This document shows positions 1 to 64,000 of a stretch of 64,000 nt of DNA, in pieces. The position numbers and the translations under genes were made by a program. Source of the DNA: Stegostoma tigrinum (taxonomy: Eukaryota); contig NC_081371.1 in NCBI RefSeq assembly GCF_030684315.1, forward strand, positions 48,862,390 through 48,926,389. The letters are read 5' to 3'. Below the pieces are notes generated by a model, which did no database searches, was not told the origin of the DNA, and saw only the letters and a list, made by a program, of their open reading frames with translations. The first letter of the stretch is position 1, and the number at the start of each line of letters is the position of its first letter.

Positions 1-64
1 TCCCCCCCACCAACCCTGTGACCCTTAAGAGTTATTTCACATTAATTCTTTGATTCTGTTGTGA

Positions 65-280
65 ATGGCAGGTAAAGGTAACGACACCATAGTCTTAACA
101 GATGTCTCACTGGAGGGAGATTACGGGTAGTGGTTTAACTTGCAGGTTGCTATATCACAGGCAAGGGAAGAAATTGAGAAGGAGAGTTCTTGTTGGTATC
201 CTCAGCTGGTGTGGGAATTGATCAAATGGTGTTGACATCACGCTGCATCGCAAACCAGCATCCAGGTAATTGTGCTAACC
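65..280 (-). mobile_element. tRNA-derived SINE; further copies at ~28385-28580 and ~35880-36105
   Basis: Three similar copies sharing ctgcatcgcaaaccagc…gctaacc (reverse complement of a ggttagctcagttgg tRNA-like head). Confidence 0.72.
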
Positions 281-336
281 AATGGCAGGACACAGTAGTT
301 AAGCACCTCACCAAGACAGATTTTAAGTGAACAAAC

Positions 337-501
337 CCTTTCAATAGCTTTTGCTAGCTGGTTGCCAGCTATGCCAGCCTCTTTGCGAGCCTCTTTCAGC
401 TCCTGTCGGAGTTCGTCATTTCTCCCCATAAGCTGGTCTAACTGTGCTTTCAGGTGAACATCACTGTTGAATTTATCTGTGGTATTCTTTCTCTCAATTG
501 C
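337..501 (-). CDS. CEP290: CEP290 exon 21 (AIERKN...HLKAQLDQLMGRNDELRQELKEARKEA...AIER); gene continues beyond position 1
   Basis: 165 nt, CAG/GTTTGT; homologous to human HLKAQVDQLTGRNEELRQEL. Confidence 0.97.
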
Positions 502-1049
502 CTGAAACAAGATTTGGTGTAGCTCGATTAGTAGGTCAGCGCATGTTGCATTTTAAATCAGATTCACAAGTCAAAGTCACTTTGTCACATATGTAATAGA
601 AAGAATTCACTCAGGAATGGCTCTGTGAACTAATGCATAACATTTATCAATGGTTAGTAATATCAGGTTTCCATTGTTGCCCATCTGTCAAATATTACCC
701 ACTGAATACTCTGTAAACACAGTTCTGCTGCAAACTGCAAGGGCTCAGGTTTCACAGAATGTACAAATGTTGGCTATGTTTGCCCATTTTTTTTACATGA
801 ACATTCGAGTTTCCAAATCTTTCTTTTATGTTATCTGTGAAAAGATTTTTCTGATACCCATGGATATAGTTTTTGGAATAGCTTACAGCTATGGAATAGC
901 TTAAAGCTTACAACTTTGACAAAGGGCAATCACGCATGTTAAAAAGCTTAAAAAGAACTGCAGATGCTGGAAATCAGAAAAATAAAAAATGGAAATTGCT
1001 AATAAAAAGTGTTAACATTTCACGTCCGATAAGATTACGACTATAGGAT

Positions 1050-2490
1050 ATTCCTGGGAGATTGTCCAGTGAAGTTGTAAAGGTGGAATTGAGAAATAAG
1101 AAAAGGAAGATCACCTTGTTGGGATCGTGTTATAGCCCCCGCCCAGTAGTCATGGGAAATTGAGAAGCAAATATATAAGCCCTCCAATATCTCTAAAAAT
1201 AACAGATTTGTAATGGTAGGGGATTTTAACTTTCCAGACATAGATTGGGACTGTCATATTGTTAAGGGCTTGGATGGGGAAAAATTTGTTGAGTGTGAGC
1301 AAGAAAACTTTCTTATTAAACGTGTGGACGTACCAACTAGACAAGGAGCAATACTTCTGTTGGGAAATAAGGCACGGCAAGTGACCAAGGTGTCAGTAGG
1401 GGGGCATTTTGGGGGAAGTGATCATAATTCTTTTCGTTTTAAAGTAGTTATGGAAAAGGTAGAACTGATCAAATTGGAATAAAGCCAATTTGTATGGTAT
1501 CAGGCAGGAACTTTGAAAAGCTGATTGGAGGAGGCTATTTGCAGGTAAAGGCATAGTTGGGAAGTGAGAGGCCTTTAAAAATGAGATAAAGAGAATTTAG
1601 AGATAGTATGGTTCCGTCACTGTGCAAGACAAGGCTGGTAGGTGCAGGGAATGTTGGTTAACTAGAAAAGTTGAGGCTCTGGTCAAGAAAAAGAAAGAAA
1701 CATATATAAGGTATAGACAGCTGGGGTCAAGTGAATCCCTAGGGGACTATGAAGGAAATCAGTAGGGCACAAAGGGGATATAAGAAAGCTTTGACAACTG
1801 GAGTTAAGGAAAATCCAAAGAAATTCTTAAAGTACATTAAGGGTAGAAGAGTAACTAGAGAAAGAATAGGACCCCTTAAAGATCAACGTGGCCATTTATG
1901 TGTGAAACCGCAGGATAGGTAAGATACTAAATGAATATTTCACTTTAGCATTACTGTGGAGTAGGACATGAAAGCGAGGGTACTTGAGGAAATAGTGATC
2001 TCTTGAAAAAAGTTCATATCACAGGAGAAGTGGTGCTGGAGGTCTTAAAATATAAAAAGGTAGATAAGTTTCTGGGACCTGATCAGGAGTTTCCCAGAAT
2101 TTTGTGGGAAGCTAGGGAAGAGATTGCTGGGCCTCTAGCTGAGATATCTGTATCGTTGAGAGCAATGGGTGAGGTGCTGAAAGACTGGAGGTTGGGTAAT
2201 GTGGTGACATATTTATGAAAGGCTGTATGGAAAAGGCAGTGAACTATAGACTGGTGAGCATTATGCCAGTGATGGGTGAGTTGTTGGAGAGATTCTGAGA
2301 GACAGGATTTACATGCATTGGGAAAGGCAAGGACTGGTTAGGGATAGTTAACACAACTTTGTGCTTGGGAAATTGTATCTCTTGAACTTGGTTCAATATT
2401 TTGAAGAGGTGACAAAGACGACTGATGAAGGCAGAACAGTACTTGTTCTCTTTACAGACTTCAGCAAAGTGTTTGACAAAGTTCCAATTG
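1050..2490 (+). mobile_element. CR1-type LINE ORF2 fragment (endonuclease end to RT start), decayed
   Basis: ORFs contain MVGDFNFPDIDW, GSDHNS and KVDKFLGPD..FPRILWEAREEIAGPL; a DFSK.FDKVP motif lies near 2455-2485. Many stops. Confidence 0.92.
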
Positions 2491-2679
2491 CAGAGTTCAC
2501 AGTGTCACAAATAGGGAGTGAAATATAGAGAGGAATCACAAATAGATGGAGAAAAACAGATAGAATGTGCAAGACTGAAAGAGATCATGATTTTTAAGTA
2601 TGAGTCTCAGCACAATGTCAAAAAAAAATGAAAGCTGTGTCAGACAGCCAAGCGGAATTAGGATCATATTTAAGCTGTG

Positions 2680-3286
2680 TGTGACAATGTTGTCACTTTA
2701 ACAATGTTGTTTTGTCCTGTGTTTTTTTTGAAGAAAGGTTGTAAACTCAGAGACAAAGTGTCTACTAGAGCTGGCCAAGTCAATAATTTAAGAGGCCTTT
2801 AGGTTTTTTTTAAAGCAGATGTAACAATGGAAGGGGAGTGGCTAATTTTCCCAGATCAGACTTTCTAGTTTTTTTAAGCTGTAGCAGTGAGTAGCTGTTT
2901 GGGTGCCAGAAGAGTTGGAATTTCAGTAAATGATTCCTAATTGTAACTTGTTCTGAAATCTCTCAATGTTGAATTGCACGTAAGAATCTGTGTTTGAATT
3001 CACCCTTTTGCCTATGGGTGTTGCTAGGAACAATTAATTAGTACTAAATACTGTATCTATTATTCGGTTAAGTTTTCCAAATGTTGTTATAGTAGATTCC
3101 TCTTTCTTTTGTTTGTATTTTAATTATAGGGTTTAAATAAATTATCCTTTGCTTAATGCCAAGTGGTTTGACCAGTTGCATCACATCTGGAACATGCACT
3201 TCACACCTACCTTTAAACTAAGAAAAAGTCAGGCTCTAGCCTACCTTCTGAAAATATTTTGAGTGGGTCTGGTCTAGTCCATAACA
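2680..3286 (+). mobile_element. Solo LTR (probably Gypsy-type)
   Basis: 607 bp, termini TGTGACA…ATAACA, 4-bp TSD TGTG (2676-2679 and 3287-3290), AATAAA at ~3137. Confidence 0.75.
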
Positions 3287-3903
3287 TGTGACTGAGGAAT
3301 GTGAACTGCCAGTGAATAATGTCATGAAAGATGCAAAAGGAACTAAGTGGAGTTGAAATGCCCATCAACCATGAGTAAATGGTGGAGTGGACTCGGTGGG
3401 CTGAATGGCCTTACTTCAACTCCTATGTCTTATGGTCTTATGGTCTGAGGAGTATGCACTTCTCTTGCTGTAGCTATTTACACATGTTTTTTGATTGAAA
3501 ATGCTCATTTATTTCACAGAACAGCACAGATGTAAATAAAAAACCAATCCTTGGCTCTCAGTATTATGGGGCAAAAGCTGCTATAATGGAAGAAATGGTC
3601 CTTCAAGAGTCAGCACATAAAGTGTCAGAATGTTTTACTGGATTAGTGCACCAATCAATGTATTATTTTTGCTATTATTTTCAGGGATGTAGACCATCAT
3701 TAGCTAGACCAGTATTTATTACGCATCCCTAATTGCTATTGAGAAGGTGGTGGTGAGACACTATCTTGAACTGTTGCAGTCCATGTAGTGTGGTACACTC
3801 ACTGTGTGGTAAGGAAGGGAGTTTCAGAATCTTGACCCAGGGACACTGAAGGAATGACAATATCATTCCAAGTTAGAAATTAGAACAAAAAAAAGTTACT
3901 TAC

Positions 3904-4046
3904 TGTAACTAGTTTCTCCAGACTTTCTATCTTAAGAATTTCTTCCCCACCTTTTGAAATGGTTTCCACTTGCGTACTCTTTATGGCTTGTAAAATGTCT
4001 TTCATACCACTTTCAAATTGTTTATTCTCTTCTACCAGTTTTTTTA
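3904..4046 (-). CDS. CEP290: CEP290 exon 20 (KKLVEENKQFESGMKDILQAIK...SLEKLVT)
   Basis: 143 nt, phase 1-0, CAG/GTAAGT. Confidence 0.96.
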
Positions 4047-4947
4047 CTGTAACCAACCGATATTACTCACATGAGTAAAGGAACTACAGTTGTCAAATTT
4101 AATTCATTGAAAAGAAATCATATTAATCATGCATTTTTACAAAAGCATAAAAGTAACTCAAGTATATCACAACACATTTAGCACTTTTAATAAAATGTAA
4201 CATCCCAAGGTGCTTTACAGGCATGACAAAATATGACATTAAACCACCGTGGAACTTTCTGGTCAGATGGCCAAACTCTTAAAAGCAGGAGGATGATGTA
4301 GACAGGCAGAGAAATAGGAAGGAAATTCTGGAGATTGGGGCGAGACAACCAAAGGCACTAGCACCAAAGCTGCAGCAATTACAAAAACCGAAATAACTGC
4401 AGATGCTGTAAATCAGGCACAAAAACAAAAAGGTGCTGGAGAAGCTCGGCAGGTCTGGCTGCATCTATGAAGGAAAAAACATAGTTAACATTTCGTGTTC
4501 CTCAGAACATAGCAGCAATTATACCTGGTAATGCAGGTGAGGACGTATTCAGAGGAACACAGATACCTGAGGTTGCAGGGTTGGAGCAGGTTACAAAAGT
4601 ACAGATGCGCAATGCCAAGGAAAGGTTTTAAAAAAAAGAGAGAATTTTTACATCCAGACATTTTTTGATCAGGAACCAATCAATAGCAGTGATAGAGAAA
4701 CAGACTAGGTATGAATTAAAACATGAACTGCAGAATCCTGAATGATCTGAGTTTTGGGAAAGTACAATATTGGAGTCTAAACAGAAGTGCATCGAAAGAG
4801 CCATAATCGAGAGATACAAATAATGAAGGTATTGGTGAGGGCTTCAGCCAGCTCGGAGATCAACCCTGGTTTAATAAGGATTGCAGGACAGCATGCCAAT
4901 AGCAGTACCAGACCTGCATGAAAATGAGGAGTCAACTTGGTGTAACT

Positions 4948-5076
4948 AGTCCTGCTGAAGGGTCCTGACTTGAAATGTTGACTTTCCTGCTCCTCTCATG
5001 TTGCCTGACCTGCTGTGCTCCTCCAGCTCCACACTGTATTGATTCTGACTCCAGCATCTGCAGTTCTTGCTTTCTC
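4948..5076 (+). mobile_element. Short PLE-derived element, degenerate hammerhead
   Basis: agtc-CTGCTGA-agggtcctgactt-GAAA-tgtt-gact (stem I agtc/gact) plus the family tail. Confidence 0.78.
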
Positions 5077-5269
5077 ATAGTCGTGTTTGAATTGGTTTCA
5101 TTCAAATCAGAGGATTTGAGACTGAAATTGGTTATTCCCTAAAGACATGTTTGGTGCAAGATTGCTATACTATTAAACACACTAATTAAGGATTCATTAT
5201 TGGCTAAACTGTTGGTTGTATACAGGTTATACAAAACAATTTTAAAGTTTTATTTTGAAAAAAGCTTAC

Positions 5270-5354
5270 ATTTGGCATTTAGTTGAGCGACTTCAGTCCT
5301 CGTTTCTTCCAATTCTTTTTCCTTTACTTCCAGTTCTCTTGAAATATATTCATT
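5270..5354 (-). CDS. CEP290: CEP290 exon 19 (NEYISRELEVKEKELEETRTEVAQLNAK)
   Basis: 85 nt, phase 0-1, CAG/GTAAGC; homologous to human NEFLSRELIEKERDLE. Confidence 0.95.
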
Positions 5355-5532
5355 CTGAAAAATGTTGCAAACATAATTCATCAACAGAGAATTACTGACA
5401 TACTTATCATGTCTCTTTAGAACCACAGGATCATGCAATGTTTAAAGCACAAATGCCATTTAGCCCATCACTCCTGTCAACTTTCTGCAAGAGCAATTCA
5501 GACGGTCTCAACTCTACTCGCTATTTCCCCAC

Positions 5533-8500
5533 AAAGTCAAAAGTGACTTGACACCAGGTTATAGTCCAACAGGTTTATTTGAAATAACAAGCTTTTGGAG
5601 CATAGCCCCTTCATCAGGTGAAGTGAGAGAGAAGCACACAGAACACAGACAGACCAAAAGATCATACAAATGGTGAGTGGACTGTTGAATAATAATAATC
5701 ACTACCTGCAGTATTAGGCGGTGAGAGAGAAGTGTCAACAGCTGAATAACAAACAAACAGATGATCCAGAATCCGATTAATTGAGACAGAGAAATAATTA
5801 CAAAAATATTAAAAATACTGTGGTGCTGGAGCCAAAACAGATGACTGGAATAACATGGTAGGTATAAGAGTTGCATGCCGAGGGTCTGTATAATTAAGGT
5901 AGAGAGATCGTAACAATTTATCTAGGTGATGGTATCAAAACAGGACAGTAAGGAAGATTTTACAGATACGGAACAGTGTGGTGGGGTCACCTGTATGCAC
6001 GACATGAACCCAAGATCACGGCTGAGGTCAGCTTCATAGGTACGAAACTCAGCTATCAGTCTCTGCTTGGCGATTCTGCGTTATTGTATATCTCGAAGGC
6101 TGCCTTGGAGGATGCTTACCCGAATATCGGAGGCTGAATGCCCTTGATCGCTGAAGTATTCCCTGAATGGGAGGGAACACATCTATCGAGTGATTGTTGT
6201 GCAGTGTCTTGCAGAGGTTGCCACGGCAGGATCACGTGGTGTTGCATTGAAGGCTGGGCAGTTTGCTGTGAACGATGGCCTGTTTAAGGCTGGGCAGTTG
6301 TTTGTGGAGGCACAAGGATGGACTTGGTGAGATGCTCGTCATCATTAATGACATGAAGGCTGCAAAGAACATGGCGCAGTCTCTCTGCTCTGGGGAAATA
6401 CTGGACAACAAAGGGTACGCTATCAATTGTATCCTGCGCCTGTCTTCTGAGGAGGTTGTTGCAGTTTTTCACTGTGGCACATCGGAAATGGCAATTGCAT
6501 GCATGCACACCACGAACAAGAAACTGGAGAAACTTGGCATCACCACCAGCAGTAACCAAGCCTCCCCTGGTACCACGGTTGAAACTGGTATCACCAGGGA
6601 AATTTGTCATCAACTTGTCTGACCATACTCTTCAACTGGACGAAATCGAAGTTCTCATCCAAGGGCTCAATTTCTGCCCCACTACCAAAATCGACCCCAT
6701 TGGTCTGGTGGCAGACACAGAAGAATTCATCAGGCCAATGGGGCTCTGGGAATTCTTTCACAAACCCCAAGATGTCAGCAGTGAACCCAATGAGACAACC
6801 AGTGAACCAGAGTAGTCGACAAGAGAGATCCACAGTGTAGTGACAACAGAAGAAAGGTTGATGTGAACCCCTCTAGAAAGCTGCTGTCCTATGCTCAACA
6901 TGTATGCTCAAGCCATCAAGAGATGCATTAACGCTAGATTAATCAGCTATGCTCACAAGATAGCACACAACGCAACCCATCCATGCTCTCAAGACGAATC
7001 AGAACACTGTCATCAAATCAGCAGACAAAGGAGGAGCCACTGTCATACAGAATAGAATGCACTACTGCAAAGAAACATACTGACAACTGAACAACCGGGA
7101 ACACTACAGACCAAATCCGACCAAAGAATATACCTGTCAACTGAACAGACTGGTCAAAACCTTTGATCCAGGTCTTCAAAGTATTCCATACACTCTCATC
7201 CCATGTACTTCCCACGTAGGAGATTTCTACTGCCTTCCAAAGATACATAAAGCCAACATACCTGGGTATCCCATCGTATCAAGCAATGGGACCCTGTGTG
7301 AGAAGCTCTCCGGCTATGTTGAGGGCATATTGAAACCCACTCTACAAAGAATCCCAGCTTCTGTTGTGACACTGCAGACTTCTCACCAGAAATTCAGCAC
7401 CCAGGGCCATTCCTCATCAGAATGGACATTTCTGCACTCTGCACCAGCACTCCCCTTGAGAATGGCAATGCTCCAACAACCTCAGTATTCAATACCATCA
7501 ACTGCCAATTTCCGGACGCCATCCTACAACTCATCATCGTCACCTTTGACAACCAGTTCTTTATCTAGACACACCGAGCAGCCATGGGAACCAAACTTGC
7601 TCCCCAATATGTCAACATTCTCATGCATAAGTTTGAGCAAGATTTGTTCTCTGGGCAGGACTTCCAACCAACACTATACACCAGATACATCGATGACCTC
7701 TTTTTCCTTTGGATTCATGGCGAGGAATCACTGAAATGACTATATAGCAATATCAACAAGTTTCATTCTACCATCACACTTCCCATGGACAACTCTTCCG
7801 AATCAGTATCATTCTTGGACACATGAATCTCCATCAAGGATGGACACTTCAGTAACTCACTCTCCTGCAAGTGCATGGATAACGTCACAATGCCGTTCTT
7901 CTGTAGCTTCTACCCTAAACAAGTTAAAGAAGCCATCACCGATGGAAAAGCTCTGTGCATTCACAGGATCTACTTAGATCAGGAGAAACATGATGGATAC
8001 CTAAAGATTTTGAAGGATGCCCTCATAAGAATGGAATATGATGCTCAACTCATCAATCACAAGATCCGACACGCCATAGCGAAAAACCACAATGACGTTC
8101 TCAGAAGGCAGGCACAGAATACGAACTGTAGAATACCTTTAGTTGTCCAGTATTTCCCTGGAGCAGAAAGTCTATGCTATGTTCTTCACAGACTTCACCA
8201 TATCATCAATGATGATGAGCATCTTGCCAAGGCTATCCCTACACCACCACTTCTTGCCTTTAAACAACCACCAAACTTCAAATAGACTATCATTTGCAGC
8301 AAACTAGCCAGCCTTCAGGACAACATCAGCCACAACACACCACAACCCCACGGCAATAGCTGCAAGACATTCCAGATCATCGACATGGAGACTACCATCA
8401 CACGTGGGAGCATCAGCCACCAAGTGCACAACAGATACTTATGTGACTCAGCCAATGTTGTCTATCTCATACGCTGCAGGCAAGGATGCCCCAAGGCATA

Positions 8501-9190
8501 GTATATTGGCAAGGCCATGCTGGCTCTCTGACAATGGCTGAATGGACACTCTGCAACGATTGCCAGACAGACATGTTCCCTCCCAGTCAGGGAACACTTC
8601 AGCAATCAAGAGCATTCAGCCTCTGATCTTCATGAAAGCATCCTCCAAGGCAGCCTTTGAGACACTCAACAACGGAGAATCACCAAGTGGAAGCTGATAG
8701 CTGAGGTTGAAACCCATGAAAACGGCCTCAACCGTGATCTTGGGTTCATGTCGTGCTACATGTAACCCCACCACACTGTTCTGTGTCTGTGAAATCTTCC
8801 TCACTGTCCTGTTTTGTCACCATCACCTGGATAAATTAAGATCGCTCTACCTTAATTAGTTTGTACAGTTTTGGATTACTTACAACTTTGGTTAGGCACT
8901 TGGCATGCGACTCTTATACCTACCATGTTATTTCAGTTATTTGTGTTGTCTCCAGCACCACCTTACTTTTAGTTTTTTGTAATTATTTCTCTGTCTCATT
9001 TATTTGGATTGTAGGTCATTCCTTTGATTGTTATTCAGCTGTTGCCACGTTTCTCACAACATTTAACACGTTGGATCACCTGCAGGTGGCCATCATTATT
9101 ATTATTCAATGCTCCACTCACTATTTGTATGATCTTTTGGTCTTTCTGCCCTTGATCTCTCTGCCCCTGAATTCTGTGTTCTGTGTGCAA
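5533..9190. mobile_element. Decayed Penelope-like element (second family): minus-strand 3' arm ~5533-6465 joined to plus-strand body ~6466-9190
   Basis: Frameshifted RT fragments (LSDHTL..EIEVL..GLNFCPT; aga tac atc gat gac = RYIDD at ~7683) and GIY-YIG remnants. The peptide LRRQAQ..P.VVQYFP.AE appears on both strands. Degenerate hammerhead core (cac CTGATGA aggggctatgctcc AAAA gc) at ~5590-5620 minus. Confidence 0.88.
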
Positions 9191-9689
9191 ATTTTTGTTT
9201 TTGTTACAGCTCATATCTGCTTTAGGCTGCCAGAGCATTCCATCCAGAAAGATCCCTTTGTTTGTTGTTTACTGTCTTGCTGGGTGCAAATTGACTCTTA
9301 TGACTCTATGAGTCATTTAGCATGAAAGCGGACCCTTTCATGCAACCAGATCATGCCAATCATAATCACAAACTAAATAGTCACACCTGCCTGCTCCTGG
9401 GCCTATATCCCTGCTAACCTTTCCTACTCATGTCCTTATCTAAATGGCTTTTAAACATTCTAATTGCACCCACATCCATCATTTCCTCAGGAAGTTCATC
9501 CCACGTGAACCACCCTCCATGCAAAAAAAATTGCCCATGTCTTTTTAAAGCCTATCCTCTCACCTTAAAAATGCGCCTTCTAATCTTGAAATCCCCATTG
9601 TAGGGAAAAGACAACTACCGTTAATTCTATCTATACCCTTCATTATTTTATAAACTTCCGCATGGTTGCCTCTCAACCCCATTTTAAAA

Positions 9690-11720
9690 AATATATATTA
9701 ATGTGATTTGGGTGTCACTGCTGGGCCAACATTTATTGTCCATGCCTAGTTGCTTGAGAAGGTGGCGATGAGTTGCATTCTTCAACCACTTGGTGCAGGT
9801 GCACCATACTGTTGTTAGGAAGAAGTTCCCAGTTTTTGACATAGAAATACTCAAGAAATGGCAATATATTTCCATGTTACGATGGCATGCGTCTGGAGGG
9901 GAACTTGCCGGTAGCAATGTTGCCAAGTATCTGCTGTCTTTGTCCTTCAAGATGATTATGGTCATGGGTTTAGAAGGTGCTGTCTAAGAAAGATGAAGAA
10001 TTTCTGAAGTACATTACGAAGATGGAACACGTTGCTGTGACAGAGTGTCAGTGTTGGAGCAGGGTGTGACTGTGGTAACAACTGTGGTGGCTGCTTTGTC
10101 CTGGATCTGAACTTGTGCAGATAAATGGTGAGCATTCCATCACACTCTTGACTTCTACCTCACAAACAAGGGGCAGATTTGAGAGAGTTGGGAAGTGAGT
10201 TATTCACTGCAGGACTCTGACCCTCTGATTTGATCTTACAGCAGTATTTATGTTATTATTCCAGTTCAGTTCCTAGTCAATGGTAACCCCACAATGTTGA
10301 TAGTGTGGAATTCACATATGGTAAAGCCATTGAATGTCAAGGCACAATACCTGATTCGCTCTTATTGAAGATAGTGGTTACCTGGTACTTCTGTGGCATG
10401 AATATTACTCATCATTTCTTTGCCCCATCCTGAATATTGTCTAGATCTTGCTGCATTTAAACATAAACTGTTTCAGCATCTGCCAAGTTGTGAATGGTCC
10501 TGAGCATTATGTAATAATCAGCAAATGTCCCTACTCCTACCTGACGACAGAAGGAAGACCATTGATGAAACTGACAAAGAGCTTCTGCAAGATGTCCCGG
10601 AGCCAAGATAACTGATCGCCAATAACCACAACCATCTTCCTTTGTGCTACACAAGACTCCAAACAGTGAGTTTCCTCGGATTCCCAATGACTTCAGTTTC
10701 GTTAGGCCTCCTTGATGTTACACTCCATCAAATATTATGTTGATGTCAATAGCAGTCATTCTCACTTCACCTCTGGAATTCAGCTTATCTATCCATATTT
10801 GAACAGAGGCTGTAATGATGTCAGGCAGTGAATGGCTCTGGCAAAAACCAAACTGAGCATCACTGGGCATTGCTAACCAACTGCTGCTTGATGGCACTGC
10901 TGATGACTCCAACCATCACTTCACTGACAACCTAGAAGAGACCAATGGGGCAATAGCTGGCTGGTTTAGATTTGTCCTGTTTTTATGCATAGGACATATC
11001 TGGGAAAAATTCCACAATTTTCCTTTGCAGGATCAGTCCCTTCAGCCACTTAAATATACCATATGGAGTGAAATGATTTGGTTGAAAATTGGCATCTGGA
11101 TCCACCACTCAGCACTCCCACTGAAAACTGCTGCAAATGCTTTAGACTTATCTCTTGCACTGATGTGTTGGGCTCCATCATCATTTAGGATTGACAGCGC
11201 TGTGGAACCTCTCTTGCAGTGAACTTATCCACCATGATTCATGACTGGATATGGCAGGACCACAGAGTTTCGATCTGATCCTTTTGTGGTGGAATCGCCT
11301 TACCCAATCAGTTGCTGCTAACACTGTTTGGCACACAAGTAATCCTGTAACTTTATCAGAGTGACACCTTGTTTTTAGGAATGCAGTGTACTGATCCTGG
11401 TATGCTCTCCTACATTTGTCATTGAACCAGCCTGATCCCCTGGATTGATGGTAATGGTAGAGTGCAGAATATGCTGAGCCGAGGCATGATAAATAGTTTT
11501 GAGTACAGCTCTGCTGCTGCTGATTGCCCACAGTACATGACTCATGCCCGTTTTTCGATTCTGGATCTGATCGAACATTATATAGCATTGTAATCTAATT
11601 TTAATTGACACATCTGCGTCAGTTTGGATCAAAAATTCTTGGAAATGGGAGATGGAGGGGTGGTACAGGACAGAGGATCCTGATGAATCTGCTGCCATCC
11701 AACACAGTTACTCCAGGGGG
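9690..11720 (-). mobile_element. Decayed CR1/L2-clade LINE (3' portion)
   Basis: RT remnants (QFGFCQSHS, LNSRGEVRMTAIDI, GTFADY) and a 3' tail caccttctcaagcaactaggcatgg shared with local SINEs. Confidence 0.8.
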
Positions 11721-12597
11721 CGAGCAATTAATCCAGTCGGAACTGATCATTCACAAAAATGTAACTTCCTATGTCTCTTTTACCAGTTGGGAGGTTTTGC
11801 ACTGGCAGAAGCACAACATATTATTTTCTTGTTTAGTTTCTCTGGCGCATTTAAATCTTTTTATCATGATTTCACATTAATATCTCAGTAGAAGCACCCA
11901 AACCTCATTTACACATTGACCGTGGTCCAGATTTAATGGGGTGATAGGGATCTCATTTGCCCGAGCCCGTGCTTTCTCCTTTCAGGAAGTCTCACCAAAT
12001 TAAATCTCAATCAGGTGGCCAGTGGTGGGCCTTCACCAGGATCAAGGACCCTGGGGGTAAAAGCATTAAGAGTTGCTAACCATTTAGAAGCTGACAGCTA
12101 CTCATTGCTTGGCAGTGTCACAAGGGAGGTGGTAACGTTTGCCAGTAGCATAGTCATCCAAGGTCAAAGATACCAGGAATGCAGGTACAGGTGGATCATA
12201 GCAGGAGGGGTATCATTGGATTGGAGAGGGTGCTCCAAGTTTGCTCTCACCCATCCAATTGCTGTGCATTACAAAAGACATCAAATGCCTTTGAACTAGG
12301 GATCCTATCATTCTGCCACTGCATCGCGCATCCTCCCAATAGCAGTAGTGGAATAAGGCACTTAAGCAAGGAATTAATCAATTGGCAGTGAGGGAGTCGG
12401 GTTGCCACATGTGGTTAATTTTCCCTACATTAAACACTGCCCTTTTTTTTGTAAAATGGGAAAGGTTCCCTGGGTCTGCTCTCATGGTGTAAATTTGTTA
12501 ACAGAACTCTCTTACTGAGTGCAACCCAATAAAGCACCCACTTAAACATTTTGCATGTCTTTGGTTTTATCAGTCTTGTAAAGATAATTTGTACGAC

Positions 12598-12690
12598 CTG
12601 CATTATTTGCCTGTTGAGCTTGGCAAGTTCGAATTCTGCATTCTGGTATGCTCCTTCTTTGTTCAGTAGCTCCCCTCGTATCTGACGGTT
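12598..12690 (-). CDS. Candidate extra CEP290 exon '18b' (NRQIRGELLNKEGAYQNAEFELAKLNRQIMQ), paralogous to exon 19
   Basis: 93 nt, phase 0-0, acceptor cctctgtAG, donor CAG|GTCGTA. Ungapped alignment to the exon 19 peptide gives 10/28 identities. Confidence 0.65.
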
Positions 12691-13382
12691 CTACAGAGGT
12701 GCATTGAGTCAGTTAGAATACACAAAGAGATTTAATCAATGTTTCAATGTTAGATTCAGCTTTTTCACTTGGGAGTCTTTATATTCTGCTCAAAAAAACT
12801 TCTCATACTCATACACCAGGGCAGGCCCACTTTCAAGAAGGCCTGGTTTATCAAAGTCATGTGAATCCCATTGTAATCCCATGCTGCACGGAATTTACAG
12901 CAGTGGATTAAGGAATTAATTACATTGCAGGCAAATATGAAGCGTAAGCAATACATACCGCTTGGAAAATAACACAGAATACTATTAAGAAGCAAAGGCA
13001 TGTCATGGTATATACTGGTATTTACATTTTTTTTAAACAGTAGTGTACAGAGAAAACCTTCTAGAGGTCTAGAATTGTAAAGTGGTTTAGTTGCATTGAT
13101 ATTATCGTCAAAGCATGGTTAGTACTTTGTGTAGTTTGGTGTCTATATTATGGAAACAATATACAGACACTGAAAAAAAAATGCAAAAGTTGTTTATAAC
13201 AGTGATACTAGAATTGAGAGATTACACTCAGCATGAAAGATTGAATGGACTAGAACTTCTTTTTCTAGAAAAGAGAAGCCGGTGATACCACCAAATAGAG
13301 GTACTTAAAATTATGATGGACAGATAAATTGAAAATATTTTCCACTTGTGGAGAAGACCAGAACTAGAAGCCATACATACGG

Positions 13383-13640
13383 CTCAATTCCAGCCTTGGG
13401 TGACTGTGCAGAGTTCGCATGTTCTCCCCGTGTCTGCGTGGGTGACCTCCGGGTTTTCCAGTTTCCTCCCACAGTCCAAAGATGTGCAGATTAGGTGGAT
13501 TGGCTAAGCTAAATTGCACATGGTGTTGAGGCTGGGAAGTGCAGAAACTGGGCAGGGGGTGGGTCTGGGTCGGATGCTCTTCAGAGGGTCTGGACTTGAG
13601 GGGCCGAATGGCTTGTGTCCACACAGTAGGGATTCTATGT
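13383..13640 (+). mobile_element. HE1-like SINE (5'-truncated) within a CR1 fragment (~13040-13700)
   Basis: Same central domain and tail as 44509-44833. Confidence 0.82.
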
Positions 13641-13725
13641 TACAAGGCAGCCACTGATAAATCTAATACGGAGTTCTCTACAAGATCGTTCATCCAGAAT
13701 TCAGAATACAGAACTTGCCACCACA

Positions 13726-14070
13726 AGGCACAGTACTGTGGCTCAGTGGTTAGCACGGCTGACTCTCAGAATCAGCAACTCAGGTTCGATTCCACCCTTG
13801 GGCAACTTCCCTGGGGAATCTGCACATTCCTGTCCTGTCTGTGTGGGTTTCCTCCACGTGCTCTACTTTCCTCCCACCGTACAGAAGTGTGCAGGTTAAG
13901 GGGATTGGCCATGTTAAATTGCCAATAAATGGCCAGGGATTTGTAGGTTAAGTGAGTTAGCCATGGAAAATGCTGGGTTACAGGAACATGGGTGGGATGC
14001 TCTTTGGAGGATTGGTGTGTAATTGATGCGCCAAGTGGCCTGCTTCCACACTGTAGGGATTCGATGATCT
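13726..14070 (+). mobile_element. HE1-like SINE
   Basis: tRNA-like head gtggctcagtggttagcac…ggttcgattcc, V-domain and CR1-like tail. Confidence 0.82.
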
Positions 14071-14440
14071 CAACAGTATGGTGAAATAAGGTGCAGTTGA
14101 AGTGAATAGTTTGAGAAGCACACAAGGGAGAAAGTAACTGAAGAACATACTGATAGGGCAAGCTTAGGAGGGTGATAAACCAAAGAACTGAGAAATGCCT
14201 TCTCAATTAATGGCCTTTTGTAACTTCTGCGTCATTTGCCTGCACATACGCTAAATCAGTCAGATGGAAATTGGAGGCAATTCATTATCAGTAACTTAAT
14301 TACTCCAGCTATAACAGCATGCCTAGCACACTGTCTTTCAAAGTCAAGAATAATGTGCAAACACATGTTCTACAGTATTATTATAGGATGCTAAAGCTGA
14401 TTAAGTTCAAATATTTGTTCTATATTAGCAGATTTCTAAC

Positions 14441-14956
14441 CTGTGATTTAAGACTTGATAGTTCTAGCCTTAACTGCTCTAGGAGATCATCTAATGGGTC
14501 AACATTCTTGATAAAGTTCTTGGCTGGTTCTTCAGAATCAGTCACATGCACTGGCTGATCATTTCTAGTCGTGGGGATATCTGCTTGCTCAAGTGACACT
14601 GCTACAGCATTCTCAGTAAGCTCTGATATCTTTGTCAAAGTAGGTGGTAATGGTCCCGGCCTGGCTGGAGTTTCTAGTCGTTCAGACAGTTTGGTTTTTA
14701 ACTCATCAACAGGCTTTTTCTTTTCAAAATGTTCTTTTCTAGCCTGATGGGGAACAATCCGACTTTCTGTCTGGGAAGTCACCAATTCTTCCCAATGCAA
14801 AGAGCTCCTCTGAGAACTTCCTGACTGCCCTACAGACCTGTGAAGAATCTCTGAAATCTGGCTGGACATTTTCCTTAGCGCAAGATCTTTATAGTAATCA
14901 ATGTCAGCAGAGCCTTGCCTTCCTTTGACGTAATAAAAATCATTTCTACTGTTATC
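14441..14956 (-). CDS. Candidate extra CEP290 exon '18a' (172 aa, DNSRNDFYY...LEQLRLELSSLKSQ)
   Basis: 516 nt without stops, phase 0-0, acceptor tgctctgtttttatacAG and donor CAG|GTTAGA. No repeat hallmarks. S/E/K/P-rich with a coiled-coil-like C-terminal end. No counterpart in the human CEP290 sequence as I recall it. Confidence 0.7.
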
Positions 14957-15998
14957 CTGTATAAAAACAGAGCACATGCAATTCTAAATTATATGACATG
15001 TTCCTCTCAACACTCTGGTCATTTCTTAGCAACATCTTTAAGCTTGAAACTAATATAACTTTTGATACAGTCAGAAAAGTAGATACAAAGGTATTTTAAA
15101 TGAACCAAAATCATGACTTGCTTCTTATCTTTTGCTTGGAACTACAACTATGAATAAAAATACAGGAAAACACCTTACTCAATGTTAAAAAAAGTCTGTA
15201 TCCAGACTGTAATTTATTATGGATCAACATCCTTGATAAATCCACTGGATCCAGTCACAATAGCTAATTAAAAACCAGCTTTTTAAGAGACATTATTTAA
15301 AGCTTACACACAATGAGCAAGGTCACTGACTCTGTCTCCTTCAGAAATTATCTTCCTGCGGCTTCTTGCGATTGGGAATTTAAACAAATACTGACACCAT
15401 AGGATTGCACGCACACCTGCATACAGCAACTAGATGTAGTATCTCCCCTTCAGAATAGTATTAGAACCTGGAGATTTTCTACACCACAACTCTCAGTCCA
15501 CATTGACCAGCTTTCTCTGTATTATTCTTTTTTATAAAGATAACTTCCTCAAATGATTTTATAACAGCAAGCATGTTTGTTGGGTGTTGGCAAGTCATTT
15601 TATCTTCTCATCAATTTTCTCTCCATTTAGACACTTCCACACCAGAGTTTTTCCAGAACTTTGTGTTTTTATCGGTTTCTTTTTCCTCCCTGTAGATCAT
15701 GGTTTCAGCAGTATGGGGAATCTATACAGGCAAAATTATGTGGCAAAGGACAGATTCTGTGATCTTTTCAAATTTATTGCCATTTATGTTTGCCAGATAG
15801 TAAATTCTATTCACTCCTGCTAAGACAGAATCAGTATAGTGGACTTGGCATTTCAGGCTACAGTGTAAATTTCAGTCATACAGAATCTATATGTTAACAC
15901 AATCATGTCAAAACTTGTAACATAATCTAAACTTATTTTTCCATGATTTTGATTTTGATAAATTTGACAAAATTTCAGTTCAAAGCATACATGATTAC

Positions 15999-16105
15999 CT
16001 TATGGTTTAATTCAAAGTTGAATGAGCTTGACAGTTCTGTCTCTTTGCTAGTACTTATCCTCTCATTAAACGAATCCACCAATCCCAGATCCTCAGCTGA
16101 AATTC
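15999..16105 (-). CDS. CEP290: CEP290 exon 18 (ISAEDLGLVDSFNERISTSKETELSSSFNFELNHK)
   Basis: 107 nt, phase 1-0, TAG/GTAATC. Starts like human GLTTEDL and diverges after that. Confidence 0.85.
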
Positions 16106-17192
16106 CTAGGTACAGCATAATACAGCACAGATTGACATCTTGCAGATTTAATCGTCAATCAAATTGAATGCTACAAAAAGAATTCCATATTCTAAACTCA
16201 CGTTCACGAACCCTATTTTGCACATGATGTAGTATTTCAATTATACTTAAGAATATTCATTCATAAGGGCAAACAGAGCTGATTTATTACGTGCACTGTG
16301 ACCTGAGTTCAAATCTGGATGCAGCCTATTTTTTCCTGGTCAGGTTAGTGCTGAGCTTTGGAAAGTCTCATTAGCTCTGGTTACCATGATTTATAATCTA
16401 CATGTTTGTGGCTCATTATGTGTGAACTGATGAAAAAAAATGGGGCAAATGGCCTTCACTCATTCTAAACTTTTATGAGTGCTTTATCTAACTGCAGAGG
16501 CTTTCAATATTCATTTGAATAGCTGGGAAAAGTAAGTGGGTCTTGTTTGACATCTCAGTTGTCAAGGACGCAACTGCTAACAATGCAGCATTCAAGGCTG
16601 GGTATTCCCATGTTGTGGAGACTCAGTCTTTGGGACAAAATGGAGTTCTTAGATTGCAATTCCCAGATTTAATGGTAGCAATTAGGAAACAGCTAGGAAG
16701 CACATTGTTAGCCCTTAGAGCACATTGTTTTGTCTTTCGCGCCCAGACCTTCTAAGCTGTGCTACCTGAAAGCTCAAAGCATGGAGATGGTGGCATTGGC
16801 ATGTAAAGGGCCACTGCATCATTGGTAAAACGCCAATGCTCCTGCAAAGGTCAAATGTAATTGGATTCATAATCAGCTCAATTGGCTGTCACTTATTTCA
16901 AATAGGCCTTCAAAGATCTTGATCACCTTGGGGAATCTTGCAGTATTTAGAGGAGCAATTTACCAAGAAGGGAGAGTTTCATGAGCTTCTTTTCTTTATA
17001 CTGGCACTTAAAATGAACACCAGCTTGCCCCAATGTAATTAAATAAAGCAATGCACACGCATGCACTGGTGACAGGAAGCACACTGATTTTGTTTAGTTC
17101 CACATTTTCAAATTATATGAGCCAATTCCCTATTTGATGGAGATGCTTGTCCTGTATACACTGGTGAATCACAAACTAGGCGATAAGCTTAC

Positions 17193-17280
17193 CTCCCACA
17201 CCTGCTCGCATGCCTTTATCTTGAGCCATCCTACGAATTTGCCTCTTTAACACCAATCTTTCTTCCTCCAAGCGTTCAAT
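17193..17280 (-). CDS. CEP290: CEP290 exon 17 (IERLEEERLVLKRQIRRMAQDKGMRAGVG)
   Basis: 88 nt, phase 0-1, CAG/GTAAGC boundaries. Confidence 0.96.
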
Positions 17281-17371
17281 CTGAATTAATAAATATTGCA
17301 CTTTTAAGTGGAATGGTCTTGTATATTAATGTGACAAATCAATAGCAAAGCAAACAAAATGATTCACCAAC

Positions 17372-17472
17372 CTCTTTTAGCAGGACCTGGTTCTCAGCTT
17401 GAAACTGCTGCTGTTTCAAGTACTTGGTTTTCCTAAACTCACTTAGATCGATTATTTCATTTGTGTCGAGGC
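17372..17472 (-). CDS. CEP290: CEP290 exon 16 (LDTNEIIDLSEFRKTKYLKQQQFQAENQVLLKE)
   Basis: 101 nt, phase 1-0, TAG/GT. Confidence 0.96.
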
Positions 17473-17896
17473 CTAAACACAAATTATTTTTCATTAAAGC
17501 AAGAAAAAAACTGATTCTTTATAACTCCAACAGCGGAGTTCAGGAAATTAGGAGCAAAATATCACCAACCTCATTATATCAGTTATTGTGCTAAGTACAG
17601 TTGCCTGTAACAATTTTTTTAAAATTCAAGGACACATAATGGTTATTTGCAATCCATTTTCAGGGTCATGTACGGGAAAAGTGACATCATCTGATACCGA
17701 GCAGGTTTCCCAACCTTTCACAAGTAGGATCATCCAGTTAAATGGAAAGGAACCTCAGGAAAAACAGCTGAAAGATGTTTAAATCTACTAGATTTCTTGT
17801 AACATTGTTCATGGTCTATCACGTGATACAGAGACAATGGTGAAATGGGACTGTAAGCAGCAACCATAGCATTCCTCAGCATGTGTACTTGCAGAA

Positions 17897-18066
17897 TAAA
17901 AACCAAAAGAATTGCAGATGCTGGAAAGCAAAAACAAAAACAGAAATTGCTGGAAAAGCTCAGCAGTTTTGAGGAACAGTCACTGGATCTAAAACATTAA
18001 CTCCGATTTCTCTCCACAGATGCTGCCAGACCTGCTGAGCTTTTCCAGCAACTTCTGGTTTTGTTT
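17897..18066. mobile_element. Inverted pair of short PLE 3'-end fragments (another subfamily)
   Basis: cagaaattgctggaaaagctcagcag (17941-17966) versus ctgctgagcttttccagcaacttctg (18032-18057), with a degenerate hammerhead core between them. Confidence 0.78.
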
Positions 18067-18864
18067 ATGTCTACTTATGGGCTTGGCATTGCACTCGGTT
18101 ATGAAGGCATTTTCAAACTTACATACTGACATTTAAACCTGACCAAATATTATAGCATCGTGAAAGTAAAATGTATGGCTATAAAATGCAATAAATTTAG
18201 GTAGTTCCAATTATTTGCACATTCCTCACAGCTTCTGAACACTGAAATGCTCTAAGATCACATTTGTCACAATTGCAATTTTTCATTTAAAATGTTTAAT
18301 AGTAGTTTATTAATAGTTTTATATATATATAAAAAAAGTCAGATGAACTATTTTTTCCATACCAGCCTTGCAAACCATTTTCTAGAGATAACAATCATGA
18401 CTTTATTAGAATTTGCATTAACTGACTACAGAAAAAATCAAAGCTAAAAAACTGAACCTTGTTATAATACTGCACAAGGAAGTGTGAATTTGGGCTTAGT
18501 GTAAGAAAATTCAATTTCAAAAACATTACATGGCCATCTATTGCACTTTTCCCTTATACTCTACTCCAAAGATAGCAAAAGTGGCTGTGCACCCAGAAAG
18601 CAGATCCACTGAACACAATACGGGCTGGGACTATGGGAAGACCAAACATCCCATGAGGAGCTGCACACTCATGACAAAGTGCAATACTGGGGCTGATTAC
18701 AGTGGAGTGATCACACTGAAACCTAGAAAAACTATTTACTTAAGTTCATTGTATTTGGAACCGTTTCAAGTTTAATGTAGAAAGCCACTGTACTTTGTAA
18801 AGTGTAAAAAAAAGTCATCAAGTATACTCTGTCATCAAACATTGCTGAGGATCTTAAGATGTAC

Positions 18865-19027
18865 CTAAGCGTTGCCTGAAATTTTCATTTTCATCCAAAA
18901 GATCATTTATCTTCATTTCAAGCTTGTTTATCTCCTTTGTCATTGCTTCTATTTGATGATCACGTATCTTGATATGGTTCTTGCATTCCTTAATCTCTGC
19001 AACAGCATTTTCCAATCCATAAATACC
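18865..19027 (-). CDS. CEP290: CEP290 exon 15 ([23 protein letters not shown]...[10 protein letters not shown])
   Basis: 163 nt, phase 0-1, TAG/GT. Confidence 0.96.
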
Positions 19028-19429
19028 CTAGTGCAGGATAGAATCAGCATAAGCAACTATTTTCTGTTATACCAGAATGATATTAGGCATGACATATTTC
19101 ATGTTATGATAAGTACAACTGAATCATGCATCAGTTTCAGGAGAAGAAGTCTGTTATTTTACAACTTCTGATGACACCAAATTAAAGGCATGCATAATTC
19201 TAAAGCTGGTATGCTGGTTCCAAAGATCCTGCCTTCAGTTTCAGATATATTCTAGGCTTGCAAAAACACAAGATAGATAATATTCTGGTCATCCTGCTTT
19301 TTTAAGTGATATTGATTAAGGATTAAAAATTTGGCCAGGACACCGGAGAGTGACAGAAGTGCTCTTGTGTTTGAAAGGCACTGCTCAACGATCTTTAGGG
19401 AATTGCTGAATGCATTTTGCACATGCTGC

Positions 19430-20880
19430 ACACTGCTGACAAGCAACAGTAGTGGAGGGAACGGGTGCTTGTGAATGTGGTGCCAATTAAGTCAGCTGCT
19501 TTGTCTTGGATAGTATAAAGCTTCTCAAAAATTGTTGGAGCTGCACCCATCCAGGGCAAACGGGGAGTATTCCATCACACTCCTGAATTGTGCCTTGGAG
19601 ATGGTGGCTTTAGGGAATCAGGAAGAGGGTTACTCTCAGTATTCCTAGCTTCTGACCTGCTCCTGTAGCCACTGTATTTATGTTACAGCCGAGTTGAATT
19701 GCTGGTGAATGTTAACTCCCAGCATTCTGATAGTTGAGGTTTCAGTAATGATAACACTATTGACTGTCAAGGGGTGGTGGTTAGATTGCCTCACATTTGG
19801 AGCTGGCATTTGTTCAGTAAGAATGTAACTTGCCACTTTTCAGCCTAAACCTGGAAATTGTCCAGATCTCGTAGAATCTGGACAAAAACCTGCTTCAGTA
19901 TCTAAAGAGTCGTAAATGGTGCTGAACACTGAAATCATTGAAGAACATCACTATTTCTGATCCGATGATGGAGAGAAGGTCATTGATGAAACAGCTGAAG
20001 ACGGTTGGGCCCAGGATACTACCCTGAAGAGCTTCTACAGACATGTCAAGAGCTGAGATGACTGAACTCCAATAAACATCATCATTGTCCTTTGTATAAG
20101 GTTTGACTCCAACCAGCAGAGGGTTTGCCCTCAATACCCACTGATTACAGTTTTGACAGGGCTCCTTGTAGCCACACTTCATTAAATGAAGCACTGATAT
20201 CAAAAGTAGTCCATTTCACCTCACCTCTGGAATTTAGCTCCTTTGTTCATGTTTGAACCAAGGGGATGAGGTCAGGAGCTGAGTGGCACTGGCAGAATCC
20301 AAACTGGCTGTCACTGAGCAGCTTATTGCTTGGCAGGTACTGCTTGACAGCACTGTTGAAGACACTTTCCATCATTTTATTGATGGTAATTGGCCAGGTT
20401 AGATTGGTTCTTTGCGTGCACAGGGCCTACCTTGGCAATTTTCCACATTGCCATGTAGATGCTCAGGTAGCTTGGCTTGGAGTGTGGCAAGCCCTGAAGC
20501 ACAAGTCTTCAGTACTGTTGCCAGAATGTTGTCAGGACTCATAGCCTTTGCAGTATTCTGTGCCTCCAACCGTTTCTTCATATCACATGGAGTGAATCAA
20601 AATGGCCAAAGCCTGAGAAGTTGAAGATCTGTGGAAGAGGCCAAGATGAATCATCCATTCAGCAATTCTGGCTGAAGATTATTGTGAATGCTTCAGTTTT
20701 TTCTTTTGCACTGATATGCTGGGCTCTTCCATCATTGAGGATGGGGATATTTGTGGAGCCTTCTCCTCCAGTAAGTTGTTTAATTTATCCACCACCATTC
20801 ACAACTGGGTATGATAGGATGCAAAGCTTAGGTCTGATCCATTGTCTGTGAGATCACTTAGCTCTATCACTTGCTGCATA
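19430..20880 (-). mobile_element. Decayed LINE, same family as 9690-11720
   Basis: ORF 19895-20203 contains QGSILGPTVFSCFINDL; colinear similarity with ~10060-11330. Confidence 0.82.
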
Positions 20881-21310
20881 TGCAAGAATTCCTGTAAAGC
20901 CCAAGTTTGTCAACATACGTCATTCTTAGGAACAATTTTAATTTAGAGAAATTACAGAAGAAAATGTTCATTGGTGCACATCTCTGCATGCCAAATTGGG
21001 AGCACGTTTGAGTGGGGCACAGGTCAATGAATTAACACAGCAGTAGCGTCATCTCTGACCTGTGTCCTCTCAGTCCATTTCCTCCCTTCTTGGAAGGTCA
21101 AGACTGGCGAATTCTCCCTATATGAAATAAAAGATCAACTTTGAATTCTGCAAAGGTTCTCAGCTTGTCAGATGTCCTTTAAAGTGATGCTCTTCTTAAA
21201 AAACAATTACCAAACACTATTGTGTCAATCCTATGATAAATTTATTTTCATCACATTATTTAACTGTAATTTTTGTTTCTCAATTCCTGCATATTATGAA
21301 GGCTACTTAC

Positions 21311-21483
21311 TGATTCATATGCCCTAAGATGTATCAGCGTTTCTGCCAGTTCCTTGTCTTTTTCCCTGGCATCTCTCTCTGCAAGGTCAGCCATTCGCTT
21401 TGCTTCAAATGCTTTCCGCTCTGCTGCCTGAGTCTTTTGCTGGAGCAACCCAATTTTGGACTGCAGATTAAGTGTTGGAAAAC
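21311..21483 (-). CDS. CEP290: CEP290 exon 14 (FPTLNLQSKIG...LAERDAREKDKELAETLIHLRAYES)
   Basis: 173 nt, phase 1-0, donor GTAAGT; the frame-preserving acceptor is the uncommon GAG type. Contains the DAREKDKEL motif. Confidence 0.9.
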
Positions 21484-23511
21484 CTCAGAAGAAATTAAAG
21501 GAATCACAATTACATTTCACTTACAAATATGTATATGCCAATTAAAATGCATGACTTCAACAAAAGCAACGATGATAATGGATTCCTAAGAACACTACAA
21601 CATTTTAACATTAAAATTGCATCAGACTAAACTGTGCTGGTGCGTAACCCCAACACAAGTTGAAGTCCAATAACAATTCTTTCCACTGTCAACCCACTTT
21701 TAAATACTGATGGCCTCTCCTTCAATCACCTGCCACACAGTTCCTAACAATCCTATGTGCGAAACAAACATTTTCTACTGTTTTTGTTCAATATATTTTA
21801 ACTCTCAATGAACTGAAACAGTCAGATTTTACTGACTCAACATTGTAAACATCCCCATGAAATCACTCTGGATTCTGCTCTCTTCCAATGAAAATTAAAC
21901 ACTGGTAAGGATCTAAATTGGGCTGTCTGAAATTGTAGTGGGGGCACATTCAATCAAGGATTTCAAGAGGAAATTGGATTATCTGATAAGAAAGGAAGTG
22001 CCAGGCTGCAGTTTTCAGACAGTCAGCACACATAGAGGACAAGCAAAATGATTTCCTTCTGTGCCTTAACCACTCTGATTGAGGCTATATTTCGAAATCA
22101 TTGATATCCGTAATATCAACAGTCCTAGAGCAAAACTCTGGAACACAAACCAACTTCTATCCACTCTGAGAAATTGTACTTAGTTCCTCCTCATTGGTTC
22201 TTCTTTAGCAACCAGTTTTCAGTATAATTTTCTATTTCTTCCTCAACTGCGTAATCCCATATCCCTCTTTTCCAATCATTCCCTTGTCAATGGCACTCTG
22301 AAGGTCCATTTTCCTTACATCAACTTCATTATGCATATCCATCATATTTTATGACCTCCTGTGTCAGGAATGCAAACACCATCTTTCTTTTTGAAATCTG
22401 TGTTAACTACTGTGTTAACCTTCTCTTCACCTAGAAGGTTAATAAAGTCATTAATTCCTAAACAACAAAGTAAAACCAAATAGCGAGTAATTATTAATTT
22501 GGCTCCTTTTCCCTTTTCAAAAACAAGCAGTTCGTTAGCTATTCTCCAATGTAAATCCTGGGCTACCATTTTTAAAGCCTCTGTTTTTATCCCCCTTCGT
22601 TTTCCTCAATATCTTTCGATTAAATATTTCAGATAGTGAATATCAGGGTCATAAGTACAACCTAGGAGCAGCAATATGTTATTTGGTTCTTTACATCCAC
22701 TCTGCCATTAGATAAAATCAAGGTTGTTCTGATGATCACCTGAACTTTACCTTGCTGCTTAGCTCCAACAACGTCTTGACTCCCCGGTCGTCAAAAATTG
22801 ATCTACTTCTGCCATAAATATACTCAATGACCCTGCTTTGACTGCTCCCTGAGGAAGAGTTGCACAAATTTAAGACTCAGCATCTCCACCTTAAATGGGA
22901 GTCCCCTTATTTTTACATCTTAATCCTTTCCTTTTTGTACATTATTGTACTTGATCTCACTATTAGACAGTTTAGGGTTTATCTCCTCCTCAGTTTCAAG
23001 CTTACTGCAATGTTTTAGCAGCCATAATCAGCTTACATAAAATAATCGTGTTCAGTGTATGTTATTTGATCTTGCAAAGATACGTAGGAAAGTGAGTTGT
23101 AGACTGGACATAAGGAGCATACAAAAGGATACAGACAGGTTGTTAAGTGGGAAAAGAGTTGCCCAAAGGAGAATAATGTGGGAAAGTTGAAATGGCCTAT
23201 TTGACAGAGAGAACTGAAAAAAAACATACCATCCAAATGGTGAGAGGTTGCAGAGCTCTGAAATGCAGAAATTTGGGTGTCACAGTAAGCAGGTACAGCA
23301 AGTAATCAGGAAACTTAATAGAATGTTTTTTTTTGGCAAGGAGAAAATGAAGATCGGATGGTTATGTTTCAATTATGAAGGGCATTGGTGAGACTGCATC
23401 TAGAATACGGTGTACAGTACTAGTCACCAAACTTACAGAAGAATGTTAATATGTGATGAAAGCAGTTTACTAGATCAACACCAGAAATGAGTGGAATGCC
23501 TTATGAAGAAA

Positions 23512-25515
23512 GAAGTAGGAGAGTTGATGGTTCAGGCCTGGACACTTCATCAGGACTGGGGGATGGCGGAGAGAGCTAGGAAATAAATGGAGGAAAGAGG
23601 AGTAGGGCTGGGGGAAGGTAAGTGGGATGGTGATAGACGGATGCAGGTATGGGTAGTGGGGATTGGTCCGTGGGAAGGGTGGGGCAGATAGGTGGGGAAC
23701 AAGTTGTGTCAGTCAAGATGGAGATGAGAGGGAGGGTTGAACATGGGATGAGGCCGGAGGTGGGGAGATTTTGAAACTGGCGAATTCCACCTTTACGCCA
23801 TCAGGCTGTAGGGTCCCAAGGAAGAATATGAGGCGTTGTTCTTCCAGTTTGCGTGTGGCAGCATTGTGACACTGGAGGTGGCCCCGTATGGATGCATCAC
23901 CCAGGCAGTGGGAGGGGTAGTTAAAATGGTTAGCAACCAGGAGGTGTTGTCGATTCTTGTGTACGGAGTTCAAATCTGTCACCAAGTCAATGGTTGGTCT
24001 CACTGATGGAGGGGAGGCCCCAACGAGAGCAACGGGTACAGTAAACCAGGTTAGATGATGTACAGATGAACTCCTGTTACATATGGAAAGTCTGTCTTGG
24101 GGGCCTCAGTTGGAGGTGAGAGGGGAGGTGTAGGGGCAGGTGTAGCACCTCACGCGATTACAGGGAAAGGTGTCAGAAGTGGTGGGGTTGGTGGTGAGTG
24201 TGGAGTGGATGAGGGATTCGCAGAGAGAGCGGTCCCTACGAAAGCCAGATAGGAGTGGGGAGGGAAATATCTCTTGTGGGGTCAGATTGTAGGTGGCGGA
24301 GGATACGCTGGATGCAGAGGTTGGTGAAGTGCTATGTGAGGACCAGGGGGACTCGGCCTTTATTTTTGTTGGGGTGGGAAGGAGTTGAGGGGCAGAAGTG
24401 TGGGAAATGCAAGAGATGTGGTTGAGGGCATTTGCAATCACCGGAGGAGAGAAGTTACGGTACTTGAAGTAGGAAGACATCTGGGTTGTGCGGGAGTGGA
24501 ACGCTCCATCTTGGGAACGGACGCGGCGGAAATGGAGAACTTGGGAGTAAGGGATCATATTCTTGCAAGAAGATGGGTGAGAGGAGATGTAGTCAAGACA
24601 GCTCTGGGAGCCAGTGTATTTGAAATAGATGCCAGTGCAGAGACGGTTACCGGATATGGAGCTTACAGGAGGGTAGGTGAGAGGAGGTGAGGTGCAGGAG
24701 GGTGGGTGGGAGGAGGTGAGTTGCAGGAGGGTGGGTGGGAGGAGGTGAGTTGCAGGAGGGTGGGTGGGAGGAGGTGAGTTGCAGGAGGGTGGGTGGGAGG
24801 AGGTGAGTTGCAGGAGGGTGGGTGGGAGGAGGTGAGTTGCAGGAGGGTGGGTGGGAGGAGGTGAGTTGCAGGAGGGTGGGTGGGAGGAGGTGAGTTGCAG
24901 GAGGGTGGGTGGGAGGAGGTGAGTTGCAGGAGGGTGGGTGGGAGGAGGTTTCTTGCAGACTCGGTGACAAATTTGTGGAGCACTGTGCTCCATACACTAT
25001 AATCAATAACATCTTCCAGTCCTCAACCATTTTAACTCCCGCTCCCACTCCCTAGGTGACATGTCCATCCTGGGCCTCCTCCAGCACCACAGTGACACCA
25101 CATGCAAACTGAGGAACAAACTTCATATTCCACCTCAGGAGCCTACAGCCCAGTGGCCTAAATATAGAATTCACCAGTTTCAAAATCTCCCCATCCCCGG
25201 CCTCATCCATGTCCAACCCTCCCTCTCATCCCCGCCTCCTTGACCTGACACTATCCTGTCTATCTCCTTCCCCATCTATCCACCACACCCTTCCCACTGA
25301 CCAATTCCCACTACCCATTACCTGCATCCACCTATCCTCCCCCTCCCCTTTTCCATTATTTATTTCCCGGCTCCCTTCCCCTCCCCAGTCCTGAAGAAAG
25401 ATCTAGGCTCAAAACATCAACTCTCCTGCTCCTCTGCTGCTGCCTGGCCTGCTGTGTTCCTTCAGCTCCACACTGTATCATCTCTGACTCGAGCATGTGC
25501 AGTTCTTGCTATCTC
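23512..25515. mobile_element. Decayed Penelope-like element (related to 41049-43047) with inverted arms: minus ~23512-24660, plus ~24957-25515; nested in a CR1 LINE
   Basis: ORFs 24106-24993 and 23713-24003 are homologous to the C-terminal half of the 528-aa PLE ORF. The plus arm encodes RLGDKFVEH onward and ends in a hammerhead-like tail. CR1 sequence flanks both sides. Confidence 0.88.
24663..24949 (+). repeat. 29-bp G-rich tandem repeat, ~10 copies (TTGCAGGAGGGTGGGTGGGAGGAGGTGAG)
   Basis: Directly visible; explains the 29-aa periodic ORFs in all three minus frames. Confidence 0.97.
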
Positions 25516-25993
25516 CATCTGCATTATGAAGGCTACAGCTGTATCCTCTTATGTTTAGACGAGTCAGAAGTGACTTAACAGAAATATATAAGACCCTGAT
25601 GGGCTTGACCGGGTGGATATGGAAAGGATATTTCCTCTTAGGGGAGAATCTAGAACAAAGGACTATAGTTTAAAAACAAGGGGTCACCCATTTAAGGCAC
25701 GAAATGAAGAACATTTTCTTTCCCCTCAGAGGGTTGAATGTCTCTGGAATTTCTCAACAGGTAGTGGTTGCAAAATCTTTAAATATTTTCAAAGTATAGG
25801 TAAATAGGTCCTTGATTACAAAGGAATGGAAGATTATCGGGACATGTAGAGTTGAGGTTCAAATCAGATCAGCCAGGATCTTACTGAATGGCAGAGCAGG
25901 TTCAAAGGGCTGAGTGGCCTACTGTTGTTCCTTGCTTGAATGTTACATTATTTGCTTCAGATTATATACAATAAAGTTCATGTAGACTGGTAC

Positions 25994-26117
25994 TTGATTC
26001 TTTCTCTAGCTGCATTTTCAAGTCTTCAATGATTTGTACATTATGATTCGCTTCTTTGGTGTACTGTTCTATTTGTCCCACCAGAGCCTTAATTTGATCA
26101 TCACGTTCTTGCAGGAC
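25994..26117 (-). CDS. CEP290: CEP290 exon 13 (VLQERDDQIKALVGQIEQYTKE...LEKES)
   Basis: 124 nt, phase 0-1, CAG/GT. Confidence 0.93.
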
Positions 26118-27566
26118 CTGGAAAGAAACATTTTTATCACATTCACTTTTTAGTAGTGAAGCCTTGGATTATATGGCAATAACTGCACATGGGGAATAAA
26201 CATAAATACAAACAAAAACAATGACTTTAAGAAGACCATAACTTGTGTAGCAGAACTTAATAACATATTGCGACAGTAGCACATTTAGTCAAGTTCAAAA
26301 AGGCCGATGCCCAAGACAAGTTCAAACCAACAATTACATCAGAGGGCAAAGAATCTTGTGAGAAAAGACATGTTAAGAATTAAGCCGAATTAAACCTTTA
26401 AAGTCTACAGTTGTCCACTGTTGGCAGGAATTGCTTATAACTAAGCAACAAGTCGTGATCCTCATATTTAGAAAAATTTTATTTCTTTCAGGGAATTGAA
26501 GAATTAAACCACTGGAGAGGCCGAAGGTGATAAATTCACCACAAAATTCTTAGCCTCTGACCCACTCTTGTGGCTATAGTATTTGTATGGCTCAAATGGT
26601 CCATTTCAGTTTCTAGTCAGTGGTAATACACCCCCGGCCACTCCCCCACCCACCCCTGTCAGTTATTCATGTTGACTGGATTCCAAGAACATTGGGAGAT
26701 ATGCCTTGTAGTTGTTTGTATATCAAGCCTAAGATTGAGTGATTTGTTTGATAAACAGAGCTTTGCCGCTGGTTGTGAGTTCAAAAGCTTCGCTCTGATT
26801 TTGCGCATGCAGTACTTCAACTAGGAGTGGTGTTGATCACAATTGCGGCCTTTTGCAAAATTATTCCAAAGGTGCCATAAATATCAAAGATGGTAGTATA
26901 CAAAATACAGACATTTGCTCCATTATTGAAAAGCTGTGAAGTAAAATTCAAACACTATAACTGAAAATCAAGAACTATCATAAAGTGATTCTTTCTCGCA
27001 GCATTCACCCCAAGTATAAACCTGAACACTTTTGTTAGAAAAGCATCCTGACTGAATGTTTATTTTAGAGTTAAAACAAATTGCAGGGCAGATTAGGTAA
27101 AGTGAAAACAACATAACTGAAAGGAAAGCAATTTCCAAATATGTTGCAATTTTCTTCAATTGTTATCCAAAATGTTATAACTAAATGACCAATTTTAACG
27201 TTATTCATCCTTTGTAATGTGATTTTGCGCATTAGAGAATTGTTAACAGCTAAACAGAATGTTTTTGGAAAGTAAATAGAACAGAAAAGAGAATAGTTAC
27301 AGAAGGTGAGTGAAGGAAAATTGTGATGCATTTAATTGTAAAGTAATAGAAATGTACTTACTACTTAGAGTTCTTCTACGATCTAAAGATAACCACAATT
27401 GAAGGACGGCAATTGAAAAGGTTGAAGGCAAGCATATTTTTAGATCTTAAGAATAGTTTGCAGTGAATAAGGTGAAAAGTAAGTCTATTAGTAATGTAAG
27501 CATGGCTTACCTAAGAAATTACGAAAATGGAAGAGGTTAAAATTAACATTTGACCAATTGGCACAC

Positions 27567-27689
27567 CTGTTGGAGAGTAATGACGCTGCTCTTGTCACTA
27601 TCAAACTCAGCAATTACTAGTTTCGTTCGAAGTTCTTGCAATTTCTGTTGATACTCGCTGATTTCTTTATCCTTGGCAGACAATACTTT
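27567..27689 (-). CDS. CEP290: CEP290 exon 12 (KVLSAKDKEISEYQQKL...DKSSVITLQQ)
   Basis: 123 nt, CAG/GTGTGC boundaries; preceded by an 80-nt intron. Confidence 0.95.
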
Positions 27690-27769
27690 CTGTAAAAGTT
27701 CAAATGTAGCCTTAAAATCTTAGATGCCATTGCTAATTAGATCAATTTCAAACAAGCAGTGACATTTAC

Positions 27770-27859
27770 CTTCCATTCCTCAATCTTTGCATTTACTGCC
27801 AACATCACAGGATCATCTTCCTCAGTTGTGGCTTGCAGCTGGTTGGTCAGATCTTGTAC
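27770..27859 (-). CDS. CEP290: CEP290 exon 11 (VQDLTNQLQATTEEDDPVMLAVNAKIEEWK)
   Basis: 90 nt, CAG/GTAAAT boundaries. Confidence 0.96.
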
Positions 27860-30510
27860 CTGTTTATAGGAATGATATGACAGTGTTGGCAGAAATAGCT
27901 TGAATTCAGAGGTAGAGTTTTCAACTGAATTAACTTCAAAATTCCAGATTAATAAAGCCTACCACATTCACAACATATTATGTAGCTTTTGTTTTAAAGA
28001 AAATGTCCAATATCTTGCCCTTAAATAAATCTGTGTGAATCGCACTTCAGGAGTGGATCACATTCTGTGATGCATGTTTTAAGTTTGCCATGCACCATAC
28101 TGAATCTCTACTGCTGTTGCCTTGCTACATATCTAAACCATTGATATAGGGTCACCTTCTCTATTTCATCAAGTATTTTATGCCTATCACGACAGATTTG
28201 ATTTTCCGCCAACACCTTCATCTATGTTCCACAAGCAGACCAAATTTTGTATGAACTGAAAACTGGGCGAAGCACCTGTTTCCATGCTGTAGACATCTAT
28301 GACTCTATGAAGGATAGCATGCCGTGGAGTTAATAATTATCCTTTGATTTTAATACTTTACATCAAGGTGGTAAATAAAAAAGGAAAAATCTTCACAGTC
28401 TTACCAGACTATCGGTCTTCTCTCTCATTACAGAGCAATGACTGGTGATAGTTCTCCCAACCAGGCCTCAGATGAGGGGAGAGGGAGAGAAATAAAGTCC
28501 TTCAGGTCAGTGCAGAGATTGAACCCACACTGTTAGCATATCTCTGCATCGCAAACCATCCAACCGAGCTAACCAACACCCAAAGATGATAAATAATACA
28601 TTGGTGGGCCATCTTATTCAGGTTAAGACTAATAATCTGATTTATTTGAGATATATACAGAAAAATGCATACTCATCATGAAACCACGAGGTCCAACACC
28701 AGATTATAAAATGATTCAATACAAGGAGAGAGTTGTTTCTTCCCAAGTCTTTGGTGGCCATTCAAAGACCAAATGTTGCAATTTATTCTGAAAGTTCACT
28801 TCTCATGCTTGTGCCACTTGAAACAAATACCCTTGCTCTGACTTCTGTCTGTCTGATTGCCTGGTCGAAGTACAGTCAGGTCGGGGCTACGGAAATGGAC
28901 TATCAATTCAGATGCTTTGAAGGCAAAGCTAATTACAACAACTGGTCACTTATGAAGGTTAATTTTAAAAAAATGGATCACATCTTTTTGAGACATTTCC
29001 TCAGTCTCCCTCTCTATTAATTTCCTTCTTGATTAGTAAAAGTCCAATTGAATTTCATTTTGCATGCAGCTCAGTACCTCTCCACATTTCTTCTGATTTC
29101 ACCCAACAAAAAATGTGCTGATTAACAATCCTTTCATGAGCCTTAAGGCTAACTTTGCTTAAACATCCTTTTTAAATTCAACTATACGAACTTAATAATC
29201 TTAAAATAACTTTGACATCAATCAACTGCATACATTTCAAGGGAATAACAACACATTGTTTTAGGCACCTTCTGTATCTCAGTGCAATAATTCAGCTAGT
29301 GTCATACTTATATAAAACATCCCATGTTTAAATTTCAATTCAAGCATGTAATCTGTTTTGGAATGGGAGGTAAAAATGATAGAAGATTAATAGCAGTCCC
29401 CAACTTGCCTTTCCCTCTATTTATAGTCAACCAGCCATTTTTCAGTATTACTTCTCATTCTCAAAGGCATCTCACCTTCCACCTTCAATCAAACTTCACT
29501 ACTGACACAATTTAGCCTACAAAAGCATTGAGTAACACAAAAAATTTAGCTGACTGATCAGCGTGGTCATTTGCCAGTGTGGAACAGTGCTTCTCCCTGC
29601 AGAATATTCTTAAGCTTGCTTTTTAAACTGAATTGTTATTTGTTTGAGACAGACTGCAATCAAAACAGAAACTGAACTGGAGGAAGAAGGAGGCAAACAT
29701 AGAAATAAAATTGACTTTGAGTTTACAATGAAAGCAAAAACAAACAAGTTTTGATGTCAAAACTGCAAACTGACAATGTTTAAAAGATATAAAAATCTTG
29801 GATCAATGGTTTCAATCGATCAATAGTAGATGAAACCAGTGTCACAGAAGAGGGAAGACTGAAGAAGAGTGTCCAAATTGGATTTGAGAATAAATTGCTG
29901 TAGCTATTTTGTCACCAAAAGATAATATTTTAGGTCTACCCCATTCAGCCTAAGTCGAGAAAGGCCTACAGTCATATACCATTTATGGTAAACACGTTGC
30001 CTGTGGAACTTGGGTTGGTTATGCATTGCTTTCAGCTGTGATCAGACTAGCTCACAGGAAAGAAGCTGAAATTGTCTCTGAAAGACAGAGTTTGAAGGGC
30101 TTTGTGACAGTGTGGTCAGTAAAATCTCAATGGGTTACGAAGCCAGTTTCTAAGATCTGTCATTTAATGTACAATTTAAATTTACATTTGACCACAATTT
30201 GCCAATAAATTCAATTTTAACTCAGATTGATTCTGAATGTTGAAGTATCAGGCAAGTGATACTAAGTGTTTGGTTTGCGCTTAGTAGAAAAATAGTCTGC
30301 TCTCAAGGCGGGCTTCTACTGAGACCGCAATTCTTGTCCTTCCTGCAAAGACCTAATGGAGTCTGCCAACCTCAACCTTCAGAGGCCATAAGATGAACAT
30401 CAGCCACAAGCAGAAATTTAATTTGGGTTTTCAAAGTCTAGAGGCCAGTGATTTGATATCATTAACTGATTCAATTAGTTATGATTAATGGAAGTAAGTC
30501 TTCCCCTTAC

Positions 30511-30693
30511 CTGAAGCAACAGCTGCCCCTTTTCTCGTTTGAATTGATCCATAGCGCTGTCAGATTGCTGCACAATCAGTTTCATTTTGTTGTATTCATC
30601 AGTCATCTTGTCCATCTCTTGCACGGACTCTTCCAGTTTTTGTTGCAACTGTTTGTTCTGTGCCTCCAGCTTTTCATTGGCTTCAGATAAATT
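30511..30693 (-). CDS. CEP290: CEP290 exon 10 ([13 protein letters not shown]...[19 protein letters not shown]...LLLQ)
   Basis: 183 nt, TAG/GTAAGG boundaries. Confidence 0.97.
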
Positions 30694-31879
30694 CTAGACG
30701 GGGAAAAGAAAACCACAATAATTCAAAAGGTGTAATCAACAATTTGCTGCCAAAGAGCATTGCCTAATCTTTCTAAAAACTGAACCACACAGTTGGTGAA
30801 GAACATTGTGTACACTTGCATGATCTCAATTATGAAAGACTTAGTCTGGAAGGCTCTGCAACCTTCACTGTGAAAGGTGTTAATCAGTGAAAGCACCAAC
30901 AGTCTCACTTTGTTTGGCATTTTGTTTATTAATGTGATATATGTGAGATAAAGACGTAAGAAATAGGAGCAGGAGTAAGCCATACAGCATCTTATGTCTT
31001 CCCTACCTTTCAATAAGATAAAGGTTAACCTATTCCAACCAAATGTTCCTGTCCTGTATTGTATCCCTCAAAACTCATGGTGAAATGAGTAATATTTATT
31101 GCCTATCTTTGGTTACCCAGATAACAAGCTGACAGTAGCTACTTTTATTGTGGCCAATTCTTTACAACTGAAGGAAAAGTTTTAATCCCTCCTCCACAGC
31201 ATCTTTGCTGGTGGAAGGGGCATTTTATCAGGCAGGAGCATCCAATCAAGTCCACATTGTGAGGCCAGTGGTTGGCTTTTCCATCAGCCAAAGTGGACAT
31301 GTTGAGTTACTCATCCTATTGCTGCTGGTGTTGAACCAGCGATGGGCATAGGGCTTCACATGTGAGAAGCATGATGAGCAAACCTGGCAATATTTACTCA
31401 TAGGCTTCAGTCTGGAGGCTTCCTGTTCAAAGGCATTCAGCATCCTGGAATTGCGAAAGGAACAGCCAAGTGGAGCTCATTTCCCCTGTTGCCAATAAAC
31501 CTTGCCTGTGACCTGCCATCGCTCACTGATGCGGTGCAATCCGTGGCCTCAGGTAGGTGCAGTACCAGCAGCAGGCACCTACAATAGGTTGGTGCTGATG
31601 TGTAAGGACAAGCTGCCAGCTCAAGATTGGCCAAGAGGCCTTGGTGGTGGGCTGGCTATCAGAGGCTCACCAACTGGTGATCAAAATCCACAAGACCCTT
31701 GAAAAATATTGTGTTTTCAGCTGTCTGAATGACATTAAGAGGCAACAATGCAGATCATCATAAACTAGATGAGATTTAGCAGATTCCCTTACCCGAGAAG
31801 CATGGTGTCCCTTGTTCTTAGATAAAACAAGACATCCATGGAATTGTAAAAATATAGACACATTCACATACGTGGAAGA

Positions 31880-32215
31880 TGATGGTGTGGTGATAATGTT
31901 GCTAAACTCATTACATGGAGACTCAGTATAATTCTCCAGAATACAGGTGAAATTTAAATTAGATTAGTAAAGCTGAAGTTCGAGTCTCAGTAATCATGAC
32001 ATCATGTGATCATGACAACAATCACTAACTGTTGTAAAAACCCACCTCATGACCTGGAAACCTGCCATCCTTACCTGGTCTGGCCTACATCTGACTCCAG
32101 ACCCACAGTTGTGGTTGTCGCTTAACAATCCTGTGAAATGACCTCACAAACCATTCAATTCAAGGTCAATTAGGGATGGCCAACAAGTGTTAGTGACACC
32201 CTCATTCCATCAACG
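31880..32215 (+). mobile_element. SINE with LINE-derived tail; related minus-strand copies at ~39020-39300 and ~60255-60600
   Basis: ctgccatccttacctggtctggcctaca…gactccagacccacag block and caattagggatgg tail shared with the LINE at 9690. Confidence 0.7.
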
Positions 32216-32280
32216 AAAGTAAATACAAGGTGGAATAACTAGCTAGAAAATGCAGAGGAATATTTTAAAATGTGAAGTAC

Positions 32281-32433
32281 CTGAATTTCATCCAAATATT
32301 GTGCAAGCTCCTTGTTCTTTTTGGACAGCTGTATTCTGCAGTCTGAATCATCTCCTCTTCTATTAAGAAGAGTCTCCCTCTGAGAATCTATTTGTTTCTG
32401 ATAGTCAACAACATCTTGGCGTAATTGATCATT
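32281..32433 (-). CDS. CEP290: CEP290 exon 9 (NDQLRQDVVDYQKQIDSQRETLL...YLDEIQ)
   Basis: 153 nt, AG/GT, strong homology; lies within ORF 32239-32439. Confidence 0.97.
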
Positions 32434-32583
32434 CTGCAAAAAGTATCAATAATCCAGATGATTTAGTCATTTCATCCACAAGATAACTGACACACATTCT
32501 TGAAACCAATAATGATGTAGTCTAATTGCACTAATAATAGTGATCATCAGTTATTTAGCCAGGCATTTTTATGATGCTCTTAC

Positions 32584-32604
32584 CTCTCTTTTAAGTCTTT
32601 TTTT
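32584..32604 (-). CDS. CEP290: CEP290 exon 8 microexon (KKRLKRE)
   Basis: 21 nt, pyrimidine tract plus AAG acceptor, donor GTAAGA. Corresponds to the human NKRLKKK microexon. Confidence 0.85.
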
Positions 32605-32821
32605 CTTTGACAAAGAAAAGTGAATGAGAAAGAAAAGACTAAGACAGTCATGTTAGCAAGGACAAACATTTTAGTGAGAAAATCATTAATGAGACAGCAA
32701 GAAAGCTTTAAAAACAAGCAAAACTCAAAAGTAAAGAAGCTGAAATAGTTATAATGGCCTGCAAATATGTTTTTCATTTAATTAGTATTCACAATTAGAT
32801 TTGTGTGTTTTCATCACTAAC

Positions 32822-32875
32822 CTCTCTTCTTAGTTTGTTGTTTTCATTTTCTATCTCCTTAATTCGAATTCCCAC
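32822..32875 (-). CDS. CEP290: CEP290 exon 7 (VGIRIKEIENENNKLRRE)
   Basis: 54 nt, TAG/GTTAGT boundaries, homologous to human AENENSKLRRE. Confidence 0.93.
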
Positions 32876-34756
32876 CTAAAGAACACCATAAAAAGGTAAA
32901 TATCTGTACTGTATAATACAGAAAATGTGAGCAGCCTAGTAACAATCATGAGTAGCTTCCTGGTGCCGTAAAAAATATTAAGCAGTTACTACATTATGAA
33001 ATTATCACTTTTTTTGCAGGTTGCAACCAGCAAACTCCCCATCGATGTTGCGAGAACGGACGTCAGTTGTAGAAAATTTAACTGCATTATTAATTTTCTA
33101 AAATGATAGATTAATATATGTGACCACGCAGAAGGGTGTTTCACAAAGGTTCTGCAAGAGGTCTGCAACTTCCTCTCTGCTGTGCTTGGTTAGGGGCAAA
33201 CATGATAAATGAACAAAGGACTTTAGGAAGCATGGGGACTTAGCATGGACTACTAATAAATATGGTACAGCTTTGGTGGCACACATATGCAGGCATTTAC
33301 ACGAGATTATTGCTATCTAAGTAGTTTACAAGATTATTTTCTTTGTCTCCGTCATTTCCCAGATTCCAAAGACACAAAGTAGGCCCACACAACCATCTTG
33401 TATCAGAACATTGTTGACCTGTACTTGGGAGGGATGGATTAAAACTAGACAATCTCTGGGATATAAACCAAAACTAGGCCCTTGTGACTTCCCAGACATT
33501 GCACAATGCAGCCTGGGAGTTGTTTCAGATCATGGAACTTCTTGTGCAAAGAGCAACAGCTTGCAACACCAAATCCTCCTGTCTCTGACTCTCAATACCT
33601 GTCGCTGTGCAATTTGCTGCACTACAGTTAGGGATTTAAGAGTATTAGAGTTGGTTAACATACTTTGAACAACTGTTCTACACTACCACTGGAACTGCGC
33701 AGTAAGGAAAGTTCCCTAGCTCATTTGCAAGGCTTGGTAACTTTGAGAATCTCACCCTTAAGACAATGGGCAGAATAATTTGTTGTGTGGCGTCTGCAAT
33801 ACACAGTGGCCAGCAAATTTAGTCATGTATTTGCACTGCCTAATTACTAGCCAAATTTCACAGAACGTGGGGATTCTCTTTAAAGCAGTGATGGAATCTT
33901 GAACTGTGCACATTTCAAAACTGTGATAAAAGTTGCTGCTTTTGGACCACATGACTCAACAGCCCACCATTTCCTAGCCCTGTCTATTAAAGTGAACCGA
34001 TGAAAATCTGCAGCTCAAAACAGAATATTTCAGTCATCATATTCTAGTTCAATGAACAGTGAACATTGCATTATCATACTTTAATGTTTGAGCCAGATAT
34101 GTGAAGTAAGAATATCTTTCAATTGTTAGGTTCTCTCATGTAGCAATGTCTGTTGAAAGCATTCATCTGGATAGGTCACACCATACTTCATGCAGCTATG
34201 ACCTCTTCCCTGACACAACCAGGGGTTATCAGTGGCATTCAAAGGGCATGGCACTCCACTGAAAATTGGGGTCACATATATCACAGTTGTAACAGTATGA
34301 AATTTCTTCTACGGCTAGCCTACCCCTGCATTTGATGCTGGTTATATCCTGAAACTGTATGCTTTCATTTAATCATGTATAACCCTAGGATGCATTCAGA
34401 GGGTTCCAATCCATACACTTCCTCACCCAGAGAATGTGAGAATGGGCAACTCATGCAAGTGATAGAGGAAAATGGCACAGATGTATTTAGATGAAGCAAG
34501 ATATACACAAAGGAGAAAGGAGTTGAAAGTTGTGCTGATTAAGTGGGATGGAGAGGGTGGCTGGCAAAAGGATGTTCATGTTCATGAGAGGGGGTTGGTA
34601 GAGACTAGTTGGGCTGAATAGCCTGTTTTGAAATTGTAAATTCTAATTTCATATCTTTCTAATCACGTTCTTTTCACAAGTCCAATTTAAAAGACGAACA
34701 GAGAAAATTATCACAGCACATTGCATCTGGTGTTGCCCTCGGCTCAGTTTCCATAC

Positions 34757-34900
34757 TTGCTCAACAATTTTCTTTTCCTTGTTTAGCTCTTTTTCCATTT
34801 CTGAAACCTCCCGGTCTTTGAACTGCAGTTGGTTTTCCACTTGACGAAGTTCTTCTCGCAAGAATCGGGTATCACGCCCACCAGCACTCACTTGAGCCAT
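34757..34900 (-). CDS. CEP290: CEP290 exon 6 (MAQVSAGGRDTRFLREE...KKIVEQ)
   Basis: 144 nt, AG/GT, contains the SAGGRDTRFLR motif; lies within ORF 34649-34915. Confidence 0.97.
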
Positions 34901-35399
34901 CTGGGACAGAAACAAAGTGGAGCATTGCTCACTTCTGAATACCTAAGCATTTCAAGTCACAATAAACTGACGTGGAAATATAGAAATGACATGTGCAATG
35001 AAAATCTTTTACTATGATTCATATCAACATCACACACCAGAATATGTATGGATGAGAACAAAGCCTATGTCATTCCATTTCCATGACATGTGCCAAAAAT
35101 TGCCCCATGTTTACCAGGAAATAATACAATTCTGCAGAGGTGCAGTTGTCATTCAGAGAATAATTCGAACATTAAAAAAAAGTAAAATTATCGCAGCTGT
35201 CTTTTGGCCATGTCCATAAGTCACACTGTTGAGTATTTGCCAACTATGAAGTACTTCTCTGCCATACTGGTGCAACCTGCATCATTTGGCTTGTCCCCTT
35301 AAGATCACAAAGGTCAGGTGCTTATTTGCACATGCTAAGGATAGCTGCAGATTAGGAAATAAATTCTTTTTGCAGACTGGAAGTTATCAGATGCACAGT

Positions 35400-35845
35400 A
35401 TCAACTGTAGCTCAATTGGTAGCACTGACTCCCAACCCAGGAAGCTATGGCCACAATTTCCACCTCCAAGACTAAAGCACAGAAGTGTAGGCTGACACTC
35501 CAGTGCAATGTTAAAGGAGATTTTCAACTTTTGGAGGGACTGTCTTTTGGATGAAGTGTTAAAGTAAAGTGTCACTTACTCCCTCAGGAGAACATTTCGA
35601 AGAAAATTTGGGGAGATATCCCCAGAATCCTGAGCAATAATTATTCTTCAATCAACTGTATCAAATAAGATTACTTCGTCAATATCACATGGCTATTTGT
35701 GGGAGTTTACTATGTGTAAATTGGCTGTCAGGTTTTCAAAATTTCAAGACTTTCTTACGTGACACTTCTGACTCCTTCATACTGATTCACTCGAAAGTGC
35801 TTTCCAACGTCCAGGGGGATAGATTTGCTATATAAATGCTTGTCT
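35400..35845 (+). mobile_element. Deu-domain SINE (SacSINE1/AmnSINE1-like)
   Basis: tRNA-like head, ggctgacactccagtgca, gtcttttggatga and tgtgggagtttactatgtgtaaattggctg blocks, tail gctatataaatgc. A second copy lies at ~47675-48065. Confidence 0.7.
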
Positions 35846-36559
35846 CTCTCTTTTTATTCTAATTTTTAAGTCAAACACAAGATAAAATGCCTGGCTTACG
35901 TCGGCCTAGCGAACCATACCGCTGCTTTCACATTCGAAAGACGCGACTACTTCAGTTTAACTGGAGAATCACCATGTGCTAAGGAAGGAAGAGGTTGAGA
36001 AAGAAAGTCCATCATGGTAACTTCAGCAGGTGTGGCAACTGAATTCAAGCTGCTGGCATCACTCTGCATTGCAAACCAGCTATTCAGCTAACTGAGCTAA
36101 CCAACCCCTACATTGTACATGTACAGACACATATATATAATTCTATACGCGCATGGAGCAGCGAGTTTGAGAAATGTTAAAACTACCTGAAACCTACTGG
36201 ATACTACTTCACAGTTAATAAGTATCTTCTGAAGTATAGTTACTGCTATCATTTGACATACACACAGGCAATTTTTGTATAGCATCTCAAAAACTACAAA
36301 TTAGATTATCTGTCAAACTCTGGTGTCCAAGGAAAATGTTGGTCAGTTGGAAACTTGTAATCTATTAGTCTTCCACAATTAAATATGAGCTGAGTTTGGC
36401 ATTTTATCTAAAAACAGTGTCTCAGATAATGGGCCAATGCCTCAGCTGGAGTGCCAGCCTGAAATTAGATGCTCAAATATTAGCCTGCGGCTTCTTCTCA
36501 CAAGTTACTGGTTCAAAAGGCATGAGTTCATATTTAAGTCCATATTAAAGCAAATTTTT

Positions 36560-37610
36560 TTCTATTTCAAAGTGAATGGAGTATAACATTAGGGATATTT
36601 TGTTAAAACAATACAAAGCACTAGTCAGACAACTGCTGGAATAACGTGAATAGTTTTGGGGCCCTTACTGATGGAAAGGTAGGTTGACATTGGAGGCAGT
36701 CCAGAAAATGTTCATGAGCTTGATCACAGGTATGGGGAGATGTTCAGAAGAGGAAAGGTAGACTGGGTTGGATTTGCACACTTTAAAATATAGAAAGATG
36801 AGCGCAGGCCTTATTGAAACATACAAGATTCTTTCCTCCCCACCCCCCACTGCATCCCAAAACTAGCCCAGCTCGTCCCCGCCTCCCTAACCCGTTCTTC
36901 CTCTCACCTATCCCCTCCTCCCACCTCAAGCCGCACCTCCATTTCCTATCTACTAACTTCATCCCGCCCCCTTGACCTGTCCATCCTCCCTGGACTGACC
37001 TACCTCCTCCCTAACTCCCCACCTACACTCACCTCTACTGGCTCCATCCCCGCCCCTTTAACTTGTCTGTCTCCTCTCCATCTATCTTCTCCTCTATCCA
37101 TCTTCGATCCGCCTCCCTCTCTCCCTATTTATTTCAGAACCCTCTCCCCCTTCTCCTTTTCTGATGAAGGGTCTAGGCCCAAAACATCAGCTTTTGTGCT
37201 CCTGAGATGCTGCCTGGTCTGCTGTGTTCATTCAGCTCCACACTTTGTTATCTAAGATTCTCAGTGGACATGACAGAATGAACACAGAAAGGTTGTTGTG
37301 AGAGAGGCTAGAACCACAGGGTATAATCTCAGAAAATGGGGTTGCACATTTATGACAGAGTTAAACAGGCATTTCTTTTTTCATAGGTTTGTGATTCTTC
37401 ATGATTCTTTACCATAGAGAGCTGTTGAGGCTGCGTCATTAAGAATATTCAAGGTTGAGATAGACAGATTTTTAATCAATGGGGGAATCAAGGGTCACGG
37501 GGAAAAGGCAGTAAAGTGAAATGGAGGGTAATCAGATCAACCATGATCAGATTAAATAGCAGACCAGACTCAATGAGTTGAACGGCCTTCTTCTGCTCCA
37601 ATGTCTTAGT
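36560..37610 (+). mobile_element. CR1 LINE 3' part split by the PLE fragment 36833-37253
   Basis: C-terminal ORF2 motifs and 3' tail ggccttcttctgctcc. Confidence 0.8.
36833..37253 (+). mobile_element. PLE 3'-end fragment with decayed hammerhead, inserted in a CR1 LINE
   Basis: Homologous to the reverse complement of ~41049-41420. 8-bp TSD AAGATTCT at 36825-36832 and 37254-37261; the CR1 frame IETYKIL|SGHDR resumes after it. Confidence 0.88.
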
Positions 37611-38060
37611 CAGCATCCGTAAAACCCAAAGGATTTATTAAAGTATTTGGTTCAGCATGGTGTGTTTAGATGAAAAGGTGCAGGAGAATGTTTTTATTTT
37701 ATAAAGCTGGCATGACCAGGTGGAAAAATGGTATGTTTCTGAGCTTTAGACTTTAAGCATATCTATAGAGTCATAACAGCATGAGAACAGTCCTTTTGGT
37801 CCAACTCATCCATGCCAATCAGATATCCTAAATTAATCTAGTCCCATTTGGCCATATCCCTGTAAACCCTTCCTATTCATATTTCAATCCAGATGCCTTT
37901 TAAATGTTGTATTGTACCAGCCTCCGCTACTTACTTTGGCAACCAATTCCACACACACACCACCTGCGTGAAAAAGTTGCCCCTTAGATCCTTTTTAAAT
38001 CCTTCCTCTTATCTATGTACTAACATTACGGGAAGGAAGACAATAAAAGTTCACACTTAC

Positions 38061-38107
38061 CTCCAACTCATTCTCTAGCTTAAGAACTTTTGCTTTCAGC
38101 TGGTTTT
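38061..38107 (-). CDS. CEP290: CEP290 exon 5 (ENQLKAKVLKLENELE)
   Basis: 47 nt, phase 1-0, donor GTAAGT. Confidence 0.95.
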
Positions 38108-38220
38108 CTAGGGAGTAAATAAATAACAAATAAATGCCTACATTTAATTGTTCATTGCAACCTGTAAGGTAACACCAAGCATACAGGGAAAAACAAAACG
38201 ACTACAAAACAGTGAGTTAC

Positions 38221-38290
38221 CTGTCTTGGCTTGTTCTTCCCCTGCTTTTTCAACTTCTTCAAGAGCCAACTCAACCTCTTGTGCTTTCAT
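38221..38290 (-). CDS. CEP290: CEP290 exon 4 (MKAQEVELALEEVEKAGEEQAKT)
   Basis: 70 nt, AG/GT, near-identical to the human peptide. Confidence 0.97.
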
Positions 38291-39972
38291 CTGTGTATAA
38301 TTTAAAGACATATAACATCTTGATCATGCATACAAATCCAGATTAAGGTGAACTTTAACAGTCAGAGAATAAATTCAAACTGAATTTACCAAGTTCCTTC
38401 CGTCCAATATAATTCATTTTTCAACTTTTCTTATGCTGCTGTGTAACCAGATTTTTACTCTTTGGCAAAAACACTTACTAACAAATGGCTCTGCAACTAC
38501 CTTTTGCACCTGGTTTATCTACTAAATGAACATTAGATAGGTAGAGAATTGTAGAAGAGTACTGCATTAATTTGGACTACCATATTAATTATAGGCAAGT
38601 TATTCATAATGATTCTGAAATTAAACGGGGTATCTTTTTGAGTTATTATTACCTCACCCCCGCTGCCCTGCTATTACCAATTCTTTACTACTGCATGCTG
38701 GTTCCATATGTGGCCAGTGAACCACCAACTCTTGGCCATATACATTCATATATGTATTAAGAGCACCAACAACCTGTACTTAAATAACACCTTTAACATT
38801 ACAAAAAGCCACAAAGCACTTCATCAGGGATTATAAAACAAAATATGATACTGGCTCACAAAATATTGGACAAACAGGTATTTAGGAGCATTGTAGAGGA
38901 GGAAAGCAAAGTAGAGATGAGGACTGAAGGAAGATCTTCCAAAATGATGGCCCAGGCAGCTGAAGACACAACTATCAACGAAAAGTGGGTATCACCGGGA
39001 CTATTTTTATAATATTTTGGTTAATACATGGCATGTGGGTGTTGTTGGCTTTTATGCACCATTCCTTATTTCCCAGGGGCAATCAAAAGTCAACTACATT
39101 GCTGTGGGTCTGACTCCAGGTAAGGATGAGAGAAAGGCCCAAGAGGGCAGAGAACCAGAAAGCGTTTTAGAATAATCAATAATTATATGGCAATCATTGG
39201 ATTGGCTTGCTATTGAATTCAAATTTCGCCATCTGACAGGATGGAATTTGAACTCTTCAGCTGGGGTTTAAGATTACTAGTCCTATGACATTTTCAGAAA
39301 TCCATTCCCCCGTCCCTTGCCGCCGCTGCCACCGCCACCACCACCGCGCCCCCCCCCCCCCCACAAAAAATTTAAACGTGGCTTGTGAATAACTTAAATT
39401 TGGACCATTACAACCCCAATGTCATGTTAACATTACTTCACCCAATTACTCATCTCTTATTTTCATTTAATCATTTTACACATGGTGTACATACGCTTGT
39501 GTTTACGGGTTTTCTCCCATTCTCTTCTGTTTTTTCAACTTCCTCCGATTCCAGTAAAAGCCCCACATTTGAAATGTCAACTTGTTTATTCTTTCTACAG
39601 ATACTGATTTACATGCTAATTGCTTCCAGAGTCATTTAAAATTTGTTTCAGAAAATCAATGCTGACACTTCTTGTTTGCTTTAGTTCCACAGACCTTTAA
39701 AATTTACAGCCAGAAGATCCAGATTTCTCCCTGTTACACTTCTCGTCAAATCAATAACATTATTTTAAACACAGTATTATCAGTCTAAATTCTTTATGAT
39801 GAGTTACATGAGGTGAAAATAAGCTGCTTCATGGAATAACAACAATTGGTTGTTACTTAATTAATGATCTTCTATAAATGTCCCACGTCTTGTTTATGAT
39901 GCATGAATACATTTCTTTTACTAAACATTCATTCTAGTATTGGAGAAACAAAGAAGCGTCTTTGATACAGAC

Positions 39973-40050
39973 CTTCATTAAGGACTGGGTGAGCCGAAAA
40001 AGCTGAATCAGCTTCTCTGGGTCTTCTGTTGTCAATTCATTTCCTTCAAC
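39973..40050 (-). CDS. CEP290: CEP290 exon 3 (VEGNELTTEDPEKLIQLFRLTQSLMK)
   Basis: 78 nt, AG/GT boundaries, phase 0-0, homologous to human LFRITQSLMK. Confidence 0.95.
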
Positions 40051-40142
40051 CTATGCATAAAGACTCACCATTATTGATAAAATTATTAATTGCAAAAAAT
40101 AATTATAGTTACTAAACTGCAAACTGAAACAAATAGAGACAC

Positions 40143-40244
40143 CTTGGATATTGTATCCAACAACTTATCTGCCAGTTTCTCTCGACTTGGCAATGAGTCT
40201 GGATCGACTTTCATTAATTGAACCCAATCCAGACTGGGCGCCAT
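40143..40244 (-). CDS. CEP290: CEP290 exon 2 (first coding; MAPSLDWVQLMKVDPDSLPSREKLADKLLDTISK)
   Basis: ATG in context acaaagATGG. Acceptor CAG ends at 40256 (exon starts 40255); donor GT at 40142-40141. 102 coding nt; resembles the human N-terminus MPPNINWKEIMKVDPDDLP. Confidence 0.95.
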
Positions 40245-40416
40245 CTTTGTTCACCCTGTTGGACAGAAAATGTTCAAAATGTCAACGAAAATTTGAATGA
40301 TGCCATTAATCATAAATGTACTTCGAGCATAAAAGATCTCAGTTTGGTATTTAAAAAATATGCAAGTAATATTTTGGGTGAGAAGAAAGCATTGCGGTAA
40401 CCACTGCAAGACGGTA

Positions 40417-41034
40417 GTTATGACAGGGCAACAGACAGCAGAACCAAAATTAGCCTTTCTACCTCTGTATTCGTAACTCAGTAAAATTAAACTAAACGCC
40501 ACCAAATAGTCGCTCCAATGGTTCCTGGCCAGACTTTTGCATAACCTTCCCAGGCTTTTTGAAGAATTAATTTCCAGACATCGGCCCCGTAAGTTAAAGA
40601 AGACATGACTATTTATTAGATACACAATAACTTTAGAACAGAGAATATTAAACCAACTTAAAACATTTGTTTTCAGCCCCCCATTCACACAAAAGACAGA
40701 CAGGACAAACAAATATAGTTAAGGGATAAATAAAAGAAAATAACAAAACTGGCCAGACTATTTAAATCACTTCCACAACACACTGTTTCTGAGACATCAA
40801 TCAGGTCTACATTCTTAGTTCACCCAGGCACAGGTGACAATAATTCTAACTCAAGTTTTACACTTTGGGCTTCTGGAAGTTGGCGTATCAAGTTTGACAG
40901 CGAGCTTTCTTCATGCTATTTTGTCAGTGGTAGCCAAAACCATGTCTCAGAAAACATTGTTCAAATAAAAAACTTTAATTCTGATTCCATCCTGATAGAC
41001 TGATCTTCCCGAGGCCTCAATCACCATTCAACAA
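40417..41034 (-). mobile_element. Possible LTR-like element serving as landing site for the PLE and CR1 (may continue at ~45960-46290)
   Basis: Begins gttatgac like the reverse complement of the solo LTR end and has an antisense AATAAA at ~40612. No TSD confirmed. Confidence 0.3.
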
Positions 41035-41048
41035 CAGTCATAACTTAG

Positions 41049-43047
41049 ATAATAAAATGTGAGGCTGGATGAACACAGCAGGCCAAGCAGCATCTCAGGA
41101 GCACAAAAGCTGACGTTTCGGGCCTAGACCCTTCATCAGAGAGGGGGATGGGGGGAGGGAACTGGAATAAATAGGGAGAGAGGGGGAGGCGGACCGAAGA
41201 TGGAGAGTAAAGAAGATAGGTGGAGAGGGTGTAGGTGGGGAGGTAGGGAGGGGATAGGTCAGTCCAGGGAAGACGGACAGGTCAAGGAGGTGGGATGAGG
41301 TTAGTAGGTAGCTGGGGGTGCGGCTTGGGGTGGGAGGAAGGGATGGGTGAGAGGAAGAACCGGTTAGGGAGGCAGAGACAGGTTGGACTGGTTTTGGGAT
41401 GCAGTGGGTGGGGGGGAAGAGCTGGGCTGGTTGTGTGGTGCAGTGGGGGGAGGGGATGAACTGGGCTGGTTTAGGGATGCAGTGGGGGAAGGGGAGATTT
41501 TGAAACTGGTGAAGTCCACATTGATACCATTAGGCTGCAGGGTTCCCAGGCGGAATATGAGTTGCTGTTCCTGCAACCTTCGGGTGGCATCATTGTGGCA
41601 GTGCAGGAGGCCCATGATGGACATGTCATCAAGAGAATGGGAGGGGGAGTGGAAATGGTTTGCGACTGGGAGGTGCAGTTGTTTGTTGCGAACTGAGCGG
41701 AGGTGTTCTGCAAAGCGGTCCCCAAGCCTCCGCTTGGTTTCCCCAATGTAGAGAAAGCCGCACCGGGTACAGTGGATGCAGTATACCACATTGGCAGATG
41801 TGCAGGTGAACCTCTGCTTAATGTGGAATGTCGTCTTGGGGCCTGGGATGGGGGTGAGGGAGGAGGTGTGGGGACAAGTGTAGCATTTCCTGCGGTTGCA
41901 GGGGAAGGTGCCGGGTGTGGTGGGGTTGGAGGGCAGTGTGGAGCGAACAAGGGAGTCACGGAGAGAGTGGTCTCTCCGGAAAGCAGACAGGGGTGGGGAT
42001 GGAAAAATGTCTTGGGTGGTGGGGTCGGATTGTAAATGGCGGAAGTGTCGGAGGATAATGCGTTGTATCCGGAGGTTGGTAGGGTGGTGTGTGAGAACGA
42101 GGGGGATCCTCTTGGGGCGGTTGTGGCGGGGGCGGGGTGTGAGGGATGTGTCGCGGGAAATGCGGGAGACGCGGTCAAGGGCGTTCTCAATCACCGTGGG
42201 GGGGAAGTTGCGGTCCTTAAAGAACTTGGACATCTGGGATGTGCGGGAGTGGAATGTCTTATCGTGGGAGCAGATGCGGCGGAGGCGGAGGAATTGGGAA
42301 TAGGGGATGGAATTTTTGCAGGAGGGTGGGTGGGAGGAGGTGTATTCTAGGTAGCTGTGGGAGTCGGTGGGCTTGAAATGGACATCAGTTACAAGCTGGT
42401 TGCCTGAGATGGAGACTGAGAGGTCCAGGAAGGTGAGGGATGTGCTGGAGATGGCCCAGGTGAACTGAAGGTTGGGGTGGAAGGTGTTGGTGAAGTGGAT
42501 GAACTGTTCGAGCTCCTCTGGGGAGCAAGAGGCGCCGCCGATACAGTCATCAATGTACCGGAGGAAGAGGTGGGGTTTGGGGCCTGTGTAGGTGCGGAAG
42601 ATGGACTGTTCCACGTAACCTACAAAGAGGCAGGCATAGCTGGGGCCCATGCGGGTGCCCATGGCCACCCCCTTAGTCTGTAGGAAGTGGGAGGAGTCAA
42701 AAGAGAAGTTGTTGAGTGTGAGGACGAGTTCCGCTAGGCGGATGAGAGTGTCGGTGGAGGGGGCCTGGTCGGGCCTGCGGGACAGGAAGAAGCGGAGGGC
42801 CTTGAGGCCATCTCCATGCGGAATGCAGGTGTACAGGGACTGGACGTCCATGGTGAATATGAGGTGTTGGGGGCCAGGGAATTGGAAGTCCTGGAGGAGG
42901 TGGAGGGCGTGGGTGGTGTCACGGACATAGGTGGGGAGTTCCTGGACCAAAGGGGAGAAAATGGAGTCCAGATAGGTGGAGATGAGTTCGGTGGGGCAGG
43001 AGCAGGCTGAGACGATGGGTCGACCAGGGCAGGCAGGTTTGTGGATG
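41049..43047 (-). mobile_element. Young 5'-truncated Penelope-like element (Neptune-type), RT plus GIY-YIG endonuclease
   Basis: Frame is open from the 5' junction (IHKPACPGRPIVS) to the stop at 41364. Motifs: MDVQSLYT, GVAMGTRMGPSYA, RYIDD, Cys linker CNRRKCYTC, VVYCIHC..CGFLYIGET. Perfect 14-bp TSD CAGTCATAACTTAG at 41035-41048 and 43048-43061. Confidence 0.96.
41108..41142 (-). ncRNA. Minimal type I hammerhead ribozyme motif at the PLE 3' end
   Basis: Minus strand reads ct-CTGATGA-a-gggt-ctag-gccc-GAAA-C-GTC-ag. This gives a complete catalytic core, stem II, palindromic ACGT in place of stem III and a GUC cleavage triplet; stem I is very short. Confidence 0.75.
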
Positions 43048-44126
43048 CAGTCATAACTTAGCTGTTTTAAAAACAGTTCATATTATAGAAGAGGAAGTTT
43101 GGGAGGTCTTAGAGAATATAAAGGTGGATAAAATCGCTGGAACCTGATCTAATGTATCCCAGAATGGTGTAGGAAGTAAGGGAGGAAATTACAAGACCAA
43201 TTGCAGAAATATTTGCATCATCTCAAGCTACAGGTGAGGTGCCTGATGACTGTAATGTTGTACCTTTAAGAAAGGTTGTAAGGAGAAACCGGGTAACTGT
43301 AGATCTGTGAGTCTGACTTCGGTTGTGGGTAAATTGTTGGAGGTGATTAAGGAAGTTAGGATTAATGGGCATTTAGAGGCGCAAAAATTGATTAGGGATA
43401 GTCAGCATGGTTTTGACTGAAGAAAATCACATCTCAGAAACTTGACTCAGCTTTTTGAGGAAGTTACCAAAAAGGTTGATGAAAGCAGAGGAGTAGATGT
43501 TATTTATTAGGATTTCAGTAAAGCCTTTGACAAGGTTCAATATGGTAGACTAATTAGTAAAGTTAAGTGACTTGGGATTCAAGGTGAAATTGCTAATTGG
43601 ATACATAATTGGCTTAAGTCAGTGTAATGGGAGGGGGGTTGCTCTTCAGACTGGAGGCCTGTCACCAGCAGTGTTCCACAGGGATCTGTTCTGGGTCATC
43701 TTTTGATTGTCATTTACATAAATGATTTGGGTGAGAATATAGAAACCATGGTTAGGAAGTTTGCAGACGATACCAAAATTGGTGGCAGAATAGACAGCGA
43801 AGCAGATTTTCTATGATTACAAAGGGATCTTGATCAAATAGGTCAACGGGCTGAAAAATGGCAGATGGAGCTCATTCTGGATAAATGCAAGGTACTGCAT
43901 TTTGATACAACAAACAAAGGTAGGGTTTATACAATTAATGGTAGGGCCTTGGGTAGTGTAGAATCGAGGGACCTAGGGGTGCAGGTACATAGTTCATTGA
44001 AATTGCATCATATATAGACAGGATGGTTAAAAAGGCATTCAGCATGGTTGCCTTCATTGTTCAGTCCTCTAAGTATATAAGTTAAAAGTCATGTTGAGGT
44101 TGTAAAGGACATTGGTGAGGCCTCTT

Positions 44127-45432
44127 GGACCACAAGGCATAGGAGCAGAAATTAGGCCATTCAGCTCATTGAATGGCAGAGCAGACTCAATCATGTATAA
44201 TAAGTTTCTCAGCTTCATTCACCTGCTCCTTCCTTGTAACCCTTGAATCCCTTGACATTTACGAACCTATCTATCACTGATTTAATTATACTCAATGAGC
44301 TGGTCTCCACAGCCTTCTGCGGCAATTAATTCCATAGATTCACCACTCTCCAACTGAAAACGTTTCTCTTTATCTCCGATCGTTGAGGGGAAGGTGGTGG
44401 TCTTGTGGTGATGTCTCCTGGACTAGTAATTCAGAGACCCAGGCCAAACTGCTGCTGAAATGGGTTCAATCTCCCCACAGCGAGTAGAATTTCAAAGCAA
44501 TTAATTTTGGCAGCATGATGACTCAGTAGTTAGCACTGCTGCCTCACAGCACCAGGGACCCAGGTTCAATTTCAGCCTTGGACGACTGTCTGTGTGGAGT
44601 TTATACATTCTCCCTGAGTCTGCGTGGGTTTCCTCCCACAGTCCAAAAATGTGCAGGGTAGGTGGACTGGCCATGCTAAATTGCCCATTGTGTCCAAGGG
44701 TTGTTTTGGTTAGGTGTGTTAGACATGGGAAATGCAGGGTTAGGGAAACGGGTCTGGGTGGGATGCTCTTCGGCAGGTTGGTGTGACCTGATGAGCCAAA
44801 TGGCCTGTTTCCACACTGCAGAGATTCTATGATAAAAAGGTCTTCATTTTACTTTAAGGCTAAGGACCCTTGGATCCTAGTCTCTCCTGCTAATGGAAAC
44901 ATCTTCTCAACGTTCACTCTGTCCAAGCCGTTCAGTATCCTGTAAGTTTCAATTAGATCCCACCTCACACTCCCCTATCCTTCTAAACTCCATCAAGTAT
45001 AGACCCAGAGTCCTCAAAAGTTCCTCATATGTCAAGCCTTCCATTCCTGGTATTGGTCTCATGAGCCTCCTCTGGACCCATCCAGGGCCAGTACATTGTT
45101 CCTGAGGTATGGGGACCAAAATTGCTCACAACACTCGAAATATGGTCTGACCAGAGCTTTATAAAGCCTCACAAAGTACATCCCCTCAGCTTTCATATTC
45201 TGGTCCTCTCAAAATAAGTGCTGACATTGTATTTGCCTTCCTAACTACCAACTCAACCTGCAAGTTTACCTTAACAGAATCCTGGTCTAGAACTCCCAAG
45301 ATCCTGTGCACTTCAGATTTCTGAATTTTCTCTTCATGTAGACAATAGTCCATACCGCTATTCGTGATACCAAAGCTATCTCACACTTTGCCTCTTGTAT
45401 GCCATCTGCCACTTCTTTGCCCACTCTCCTAA
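44127..45432 (-). mobile_element. Antisense CR1 3' fragment, itself interrupted by SINEs at ~44385-44833
   Basis: Begins with the reverse-complemented CR1 3' tail (ggagcagaaattaggccattcag) and continues as antisense ORF2 C-terminus after 44834. Confidence 0.8.
44509..44833 (+). mobile_element. HE1-like tRNA-derived V-SINE
   Basis: Head with A/B boxes (gactcagtagttagcactgctgcctcacagc…ggttcaatt), central tgtgtggagttt…ctcccacagtccaaa domain, CR1-derived tail ending gattctatgat. Confidence 0.85.
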
Positions 45433-46405
45433 CCTCTTCTGGAATACCCTATCTGGTTCTGGCCACCCAGTTATAGGAAGGATATTATTAAGCTGGAGAG
45501 AGTTCAAAAGAGATTTACCAGAATTTTGCTGGGTATGGAAGGTTTGAGTTCTAAAGAAAGGCTAGGGTTTTTTCACTGGAGTGTAGGAGGGTTGGGAGGC
45601 AACCTAATAGAAGTTTGTAAAATATAATGTTAATGGTAGGTGTCTTTTCCCCATCATGGGGGATTTCAAGACTAGGGGACATATTTTTAAGGTCAGAGGA
45701 GAGATTTTAAAAAAGACAAAACAGGCAATTTTTTTTAAACACAGGATGGTTTGCGTGTGGGACCAACTTCCTGAGGAAGGGGTGGATGCAGGTACAATTA
45801 CGACATTTAAGAAAAACATTTAGATAGGTATATGAATAGGAAAGGTTTAGGGGGATATGGGCCAGGAGCAGGCAAATGGGACTAGTTTAGTTTGGGATTA
45901 TATTTGGCATGGACTCATTGGACTGGAGGGACTGTTTCAATACTGTGTCACTCCATGAAAATCTGTTTGAACATAGGGTCTCTTCTAGACTTGTCAGAAC
46001 TAATTCCAGGTATTGAATCTTATTAATCGCTAACTTCTGCTATCTGTTTAAACACAGTACTCTTGTTGCAGTATCCGTTTAAAAACTTTGCAGTCAAGGA
46101 TCAGCCAGCAGTTATCTTCCAGGCCTGGCCTCACAAACAAACAATACTTGTTTGATCTGTTCTTTCCCTTTATCTACAACCTGTCCCAAAATCCACAAGT
46201 CATTTACAGCTCACAATTCAAAATTAATAAAAGAATAAAAATAAAGATTCAAATAATGAAACATTAGCAAGGGCTCTAACATAGTTCACACCTTTTCGAA
46301 CATCTGCTTGTTCTTCTAAAGTAAGTACGATAAAGACAGTCAACAAATAAATCCTGAGGTTTTCTTCAGTTTTTGAAATTGAGTTTTTACAAACAATTAT
46401 AATTC

Positions 46406-47045
46406 AATAAAGTGTGGAGACGGAGGAACACAGCAGGCCGGGCAGCATCAGAGGAACAGGAAAGTTGACGTTTTGGGTTGAGATCCTTCTTCAGAAATGG
46501 GGAGGGTGAAGGGAGCCAGAAAATAAATAGAGAGAGGAGGGGTGGGGCTGGGGAAATGGGATGGTGATAAGTGAGCGCAGGTAGGGAGTGGTGGGGATTG
46601 GTCAGTGGATAGATGGGAGAAAGATGGACAGGTTGTGTCAGGTTAAGGAGGCAGGGATGAGGGGGAGGGTTGGATATGGGGGGGTGGATTTTAATACTGG
46701 TGAACTGATCAAGCTGTGGGCTCCCCAGGAAGAATAGGAGGTGTTGCTCCTTCAGTTTGTGGGTGGTGTCATTGTGACACTGGAGGCGGCCCAGGATGAA
46801 TATGTCACCCAGGGAGTGGGGGGTTGAGTTAAAACAGTTTGCAACCAGATGGTGTTGTCGTTTGTTGCATTTAGAGCGCAGATACTCGACAAGACGGTTT
46901 CCAAATCTACATTTGGTCTCACCAACATAGCGGAGGCCACATCAGGAGCAGGGGATATAGCAGACCAAGTTGACAGATGAACCCCTGTCTGATATGGAAG
47001 GTTTTGTGCCTTGAATGGAGGTGAGGGGGAGAGGTGTAGCACTTC
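46406..47045 (-). mobile_element. Decayed PLE 3' fragment (GIY-YIG remnant plus hammerhead-bearing tail)
   Basis: Colinear similarity to ~41050-41890. Minus strand has CTGAAGA-aggatctcaaccc-AAAAC-GTC. Confidence 0.85.
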
Positions 47046-50000
47046 AAGTTCTTCAGTCTAGTGGCATCCTTGGATTGAAAAGATTCACCTGCAAAAACTA
47101 TAATTAACTTCTTTCATTCTAAGTATGACTCCAACCACACCCTGATTCCCATTTACTTCAATTTTATGAGGATTCTTTTGTGTCACACTCAGCCAAATGT
47201 AAATTAAAACATACAAATGGTGAACAATCAACACTTGTGCTAAAACTCGTTGCTTTACACAGACTTCTGTAGTTGCTAGATACAGAAATCGTCAGGCTGA
47301 AGTTTGGTCATCATGACACATTAAAGACATATCAGGGAGCAACGTAAAAGTGAGGGGAATGCCATTTAGAATTTAGAGGAGGAAAAGTTTCTTTACTCAG
47401 AGGGTTGAGTGTCTTTGGACTTCACTACCCCAGAGCTGTGAAAATTCAGTGCTTCAGTCTACTGAAACTAGAGATTGAAAGATTTCTGATTATAAATGGC
47501 ACAAAGAGTTATGTAGATAAAGCAAGTGAAAGGCAAAAGATCATTGGCATTTAAGGGTTCAATCAACCATTATCATGATAGTGTTAAATAGGAGCGGGCT
47601 TAGTAGGCTGTGGCCTAGTCTTTCTCCTAAAATGGAGAAAAAAGACTAATAAAGTAGATTAAGGTGAATGTTGAATGTCAGAATGTTGTGGGTTCAAGTT
47701 CCAATCTGGAAAGTTGAGCACAAAGCCTGACCAGGCTGAATTCCACTGCAGTGCTGAGAGACCAATGCACCAATGAGGTGCATATAATTCAGATGAAACA
47801 GAAACCAGACACCCTCTCTACCTTTTTATGTAAATGTAAAAACTCCTCCTCATTAAAGTAAGAACAACAGGGGAGTTTCTTGGCCAACAGTCATGCATCA
47901 TCAACATTACAAAAAAACTAATTCACTTGTCATTATCATAGTGCCGTTTGCAGGAGCTTACTGTGCATAAATTGGCTAATGTCTTTCCTACATTGCTACA
48001 CTTAGAAAGTACCTAATTGTGTGTAAAACGCTTCAGGTAATCCTGAAGTTGAGGATGATGTTATGTCATGGCCTCAATAACTCGTGCTAAAGGATTCAAA
48101 AAATGCATCGATGAGATAAACAACTGGAGATTTCAGTGAAAAATAATTTCACAGGCTGACTAAACAACGCCAGGTTCAGACCCAATCGTCTGTTGATGTA
48201 AGACCACACTGAATTAATGCATCTTATGTTCCGTCTTCTCTGCTACTGATATTGGTCACATTCAACGGATTGGAATATATAAAAATAATATGCAGTTTAT
48301 AATTTATATTTTCTGTACAGACATCATCAGAATGTTTACTGATGTGTAATATCAAGTCTTCTGTTGGAACACAGGAACACGATTAGCCAATTTAGCACCC
48401 AAGCTTGTTCCACCAATTAGTTAGGTCATGGACCATCAGATTCCTTACCCCATTTACTGCATTTCCTCATATTTCTGTTCAGCAAATTAACAACTGATCT
48501 AGAATCAACTGTCATTTGCAGAAAAATGTTTCATCATTTGCCTCTCCATGAGGACTATAATTTTTAGACTTTGGTCCCAAGTCCAAGTCTCCCTATCCAG
48601 CGGAAATAGTTTCCCTCTACCTAACCAATTAGGTCTTTTAAATTATTTTCTATACCTGTCTATGACATGTAAATTGACTCGTGTTGGATCTCCATTGTTT
48701 GGAGCCGTTTAGTACACAGGAGTCATTTCAATACATCCATTTTAAGCCCAAAGTGAATCATCTAAGTCAGCATTAAAAATAGTAAGTAGTTGAAATCTTA
48801 GCAAAAAGCCTTTGCACTACATTGTAACTGTAGTAATTCTGCCCAGTACAACCACATATGTTGAGTGATAGGAAAGTTCCCTAATCAGGTGAATAACTTG
48901 CCTTTACAAATAGCTGTTTAGTAGCTCAGAACTTGAGCAAGTTTGCCAAAAAACCCCACAAAACGTTTCCATTTTTCACCAATTTTATAAGCTTCAACTT
49001 CAGCTAATGACCTTTAATTAGAGACCTTTGCTCAATGCTTCACAGAGGTAGAAATAAATAACGATCATCGATATTCCACTACTATTAGTCAGTTCTTAGC
49101 TTCAATGCAGAATATCCAACAGCTTCAGCAGTGAGGTTACTTCATTCAAAGGGAGTCCATCTTAAGTTTAAATCTTAGAATCAAACAACAGAGGAGACAC
49201 TTCACCCCATCAAGTGTACTGACAATGACTACTCTAAATCAGCACTAGGTCCAATTTCCAGCACTCTGGCATTTCAAATGCTCATCTAAGTGCTCATTAA
49301 AGGCTGTAGTTTCCTACCTCAACTACATCACCAGACAGTGCATTCCAGAATCCATCATCTAGTGGGTGAAATATATTCTTCCTTCTAAACCTCCTGCCTT
49401 TCTGCTTAAAATTATTCCCTCAAGTTGGGACAAGGGCTGAGCATCATTTTAATGAAGAATGACATAAAAGTTGCAAAAACCCTTTTTTCTGACGAAAGCA
49501 GGGTGCTAAGTGGAAGCCAAGAGAATGAACTACCGTTAATTACGCTTGGGTGTGGAGTTACAATGTACACTTTCTGTGCATTGGTTTTAACAGCAAAAGT
49601 GTGACACAGGCTGACCAAACATGCAAGGAACAAACCATTAAAATAACTAACATGATAAAAAAAACATGATTTCTCCAAGATTGATACAGGAAATAGAAAG
49701 ACTATTTGTTTACACTCAAAAGAGGAAAGGCAGATCAATACAATTTGGCAACGTTTCGGACCTAGACCCTTCTGCCAGGCCTTAAACATCAGCCTTCCTG
49801 CTCCTCTGATACTGCTTGGCCTGCTGCGTTCATCCAGCTCAACACCCTGTTACCTCAGATTCTCCAGCATCTGCAGTTCCTGCTATATCTCTCAATTCAA
49901 TTATCTTCTGCAGTTTCCCAAATTTTAGGAGTGATCATTTTTGTTGACTTCATGGCTATTGGTCAAAGTATTATGGGTAGACATGAATTTGATTTGTTCA

Positions 50001-50270
50001 TTAAATGACTAAAAATTCCCAGAAATAGACAGAATTTGATTGAATTCGACACTAACATAAGCAAACGTTCCTGAAGGAAATAACACCAATGACAGCAATG
50101 TTACATATTTCAGAATATTCTACTGAACAGCAAATGGGACAAATTATTACTGAAGAGGCCCAAATCATGAAAACTAAATAGCTATTTATCAGAAAATATG
50201 AAAGGTATTCACAGGACAGAAAATTCAGGATATGAATTTCTGAGGAACAAGTCAGCTTATCTCACCAAAA

Positions 50271-50404
50271 TAAAATAAAAAATTGTGGATGCCAAAGATC
50301 TGAAACAAAAACACAAATTTCCAGAGAAACTCAGCAGGTCTGGTACCATCTGTGGAGTGAAAACAGAGTTAATCTTTCAAGTCCTGTGAATGTTCATCAG
50401 AACT
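50271..50404 (-). mobile_element. Short PLE-derived element, degenerate hammerhead
   Basis: Minus strand agtt-CTGATGA-acattcacaggactt-GAAA-gatt-aact (stem I agtt/aact). A related copy lies at ~4381-4508. Confidence 0.7.
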
Positions 50405-51469
50405 TGAGTTTACTCATCAAATTCACACAACAACGTGCTTCAGAGGAACATTGTTAGACAAAATGTAATGCCATAAAGAGTTATTAGGATGGATGATCAC
50501 AAATAGAACAGTCTCAACAAGTGTCTGGAAGTAAAAGAGAGAGATGGAGAGTTTCAGGGAGGAAATTCCAGACCTTAAGGCCCAAGTAGCTGAAGGCACA
50601 GTCTCCAATGTTTATGAAAATGTTCTATCTGGAGGAGTGCAGAGTATCCAGGGATTTGTTGGACAAGAGAAGGTCATAGAGATGTGAAGGCCAAGACCAT
50701 GGAGAGATCTGAACATGGGAAATTTCAAAATAGAGGTATGGCACGATTGGGACCAATACAAGTCAGCGAGCAAGGAGTGACACATAAATGGGACTCAGTG
50801 AGAGTTAGGTCACAGGCAAGAGCGTTTTGGGTGAGGTTAGGCTTATCTCTGCTTTTCAAAATTCATTCAGGGGACGAGGGCAACGTTGGCTGGGCCAGCA
50901 TTTATTGCCCATTCAAAGATGCCTTGAAGGAGGTGCCTTCTTGATCCACTGCAGTCCATTTAGTGTAGGTAGACCACATCACCTATGTATCTGCTGTCCT
51001 TGTCCCTCTACATGGCTGTTGGTGTGAGATTTAGAAGAAGCCAAGGAGACTTGGTGAGGTCGTAATGTATGCTGAAAGGCAAAAGGCCAGTAAAGGAGTA
51101 TACTGCCACAGAAAAAACTGTTCCTTATAATAATATGGATTGGCTCTGGAGGCTACAAGGCAGTTTGATTTTTGTCAGCTATATGTTGCAGGTCTTGGTG
51201 TTGCATGAAAATTTGAGCCATCTGCGGAGAATGTGGTTTCCACATAAGTGTGGTAAAATCAACACCGAAGCTTTTAAAAAAAATTTTGGGCATATTTATT
51301 AAATTTGTAATATTGTCATGGGGAAAATAAGTCATTTTGCTGTGGTCGATATGCTTTGCCTCTTGCCCTACATTTTAATACACAGAAGTGATTAAAAAAA
51401 ACCATGTAACTCAAACCGAGCTGCCAACATACATTTTCTTTCCCTGATGGTGGGGTTGGGTGTGTGCAA

Positions 51470-52870
51470 AGTGTGACACATCCGTGTGCTCATGTCACCC
51501 AGAGGGCAGTATAACTGATACTTGCTGGGATCAGTAGCAGTGTAATGTCCACTTGCACACATCACCCGGGGGCAGCGTTACAGACATTCACTCACATCAC
51601 CTGGGGGAAGGGGTGGAAGCATTGTGACATACATTTGCTCACATCAGCCTGGGTTGGGGTAGGGCAGTGTGATACACACTCGGTTACGTCACCCAGGGGA
51701 AGGCAGTGTAATATATATTCGCTCACGTCACTAGGGGACGGGGCCAGTGTAATATGCACTCACTCATTTCACCGGGGGGGGGGAAGAAAGGGAATGCCGA
51801 GGAGTGTAAATATACACTTGCTCATGTCATGGGGCAGGGGGCAGGGTCAGTGTAGTATATCACCCTGAAGTGGCAGCAAAATGTACACTTGCTCTCGTCA
51901 CCTTGGGAGGTGGCAGAGCGAAATATACATTTGCTCACATTACAGGGGTGGGAGGAGAGAAGGGCAATGTAATATCCACTTCCTCATGTCACTGGGGGAG
52001 GGGGCCAGTATCATATACGCTGACTCATGTCACCCAGGAGTGGGGGAAGGAATGGAACGCCAGGGAGTGTTAATATACACTTGCTCATGTCACGGGGGTG
52101 TGGGGGGGGCAGGGCAATATACACTGGCACATGTCACTAAAGGACGGTTGCACTGGAACATACACTCACTCACATCAGTAGGGGTGGGGGGCAGTAACAA
52201 CATACACTGGCACACATCACTGGGCGGGGGGGGGGAAGGCAGTGAGATTATATATTCACTCGTGTCCTCTGGGGGTAGGGGGAGGGGGAGATGGGCAGTG
52301 TGATTATATATTCACTCATGTCCCTGGGGAGGGGGCAGTGTGATATATATTCATTCATGTCACCCAAGGTGGGGGTGTTGGACAGTATGATATATATTCA
52401 CTCATGTCCCTGGGACCTGAGGGGCAGTGTGATAATATATTCACTCATGTCCCCTGGGAGGGAGGGGACAGTGCGATATATATTCACTCACGTCCCGGGG
52501 TGGGGGAGGTGGCAGTGTGATTATATATTCACTCATGTCCCCTGGGGGGGGGAAGTGTAATATATATATTCACTCATGTCCCCTGGGGGGGAAGTGTAAT
52601 ATATATATTCACTCATGTCCCCTGGGAGGGAGGGGGACAGTGTGATATATATTCACTCACGTCCCCGGGGGGCGGGGGCGGGGAGTGTGATATATATTCA
52701 CTCATGTCCCCCGGGAGGGAGGGGGACAGTGTGATATATATTCACTCACGTCCCCGGGGGGCGGGGGCGGGGAGTGTGATATATATTCACTCACGTCCCC
52801 GGGGGGCGGGGGCGGGGAGTGTGATATATATTCACTCATGTCCCCCGGGCGCATTGTAATATCCACTCGC
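51470..52870 (+). repeat. Minisatellite of ~38-50-bp units (core CAGTGTGATATATATTCACTCATGTCCCC plus G-rich linker), roughly 30 units
   Basis: Directly visible; homogeneous from ~52240 to 52850 and progressively degenerate toward 51470. Confidence 0.93.
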
Positions 52871-52976
52871 TAACGTCAGTGTCCCGTCCTTACAGGCAGC
52901 GCCTCACGGCCCAGCTTGAACCGCTTTCAGGGTATTTTATTAATAACAAGACAGAAAGAGTTAGAGATTCCATTAC

Positions 52977-53090
52977 CTCTCTGCCGGGCGCCCGAGACAG
53001 CGGGACCGTTGGAAGCTGCTGCTAGGCGACCATCATGCCTCTACGGCAGATGTTAAGGCACTTTACGACATGAGGTAGCCACTCTCGCGA
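52977..53090 (-). other. CEP290: CEP290 putative non-coding exon 1 (5' UTR); 5' boundary approximate
   Basis: CpG-rich patch with a minus-strand donor AGAG|GTAATG at 52977/52976. It lies upstream of the ATG exon and carries promoter motifs. The TSS cannot be determined from sequence. Confidence 0.6.
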
Positions 53091-53092
53091 TA
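53018..53092. promoter_or_regulatory. CEP290 promoter motifs: RFX X-box-like site (53018-53030) and TCTCGCGA(T)A CGCG/BANP-type element (53083-53092)
   Basis: GCTGCTAGGCGAC (reverse complement GTCGCCTAGCAGC) is a near match to the X-box typical of ciliary genes. TCTCGCGATA differs from TCTCGCGAGA at one position. Confidence 0.55.
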
Positions 53093-53264
53093 TTTCTGCC
53101 TCCGGGTTGCCCTCACCTGGTTCAGAAAGACCCTTCTCCAGGTGGCACTGGCAGTGACTAATGGAATACAGTCGTGTATGCTATAAGCGACTAAATGGTG
53201 GTAGGATGTTAGAGGGAGAACACAGCAACGTTTGAGTTGTTTGTCTACAGCCCTCCACGATCTC

Positions 53265-53448
53265 AGTGTGGAGCTGGAGGAACACAGCAGGCCAGGCAGC
53301 AGGAGGAGCAGGAAAGTTGAAGTTTCGGGTCAGGACACTTGGAAGAAATGTCAACTTTCCTGCTGCTCTGATGCTGCCTGACCTGCTGCGTTCCTCCACC
53401 TCCAAACTTTGTTGTCTCTGACTCCAGCATCTGCAATTCTTGCTTTCT
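53265..53448. mobile_element. Inverted pair of short PLE 3'-end fragments
   Basis: Arms 53265-53340 (minus) and 53345-53448 (plus) are imperfect reverse complements meeting at the hammerhead region. Confidence 0.8.
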
Positions 53449-53936
53449 CCTCCACCATCTCTGCATTTTTGGTTTATTGCAAGTTCCCGATTATTATTGA
53501 CTCAGCCTTGGTGGCTTGGTACTTGTAACAGTACAGGCTCAAGTTCTGAAGCTTTGGTTTCAAAGCATGAATACTTTCTTCACATATTCAATTTTATTTC
53601 AGATTTCCAGGAACTACAGTATTTAGGTTTCACCAAAGCTCTGGAATTCCCTGTCAAATACTCACCAGTAACCTGTAATCCTTAAGGGCAAACATTGAAA
53701 TCCACCTCTCTGTCTAGTTTTAGTTTCCTGCCCTACTATCATCTTTAGCTCAACACTGCTATTTGTCTGAATATCAGTCAGTGTCAAAAGTCTGATGACT
53801 GTCCATCAAAATAACCAAAACAAAATTGTTGTTGAAACATGCTGGCTAATTGGACCAAACACTGCTAACTTTTCTTCTGTTTATTGCCATATTCAGCACC
53901 TTCAGTACCTCTACTAATTGAATATAGCCCTCAGTC

Positions 53937-55035
53937 TCAGAAGCTATTGAAAATTGGCTGGCTGACAGAAAGCAAAGAGTAGTGACAAATGGGTCCCATT
54001 CAGAATGGCAGGCAGTGACCAGTGGGGTACCACAAGGTTCGGTGCTGGGACCGCAGCTGTTTACGATATATAAATGATATAGACGAAGGCATTAAAAGTG
54101 ATATTAGCAAATTTGCTGATGACACAAAGTTGGGTGGCAGTGTGAAATGTGAGGAGGATGTTATGAGAATACAGGGTGACTTGGACAGGCTAGGTGAGTG
54201 GACGGATGCATGGCAGATGCAGTTTAATGTGGATAAATGTGCGGTTATACACTTTGGTGGCAAGAACAGGAAGGCAGATTACTAGCTCAATGGAGTCAAG
54301 TTAGGTAAAGGGGAAGCACAATGAGATCTAGGTGTTCTTGTACATCAGTCAATGAAAGCAAGCATGCAGGTACAGCAGACAGTGAAGAAAGCTAATAGCA
54401 TGCTGGCCTTCATAACAAGAGGAATTGAGTATAGGAGCAAAGAAGTCCTTCTGCAGCTGTACAGGGCCCTGGTGAGACTGCACCTGGAGTATTGTGTGCA
54501 GTTTTGGTCTCCAAATTTGAGGAAGGACATTCTTGCTATTGAGGGAGTGCAGCGTACGTTCACAAGGTCGATTCCCGGAATGGCGGGACTATTATATGTT
54601 GAAAGGTTGGAGCGACTGGGCTTGTATACACTGGTTTAGAAGGATGAGAGGGGATCTGATTGAGGCGTATAAGATTATTAAGGGATTGGACATTCTGGAG
54701 GCAGGAACATGTTCCACTGATGGGTGAGTCCAGAACCAGAGGACACAGTTTAAAAATAAGGGGTAGGCCATTTAGAACAGAGTTGAGGAAAAACTTCTTC
54801 ACCCAGAGAGTGGTGGATATATGGAATGGTCTGCCCCAGAAGGCAGTGGAGGCCAACTCTCTGGATACTTTCAAGAAAGAGATAGATAGAGCTCTTAAAG
54901 ATAGTGGAATCAAGGGTTATGGGGATAAGGCAGGAACAGGATACTGATGTGGATGATCAGCCATGTTCATAATGAATGGTGGTGCTAGCTCGAGGGGCCG
55001 AATGGCCTACTCCAGCACCTATTGTCTATTGTCTA
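53937..55035 (+). mobile_element. Relatively young CR1 LINE 3' fragment
   Basis: ORFs contain [38 protein letters not shown] and NFFTQRVV..WNGLP; tail ends in (CTATTGT)n. Confidence 0.93.
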
Positions 55036-55429
55036 AGCTAACAGCATAAATAGTAAAGTATGAAAATGATATTTTTATTAAAAATACTCAGCCAATTAAT
55101 ACTATGCCTGCTATATCTTTGAAAGTCATGTTTATGTCAAGAATCAATTTTTAGAGATTAAAACTTGAAGATGTTCGATAGTGTAATTCAGTCAGTACTG
55201 GAATATTCCAATTGCAGATCATCTTGTAGCAGTTAAATTGGGAGATGTTCCTCGATCTAAACATGTGGAATTACCTGGATACAACCAATCGAAGCAGCTA
55301 CTGTTGGAGGATGAGTGCAGCCTAGATTTATATCAAAAAACCACCACCTGCAAGTGCCCTTCTAAGTCACACACATCAAGACTATCCCTGAACTTTCCTT
55401 ATCACCGGGTCTAAATCCTGGAATTCACT

Positions 55430-56160
55430 TATCGAGTCATACAACATGGAATCAGAACCTTCAGTCCAACTTTTCTGTGCTGACTGTACTTCCCAATTTG
55501 ACATAGTCCCACTTGCCAGTTTTTGGCCCAAATTCCCATAAACTCTTCCTATTTATATACCCATCCAGATGCCTTTAACATGTTTCTTCCTCCAGCAGCT
55601 CATTTCTTATGTGCACCACCCTTGACATGAAAAAGTTCCCCCTCTAATCTTTTTTAAATCTTTTCCCTCTCACTTTAAACCTATGCCCCCTAGTTTTGGA
55701 CTCCCGCACCCTAGGGAAAAGACCTTGGCTATTCACCGTATCCGTGCCCCTCATGAGTTTAGAAACCTCTAATGGTCAGCCTCAGCCTCCAATGCTGCAG
55801 CGATAAAAGCCCCAGCATCTTGAGTCTCTCCCAATAATTCAAACCGTCCAGTCCTGGCAACATTATTGTGAATCTTTTCTGCACCCTCTCAAGTTTAACA
55901 ACATCCTTCCGATAGAAGAGTGACCAGAATTGTACTCAGTACTCGAAAAATGGTCTCACCAACGTTCTTTACCGCTGCAGCGTGACATCCCAACTCCTAT
56001 ACTCACTACTCTGACCAGGGATAGCAAGCATGCCAAACGCCTTTTTTACCACTCTGTCTACCTGCAATTCCACTCCACGTCTCTATGGCAACATTCCTTA
56101 GTACTCTACATTAACTATGTAAGTCCTGCCCTGGAATGCCTTACCAAAATGCAACACCTC
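55430..56160 (-). mobile_element. CR1 LINE 3' fragment
   Basis: Antisense CR1 tail and ORF2 C-terminus. Related short tails at ~9305-9680, 37765-38010, 56515-56655 and 63780-64000. Confidence 0.82.
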
Positions 56161-56895
56161 CTCACAGCAATGTGAGTTTGCCTTCATCACATGGACTGGA
56201 GCATTTCAAGAAAGTAGCTCACTGCACCTTGTCAAGAGCAGTTAGGGATGGGCAACACATGGCTTGCCAGCAATACCCTCATGCCATGAATGAACAGAAA
56301 TTTCAAATTGTATTCCTCGCTCTGTTCTATTACACTCATGCACTTACTATGGTATGATCTGCCTGTACAGCATACAAAACAAAATTTTTCACTGTACCTA
56401 TGTGCATGTGACAATAATGAATCAAATCAAACCAAAGCTCATGATATATGCAGTTTGTTTCTATTTCAGAGGAGAAACATCTGAACAATTGTCTTGCTTT
56501 CCCTTGTAATTATAGTCAGAGTCACATAACACGGAAGCAGACCCTTCAGTCCAACCAGTCCATGACAAACATAATTCCAAACTAAACTAGCCCCTACCTA
56601 CCTACTCCATGCCCATATCCTTTCAAACCTTTCACATTCATCTATCCATCCAAATATGATGACTATAATAACTGTAAAGCTGTAAAATAAACCTGAACTA
56701 AGCCTGCAATCCCAGGAGCAGTTGCAAGATCCACTCTGCAAGGTTGCATACCAAATGCTAAATATAAGCATTTTTCCATTTTTATTTCCCATTAGCAGGA
56801 GTCTATTTCAGATCAACGGTTTTTTTTTATTTTTCTACTTGCTGTTCCTGTAAAGATTGTTTGTCGAGGTAATGTGCAAACACATGAGAGCATGG

Positions 56896-56980
56896 GATAA
56901 CAAGGTGTAGAGCTGGATGAGCCGAGCAGCATTAGAGGAGCAGGAAGGCTGACGTTTCGGGCCTAAACCCTTCTCCAGAG
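56896..56980 (-). mobile_element. Short PLE-derived element abutting the TMTC3 promoter
   Basis: Minus strand ct-CTGGAGA-agggtttaggccc-GAAAC-GTC-agc plus tail. Further fragments at ~49750-49893, 59170-59310, 59670-59765 and 60650-60746. Confidence 0.8.
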
Positions 56981-56984
56981 AAGG

Positions 56985-57110
56985 TACGCGGGGAACAACC
57001 AGCAGCCCGGACCCACTGGCCGCAGCCGCTGTGCCCCCGGGTGTGGGGAGGGGAACGGACCGGAAGTGAGAGGGGAGGGCCGTTTAAGAACGGACCGGAA
57101 GCGGATGCTG
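56985..57110 (+). promoter_or_regulatory. TMTC3 CpG-rich promoter with tandem ETS (CCGGAAG) sites
   Basis: GC/CpG-rich patch; the 14-mer GAACGGACCGGAAG occurs twice (57053-57066 and 57088-57101). Confidence 0.7.
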
Positions 57111-57231
57111 TCTGGTTGGTTGGTTGGTGGGTCGGAGGGAAAGGGGTGGCTGCTAGGAGATGTCGCTAAAAGGAGCTGGCAATTAGCAGAACGGCGGGTG
57201 GAGTCTTGAAGCAGGGAGGAGCACCGCAGTG
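57102..57231 (+). other. TMTC3: TMTC3 putative non-coding exon 1 (5' boundary approximate)
   Basis: Follows the ETS sites and ends in the donor GTG|GTAAGG at 57231/57232. Confidence 0.6.
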
Positions 57232-57735
57232 GTAAGGGAGGGGGTTCGTTTGGGTGGGGGTCAGGTTAGTATCGGGTCCTGTCAAATGGAAGGACAGATT
57301 GGGAGAGGGGAGCCGCTGGGCGACCAACTCATTTCAAAGCCCCCCTTACCCCCCCCATTGCTCTTTACTCCTTTTTTATCCCTTAACTCCCCTTTACTCT
57401 TTACCTTGTGCCCCTTAACCCTTTGTTGTATATTTTCTTTGATGTCCTGATGGTACGACTCAACCTGGGAGTCTCCAGAGTGAATGGCTCTCCAAGTGAG
57501 TGGGAGAGACAGATGATAAAGGCTAATTGTTGCAGATGCTGGAAATCAGAAGCCAAAACAGTCGGTGGTGGAGAAACCCAACTGATCCGGTAGCATTTGT
57601 GTAGATAGGAACAGACTTTATGCTTCAAGTACACTGTTTCTATGGAACTGAGGAACTGGAAAACTGTGTCTCTAATACTGCAGAAAAAGGGAGGAGGTGC
57701 AAGTAAAACAGATTGCGAGTGGATGAACATAACAC

Positions 57736-57870
57736 TTTTTTCTGATGAAGGGTCTGGGCCCCAAACGTCAGCTTTTGTGCTCCTGCGATGCTGCTTGGCC
57801 TGCTGTGTTTATCCAGCTTCACACTTTGTTATCTCGGATTCTCCAGCATCTGCAGTTCCCATTATCTCTG
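57736..57870 (+). mobile_element. Short PLE-derived element with hammerhead-like core
   Basis: CTGATGA-agggtctgggccc-CAAAC-GTC-agc followed by the family tail …ttctccagcatctgcagttcc. Confidence 0.85.
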
Positions 57871-57979
57871 ATTGCTATAAAGTTCCATCTGTTTCACTAT
57901 TATCCTTTAAGAAGGAAATCTGTTTTCCTGACCTGCATGTGCCTCCAGAGCATCATCAATGTGCTTGTCATTTGTCTGC

Positions 57980-58410
57980 CTTCTGAAATAGGCAAGCTGT
58001 ATTATGATGAAAAGTTGAACAGGCTAAGCTTGTATCTGCTGGAGTTTAGAAATGTAACTGCTGACTTCACTTAAATATATAAACTCCTGAGAGGTCTTGA
58101 CATAGTGAATCTGGAGAGGATGTTTCCTCTTGTTTGTGAAATTGGGGACACTGTTTAAAGATTTAAAAAGTCATGCATTTGAGATAGTTAGGAGAAACAT
58201 TTTCTCACAAAGGGTTGAGAGTATTTGGAACTCTACCTTAAAATGAATGTTAAGTCTTTTGACTATTTTTGAGGTAGAAGTGGATAGATTTTTGATGATC
58301 AAGGATGTGAAATACTATTGAGGTAAATGGGAATGTAGAGTAACTGAACGAGCTGTGAGCAGAGCCAGCTCTAGGTATGGAGTAGTCCGCTCCTCCTAAT
58401 TTGTATGTTG
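57980..58410 (+). mobile_element. CR1 LINE 3' fragment
   Basis: YDEKLNRLSLYLLEFR motif and decayed 3' tail. Confidence 0.78.
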
Positions 58411-59021
58411 GAACGAAGTACTGCATAAAATGCATGGAGAGGAAGCAAGAACCACACAGTATTTCTGTAGCTATTTGATGTAATAAAACATCTCAAGGTG
58501 ATTCACAGGAACATTATCAAGCCAAACTTAACATCAAGCTCTAGGAGATATTGGGAGATGATGGAAAGCTTGGACAAAGATGTAGGTTTGAAGAAATGTC
58601 TTGAGAGAACACTGTAGGGATTCAAAAGCATGGGGCCTTAGCAGCTGAAGGTGTGACTGCTAGTGAGGGCCATTTAAAGTTAAGGATGTTGAAGGGCCAG
58701 AGTTGTAGGTACATGAATATTGTGAAGGGCTTGGGGATGTTATGGAGATGGAGGGAAATTTGAAAACTGAAATGGAAACTTTAATACAAGGATGTTGATG
58801 AATTAAGAGTTAGTGTTCAGCAAGCCCAGGGGTAACACGTGGTTAGGACTTCAGTATGAGTAGGAACATGGGTAGCAAAAACAGGAATAGAAGGATAGGC
58901 TGTCAGGATTCACATATTCATCACGTGAATTTTTACAGTATCAGCTAAAGGATCTCACTGCATATTACTTAAAATGACAAGCTAATTGTATAATTTGGTA
59001 AACCAGCTAACAGAAACAGCA

Positions 59022-59112
59022 GTGATAATGAAGGGTCTAGGCCCAAAACATCAGCTTTTGTGCTCCTGAGATGCTGCTGGGCCTGCTGTGTTCATCCAGC
59101 CTCACATTTTAT
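59022..59112 (+). mobile_element. 91-bp PLE 3'-terminal insertion with 14-bp TSD
   Basis: Near-identical to the 3' end of the 41049 element (…ccagcctcacattttat). TSD TAACAGAAACAGCA at 59008-59021 and 59113-59126. Confidence 0.9.
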
Positions 59113-61900
59113 TAACAGAAACAGCACTAAGCTGTTGCAGTAGTATCATAACTGGACTAATGGTCAAGAGAACGAACAAGTGCCAGAGAAGCTCAGCAGG
59201 ACTGGCAGCATCTGTGTAGAGAGAAGTGGAGTTAACGTTTCGAGTGTAGTGACTCTGCATCGGATGCTGCCCAACCAGCTTAGTTTCTTCAGTGCTCTCC
59301 AGCTCGCTGTTTTTTGGTTGTAATCTTCTGGAGATCTGGGCTAATGATTCAGAGATTATAGTTCAAATCCTACCATGAAAGTTCATGAATTCAAATTTAG
59401 TCAATAAAACATTGGAGCCAGCAATGGTGACAGTCTGTAATACAACCAAAACAGTTTACATTTTTATAAAATTTAGTGTAGTGCAACATTTCAAGTTGCT
59501 TCACATTAAAGCAAAATTTGACCCTGGACCTATGGTGGTGTTAGGGCAGGTAACCAAAGTTTTTGACAAAGGGCATTTTGAATCATAGCAAAGGTAAGGG
59601 AGTGAATTTTGGGGTCAGCAGCCCAGTGGCAGAAGGCATGGCCATGTTGGTCAAACAATGATTCTGATTCTGTGTCACAGATCCAGAGTCACTAACTTTG
59701 TTTCTCTGCAGGATGCTGCCAGAGTTGCTGAGTTTTTACAACTTTTGTTTTTGTTATTTCAGACTAATAGTACACTTGTGTTTTGATTTCATAGAGCAAT
59801 GGATATTGCGGATGTGCATGAATTTAAAGGCTAATAGGGCTGAAGCCATGGATGGATTTAAAAACAAACCAGTGTAAATCTTGAGCAGAAGGGTGATGGG
59901 TGAATGGAACTAGGTGCATGTTAGGGTTAGGGTTAAGGAAGCAGAGTTTATGGAGGGGTAGAGCATGAGTTGTCCCAGTGTGTGATGGAATAGTCATCCG
60001 TGGGCAATGGTGAGAGTTAGGGTCCCACAAGTGTCAGTGTGATAACAACCAGATCATCTGTTTAAAGGATAGAATTATTGCAGGTACAGTATATCCTCTT
60101 GATTATGTTTAGCCTGATCATTTGCACTGTTAAATTCTATTGTCTGCTCAGAATGAGGATTGTTCTAGGCCATTGATAGTCTGACCAGATTAATTAATTA
60201 TTGATCTTGTGTGAGAGCTGTTGGGGTTTTGGTGCTGGTGGGAGAGGAACAAACATCATGGGATGTAGGCACCACTGTGAAGATGAGCATTTGTTGCCCA
60301 TTCCCAACTGCCTTTGATTGGCTTGCGTGATGATTTCAGAGGCCACTTAAGAGTCAACCAGAGTTCTGTGGGGCTGGAGTAACATATAGGCCAGCACAGG
60401 TGGGGATGGCAAATTTCCTTCCCTAAATTTGCTTTACAAAATTTGATGATAATCCCAGTCACCACCATCAAGGCAAGCTTTTTGTTTCAGACTTATTAAT
60501 TAGAGTTAAATACCACACCATAGTGGATTTTGAACACGTGTTCCCACAGCAATAACCTGGGCCTCTGGATTAATCCTACTGATGCTCCCACGATGCCTTT
60601 GCCTCCTGTAGTGCACTCGGGAAACCTAACCTGTGCAGATGCACCATTTAGAGGTAGTGGGAACTGCCAATGCTGGAGAACCTGAGATAACAAGGTATAA
60701 AGCTGGATGAGGCCAAGCAAAATCAGAGGATCAGGAAAGCTGACATAAAGAGTACTGCAACACCTGAAGCAATCTGTGATGGTATGTTTTGTGTGGAGTA
60801 GTGTGTTCTAAATAATATTATGAAATATGCACATTTTTAACCAAAGAAGTACAATATTTCCAGAAAATCTTCATAGATTTGGATCTCTTATATAAATATT
60901 TTTAGGAGGTTCAAGCACATATTAATGAGATTGTGCTTGCTCGTGAGTAATGTAAGTTTGTTGCGTGTACAAGTTACATTGGACAGTCGCCAAGGGAACC
61001 AAATAAAAGAAGACAAGTCTGTTGTGCTGACCTGCATTAAAAGGGAACCTCCATTTTAGAACAGCAGGAGTCCCTTCCCTCCCATTTTTTTTATCAGCTT
61101 GCAGTGATTTTTGGTAGACAGTTTCCGCTTAGATCTAAGTCTGATCAAACAAAGATGTGGGATGATTAGTTCAGTGTAGAATAAGAAGCAATAGATACCT
61201 TTTACTATTAATTTCTCAGATGAGGGCATTGCTGGTACATGAGGCCGGCATTGCTGCCATCCCTAGTTTCCCTTGAAGTTGAAAGTGCTGATCTTCCTGC
61301 TTTAACTGTCTGGACACCATATAGAGTATATAGGCCCATAATATTGTTAGGGAATGAGTTCCCAGATTTTGATTCAACCGCATATCAGGAATTATGGTAT
61401 TGTTCCAGATCGGCATGGTGTGAAACCTGAAGGGAAACTACAAGATGTTCCCAGCACCTTCTGTCTTGTTCTTTCAGGTGGTAGAGATCATAGAAAATGC
61501 TGTTAAAGTTTGAGTTGGTTGTAGATAGTATACAGTGCTTTGGTGGTAGATGCAATGCTAATCAAGCAGTCTACTTTGTACAGAATGGCATTGTGCTTCA
61601 TGAGCGTTGTTGCAACTGGTAGCTGTCAGCAAGTAGAAGATATCCCATCGCTCTCCTAATTTGTGCCTTGTAAGTAGCAGATAGCTTTTCATAGCCAGGA
61701 GGTGAGTAACTTTTCAGTGTTCCCAACAGGTGACATGTCTGTAGTCAGTGTTTATTACATGAGACTTGTTTCTGGTTTGAATAGAAACGTAACAAAATTA
61801 GCAAAGCTTTATGTTGTGGGTTTGCTTAGTTTGTTTCATAAAGGAGATGAAAGCAAAATGTCGTTAAAATAGTTTTAATTTTCTACAGCAGCCTGTGAGG

Positions 61901-62089
61901 ATGGCTGAGCTGAGCTGGAAGGAGGTAGTTTTGTTGACAGCGGTAGTGGCCGCTTGTTACTGGAACAGCACGAATTGTGGGTTTGTTTTTGATGATGTCT
62001 CTGCCATTCTGGATAACAAAGATTTGCATCCTTCAACACCTTTAAAGAACTTATTCCACAATGACTTCTGGGGAACTCCAATGAATGAG
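61901..62089 (+). CDS. TMTC3: TMTC3 first coding exon (protein O-mannosyltransferase; [12 protein letters not shown]...[37 protein letters not shown])
   Basis: 189 nt from ATG to donor GAG|GTAATG; tandem acceptor CAGCAG at 61886-61891. FVFDD and NDFWG are TMTC motifs, and the head-to-head position next to CEP290 identifies TMTC3. Confidence 0.96.
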
Positions 62090-64000
62090 GTAATGCCATT
62101 TCTGCTGTATTCTCATAAAATCTCACATTTCAATGTCATATTTGCACTTAAAAATGATTTTAAAGTTGAATTAAAACTTTAACAATATAGATGTTAAACA
62201 ATGATATGTAGATATATAGTCAATATTTGATAACCATATCTGGTCTTACTCTCATGGAATTGCGGTTTGAGGAAAAGGTCAGACTTGAATGAAAGAATAG
62301 GTTTAAGTATCCAATTCCAGCTCACATTTTTATTTTCTTTCAGAATCATCTGGAATTCCTATTGATTGTTGCATGTACAAAACAATCAGCAGGTTTTCTT
62401 CCGATGCTTTCTTGGCCATTCTCCTATCTTCTGCACCTCGTAAACCTGAACTGATGCAAAACTCTGCTCATTCACATGACCTTCCATTTTTCTGCCACTA
62501 CTTCTGTCAGAACTGCCTTGCTTCCTCTCTTGGCAACACTGAATTTAAAATTCATATCCTTTGGCCAAGTCCTTCCGTGGCCTTCACCCTTTCTATTCCT
62601 GTAATCTCCTCCAACCCTCCGTGATCTGTGCTCTTCCAAATCCTGCCTGCTACACATTCCTGATTTTTCATTCAGCCACTGGCCATGTGAGCCTTCTCCA
62701 CCAATTGATAAAACCATGGCAGATCCAACTAGTGCACGTTCCTTACTACCCCGATAACTGTTCATCTCTTTTCTTCTCAAGAACCCATCATCCTACGCCC
62801 ATAAAAATTCCAACTTTGCTTTCACTGCCTTTCAAAGAAGAGAGTTTCAATGACTCGTAACCCTTTGAGAAAAACAGATCTCATCTCTGCTTTAAATGTG
62901 CCAGGAATTCTCTCCCCCAGCCAACAATAGAGGACTGGATCTTTGATTGTATTTGAGGCTGAGGTAGTTGAATCTTTGACAAGTGAGTTGAGAGTAATAG
63001 GTGTGGGCAGAAAAGCACATTTCAGGGCACGATCAAATCAACCCTGAACTTATCGAATGGTGACCTAACTCTCTTGTTTTCAAGAACAAGAAAGAAACCT
63101 AGCCTGTCAAATCTTTCCTGATGTTTGTTTCCACTCATTTCTGCTGTTGCCCTCATAAACTTTCTTTCTGTATTCAAAAGTATCTAATCCTTTTCATAAT
63201 AATAAATCTAACCCAAGGTTCACTGTAGTTTTCTAAATACCTCCCAACTTTTCATTCTAACCCACAGGATATGAAGCCTTGTTTTTGTTTTCTTTTTAAT
63301 GCTCACCTCTGTTCCAACTTTTAGTGATTGATGCACTTTCACTCTAAGATCCCTTGGTTCCTCTACCCAGCATCTTCCAAATAATGTGGCCTCCCTCGTC
63401 TTCCGACCAATATGTACCATTTCTGAAACAAGATTCCAAAATGTAACTAACTGCTTTCTGTCTGAAGGAACTTTTTTGTTTCCATTTTCCTCACTCTTCT
63501 CCTGTTGTGCCTCCTCCAATATAAATAATGTTACTGTTTACTAATCTAGTATTTTTAAAATAATCTTTACTCTTAATCTAATACAGTTTACTACATACAC
63601 TTCAAAATCATGAAGGTTTTCATCAGGCCATTCCTTGCCACCCATAACTTCTCAAGCTTTGCTTCATAGCTTTAAGTCCCATCTTTAATGAAATCCTTGT
63701 TCACTAATTTTGTCTCTTAGTCACTATTTTCAGATCCTGCCTAAACTGTAAGGGTAAGGATATTGCCATAAGTTCTTTTAGCACGAAAAAGGCCCTTCGG
63801 CCTGTCAAGTTCATGCTGGTCGTCAAACATGTATCTACCCAACTCCACTTTCCAGCACTTGTTCTGTAGCTTTGTATACCACGGCACTTCAAGTGGTCCT
63901 TTAAATACTACTTAAATATTGTCATAGTTCTTGCCTCTACCACTTTTTCAGCCAGTAAGTTCCAGAAACCTACCATCCCAGTGGAAAAAAACTTATTTAA

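What the first reader, a model, noticed from the sequence alone, without database searches (positions are those of the whole stretch)
12598..12690. Diverged tandem duplicate of CEP290 exon 19
Seen: a 93-nt AG/GT-bounded segment encoding NRQIRGELLNKEGAYQNAEFELAKLNRQIMQ. It aligns without gaps from residue 1 to exon 19 (NEYISRELEVKEKELEETRTEVAQLNAK) with 10/28 identities (N, I, E, L, K, E, E, A, L, N). Both begin immediately after the acceptor. It ends in phase 0, not phase 1, so it cannot replace exon 19 and could only be added before it. It is too short for the ORF track. Inference: an old exon duplication that, with exon 18a, adds 203 aa to CEP290.
Basis: partly seen in the sequence, partly recalled or inferred. 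Interest (0 to 1): 0.7.

Follow-up and report, generated by a model that had tools for sequence, protein, structure and literature searches.

The report
Conserved optional exon in shark CEP290
A 93-base stretch inside the shark cilium gene CEP290 encodes 31 amino acids that are identical in three carpet sharks and that public gene models include in some versions of the protein and skip in another, so it is likely a real optional exon predicted to lengthen the protein's rod, while its proposed birth as a copy of the next exon is only weakly supported.

Summary
The segment is real: minus strand, 12690-12598, AG/GT-bounded, phase 0/0, in intron 18 of a carpet-shark CEP290, with 10/28 identities to exon 19. 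It is already annotated. The same 31 residues, unchanged, stand between exons 18 and 19 in 5 of 6 RefSeq models from whale shark and whitespotted bamboo shark; the sixth skips them. The two species differ at 30 of 286 neighbouring residues and 0 of these 31. So it is most likely an alternatively spliced, conserved cassette exon that extends the exon 19-20 coiled coil by 31 residues. Origin by duplication of exon 19 is about even odds: shuffles are beaten easily, but 0.5-2.7% of real in-register CEP290 coil windows match exon 19 as well, and segments of exons 21 and 6 match the new exon as well or better. No RNA reads were available, and full-length CEP290 proteins over 2,000 aa could not be searched, so range beyond sharks is open. 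No paper or earlier scan note on it was found.

The parts
12598..12690 (-). The finding: 93-nt in-frame cassette exon of CEP290 ('18b'), 31 aa, phase 0/0
   Evidence: identical peptide in XP_048448602.1 and XP_043565821.1.822.1.823.1.826.1, skipped in XP_043565825.1
12691..12720 (-). Acceptor region of 18b with AG and a branch-point-like heptamer at 12718-12712 (consensus recalled)
12590..12597 (-). Weak donor of 18b: GT with 0 of 4 consensus matches at +3..+6, the only such donor of 21 scored in this gene
12510..12515 (-). Alternative strong phase-1 donor in the same open frame, not used by any model seen
   Evidence: 0 of 6 shark models
14441..14956 (-). Candidate 516-nt exon '18a', 172 aa, phase 0/0; conserved in an unnamed record, absent from the six shark models
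15999..16105 (-). CEP290 exon 18 (ends phase 0), upstream splice partner of 18b in the models
5270..5354 (-). CEP290 exon 19 (phase 0/1), downstream splice partner and proposed parent
3904..4046 (-). CEP290 exon 20
17193..17280 (-). CEP290 exon 17

Best explanation
The segment encodes 31 residues that are identical in three carpet sharks and is likely a regulated cassette exon of CEP290 that is spliced between exons 18 and 19 in some transcripts and skipped in others, where it is predicted to lengthen the exon 19-20 coiled coil, and it possibly arose as an old copy of exon 19. How it works: (shown) it keeps the frame, and RefSeq models of two other sharks exist with and without it, without exon 18a; (inferred) its unusually weak donor makes inclusion depend on splicing regulators; (predicted) its residues form helix continuous with exons 19-20 and start in the same heptad register as exon 19, so inclusion adds four heptads plus a three-residue register shift, about 4.6 nm of rod, right after the flexible exon-18 linker; (inferred) this alters spacing or partner binding in the N-terminal half of CEP290 at the ciliary transition zone in some cell type; (about even odds) the exon descends from a duplicate of exon 19 that kept the acceptor and gained a donor 8 nt further on, which made it frame-neutral and so additive, not mutually exclusive.
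For: Peptide identical in window, Rhincodon typus and Chiloscyllium plagiosum (31/31 each), while window exons 18, 19, 20 match C. plagiosum at 28/35, 25/28, 41/47. R. typus vs C. plagiosum: 30 differences in 286 residues of exons 14-20 outside the exon, 0 in 31 inside (binomial P 0.032; 0.008 against exons 18-20 only). 5 of 6 shark RefSeq models include it, 1 skips it. Donor weakest of 21 at +3..+6. AlphaFold2 on the whale-shark fragment: one helix 218-332, pLDDT block means 85-93 over 241-310; the exon is residues 244-274. Same heptad register from residue 1 as exon 19, first four core residues the same. For duplication: adjacency, same start phase, top rank among 984 AG-started segments, higher score to shark and carp exon 19 (36, 31, 32) than to tetrapod exon 19 (16-25).
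Against: RefSeq XP records are predictions; I did not see their read support, and all six are partial models of 350-998 aa. Only three closely related carpet sharks carry the evidence. 0 of 10 non-shark CEP290 records that span the exon 18-19 junction show an insert there, though these are single, mostly truncated records of at most 2,000 aa. Against duplication: 9 of the 10 identities fall on a, d, e, g heptad positions, where coils converge; tblastn E 0.3-0.36 within the window; 5 of 662 in-register CEP290 windows reach score 36 against exon 19 and 18 of 662 reach the mean score against seven exon-19 orthologues; the new exon scores a mean 31.2 against an exon-21 segment and 27.4 against an exon-6 segment versus 25.0 against exon 19; no shared flanking intron sequence; 3' boundaries differ. 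The structure model is a monomer with pTM 0.25 and shows helix propensity only.
Confidence: 0.75

Rival explanations
1. The exon is real, but its likeness to exon 19 is coiled-coil convergence: it is an ancient or independently gained exon shaped by the need to continue the same heptad register.
For: 9 of 10 identities on a/d/e/g positions; equal or better matches to segments of exons 21 and 6; 0.5-2.7% of 662 real in-register windows match exon 19 as well; no intron similarity, tblastn E about 0.3.
Against: Only the exon-19 match is anchored at an acceptor, adjacent and in the same phase; the exon 21 and exon 6 matches start inside exons; the exon-21 match is weakest in the shark itself (23 versus 28-37).
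Confidence: 0.45
2. One reading: 18a and 18b are spliced together as one module adding 203 aa.
For: Both are phase 0/0 and lie 1,750 nt apart; 18a is conserved (41% over 150 aa, same donor position) in an unnamed record; the 18a tail has a heptad pattern in register with the start of 18b and of exon 19. A rarer isoform with both is not excluded.
Against: All 5 models with 18b join exon 18 straight to it; 0 of 6 models contain 18a; no protein of 302-2,000 aa with 18a was found among 1,304 candidates (weak evidence).
Confidence: 0.15
3. 18b is a mutually exclusive alternative to exon 19, using the phase-1 donor at 12515 to join exon 20.
For: An open frame reaches a consensus-like phase-1 donor 82 nt downstream.
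Against: The 27 extra residues are hydrophobic and not coil-like; 5 of 5 including models end at the first donor and keep exon 19.
Confidence: 0.04
4. It is not a functional exon: a chance AG/GT segment or conserved non-coding element that gene predictors picked up.
For: Very weak donor; models are predictions; DNA-level conservation could not be examined, so synonymous divergence is unknown.
Against: Independent annotation with the same ends in two other species, 31/31 identity, coil-like composition ranking top among 16 phase-0 candidates in intron 18, confident helix.
Confidence: 0.05

Closest known systems
RefSeq predicted CEP290-like isoforms: Chiloscyllium plagiosum XP_043565821.1 (X1), .822.1 (X2), .823.1 (X3), .826.1 (X5) with the exon, XP_043565825.1 (X4) without; Rhincodon typus XP_048448602.1 with it
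   Same: Identical 31 residues at the same place, same ends
   Different: Nothing in the exon itself; these are unreviewed predictions with no description of the exon, and none contains 18a
Tandem exon duplication-derived alternative exons (Ivanov and Pervouchine 2022, PMC9013439, first quarter of text read; Martinez Gomez et al. 2021, PMC8373072, passages and supplement search)
   Same: Adjacent exon with detectable similarity starting at the same acceptor position and phase
   Different: The described cases are mostly mutually exclusive substitutions; this one is an insertion beside the proposed parent. DNA identity (42%) is below the 57% that the first paper's search detected; CEP290 does not occur in the second paper's main text or its one supplement
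Retina-enriched alternative exons of vertebrate CEP290: 21-nt exon 8 microexon (Murphy 2016 PMC4991804; Matalkah 2022 PMC9509328), and in Ciampi 2022 (PMC9303857, Dataset S1) two zebrafish 21-nt exons, a zebrafish 885-nt exon and a chicken 556-nt exon
   Same: Conserved alternative exons in the same gene; the shark also has the exon 8 microexon and a model that skips it
   Different: No 93-nt CEP290 exon among the 8 CEP290 rows of that dataset; tissue pattern of the shark exon unknown; whether the 885-nt or 556-nt exon corresponds to shark 18a was not testable

Membership tests
Conserved in-frame cassette exon | AG/GT ends, length a multiple of three, symmetric phase, no stop | tested here: met
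Conserved in-frame cassette exon | Both inclusion and skipping forms exist | tested here: met
   5 including and 1 skipping RefSeq model of 6; predictions, read support not seen
Conserved in-frame cassette exon | Sequence under purifying selection | tested here: met
   0 of 31 versus 30 of 286 differences between two sharks, P 0.032; protein level only
Conserved in-frame cassette exon | Junction reads in this species | not testable with these tools
   No RNA run listed
Tandem exon duplication-derived exon | Lies next to the proposed parent on the same strand | tested here: met
   7,243 nt upstream of exon 19, no other exon between in the models
Tandem exon duplication-derived exon | Similarity to the parent beyond what composition and fold give | tested here: inconclusive
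   Shuffles P 3e-5 to 8e-3; real coil windows 0.5-2.7%; exons 21 and 6 match as well
Tandem exon duplication-derived exon | Matching exon boundaries and phases | tested here: inconclusive
   5' end matches (phase 0, residue 1); 3' end does not (93 nt phase 0 versus 85 nt phase 1)
Mutually exclusive homologous exon pair | One exon replaces the other in the transcript | tested here: not met
   5 of 5 including models keep exon 19
Photoreceptor-specific CEP290 exons (Musashi or SRRM3/4 regulated) | Retina-enriched inclusion | not testable with these tools
   No RNA; no 93-nt row among 8 CEP290 rows for human, mouse, chicken, zebrafish
Photoreceptor-specific CEP290 exons (Musashi or SRRM3/4 regulated) | UAG-rich downstream intron | tested here: not met
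   1 UAG in 200 nt after 18b (range 1-7 over 22 exons); 18a has the most, 7; a crude count

The most novel reading that the evidence does not exclude
Intron 18 of CEP290 holds an old pair of independently regulated coding exons (18a and 18b) shared across jawed vertebrates, 18b born from exon 19 and 18a being the counterpart of the retina-enriched 885-nt zebrafish exon, which together make tissue-specific long CEP290 rods that the canonical 2,479-aa picture, patient screening and gene-therapy designs leave out.
Probability: 0.25. Interest if true: 0.65.

Novelty: new member of a known kind. Interest (0 to 1): 0.32.

Why it matters
CEP290 is a central transition-zone protein and a major ciliopathy and blindness gene. 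An alternative exon whose 31 residues are more conserved than the constitutive exons beside it points to an isoform-specific function in a region usually drawn as plain rod. As it stands this is an already predicted, undescribed shark exon of a familiar kind. It would matter more if orthologues exist in bony vertebrates and humans, since variants there would be read as deep intronic. If the duplication is right, it is a tidy case of a duplicate exon becoming additive through a donor shift, not mutually exclusive.

Tried and rejected
No whole genome is held. No RNA holder listed among 4 runs: no evidence either way; contigs of 2 of the 4 were laid and showed only genomic continuity. Pfam: 0 families for 18a, 18b, exon 19 and for six further proteins. 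ESM Atlas: no usable hit for 18a; for 18b only generic coiled-coil clusters scoring under 0.9, not used. Search for longer proteins with 18a: 0 of 1,304 candidates, limited to 302-2,000 aa. The 50% representative search with 18a gave 1 hit. All three homologue searches were capped at 2,000 aa, so full-length CEP290 isoforms were never examined. Metagenome scans: 0 of 76 and 0 of 597 pattern matches confirmed. The first profile test included three badly aligned rows in the exon-19 columns; it was redone with seven clean rows; one of the 8 of 404 N-start hits is a record's own exon 19, corrected. The heptad-class shuffle leaves many residues in place and is only a rough control. Literature: ten searches found no description of this exon; passages of PMC11450717, PMC13704990, PMC11225895, PMC12650716 and supplement searches of PMC10111803, PMC3924432, PMC8373072 gave nothing on it; files 13-18 of PMC9303857 and file 11 of PMC4991804 were not searched and could bear on orthologues. 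Identifiers of longer human isoforms that I recalled gave 0 papers. Earlier scan notes: nothing on CEP290. No complex prediction was sent, as no binding claim is made.

Full report
Setting. Exon 20 is 98% identical to whale shark and 87% to whitespotted bamboo shark, so the organism is by inference a carpet shark close to the whale shark.

Observation. The segment 12690-12598 (minus) is 93 nt, AG/GT-bounded, phase 0 at both ends, and encodes the 31 residues quoted. It has 10 of 28 identities with exon 19 from residue 1, score 36, and 36 of 85 identical bases. Contigs of 2 of 2 laid runs cover it without a listed difference, so it is not an assembly error, though those runs may be the window's source.

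Is it an exon? A search with exon 20 returned 3 proteins among 24 candidates, and their clusters three more. Of these six RefSeq models, five carry the 31 residues unchanged between exons 18 and 19 (R. typus XP_048448602.1; C. plagiosum X1, X2, X3, X5) and one skips them (X4, XP_043565825.1). Between the two species 30 of 286 residues of exons 14-20 differ outside the exon and 0 of 31 inside (P 0.032; 0.008 against exons 18-20 alone). Its donor has 0 of 4 consensus matches at +3..+6, alone among 21 donors scored, which fits partial, regulated inclusion (inference). These models are predictions; that NCBI builds such isoform sets from transcript alignments is my own knowledge, and I did not see the reads. 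No RNA run was listed for this species, which says nothing about expression.

Exon 18a. The 516-nt segment 14956-14441 is open, phase 0/0. One of 1.84 billion representatives matches it (E 1.8e-13): an unnamed open frame, 41% identical over 150 residues, that reads into unrelated sequence right at the same donor position. So 18a is probably a real exon too. But 0 of the 6 shark models contain it, and all five that include 18b join exon 18 to it directly. The insert that is documented is 31 aa, not 203; a rarer form with both is not excluded.

What inclusion would do. AlphaFold2 on the 350-aa whale-shark fragment (10-row alignment) gives one helix from 218 to 332 with pLDDT block means of 85-93 over residues 241-310, after a low-confidence exon-18 linker (202-231); the exon is residues 244-274. 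The model is a monomer with pTM 0.25, so it shows helix propensity only. The exon and exon 19 both start at heptad position a. As 31 = 4 x 7 + 3, inclusion would add four heptads and one three-residue register shift, about 4.6 nm of rod at 0.15 nm per residue (textbook value). That this tunes spacing or partner binding at the transition zone is inference.

Origin. Shuffle controls are beaten: P 3e-5 in fixed register, 1.2e-3 at any offset, 8e-3 when residues are shuffled only within heptad classes; and the exon is the best match to exon 19 among 984 AG-started open segments. Real coiled coil is a harder control. Among 662 in-register windows of six CEP290 proteins outside exon 19, 3 reach 10 identities, 5 reach score 36 and 18 reach the mean score of 25.0 against seven exon-19 orthologues; over all 9,160 windows the figures are 5 and 19. 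In the other direction the exon scores a mean 31.2 against a segment of exon 21 and 27.4 against a segment of exon 6, above its 25.0 against exon 19. Nine of the ten identities sit on a, d, e or g positions. Unanchored tblastn gives E 0.30-0.36, and the flanking introns share nothing. For duplication speak adjacency, the shared acceptor position and phase (the exon 21 and exon 6 matches begin inside exons), and higher scores to shark and carp exon 19 than to tetrapod exon 19. I put duplication at about 0.55.

Range. The third search gave 14 proteins among 1,733 candidates, and clusters added two. Of 13 non-shark records, 10 span the exon 18-19 junction (anole twice, pangolin twice, carp, sea krait, quail, two pipefishes, a tubeworm) and 0 of 10 have an insert there; 3 end before exon 19. 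All searches were limited to 2,000 aa, so these are mostly truncated or odd models and full-length isoforms were never seen. I recall, from no call, human predicted isoforms longer than the canonical protein by 31 and by 287 residues; searches for the recalled identifiers found 0 papers and I could not check where those inserts lie.

What is known. Ten paper searches found no account of this exon. Known conserved CEP290 alternative exons are the 21-nt photoreceptor microexon (PMC4991804, passages and supplement rows; PMC9509328, passages, where deleting it in mice gave no phenotype). Dataset S1 of PMC9303857 (passages and supplement rows) has 8 CEP290 rows: mouse and zebrafish 21-nt exons, a zebrafish 885-nt exon (retina PSI 88.8 versus 3.4) and a chicken 556-nt exon; none is 93 nt. 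The long ones are leads for 18a, position untested. Tandem exon duplication is common and mostly tied to mutually exclusive splicing (PMC9013439, first quarter read; PMC8373072, passages, no CEP290 in text or supplement). The exon works like a conserved in-frame cassette exon and passes that membership test at the level of gene models; it fails the test for a mutually exclusive pair; membership among duplication-derived exons is inconclusive.

Verdict. A real, strongly conserved, probably alternatively spliced 31-residue exon of shark CEP290, already predicted in RefSeq but undescribed; the 203-aa claim is unsupported and the duplication is about even odds. New member of a known kind, interest 0.32.

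Noticed in passing
window 27382-27362, minus strand: A 21-nt AG/GT-bounded microexon between exons 12 and 13, matching the 7-residue optional insert of C. plagiosum models X1, X3, X4, X5, carries an in-frame stop codon in this sequence: a lost or poison microexon, or a sequencing error. Zebrafish has two 21-nt retina-enriched cep290 exons. Not checked against reads.
   Followed up: partly
window 32604-32584, minus strand: The known 21-nt photoreceptor microexon (exon 8) is intact here; C. plagiosum model X3 skips it.
   Followed up: partly
window 14956-14441, minus strand: Exon 18a: mostly low-complexity linker with a conserved N-terminal patch and a 20-residue heptad tail (18 of 20 identical to P0002); its downstream 200 nt have the most UAG motifs (7) of 22 exons, a weak hint of Musashi-type retinal regulation.
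   Followed up: partly
window about 13286-14190: High-copy repeats (contig depth up to about 1e6) lie between 18a and 18b.
   Followed up: no
window about 6270-8540, plus strand: Several broken open frames that look by eye like a decayed retroelement in the intron between 18b and exon 19; Pfam gave 0 families for four of them at E 0.01.
   Followed up: partly
window 16026: Both laid runs differ from the window at this base in exon 18; by my reading of the frame it is a silent third-position change.
   Followed up: no

Follow-up and report, generated by a model that had tools for sequence, protein, structure and literature searches.

CEP290 is among the commonest Leber congenital amaurosis genes (PMC7917623, PMC3048164). 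The greater sensitivity of photoreceptors compared with other ciliated cells is an open question to which the exon described below may be relevant. Optional 21-nt exons of this gene are retina-specific in mouse and zebrafish (PMC9303857, PMC4991804), and a pattern of Musashi UAG sites at retina exons has been reported (PMC4991804). Dataset S1 of PMC9303857 has eight CEP290 rows, namely a mouse microexon, two zebrafish microexons, an 885-nt exon, a 556-nt exon and three repeats. The 885-nt zebrafish exon (DreEX0020906) shows an inclusion of 88.8 in retina versus 3.4 elsewhere, and the 556-nt chicken exon (GgaEX2005993) 52.0 versus 1.4 (PMC9303857). The 116 long exons listed there for human and the 121 for mouse include none of CEP290, and cep290 goes unmentioned in the main text. 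Nothing bearing on the exon described here appeared in passages of PMC11450717, PMC7917623, PMC11225895, PMC13704990, PMC11785020 and 10.1101/2025.02.10.637427. No description of an exon in CEP290 intron 18 was found among the papers listed by searches of open-licence literature. A longer human CEP290 isoform, with about 287 extra residues, may also exist; searches by identifier yielded no CEP290 paper for it.

The window, i.e. the whole 64-kb stretch of Stegostoma tigrinum DNA analysed, carries the 5′ part of CEP290 on its minus strand, where a bamboo-shark CEP290 model was mapped as 20 segments; a 54-aa exon shares 98% identity with whale shark CEP290 and 96% with that of bamboo shark, as befits a carpet shark. 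Exons are numbered by the human convention and its exon lengths; there exon 18 ends at c.1824 (PMC3048164), and the photoreceptor microexon of the window is flanked by 54-nt and 153-nt exons, as is its mouse counterpart (PMC4991804, supplement). Exon 18 (16105-15999, minus strand), placed by the mapped model and by a contig of run X1 (see below), ends in phase 0, and exon 19 (5354-5270, minus strand), placed by the mapped model, begins in phase 0. In the pig, bird and pipefish models fetched, exon 18 is joined straight to exon 19. The pipefish "CEP290-like" models P0011, P0012 and P0025-P0027 are only about 1280-1370 aa long, with much of the protein middle apparently missing. At 61868-62182 on the plus strand lies the start of a gene arranged head to head with CEP290, the peptide of which is presumably TMTC3-like.

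Intron 18 contains a 516-nt candidate cassette exon of phase 0-0, hereafter X (14956-14441, minus strand), which translates to 172 mostly disordered amino acids without a stop codon, the five other frames having 8-20 stops each. The first-pass annotation had described it as a stop-free segment of the CEP290 strand with an AG acceptor, a CAG-GTTAGA donor and the phase of the exon 18/19 junction, and all of this was borne out: a pyrimidine tract ending in CAG precedes X (14957-14981), the final CAG is followed by the donor GTTAGA (14435-14440), and both neighbouring exon ends are in phase 0. X therefore has the makings of a frame-preserving cassette, i.e. AG/GT ends, a length that is a multiple of three, matching neighbour phases and an open frame. 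With 16 exons of the window itself as the source of the scoring matrix, its acceptor ranked 28th among 740 AG and its donor 9th among 654 GT dinucleotides of intron 18.

None of 5000 dinucleotide shuffles of the X segment remained open in frame. A frame of at least 172 codons appeared once when the local 1.5 kb was shuffled 3000 times, in 21 of 1000 shuffles of intron 18 and in 30 of 200 shuffles of 58 kb of the minus strand, so the length of X alone is not decisive at the scale of the window and outside evidence is needed. The statement that X is the longest non-transposon ORF in the window fits what was found, as outside the X locus there are five ORFs of at least 172 aa. One of the five has RVT_1 and GIY-YIG matches below the Pfam cut-offs, three have no Pfam match, and the fifth, overlapping the first, lay outside the scan; the latter four were judged by eye to be retroelement fragments. 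The 572-aa ORF at 41364-43082 (minus strand), with weak RVT_1 and GIY-YIG matches, is presumably a Penelope-like retroelement; kindred fragments are located at 7084-8285 and 24106-24996, and the region 5646-9148 comprises an inverted pair of degenerate copies.

There is no second copy of X within the 64-kb window. No Pfam family matches X or Y (a neighbouring exon, see below), no PDB entry matches X, and the ESM Atlas returned no usable match for X. In the three DNA-like runs X2-X4, which may come from the window's own sample and so lend no independent support, the depth over X equals that of its flanks, SINE bins being thousands of times higher, and the contigs over X have 0-3 differences and no gaps. 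Window copies, run depth and Pfam thus gave neither a multi-copy signal nor a similarity to a transposon protein, and the match to a transposon family that the earlier reading had named as grounds for dropping the exon did not turn up.

The product of X is rich in S+T (17%, compared to 9% in a shark CEP290 model) and in P (6% compared to 1%). The structure predicted from an alignment of only four sequences has pLDDT below 50 in 105 of 172 residues, with low-confidence helices spanning 15-44 and 154-171 on either side of a disordered part, in keeping with the S/T/E/K/P-rich, probably disordered stretch with a heptad-like end noted at first. Its last 20 codons (14441-14500, minus strand) form a conserved leucine-heptad motif. 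Heptads of the last 21 residues run on in register into exon 19 and Y, and across the boundary of X with exon 19 two heptad positions are hydrophobic in 6/7 and 5/7 cases, alike in shark and bird.

A single homolog of X, P0002, was found among 1.84 billion representatives (E 1.8e-13), with two near-identical members. P0002 shares 41% identity with X over 150 columns and 18 of its last 20 residues, and P0002-P0004 are open over the same span as X. As far as the boundaries can be known from the protein alone, the X-like span of P0002 is preceded by a pyrimidine-rich codon run ending in Gln, a phase-0 context similar to that of the X acceptor, and its motif is followed by Val-Arg, which is how the donor reads in both shark and bird. 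A search of proteins of 94-375 aa with an X profile retrieved only P0002 among 3805. No match to X was found among 1304 candidates of 302-2000 aa, a range that omits full-length CEP290 (more than 2000 aa), so this null result says nothing about full-length models. The metagenome scan with the X profile gave 597 pattern matches, none of which was confirmed.

A metagenome scan with CEP290 proteins gave 591 matches that led to two loci, L001 and L002. L002 is bird-like, being 67-94% identical to a flycatcher CEP290 model over 15 of 16 segments, and between its exons 18 and 19 there is the end motif of X (11 of 20 residues identical) followed at the same place by the donor GTGAGA. The motif scores 51 there against 24 for the next best place, a score reached by none of 20,000 shuffled queries. 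Since motif and donor occupy the same place in bird intron 18, X predates the shark-bird split. It is thus likely, as judged from sequence, that X is ancestral; of the two origins left open by the first-pass annotation, lineage-specific or ancestral, the latter is favored by the bird motif, donor and acceptor context and by P0002, and the former is not. The bird counterpart (L002 11426-12229) is 804 nt long, a multiple of three, and begins after an AG in a similar phase-0 context. A distantly related species thus has a counterpart of X in the corresponding intron, as expected of a conserved alternative exon, although in broken form. In the frame of its acceptor there are 13 stops; the first 50 codons and the last 41 share one open frame, with internal stops and at least two frame changes needed between them. 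The interval also includes a 165-codon frame, matched in 1 of 3000 shuffles, the longest frame in 15 other introns being 68 codons. The middle of the interval has no similarity to X (probability 0.2). Because all 13 canonical bird exons checked in L002 are open at shark lengths, the break of X looks biological and the exon dispensable in that bird, with the thin support of one metagenome contig. In the invertebrate-like L001 the intron at the position of X is about 80 nt long and leaves no room for it; this single locus does not fix the date at which X originated. The end of X (14441-14467) is somewhat closer to the exon 18 ends of L001 (3575-3581) and L002 (11231-11236) than is the shark's own exon 18, a very short likeness hinting that X may have arisen from exon 18.

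Intron 18 contains a second optional exon, which we call Y (12690-12598, minus strand), a 93-nt coiled-coil exon of phase 0-0. Its 31 amino acids are all identical in the whale shark and bamboo shark models, in bamboo shark exceeding any neighbouring exon. Y is included in five of the six shark models fetched and skipped in one, and the fetched models of pig, bird and pipefish lack it. Its splice sites are weak (acceptor 127th of 740, donor 191st of 654 in intron 18). L002 has an open 93-nt counterpart at 13920-14012 in the same order as in the shark; its score alone is not significant (reached by 1346 of 20,000 shuffles), and the assignment rests on length, phase and position, the interval being one of two open 93-nt AG-GT intervals in the intron. 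With 10 of 28 residues identical to exon 19 (shuffle p 7e-5), Y may be an old duplicate of that exon, as its sequence suggests, although another CEP290 coiled-coil stretch scores equally well.

No RNA run was present among the sequencing runs listed as containing X, and four of the five listed runs were compared with 12450-17550 only (likeness 84), exon 19 lying outside. Run X1 is from another shark, about 94% identical, its tissue unrecorded and its RNA status only guessed. In its record 1, exon 18 (record positions 527-632) stands directly against Y (633-725), i.e. spliced with X skipped, and X is likewise skipped in all six shark models. It was found in none of the 17 fetched CEP290 proteins that span the exon 18/19 junction, the six shark models included; the remaining 6 of 23 were left out because, by the pattern used, they do not span the junction. 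Two low-depth contigs of run X1 cover 441 of the 516 nt of X without gaps, compared to six gaps in two intronic contigs. Record 3 covers 14697-14441, stops at the predicted donor of X and has 47 further letters, and bin arithmetic with rounded figures implies another contig that reaches about 29 nt into X from the intron. Such a pattern would be expected where spliced and unspliced forms part at the donor. Record 4 (depth 3.9) runs unspliced through the acceptor. Taken together, the end of record 3 at the donor, the implied second contig and the unspliced acceptor indicate that the donor is probably used in this shark and stop short of demonstrating inclusion of X.

The inclusion junctions 15999-14956, 14441-12690 and 14441-5354 were not among the run matches listed for 12450-17550, the tables being crowded by SINE copies. 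By bin arithmetic a contig that links 15999 with 14956 would not fit, and run X1 lacks cover at 16212-17066 and 12792-13304; since contigs attest only to what is present, neither carries weight. Over Y some 127 depth-letters are left over, which would fit 33 letters of the tail of the donor contig, and other sums fit too. The substitution rate over X in run X1 is 6.1% (83 intronic nt included), in the range of the intronic contigs (5.6% and 7.6%), which speaks against strong constraint; the rates elsewhere are 1.1% in Y, 1.9% in exon 16 and 7.5% in exon 18. Upstream of X, the intronic segments 15187-15356 and 15621-15888 are 92-94% identical in the other shark and have contigs in run X1, which may be precursor RNA, DNA or conserved regulatory sequence.

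As to the tissue, the zebrafish retina-microexon primers (PMC9303857) translate to exons 12 and 13, matching a 21-nt exon in shark and bird. Should zebrafish cep290 be a minus-strand gene and its other microexon be exon 8, the 885-nt exon would lie where X is expected, on the downstream side of the two 21-nt exons and with a relative spacing of 1.63, to be compared with 1.49 for X in bird and 2.38 in shark, a spacing that also fits introns from about 15 to 19. The zebrafish length of 885 nt is a multiple of three and the chicken length of 556 nt is not, a frame break that would agree with the broken bird X if the two are the same exon. Rows placing the zebrafish and chicken exons were found in none of the supplements of PMC10111803, PMC11450717 and PMC13281805. 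The shark microexon 8, a 21-nt photoreceptor microexon (32604-32584, minus strand), is open, is also present at L002 5772 and is optional in bamboo-shark models. The 21-nt microexon between exons 12 and 13 (27362-27382, minus strand) has a GTAAGT donor and an in-frame TAA at codon 6; the microexon of the same intron, which the zebrafish retina primers flank, is open in a bamboo-shark model and at L002 8042, so the Stegostoma tigrinum copy would be a poison exon, a dead exon or an assembly error.

The 200 nt behind the X donor (14241-14440, minus strand) are rich in UAG and may hold Musashi sites, a weak indication drawn from the TAG count. There are seven TAG in this stretch, the highest number of 13 exons counted, and four in the first 100 nt, as many as in 3.6% of background windows; the bird counterpart has five in 200 nt, fewer than two of 12 bird exons. 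The shark excess fits the Musashi pattern weakly. By analogy with the retina-enriched zebrafish and chicken exons, X may be retina-specific, the retina being its likeliest tissue.

With moderate confidence we read X as a frame-preserving optional exon that predates the split of sharks and birds and is probably included mainly in photoreceptors. It would be included as 18-X-Y-19 or 18-X-19, inserting about 150 fast-evolving disordered residues at an existing non-helical break of exon 18. The last 20 residues of X would extend the coiled coil of Y or exon 19 by about three heptads, so that it restarts earlier, and the connecting cilium would receive a CEP290 in which a longer spacer separates the N-terminal coiled coil from the remainder of the protein. 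Musashi-type UAG sites may help inclusion, a step with less support. The original proposal of a cassette exon placing a long linker into the CEP290 coiled coil is upheld as to the exon-like unit, its 0-0 phase, its skipping and a mostly disordered product with a helical end, its inclusion being a prediction. A broader proposal, which we regard as possible but rather doubtful, is that jawed vertebrates inherited a photoreceptor CEP290 longer by about 200-300 residues via two intron-18 exons, coding in sharks and zebrafish, with a bird exon that is stop-bearing yet retina-spliced and a remnant that may persist in human intron 18, making some "deep intronic" CEP290 variants exonic.

It is unlikely, though still worth serious thought, that X is a real in-frame cassette included in another tissue, such as testis or motile-ciliated epithelium, or at a low level everywhere, and not chiefly in retina. 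All the sequence evidence for the exon status of X is blind to tissue, run X1 has contigs on X with its tissue unrecorded, and the zebrafish and chicken exons of PMC9303857 are not placed by sequence in the material available. However, a long CEP290 exon enriched in retina is on record for two other vertebrates (PMC9303857) and X is the long candidate here, the UAG excess lies behind the X donor, and the 21-nt optional exons of the gene are retina-specific in mouse and zebrafish. Rather improbable is the use of X as an alternative first exon, with a promoter in intron 18, a start at Met30 and splicing to Y or exon 19 to give an N-terminally truncated CEP290. The in-frame ATG of Met30 (14867-14869, minus strand), relevant only to such an internal start, does not vary among P0001-P0004, nor do the residues that follow it; run X1, moreover, has an apparently used donor, a read-through acceptor and contigs in the upstream intron. 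Yet those contigs may be unspliced precursor or DNA, shark, P0002 and bird all retain the acceptor context in phase 0, the frame between acceptor and Met being open (29 and 14 codons), and the first 50 codons of the bird counterpart include no Met.

There is only a small probability that X is a decaying relic in this shark as well, open and occasionally spliced with its function lost. Such a relic would account for the near-intronic substitution rate over X in run X1, the broken bird exon and the absence of X from six shark models, but not easily for a frame and two ends kept in P0002 at 41% protein identity, with 18 of 20 residues of the end motif, or for 441 nt of X without gaps in run X1. 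A terminal or retained segment, with the donor read through to give a truncated CEP290 or a degraded transcript, is a slimmer prospect still. The frame does continue six codons past the donor to a stop at 14420-14422, and a contig of run X1 appears to run from X into the downstream intron; nevertheless, no AATAAA or ATTAAA occurs within 600 nt past the donor, the read-through tails of shark, P0002 and bird differ in length and sequence beyond the donor letters, and the heptads are continuous with Y and exon 19. As for a chance ORF or a transposon fragment, a frame of this length in 15% of the 58-kb strand shuffles speaks for it, but with the positional homolog in bird, the full-length homolog P0002 and no repeat signal its probability is close to nil; the motif match in bird intron 18 refutes it, unless L002 is misassembled.

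If the reading of X as a photoreceptor exon is true, a retina-enriched insertion kept since before the shark-bird split would set the connecting cilium apart from the ordinary transition zone by a tangible feature that can be deleted. Photoreceptor CEP290 proteins may then differ between fish and mammal models, the shark CEP290 gene models fetched would lack an exon, and a precise stretch of intron could be screened in patients whose cases are unsolved.

Compared with the known systems, X is closest to the RetLONGs of cep290 (zebrafish DreEX0020906 and chicken GgaEX2005993; PMC9303857), being like them a long and optional exon of the same gene. Theirs, as recorded there, are skipped outside the retina. 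They measure 885 and 556 nt against the 516 nt of X and are known there by coordinates without sequence, so that identity with X is a candidate one; counterparts of X in zebrafish and chicken may already be catalogued. Microexon 8 of CEP290, controlled by Musashi and Srrm3 (PMC4991804, PMC9303857), is also optional and frame-preserving in the same gene. With 21 nt it differs from X, which has 516 nt and adds a disordered region; no functional study of X was found. The low-complexity ORF15 of RPGR is terminal, whereas X, the donor of which is conserved, would be an internal exon. The likeness to the retina isoform with ORF15 lies in a large intron-derived coding stretch of low structure in a connecting-cilium protein (PMC11785020). 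Like the cryptic exon of CEP290 intron 26 (c.2991+1655A>G), reported as more included in retina (PMC7917623), X is hidden in an intron of CEP290. That exon is mutation-made and stop-bearing, whereas X is natural, in frame and conserved. The class of mechanism to which X would belong, tissue-specific disordered exons in ciliary genes, is already known.
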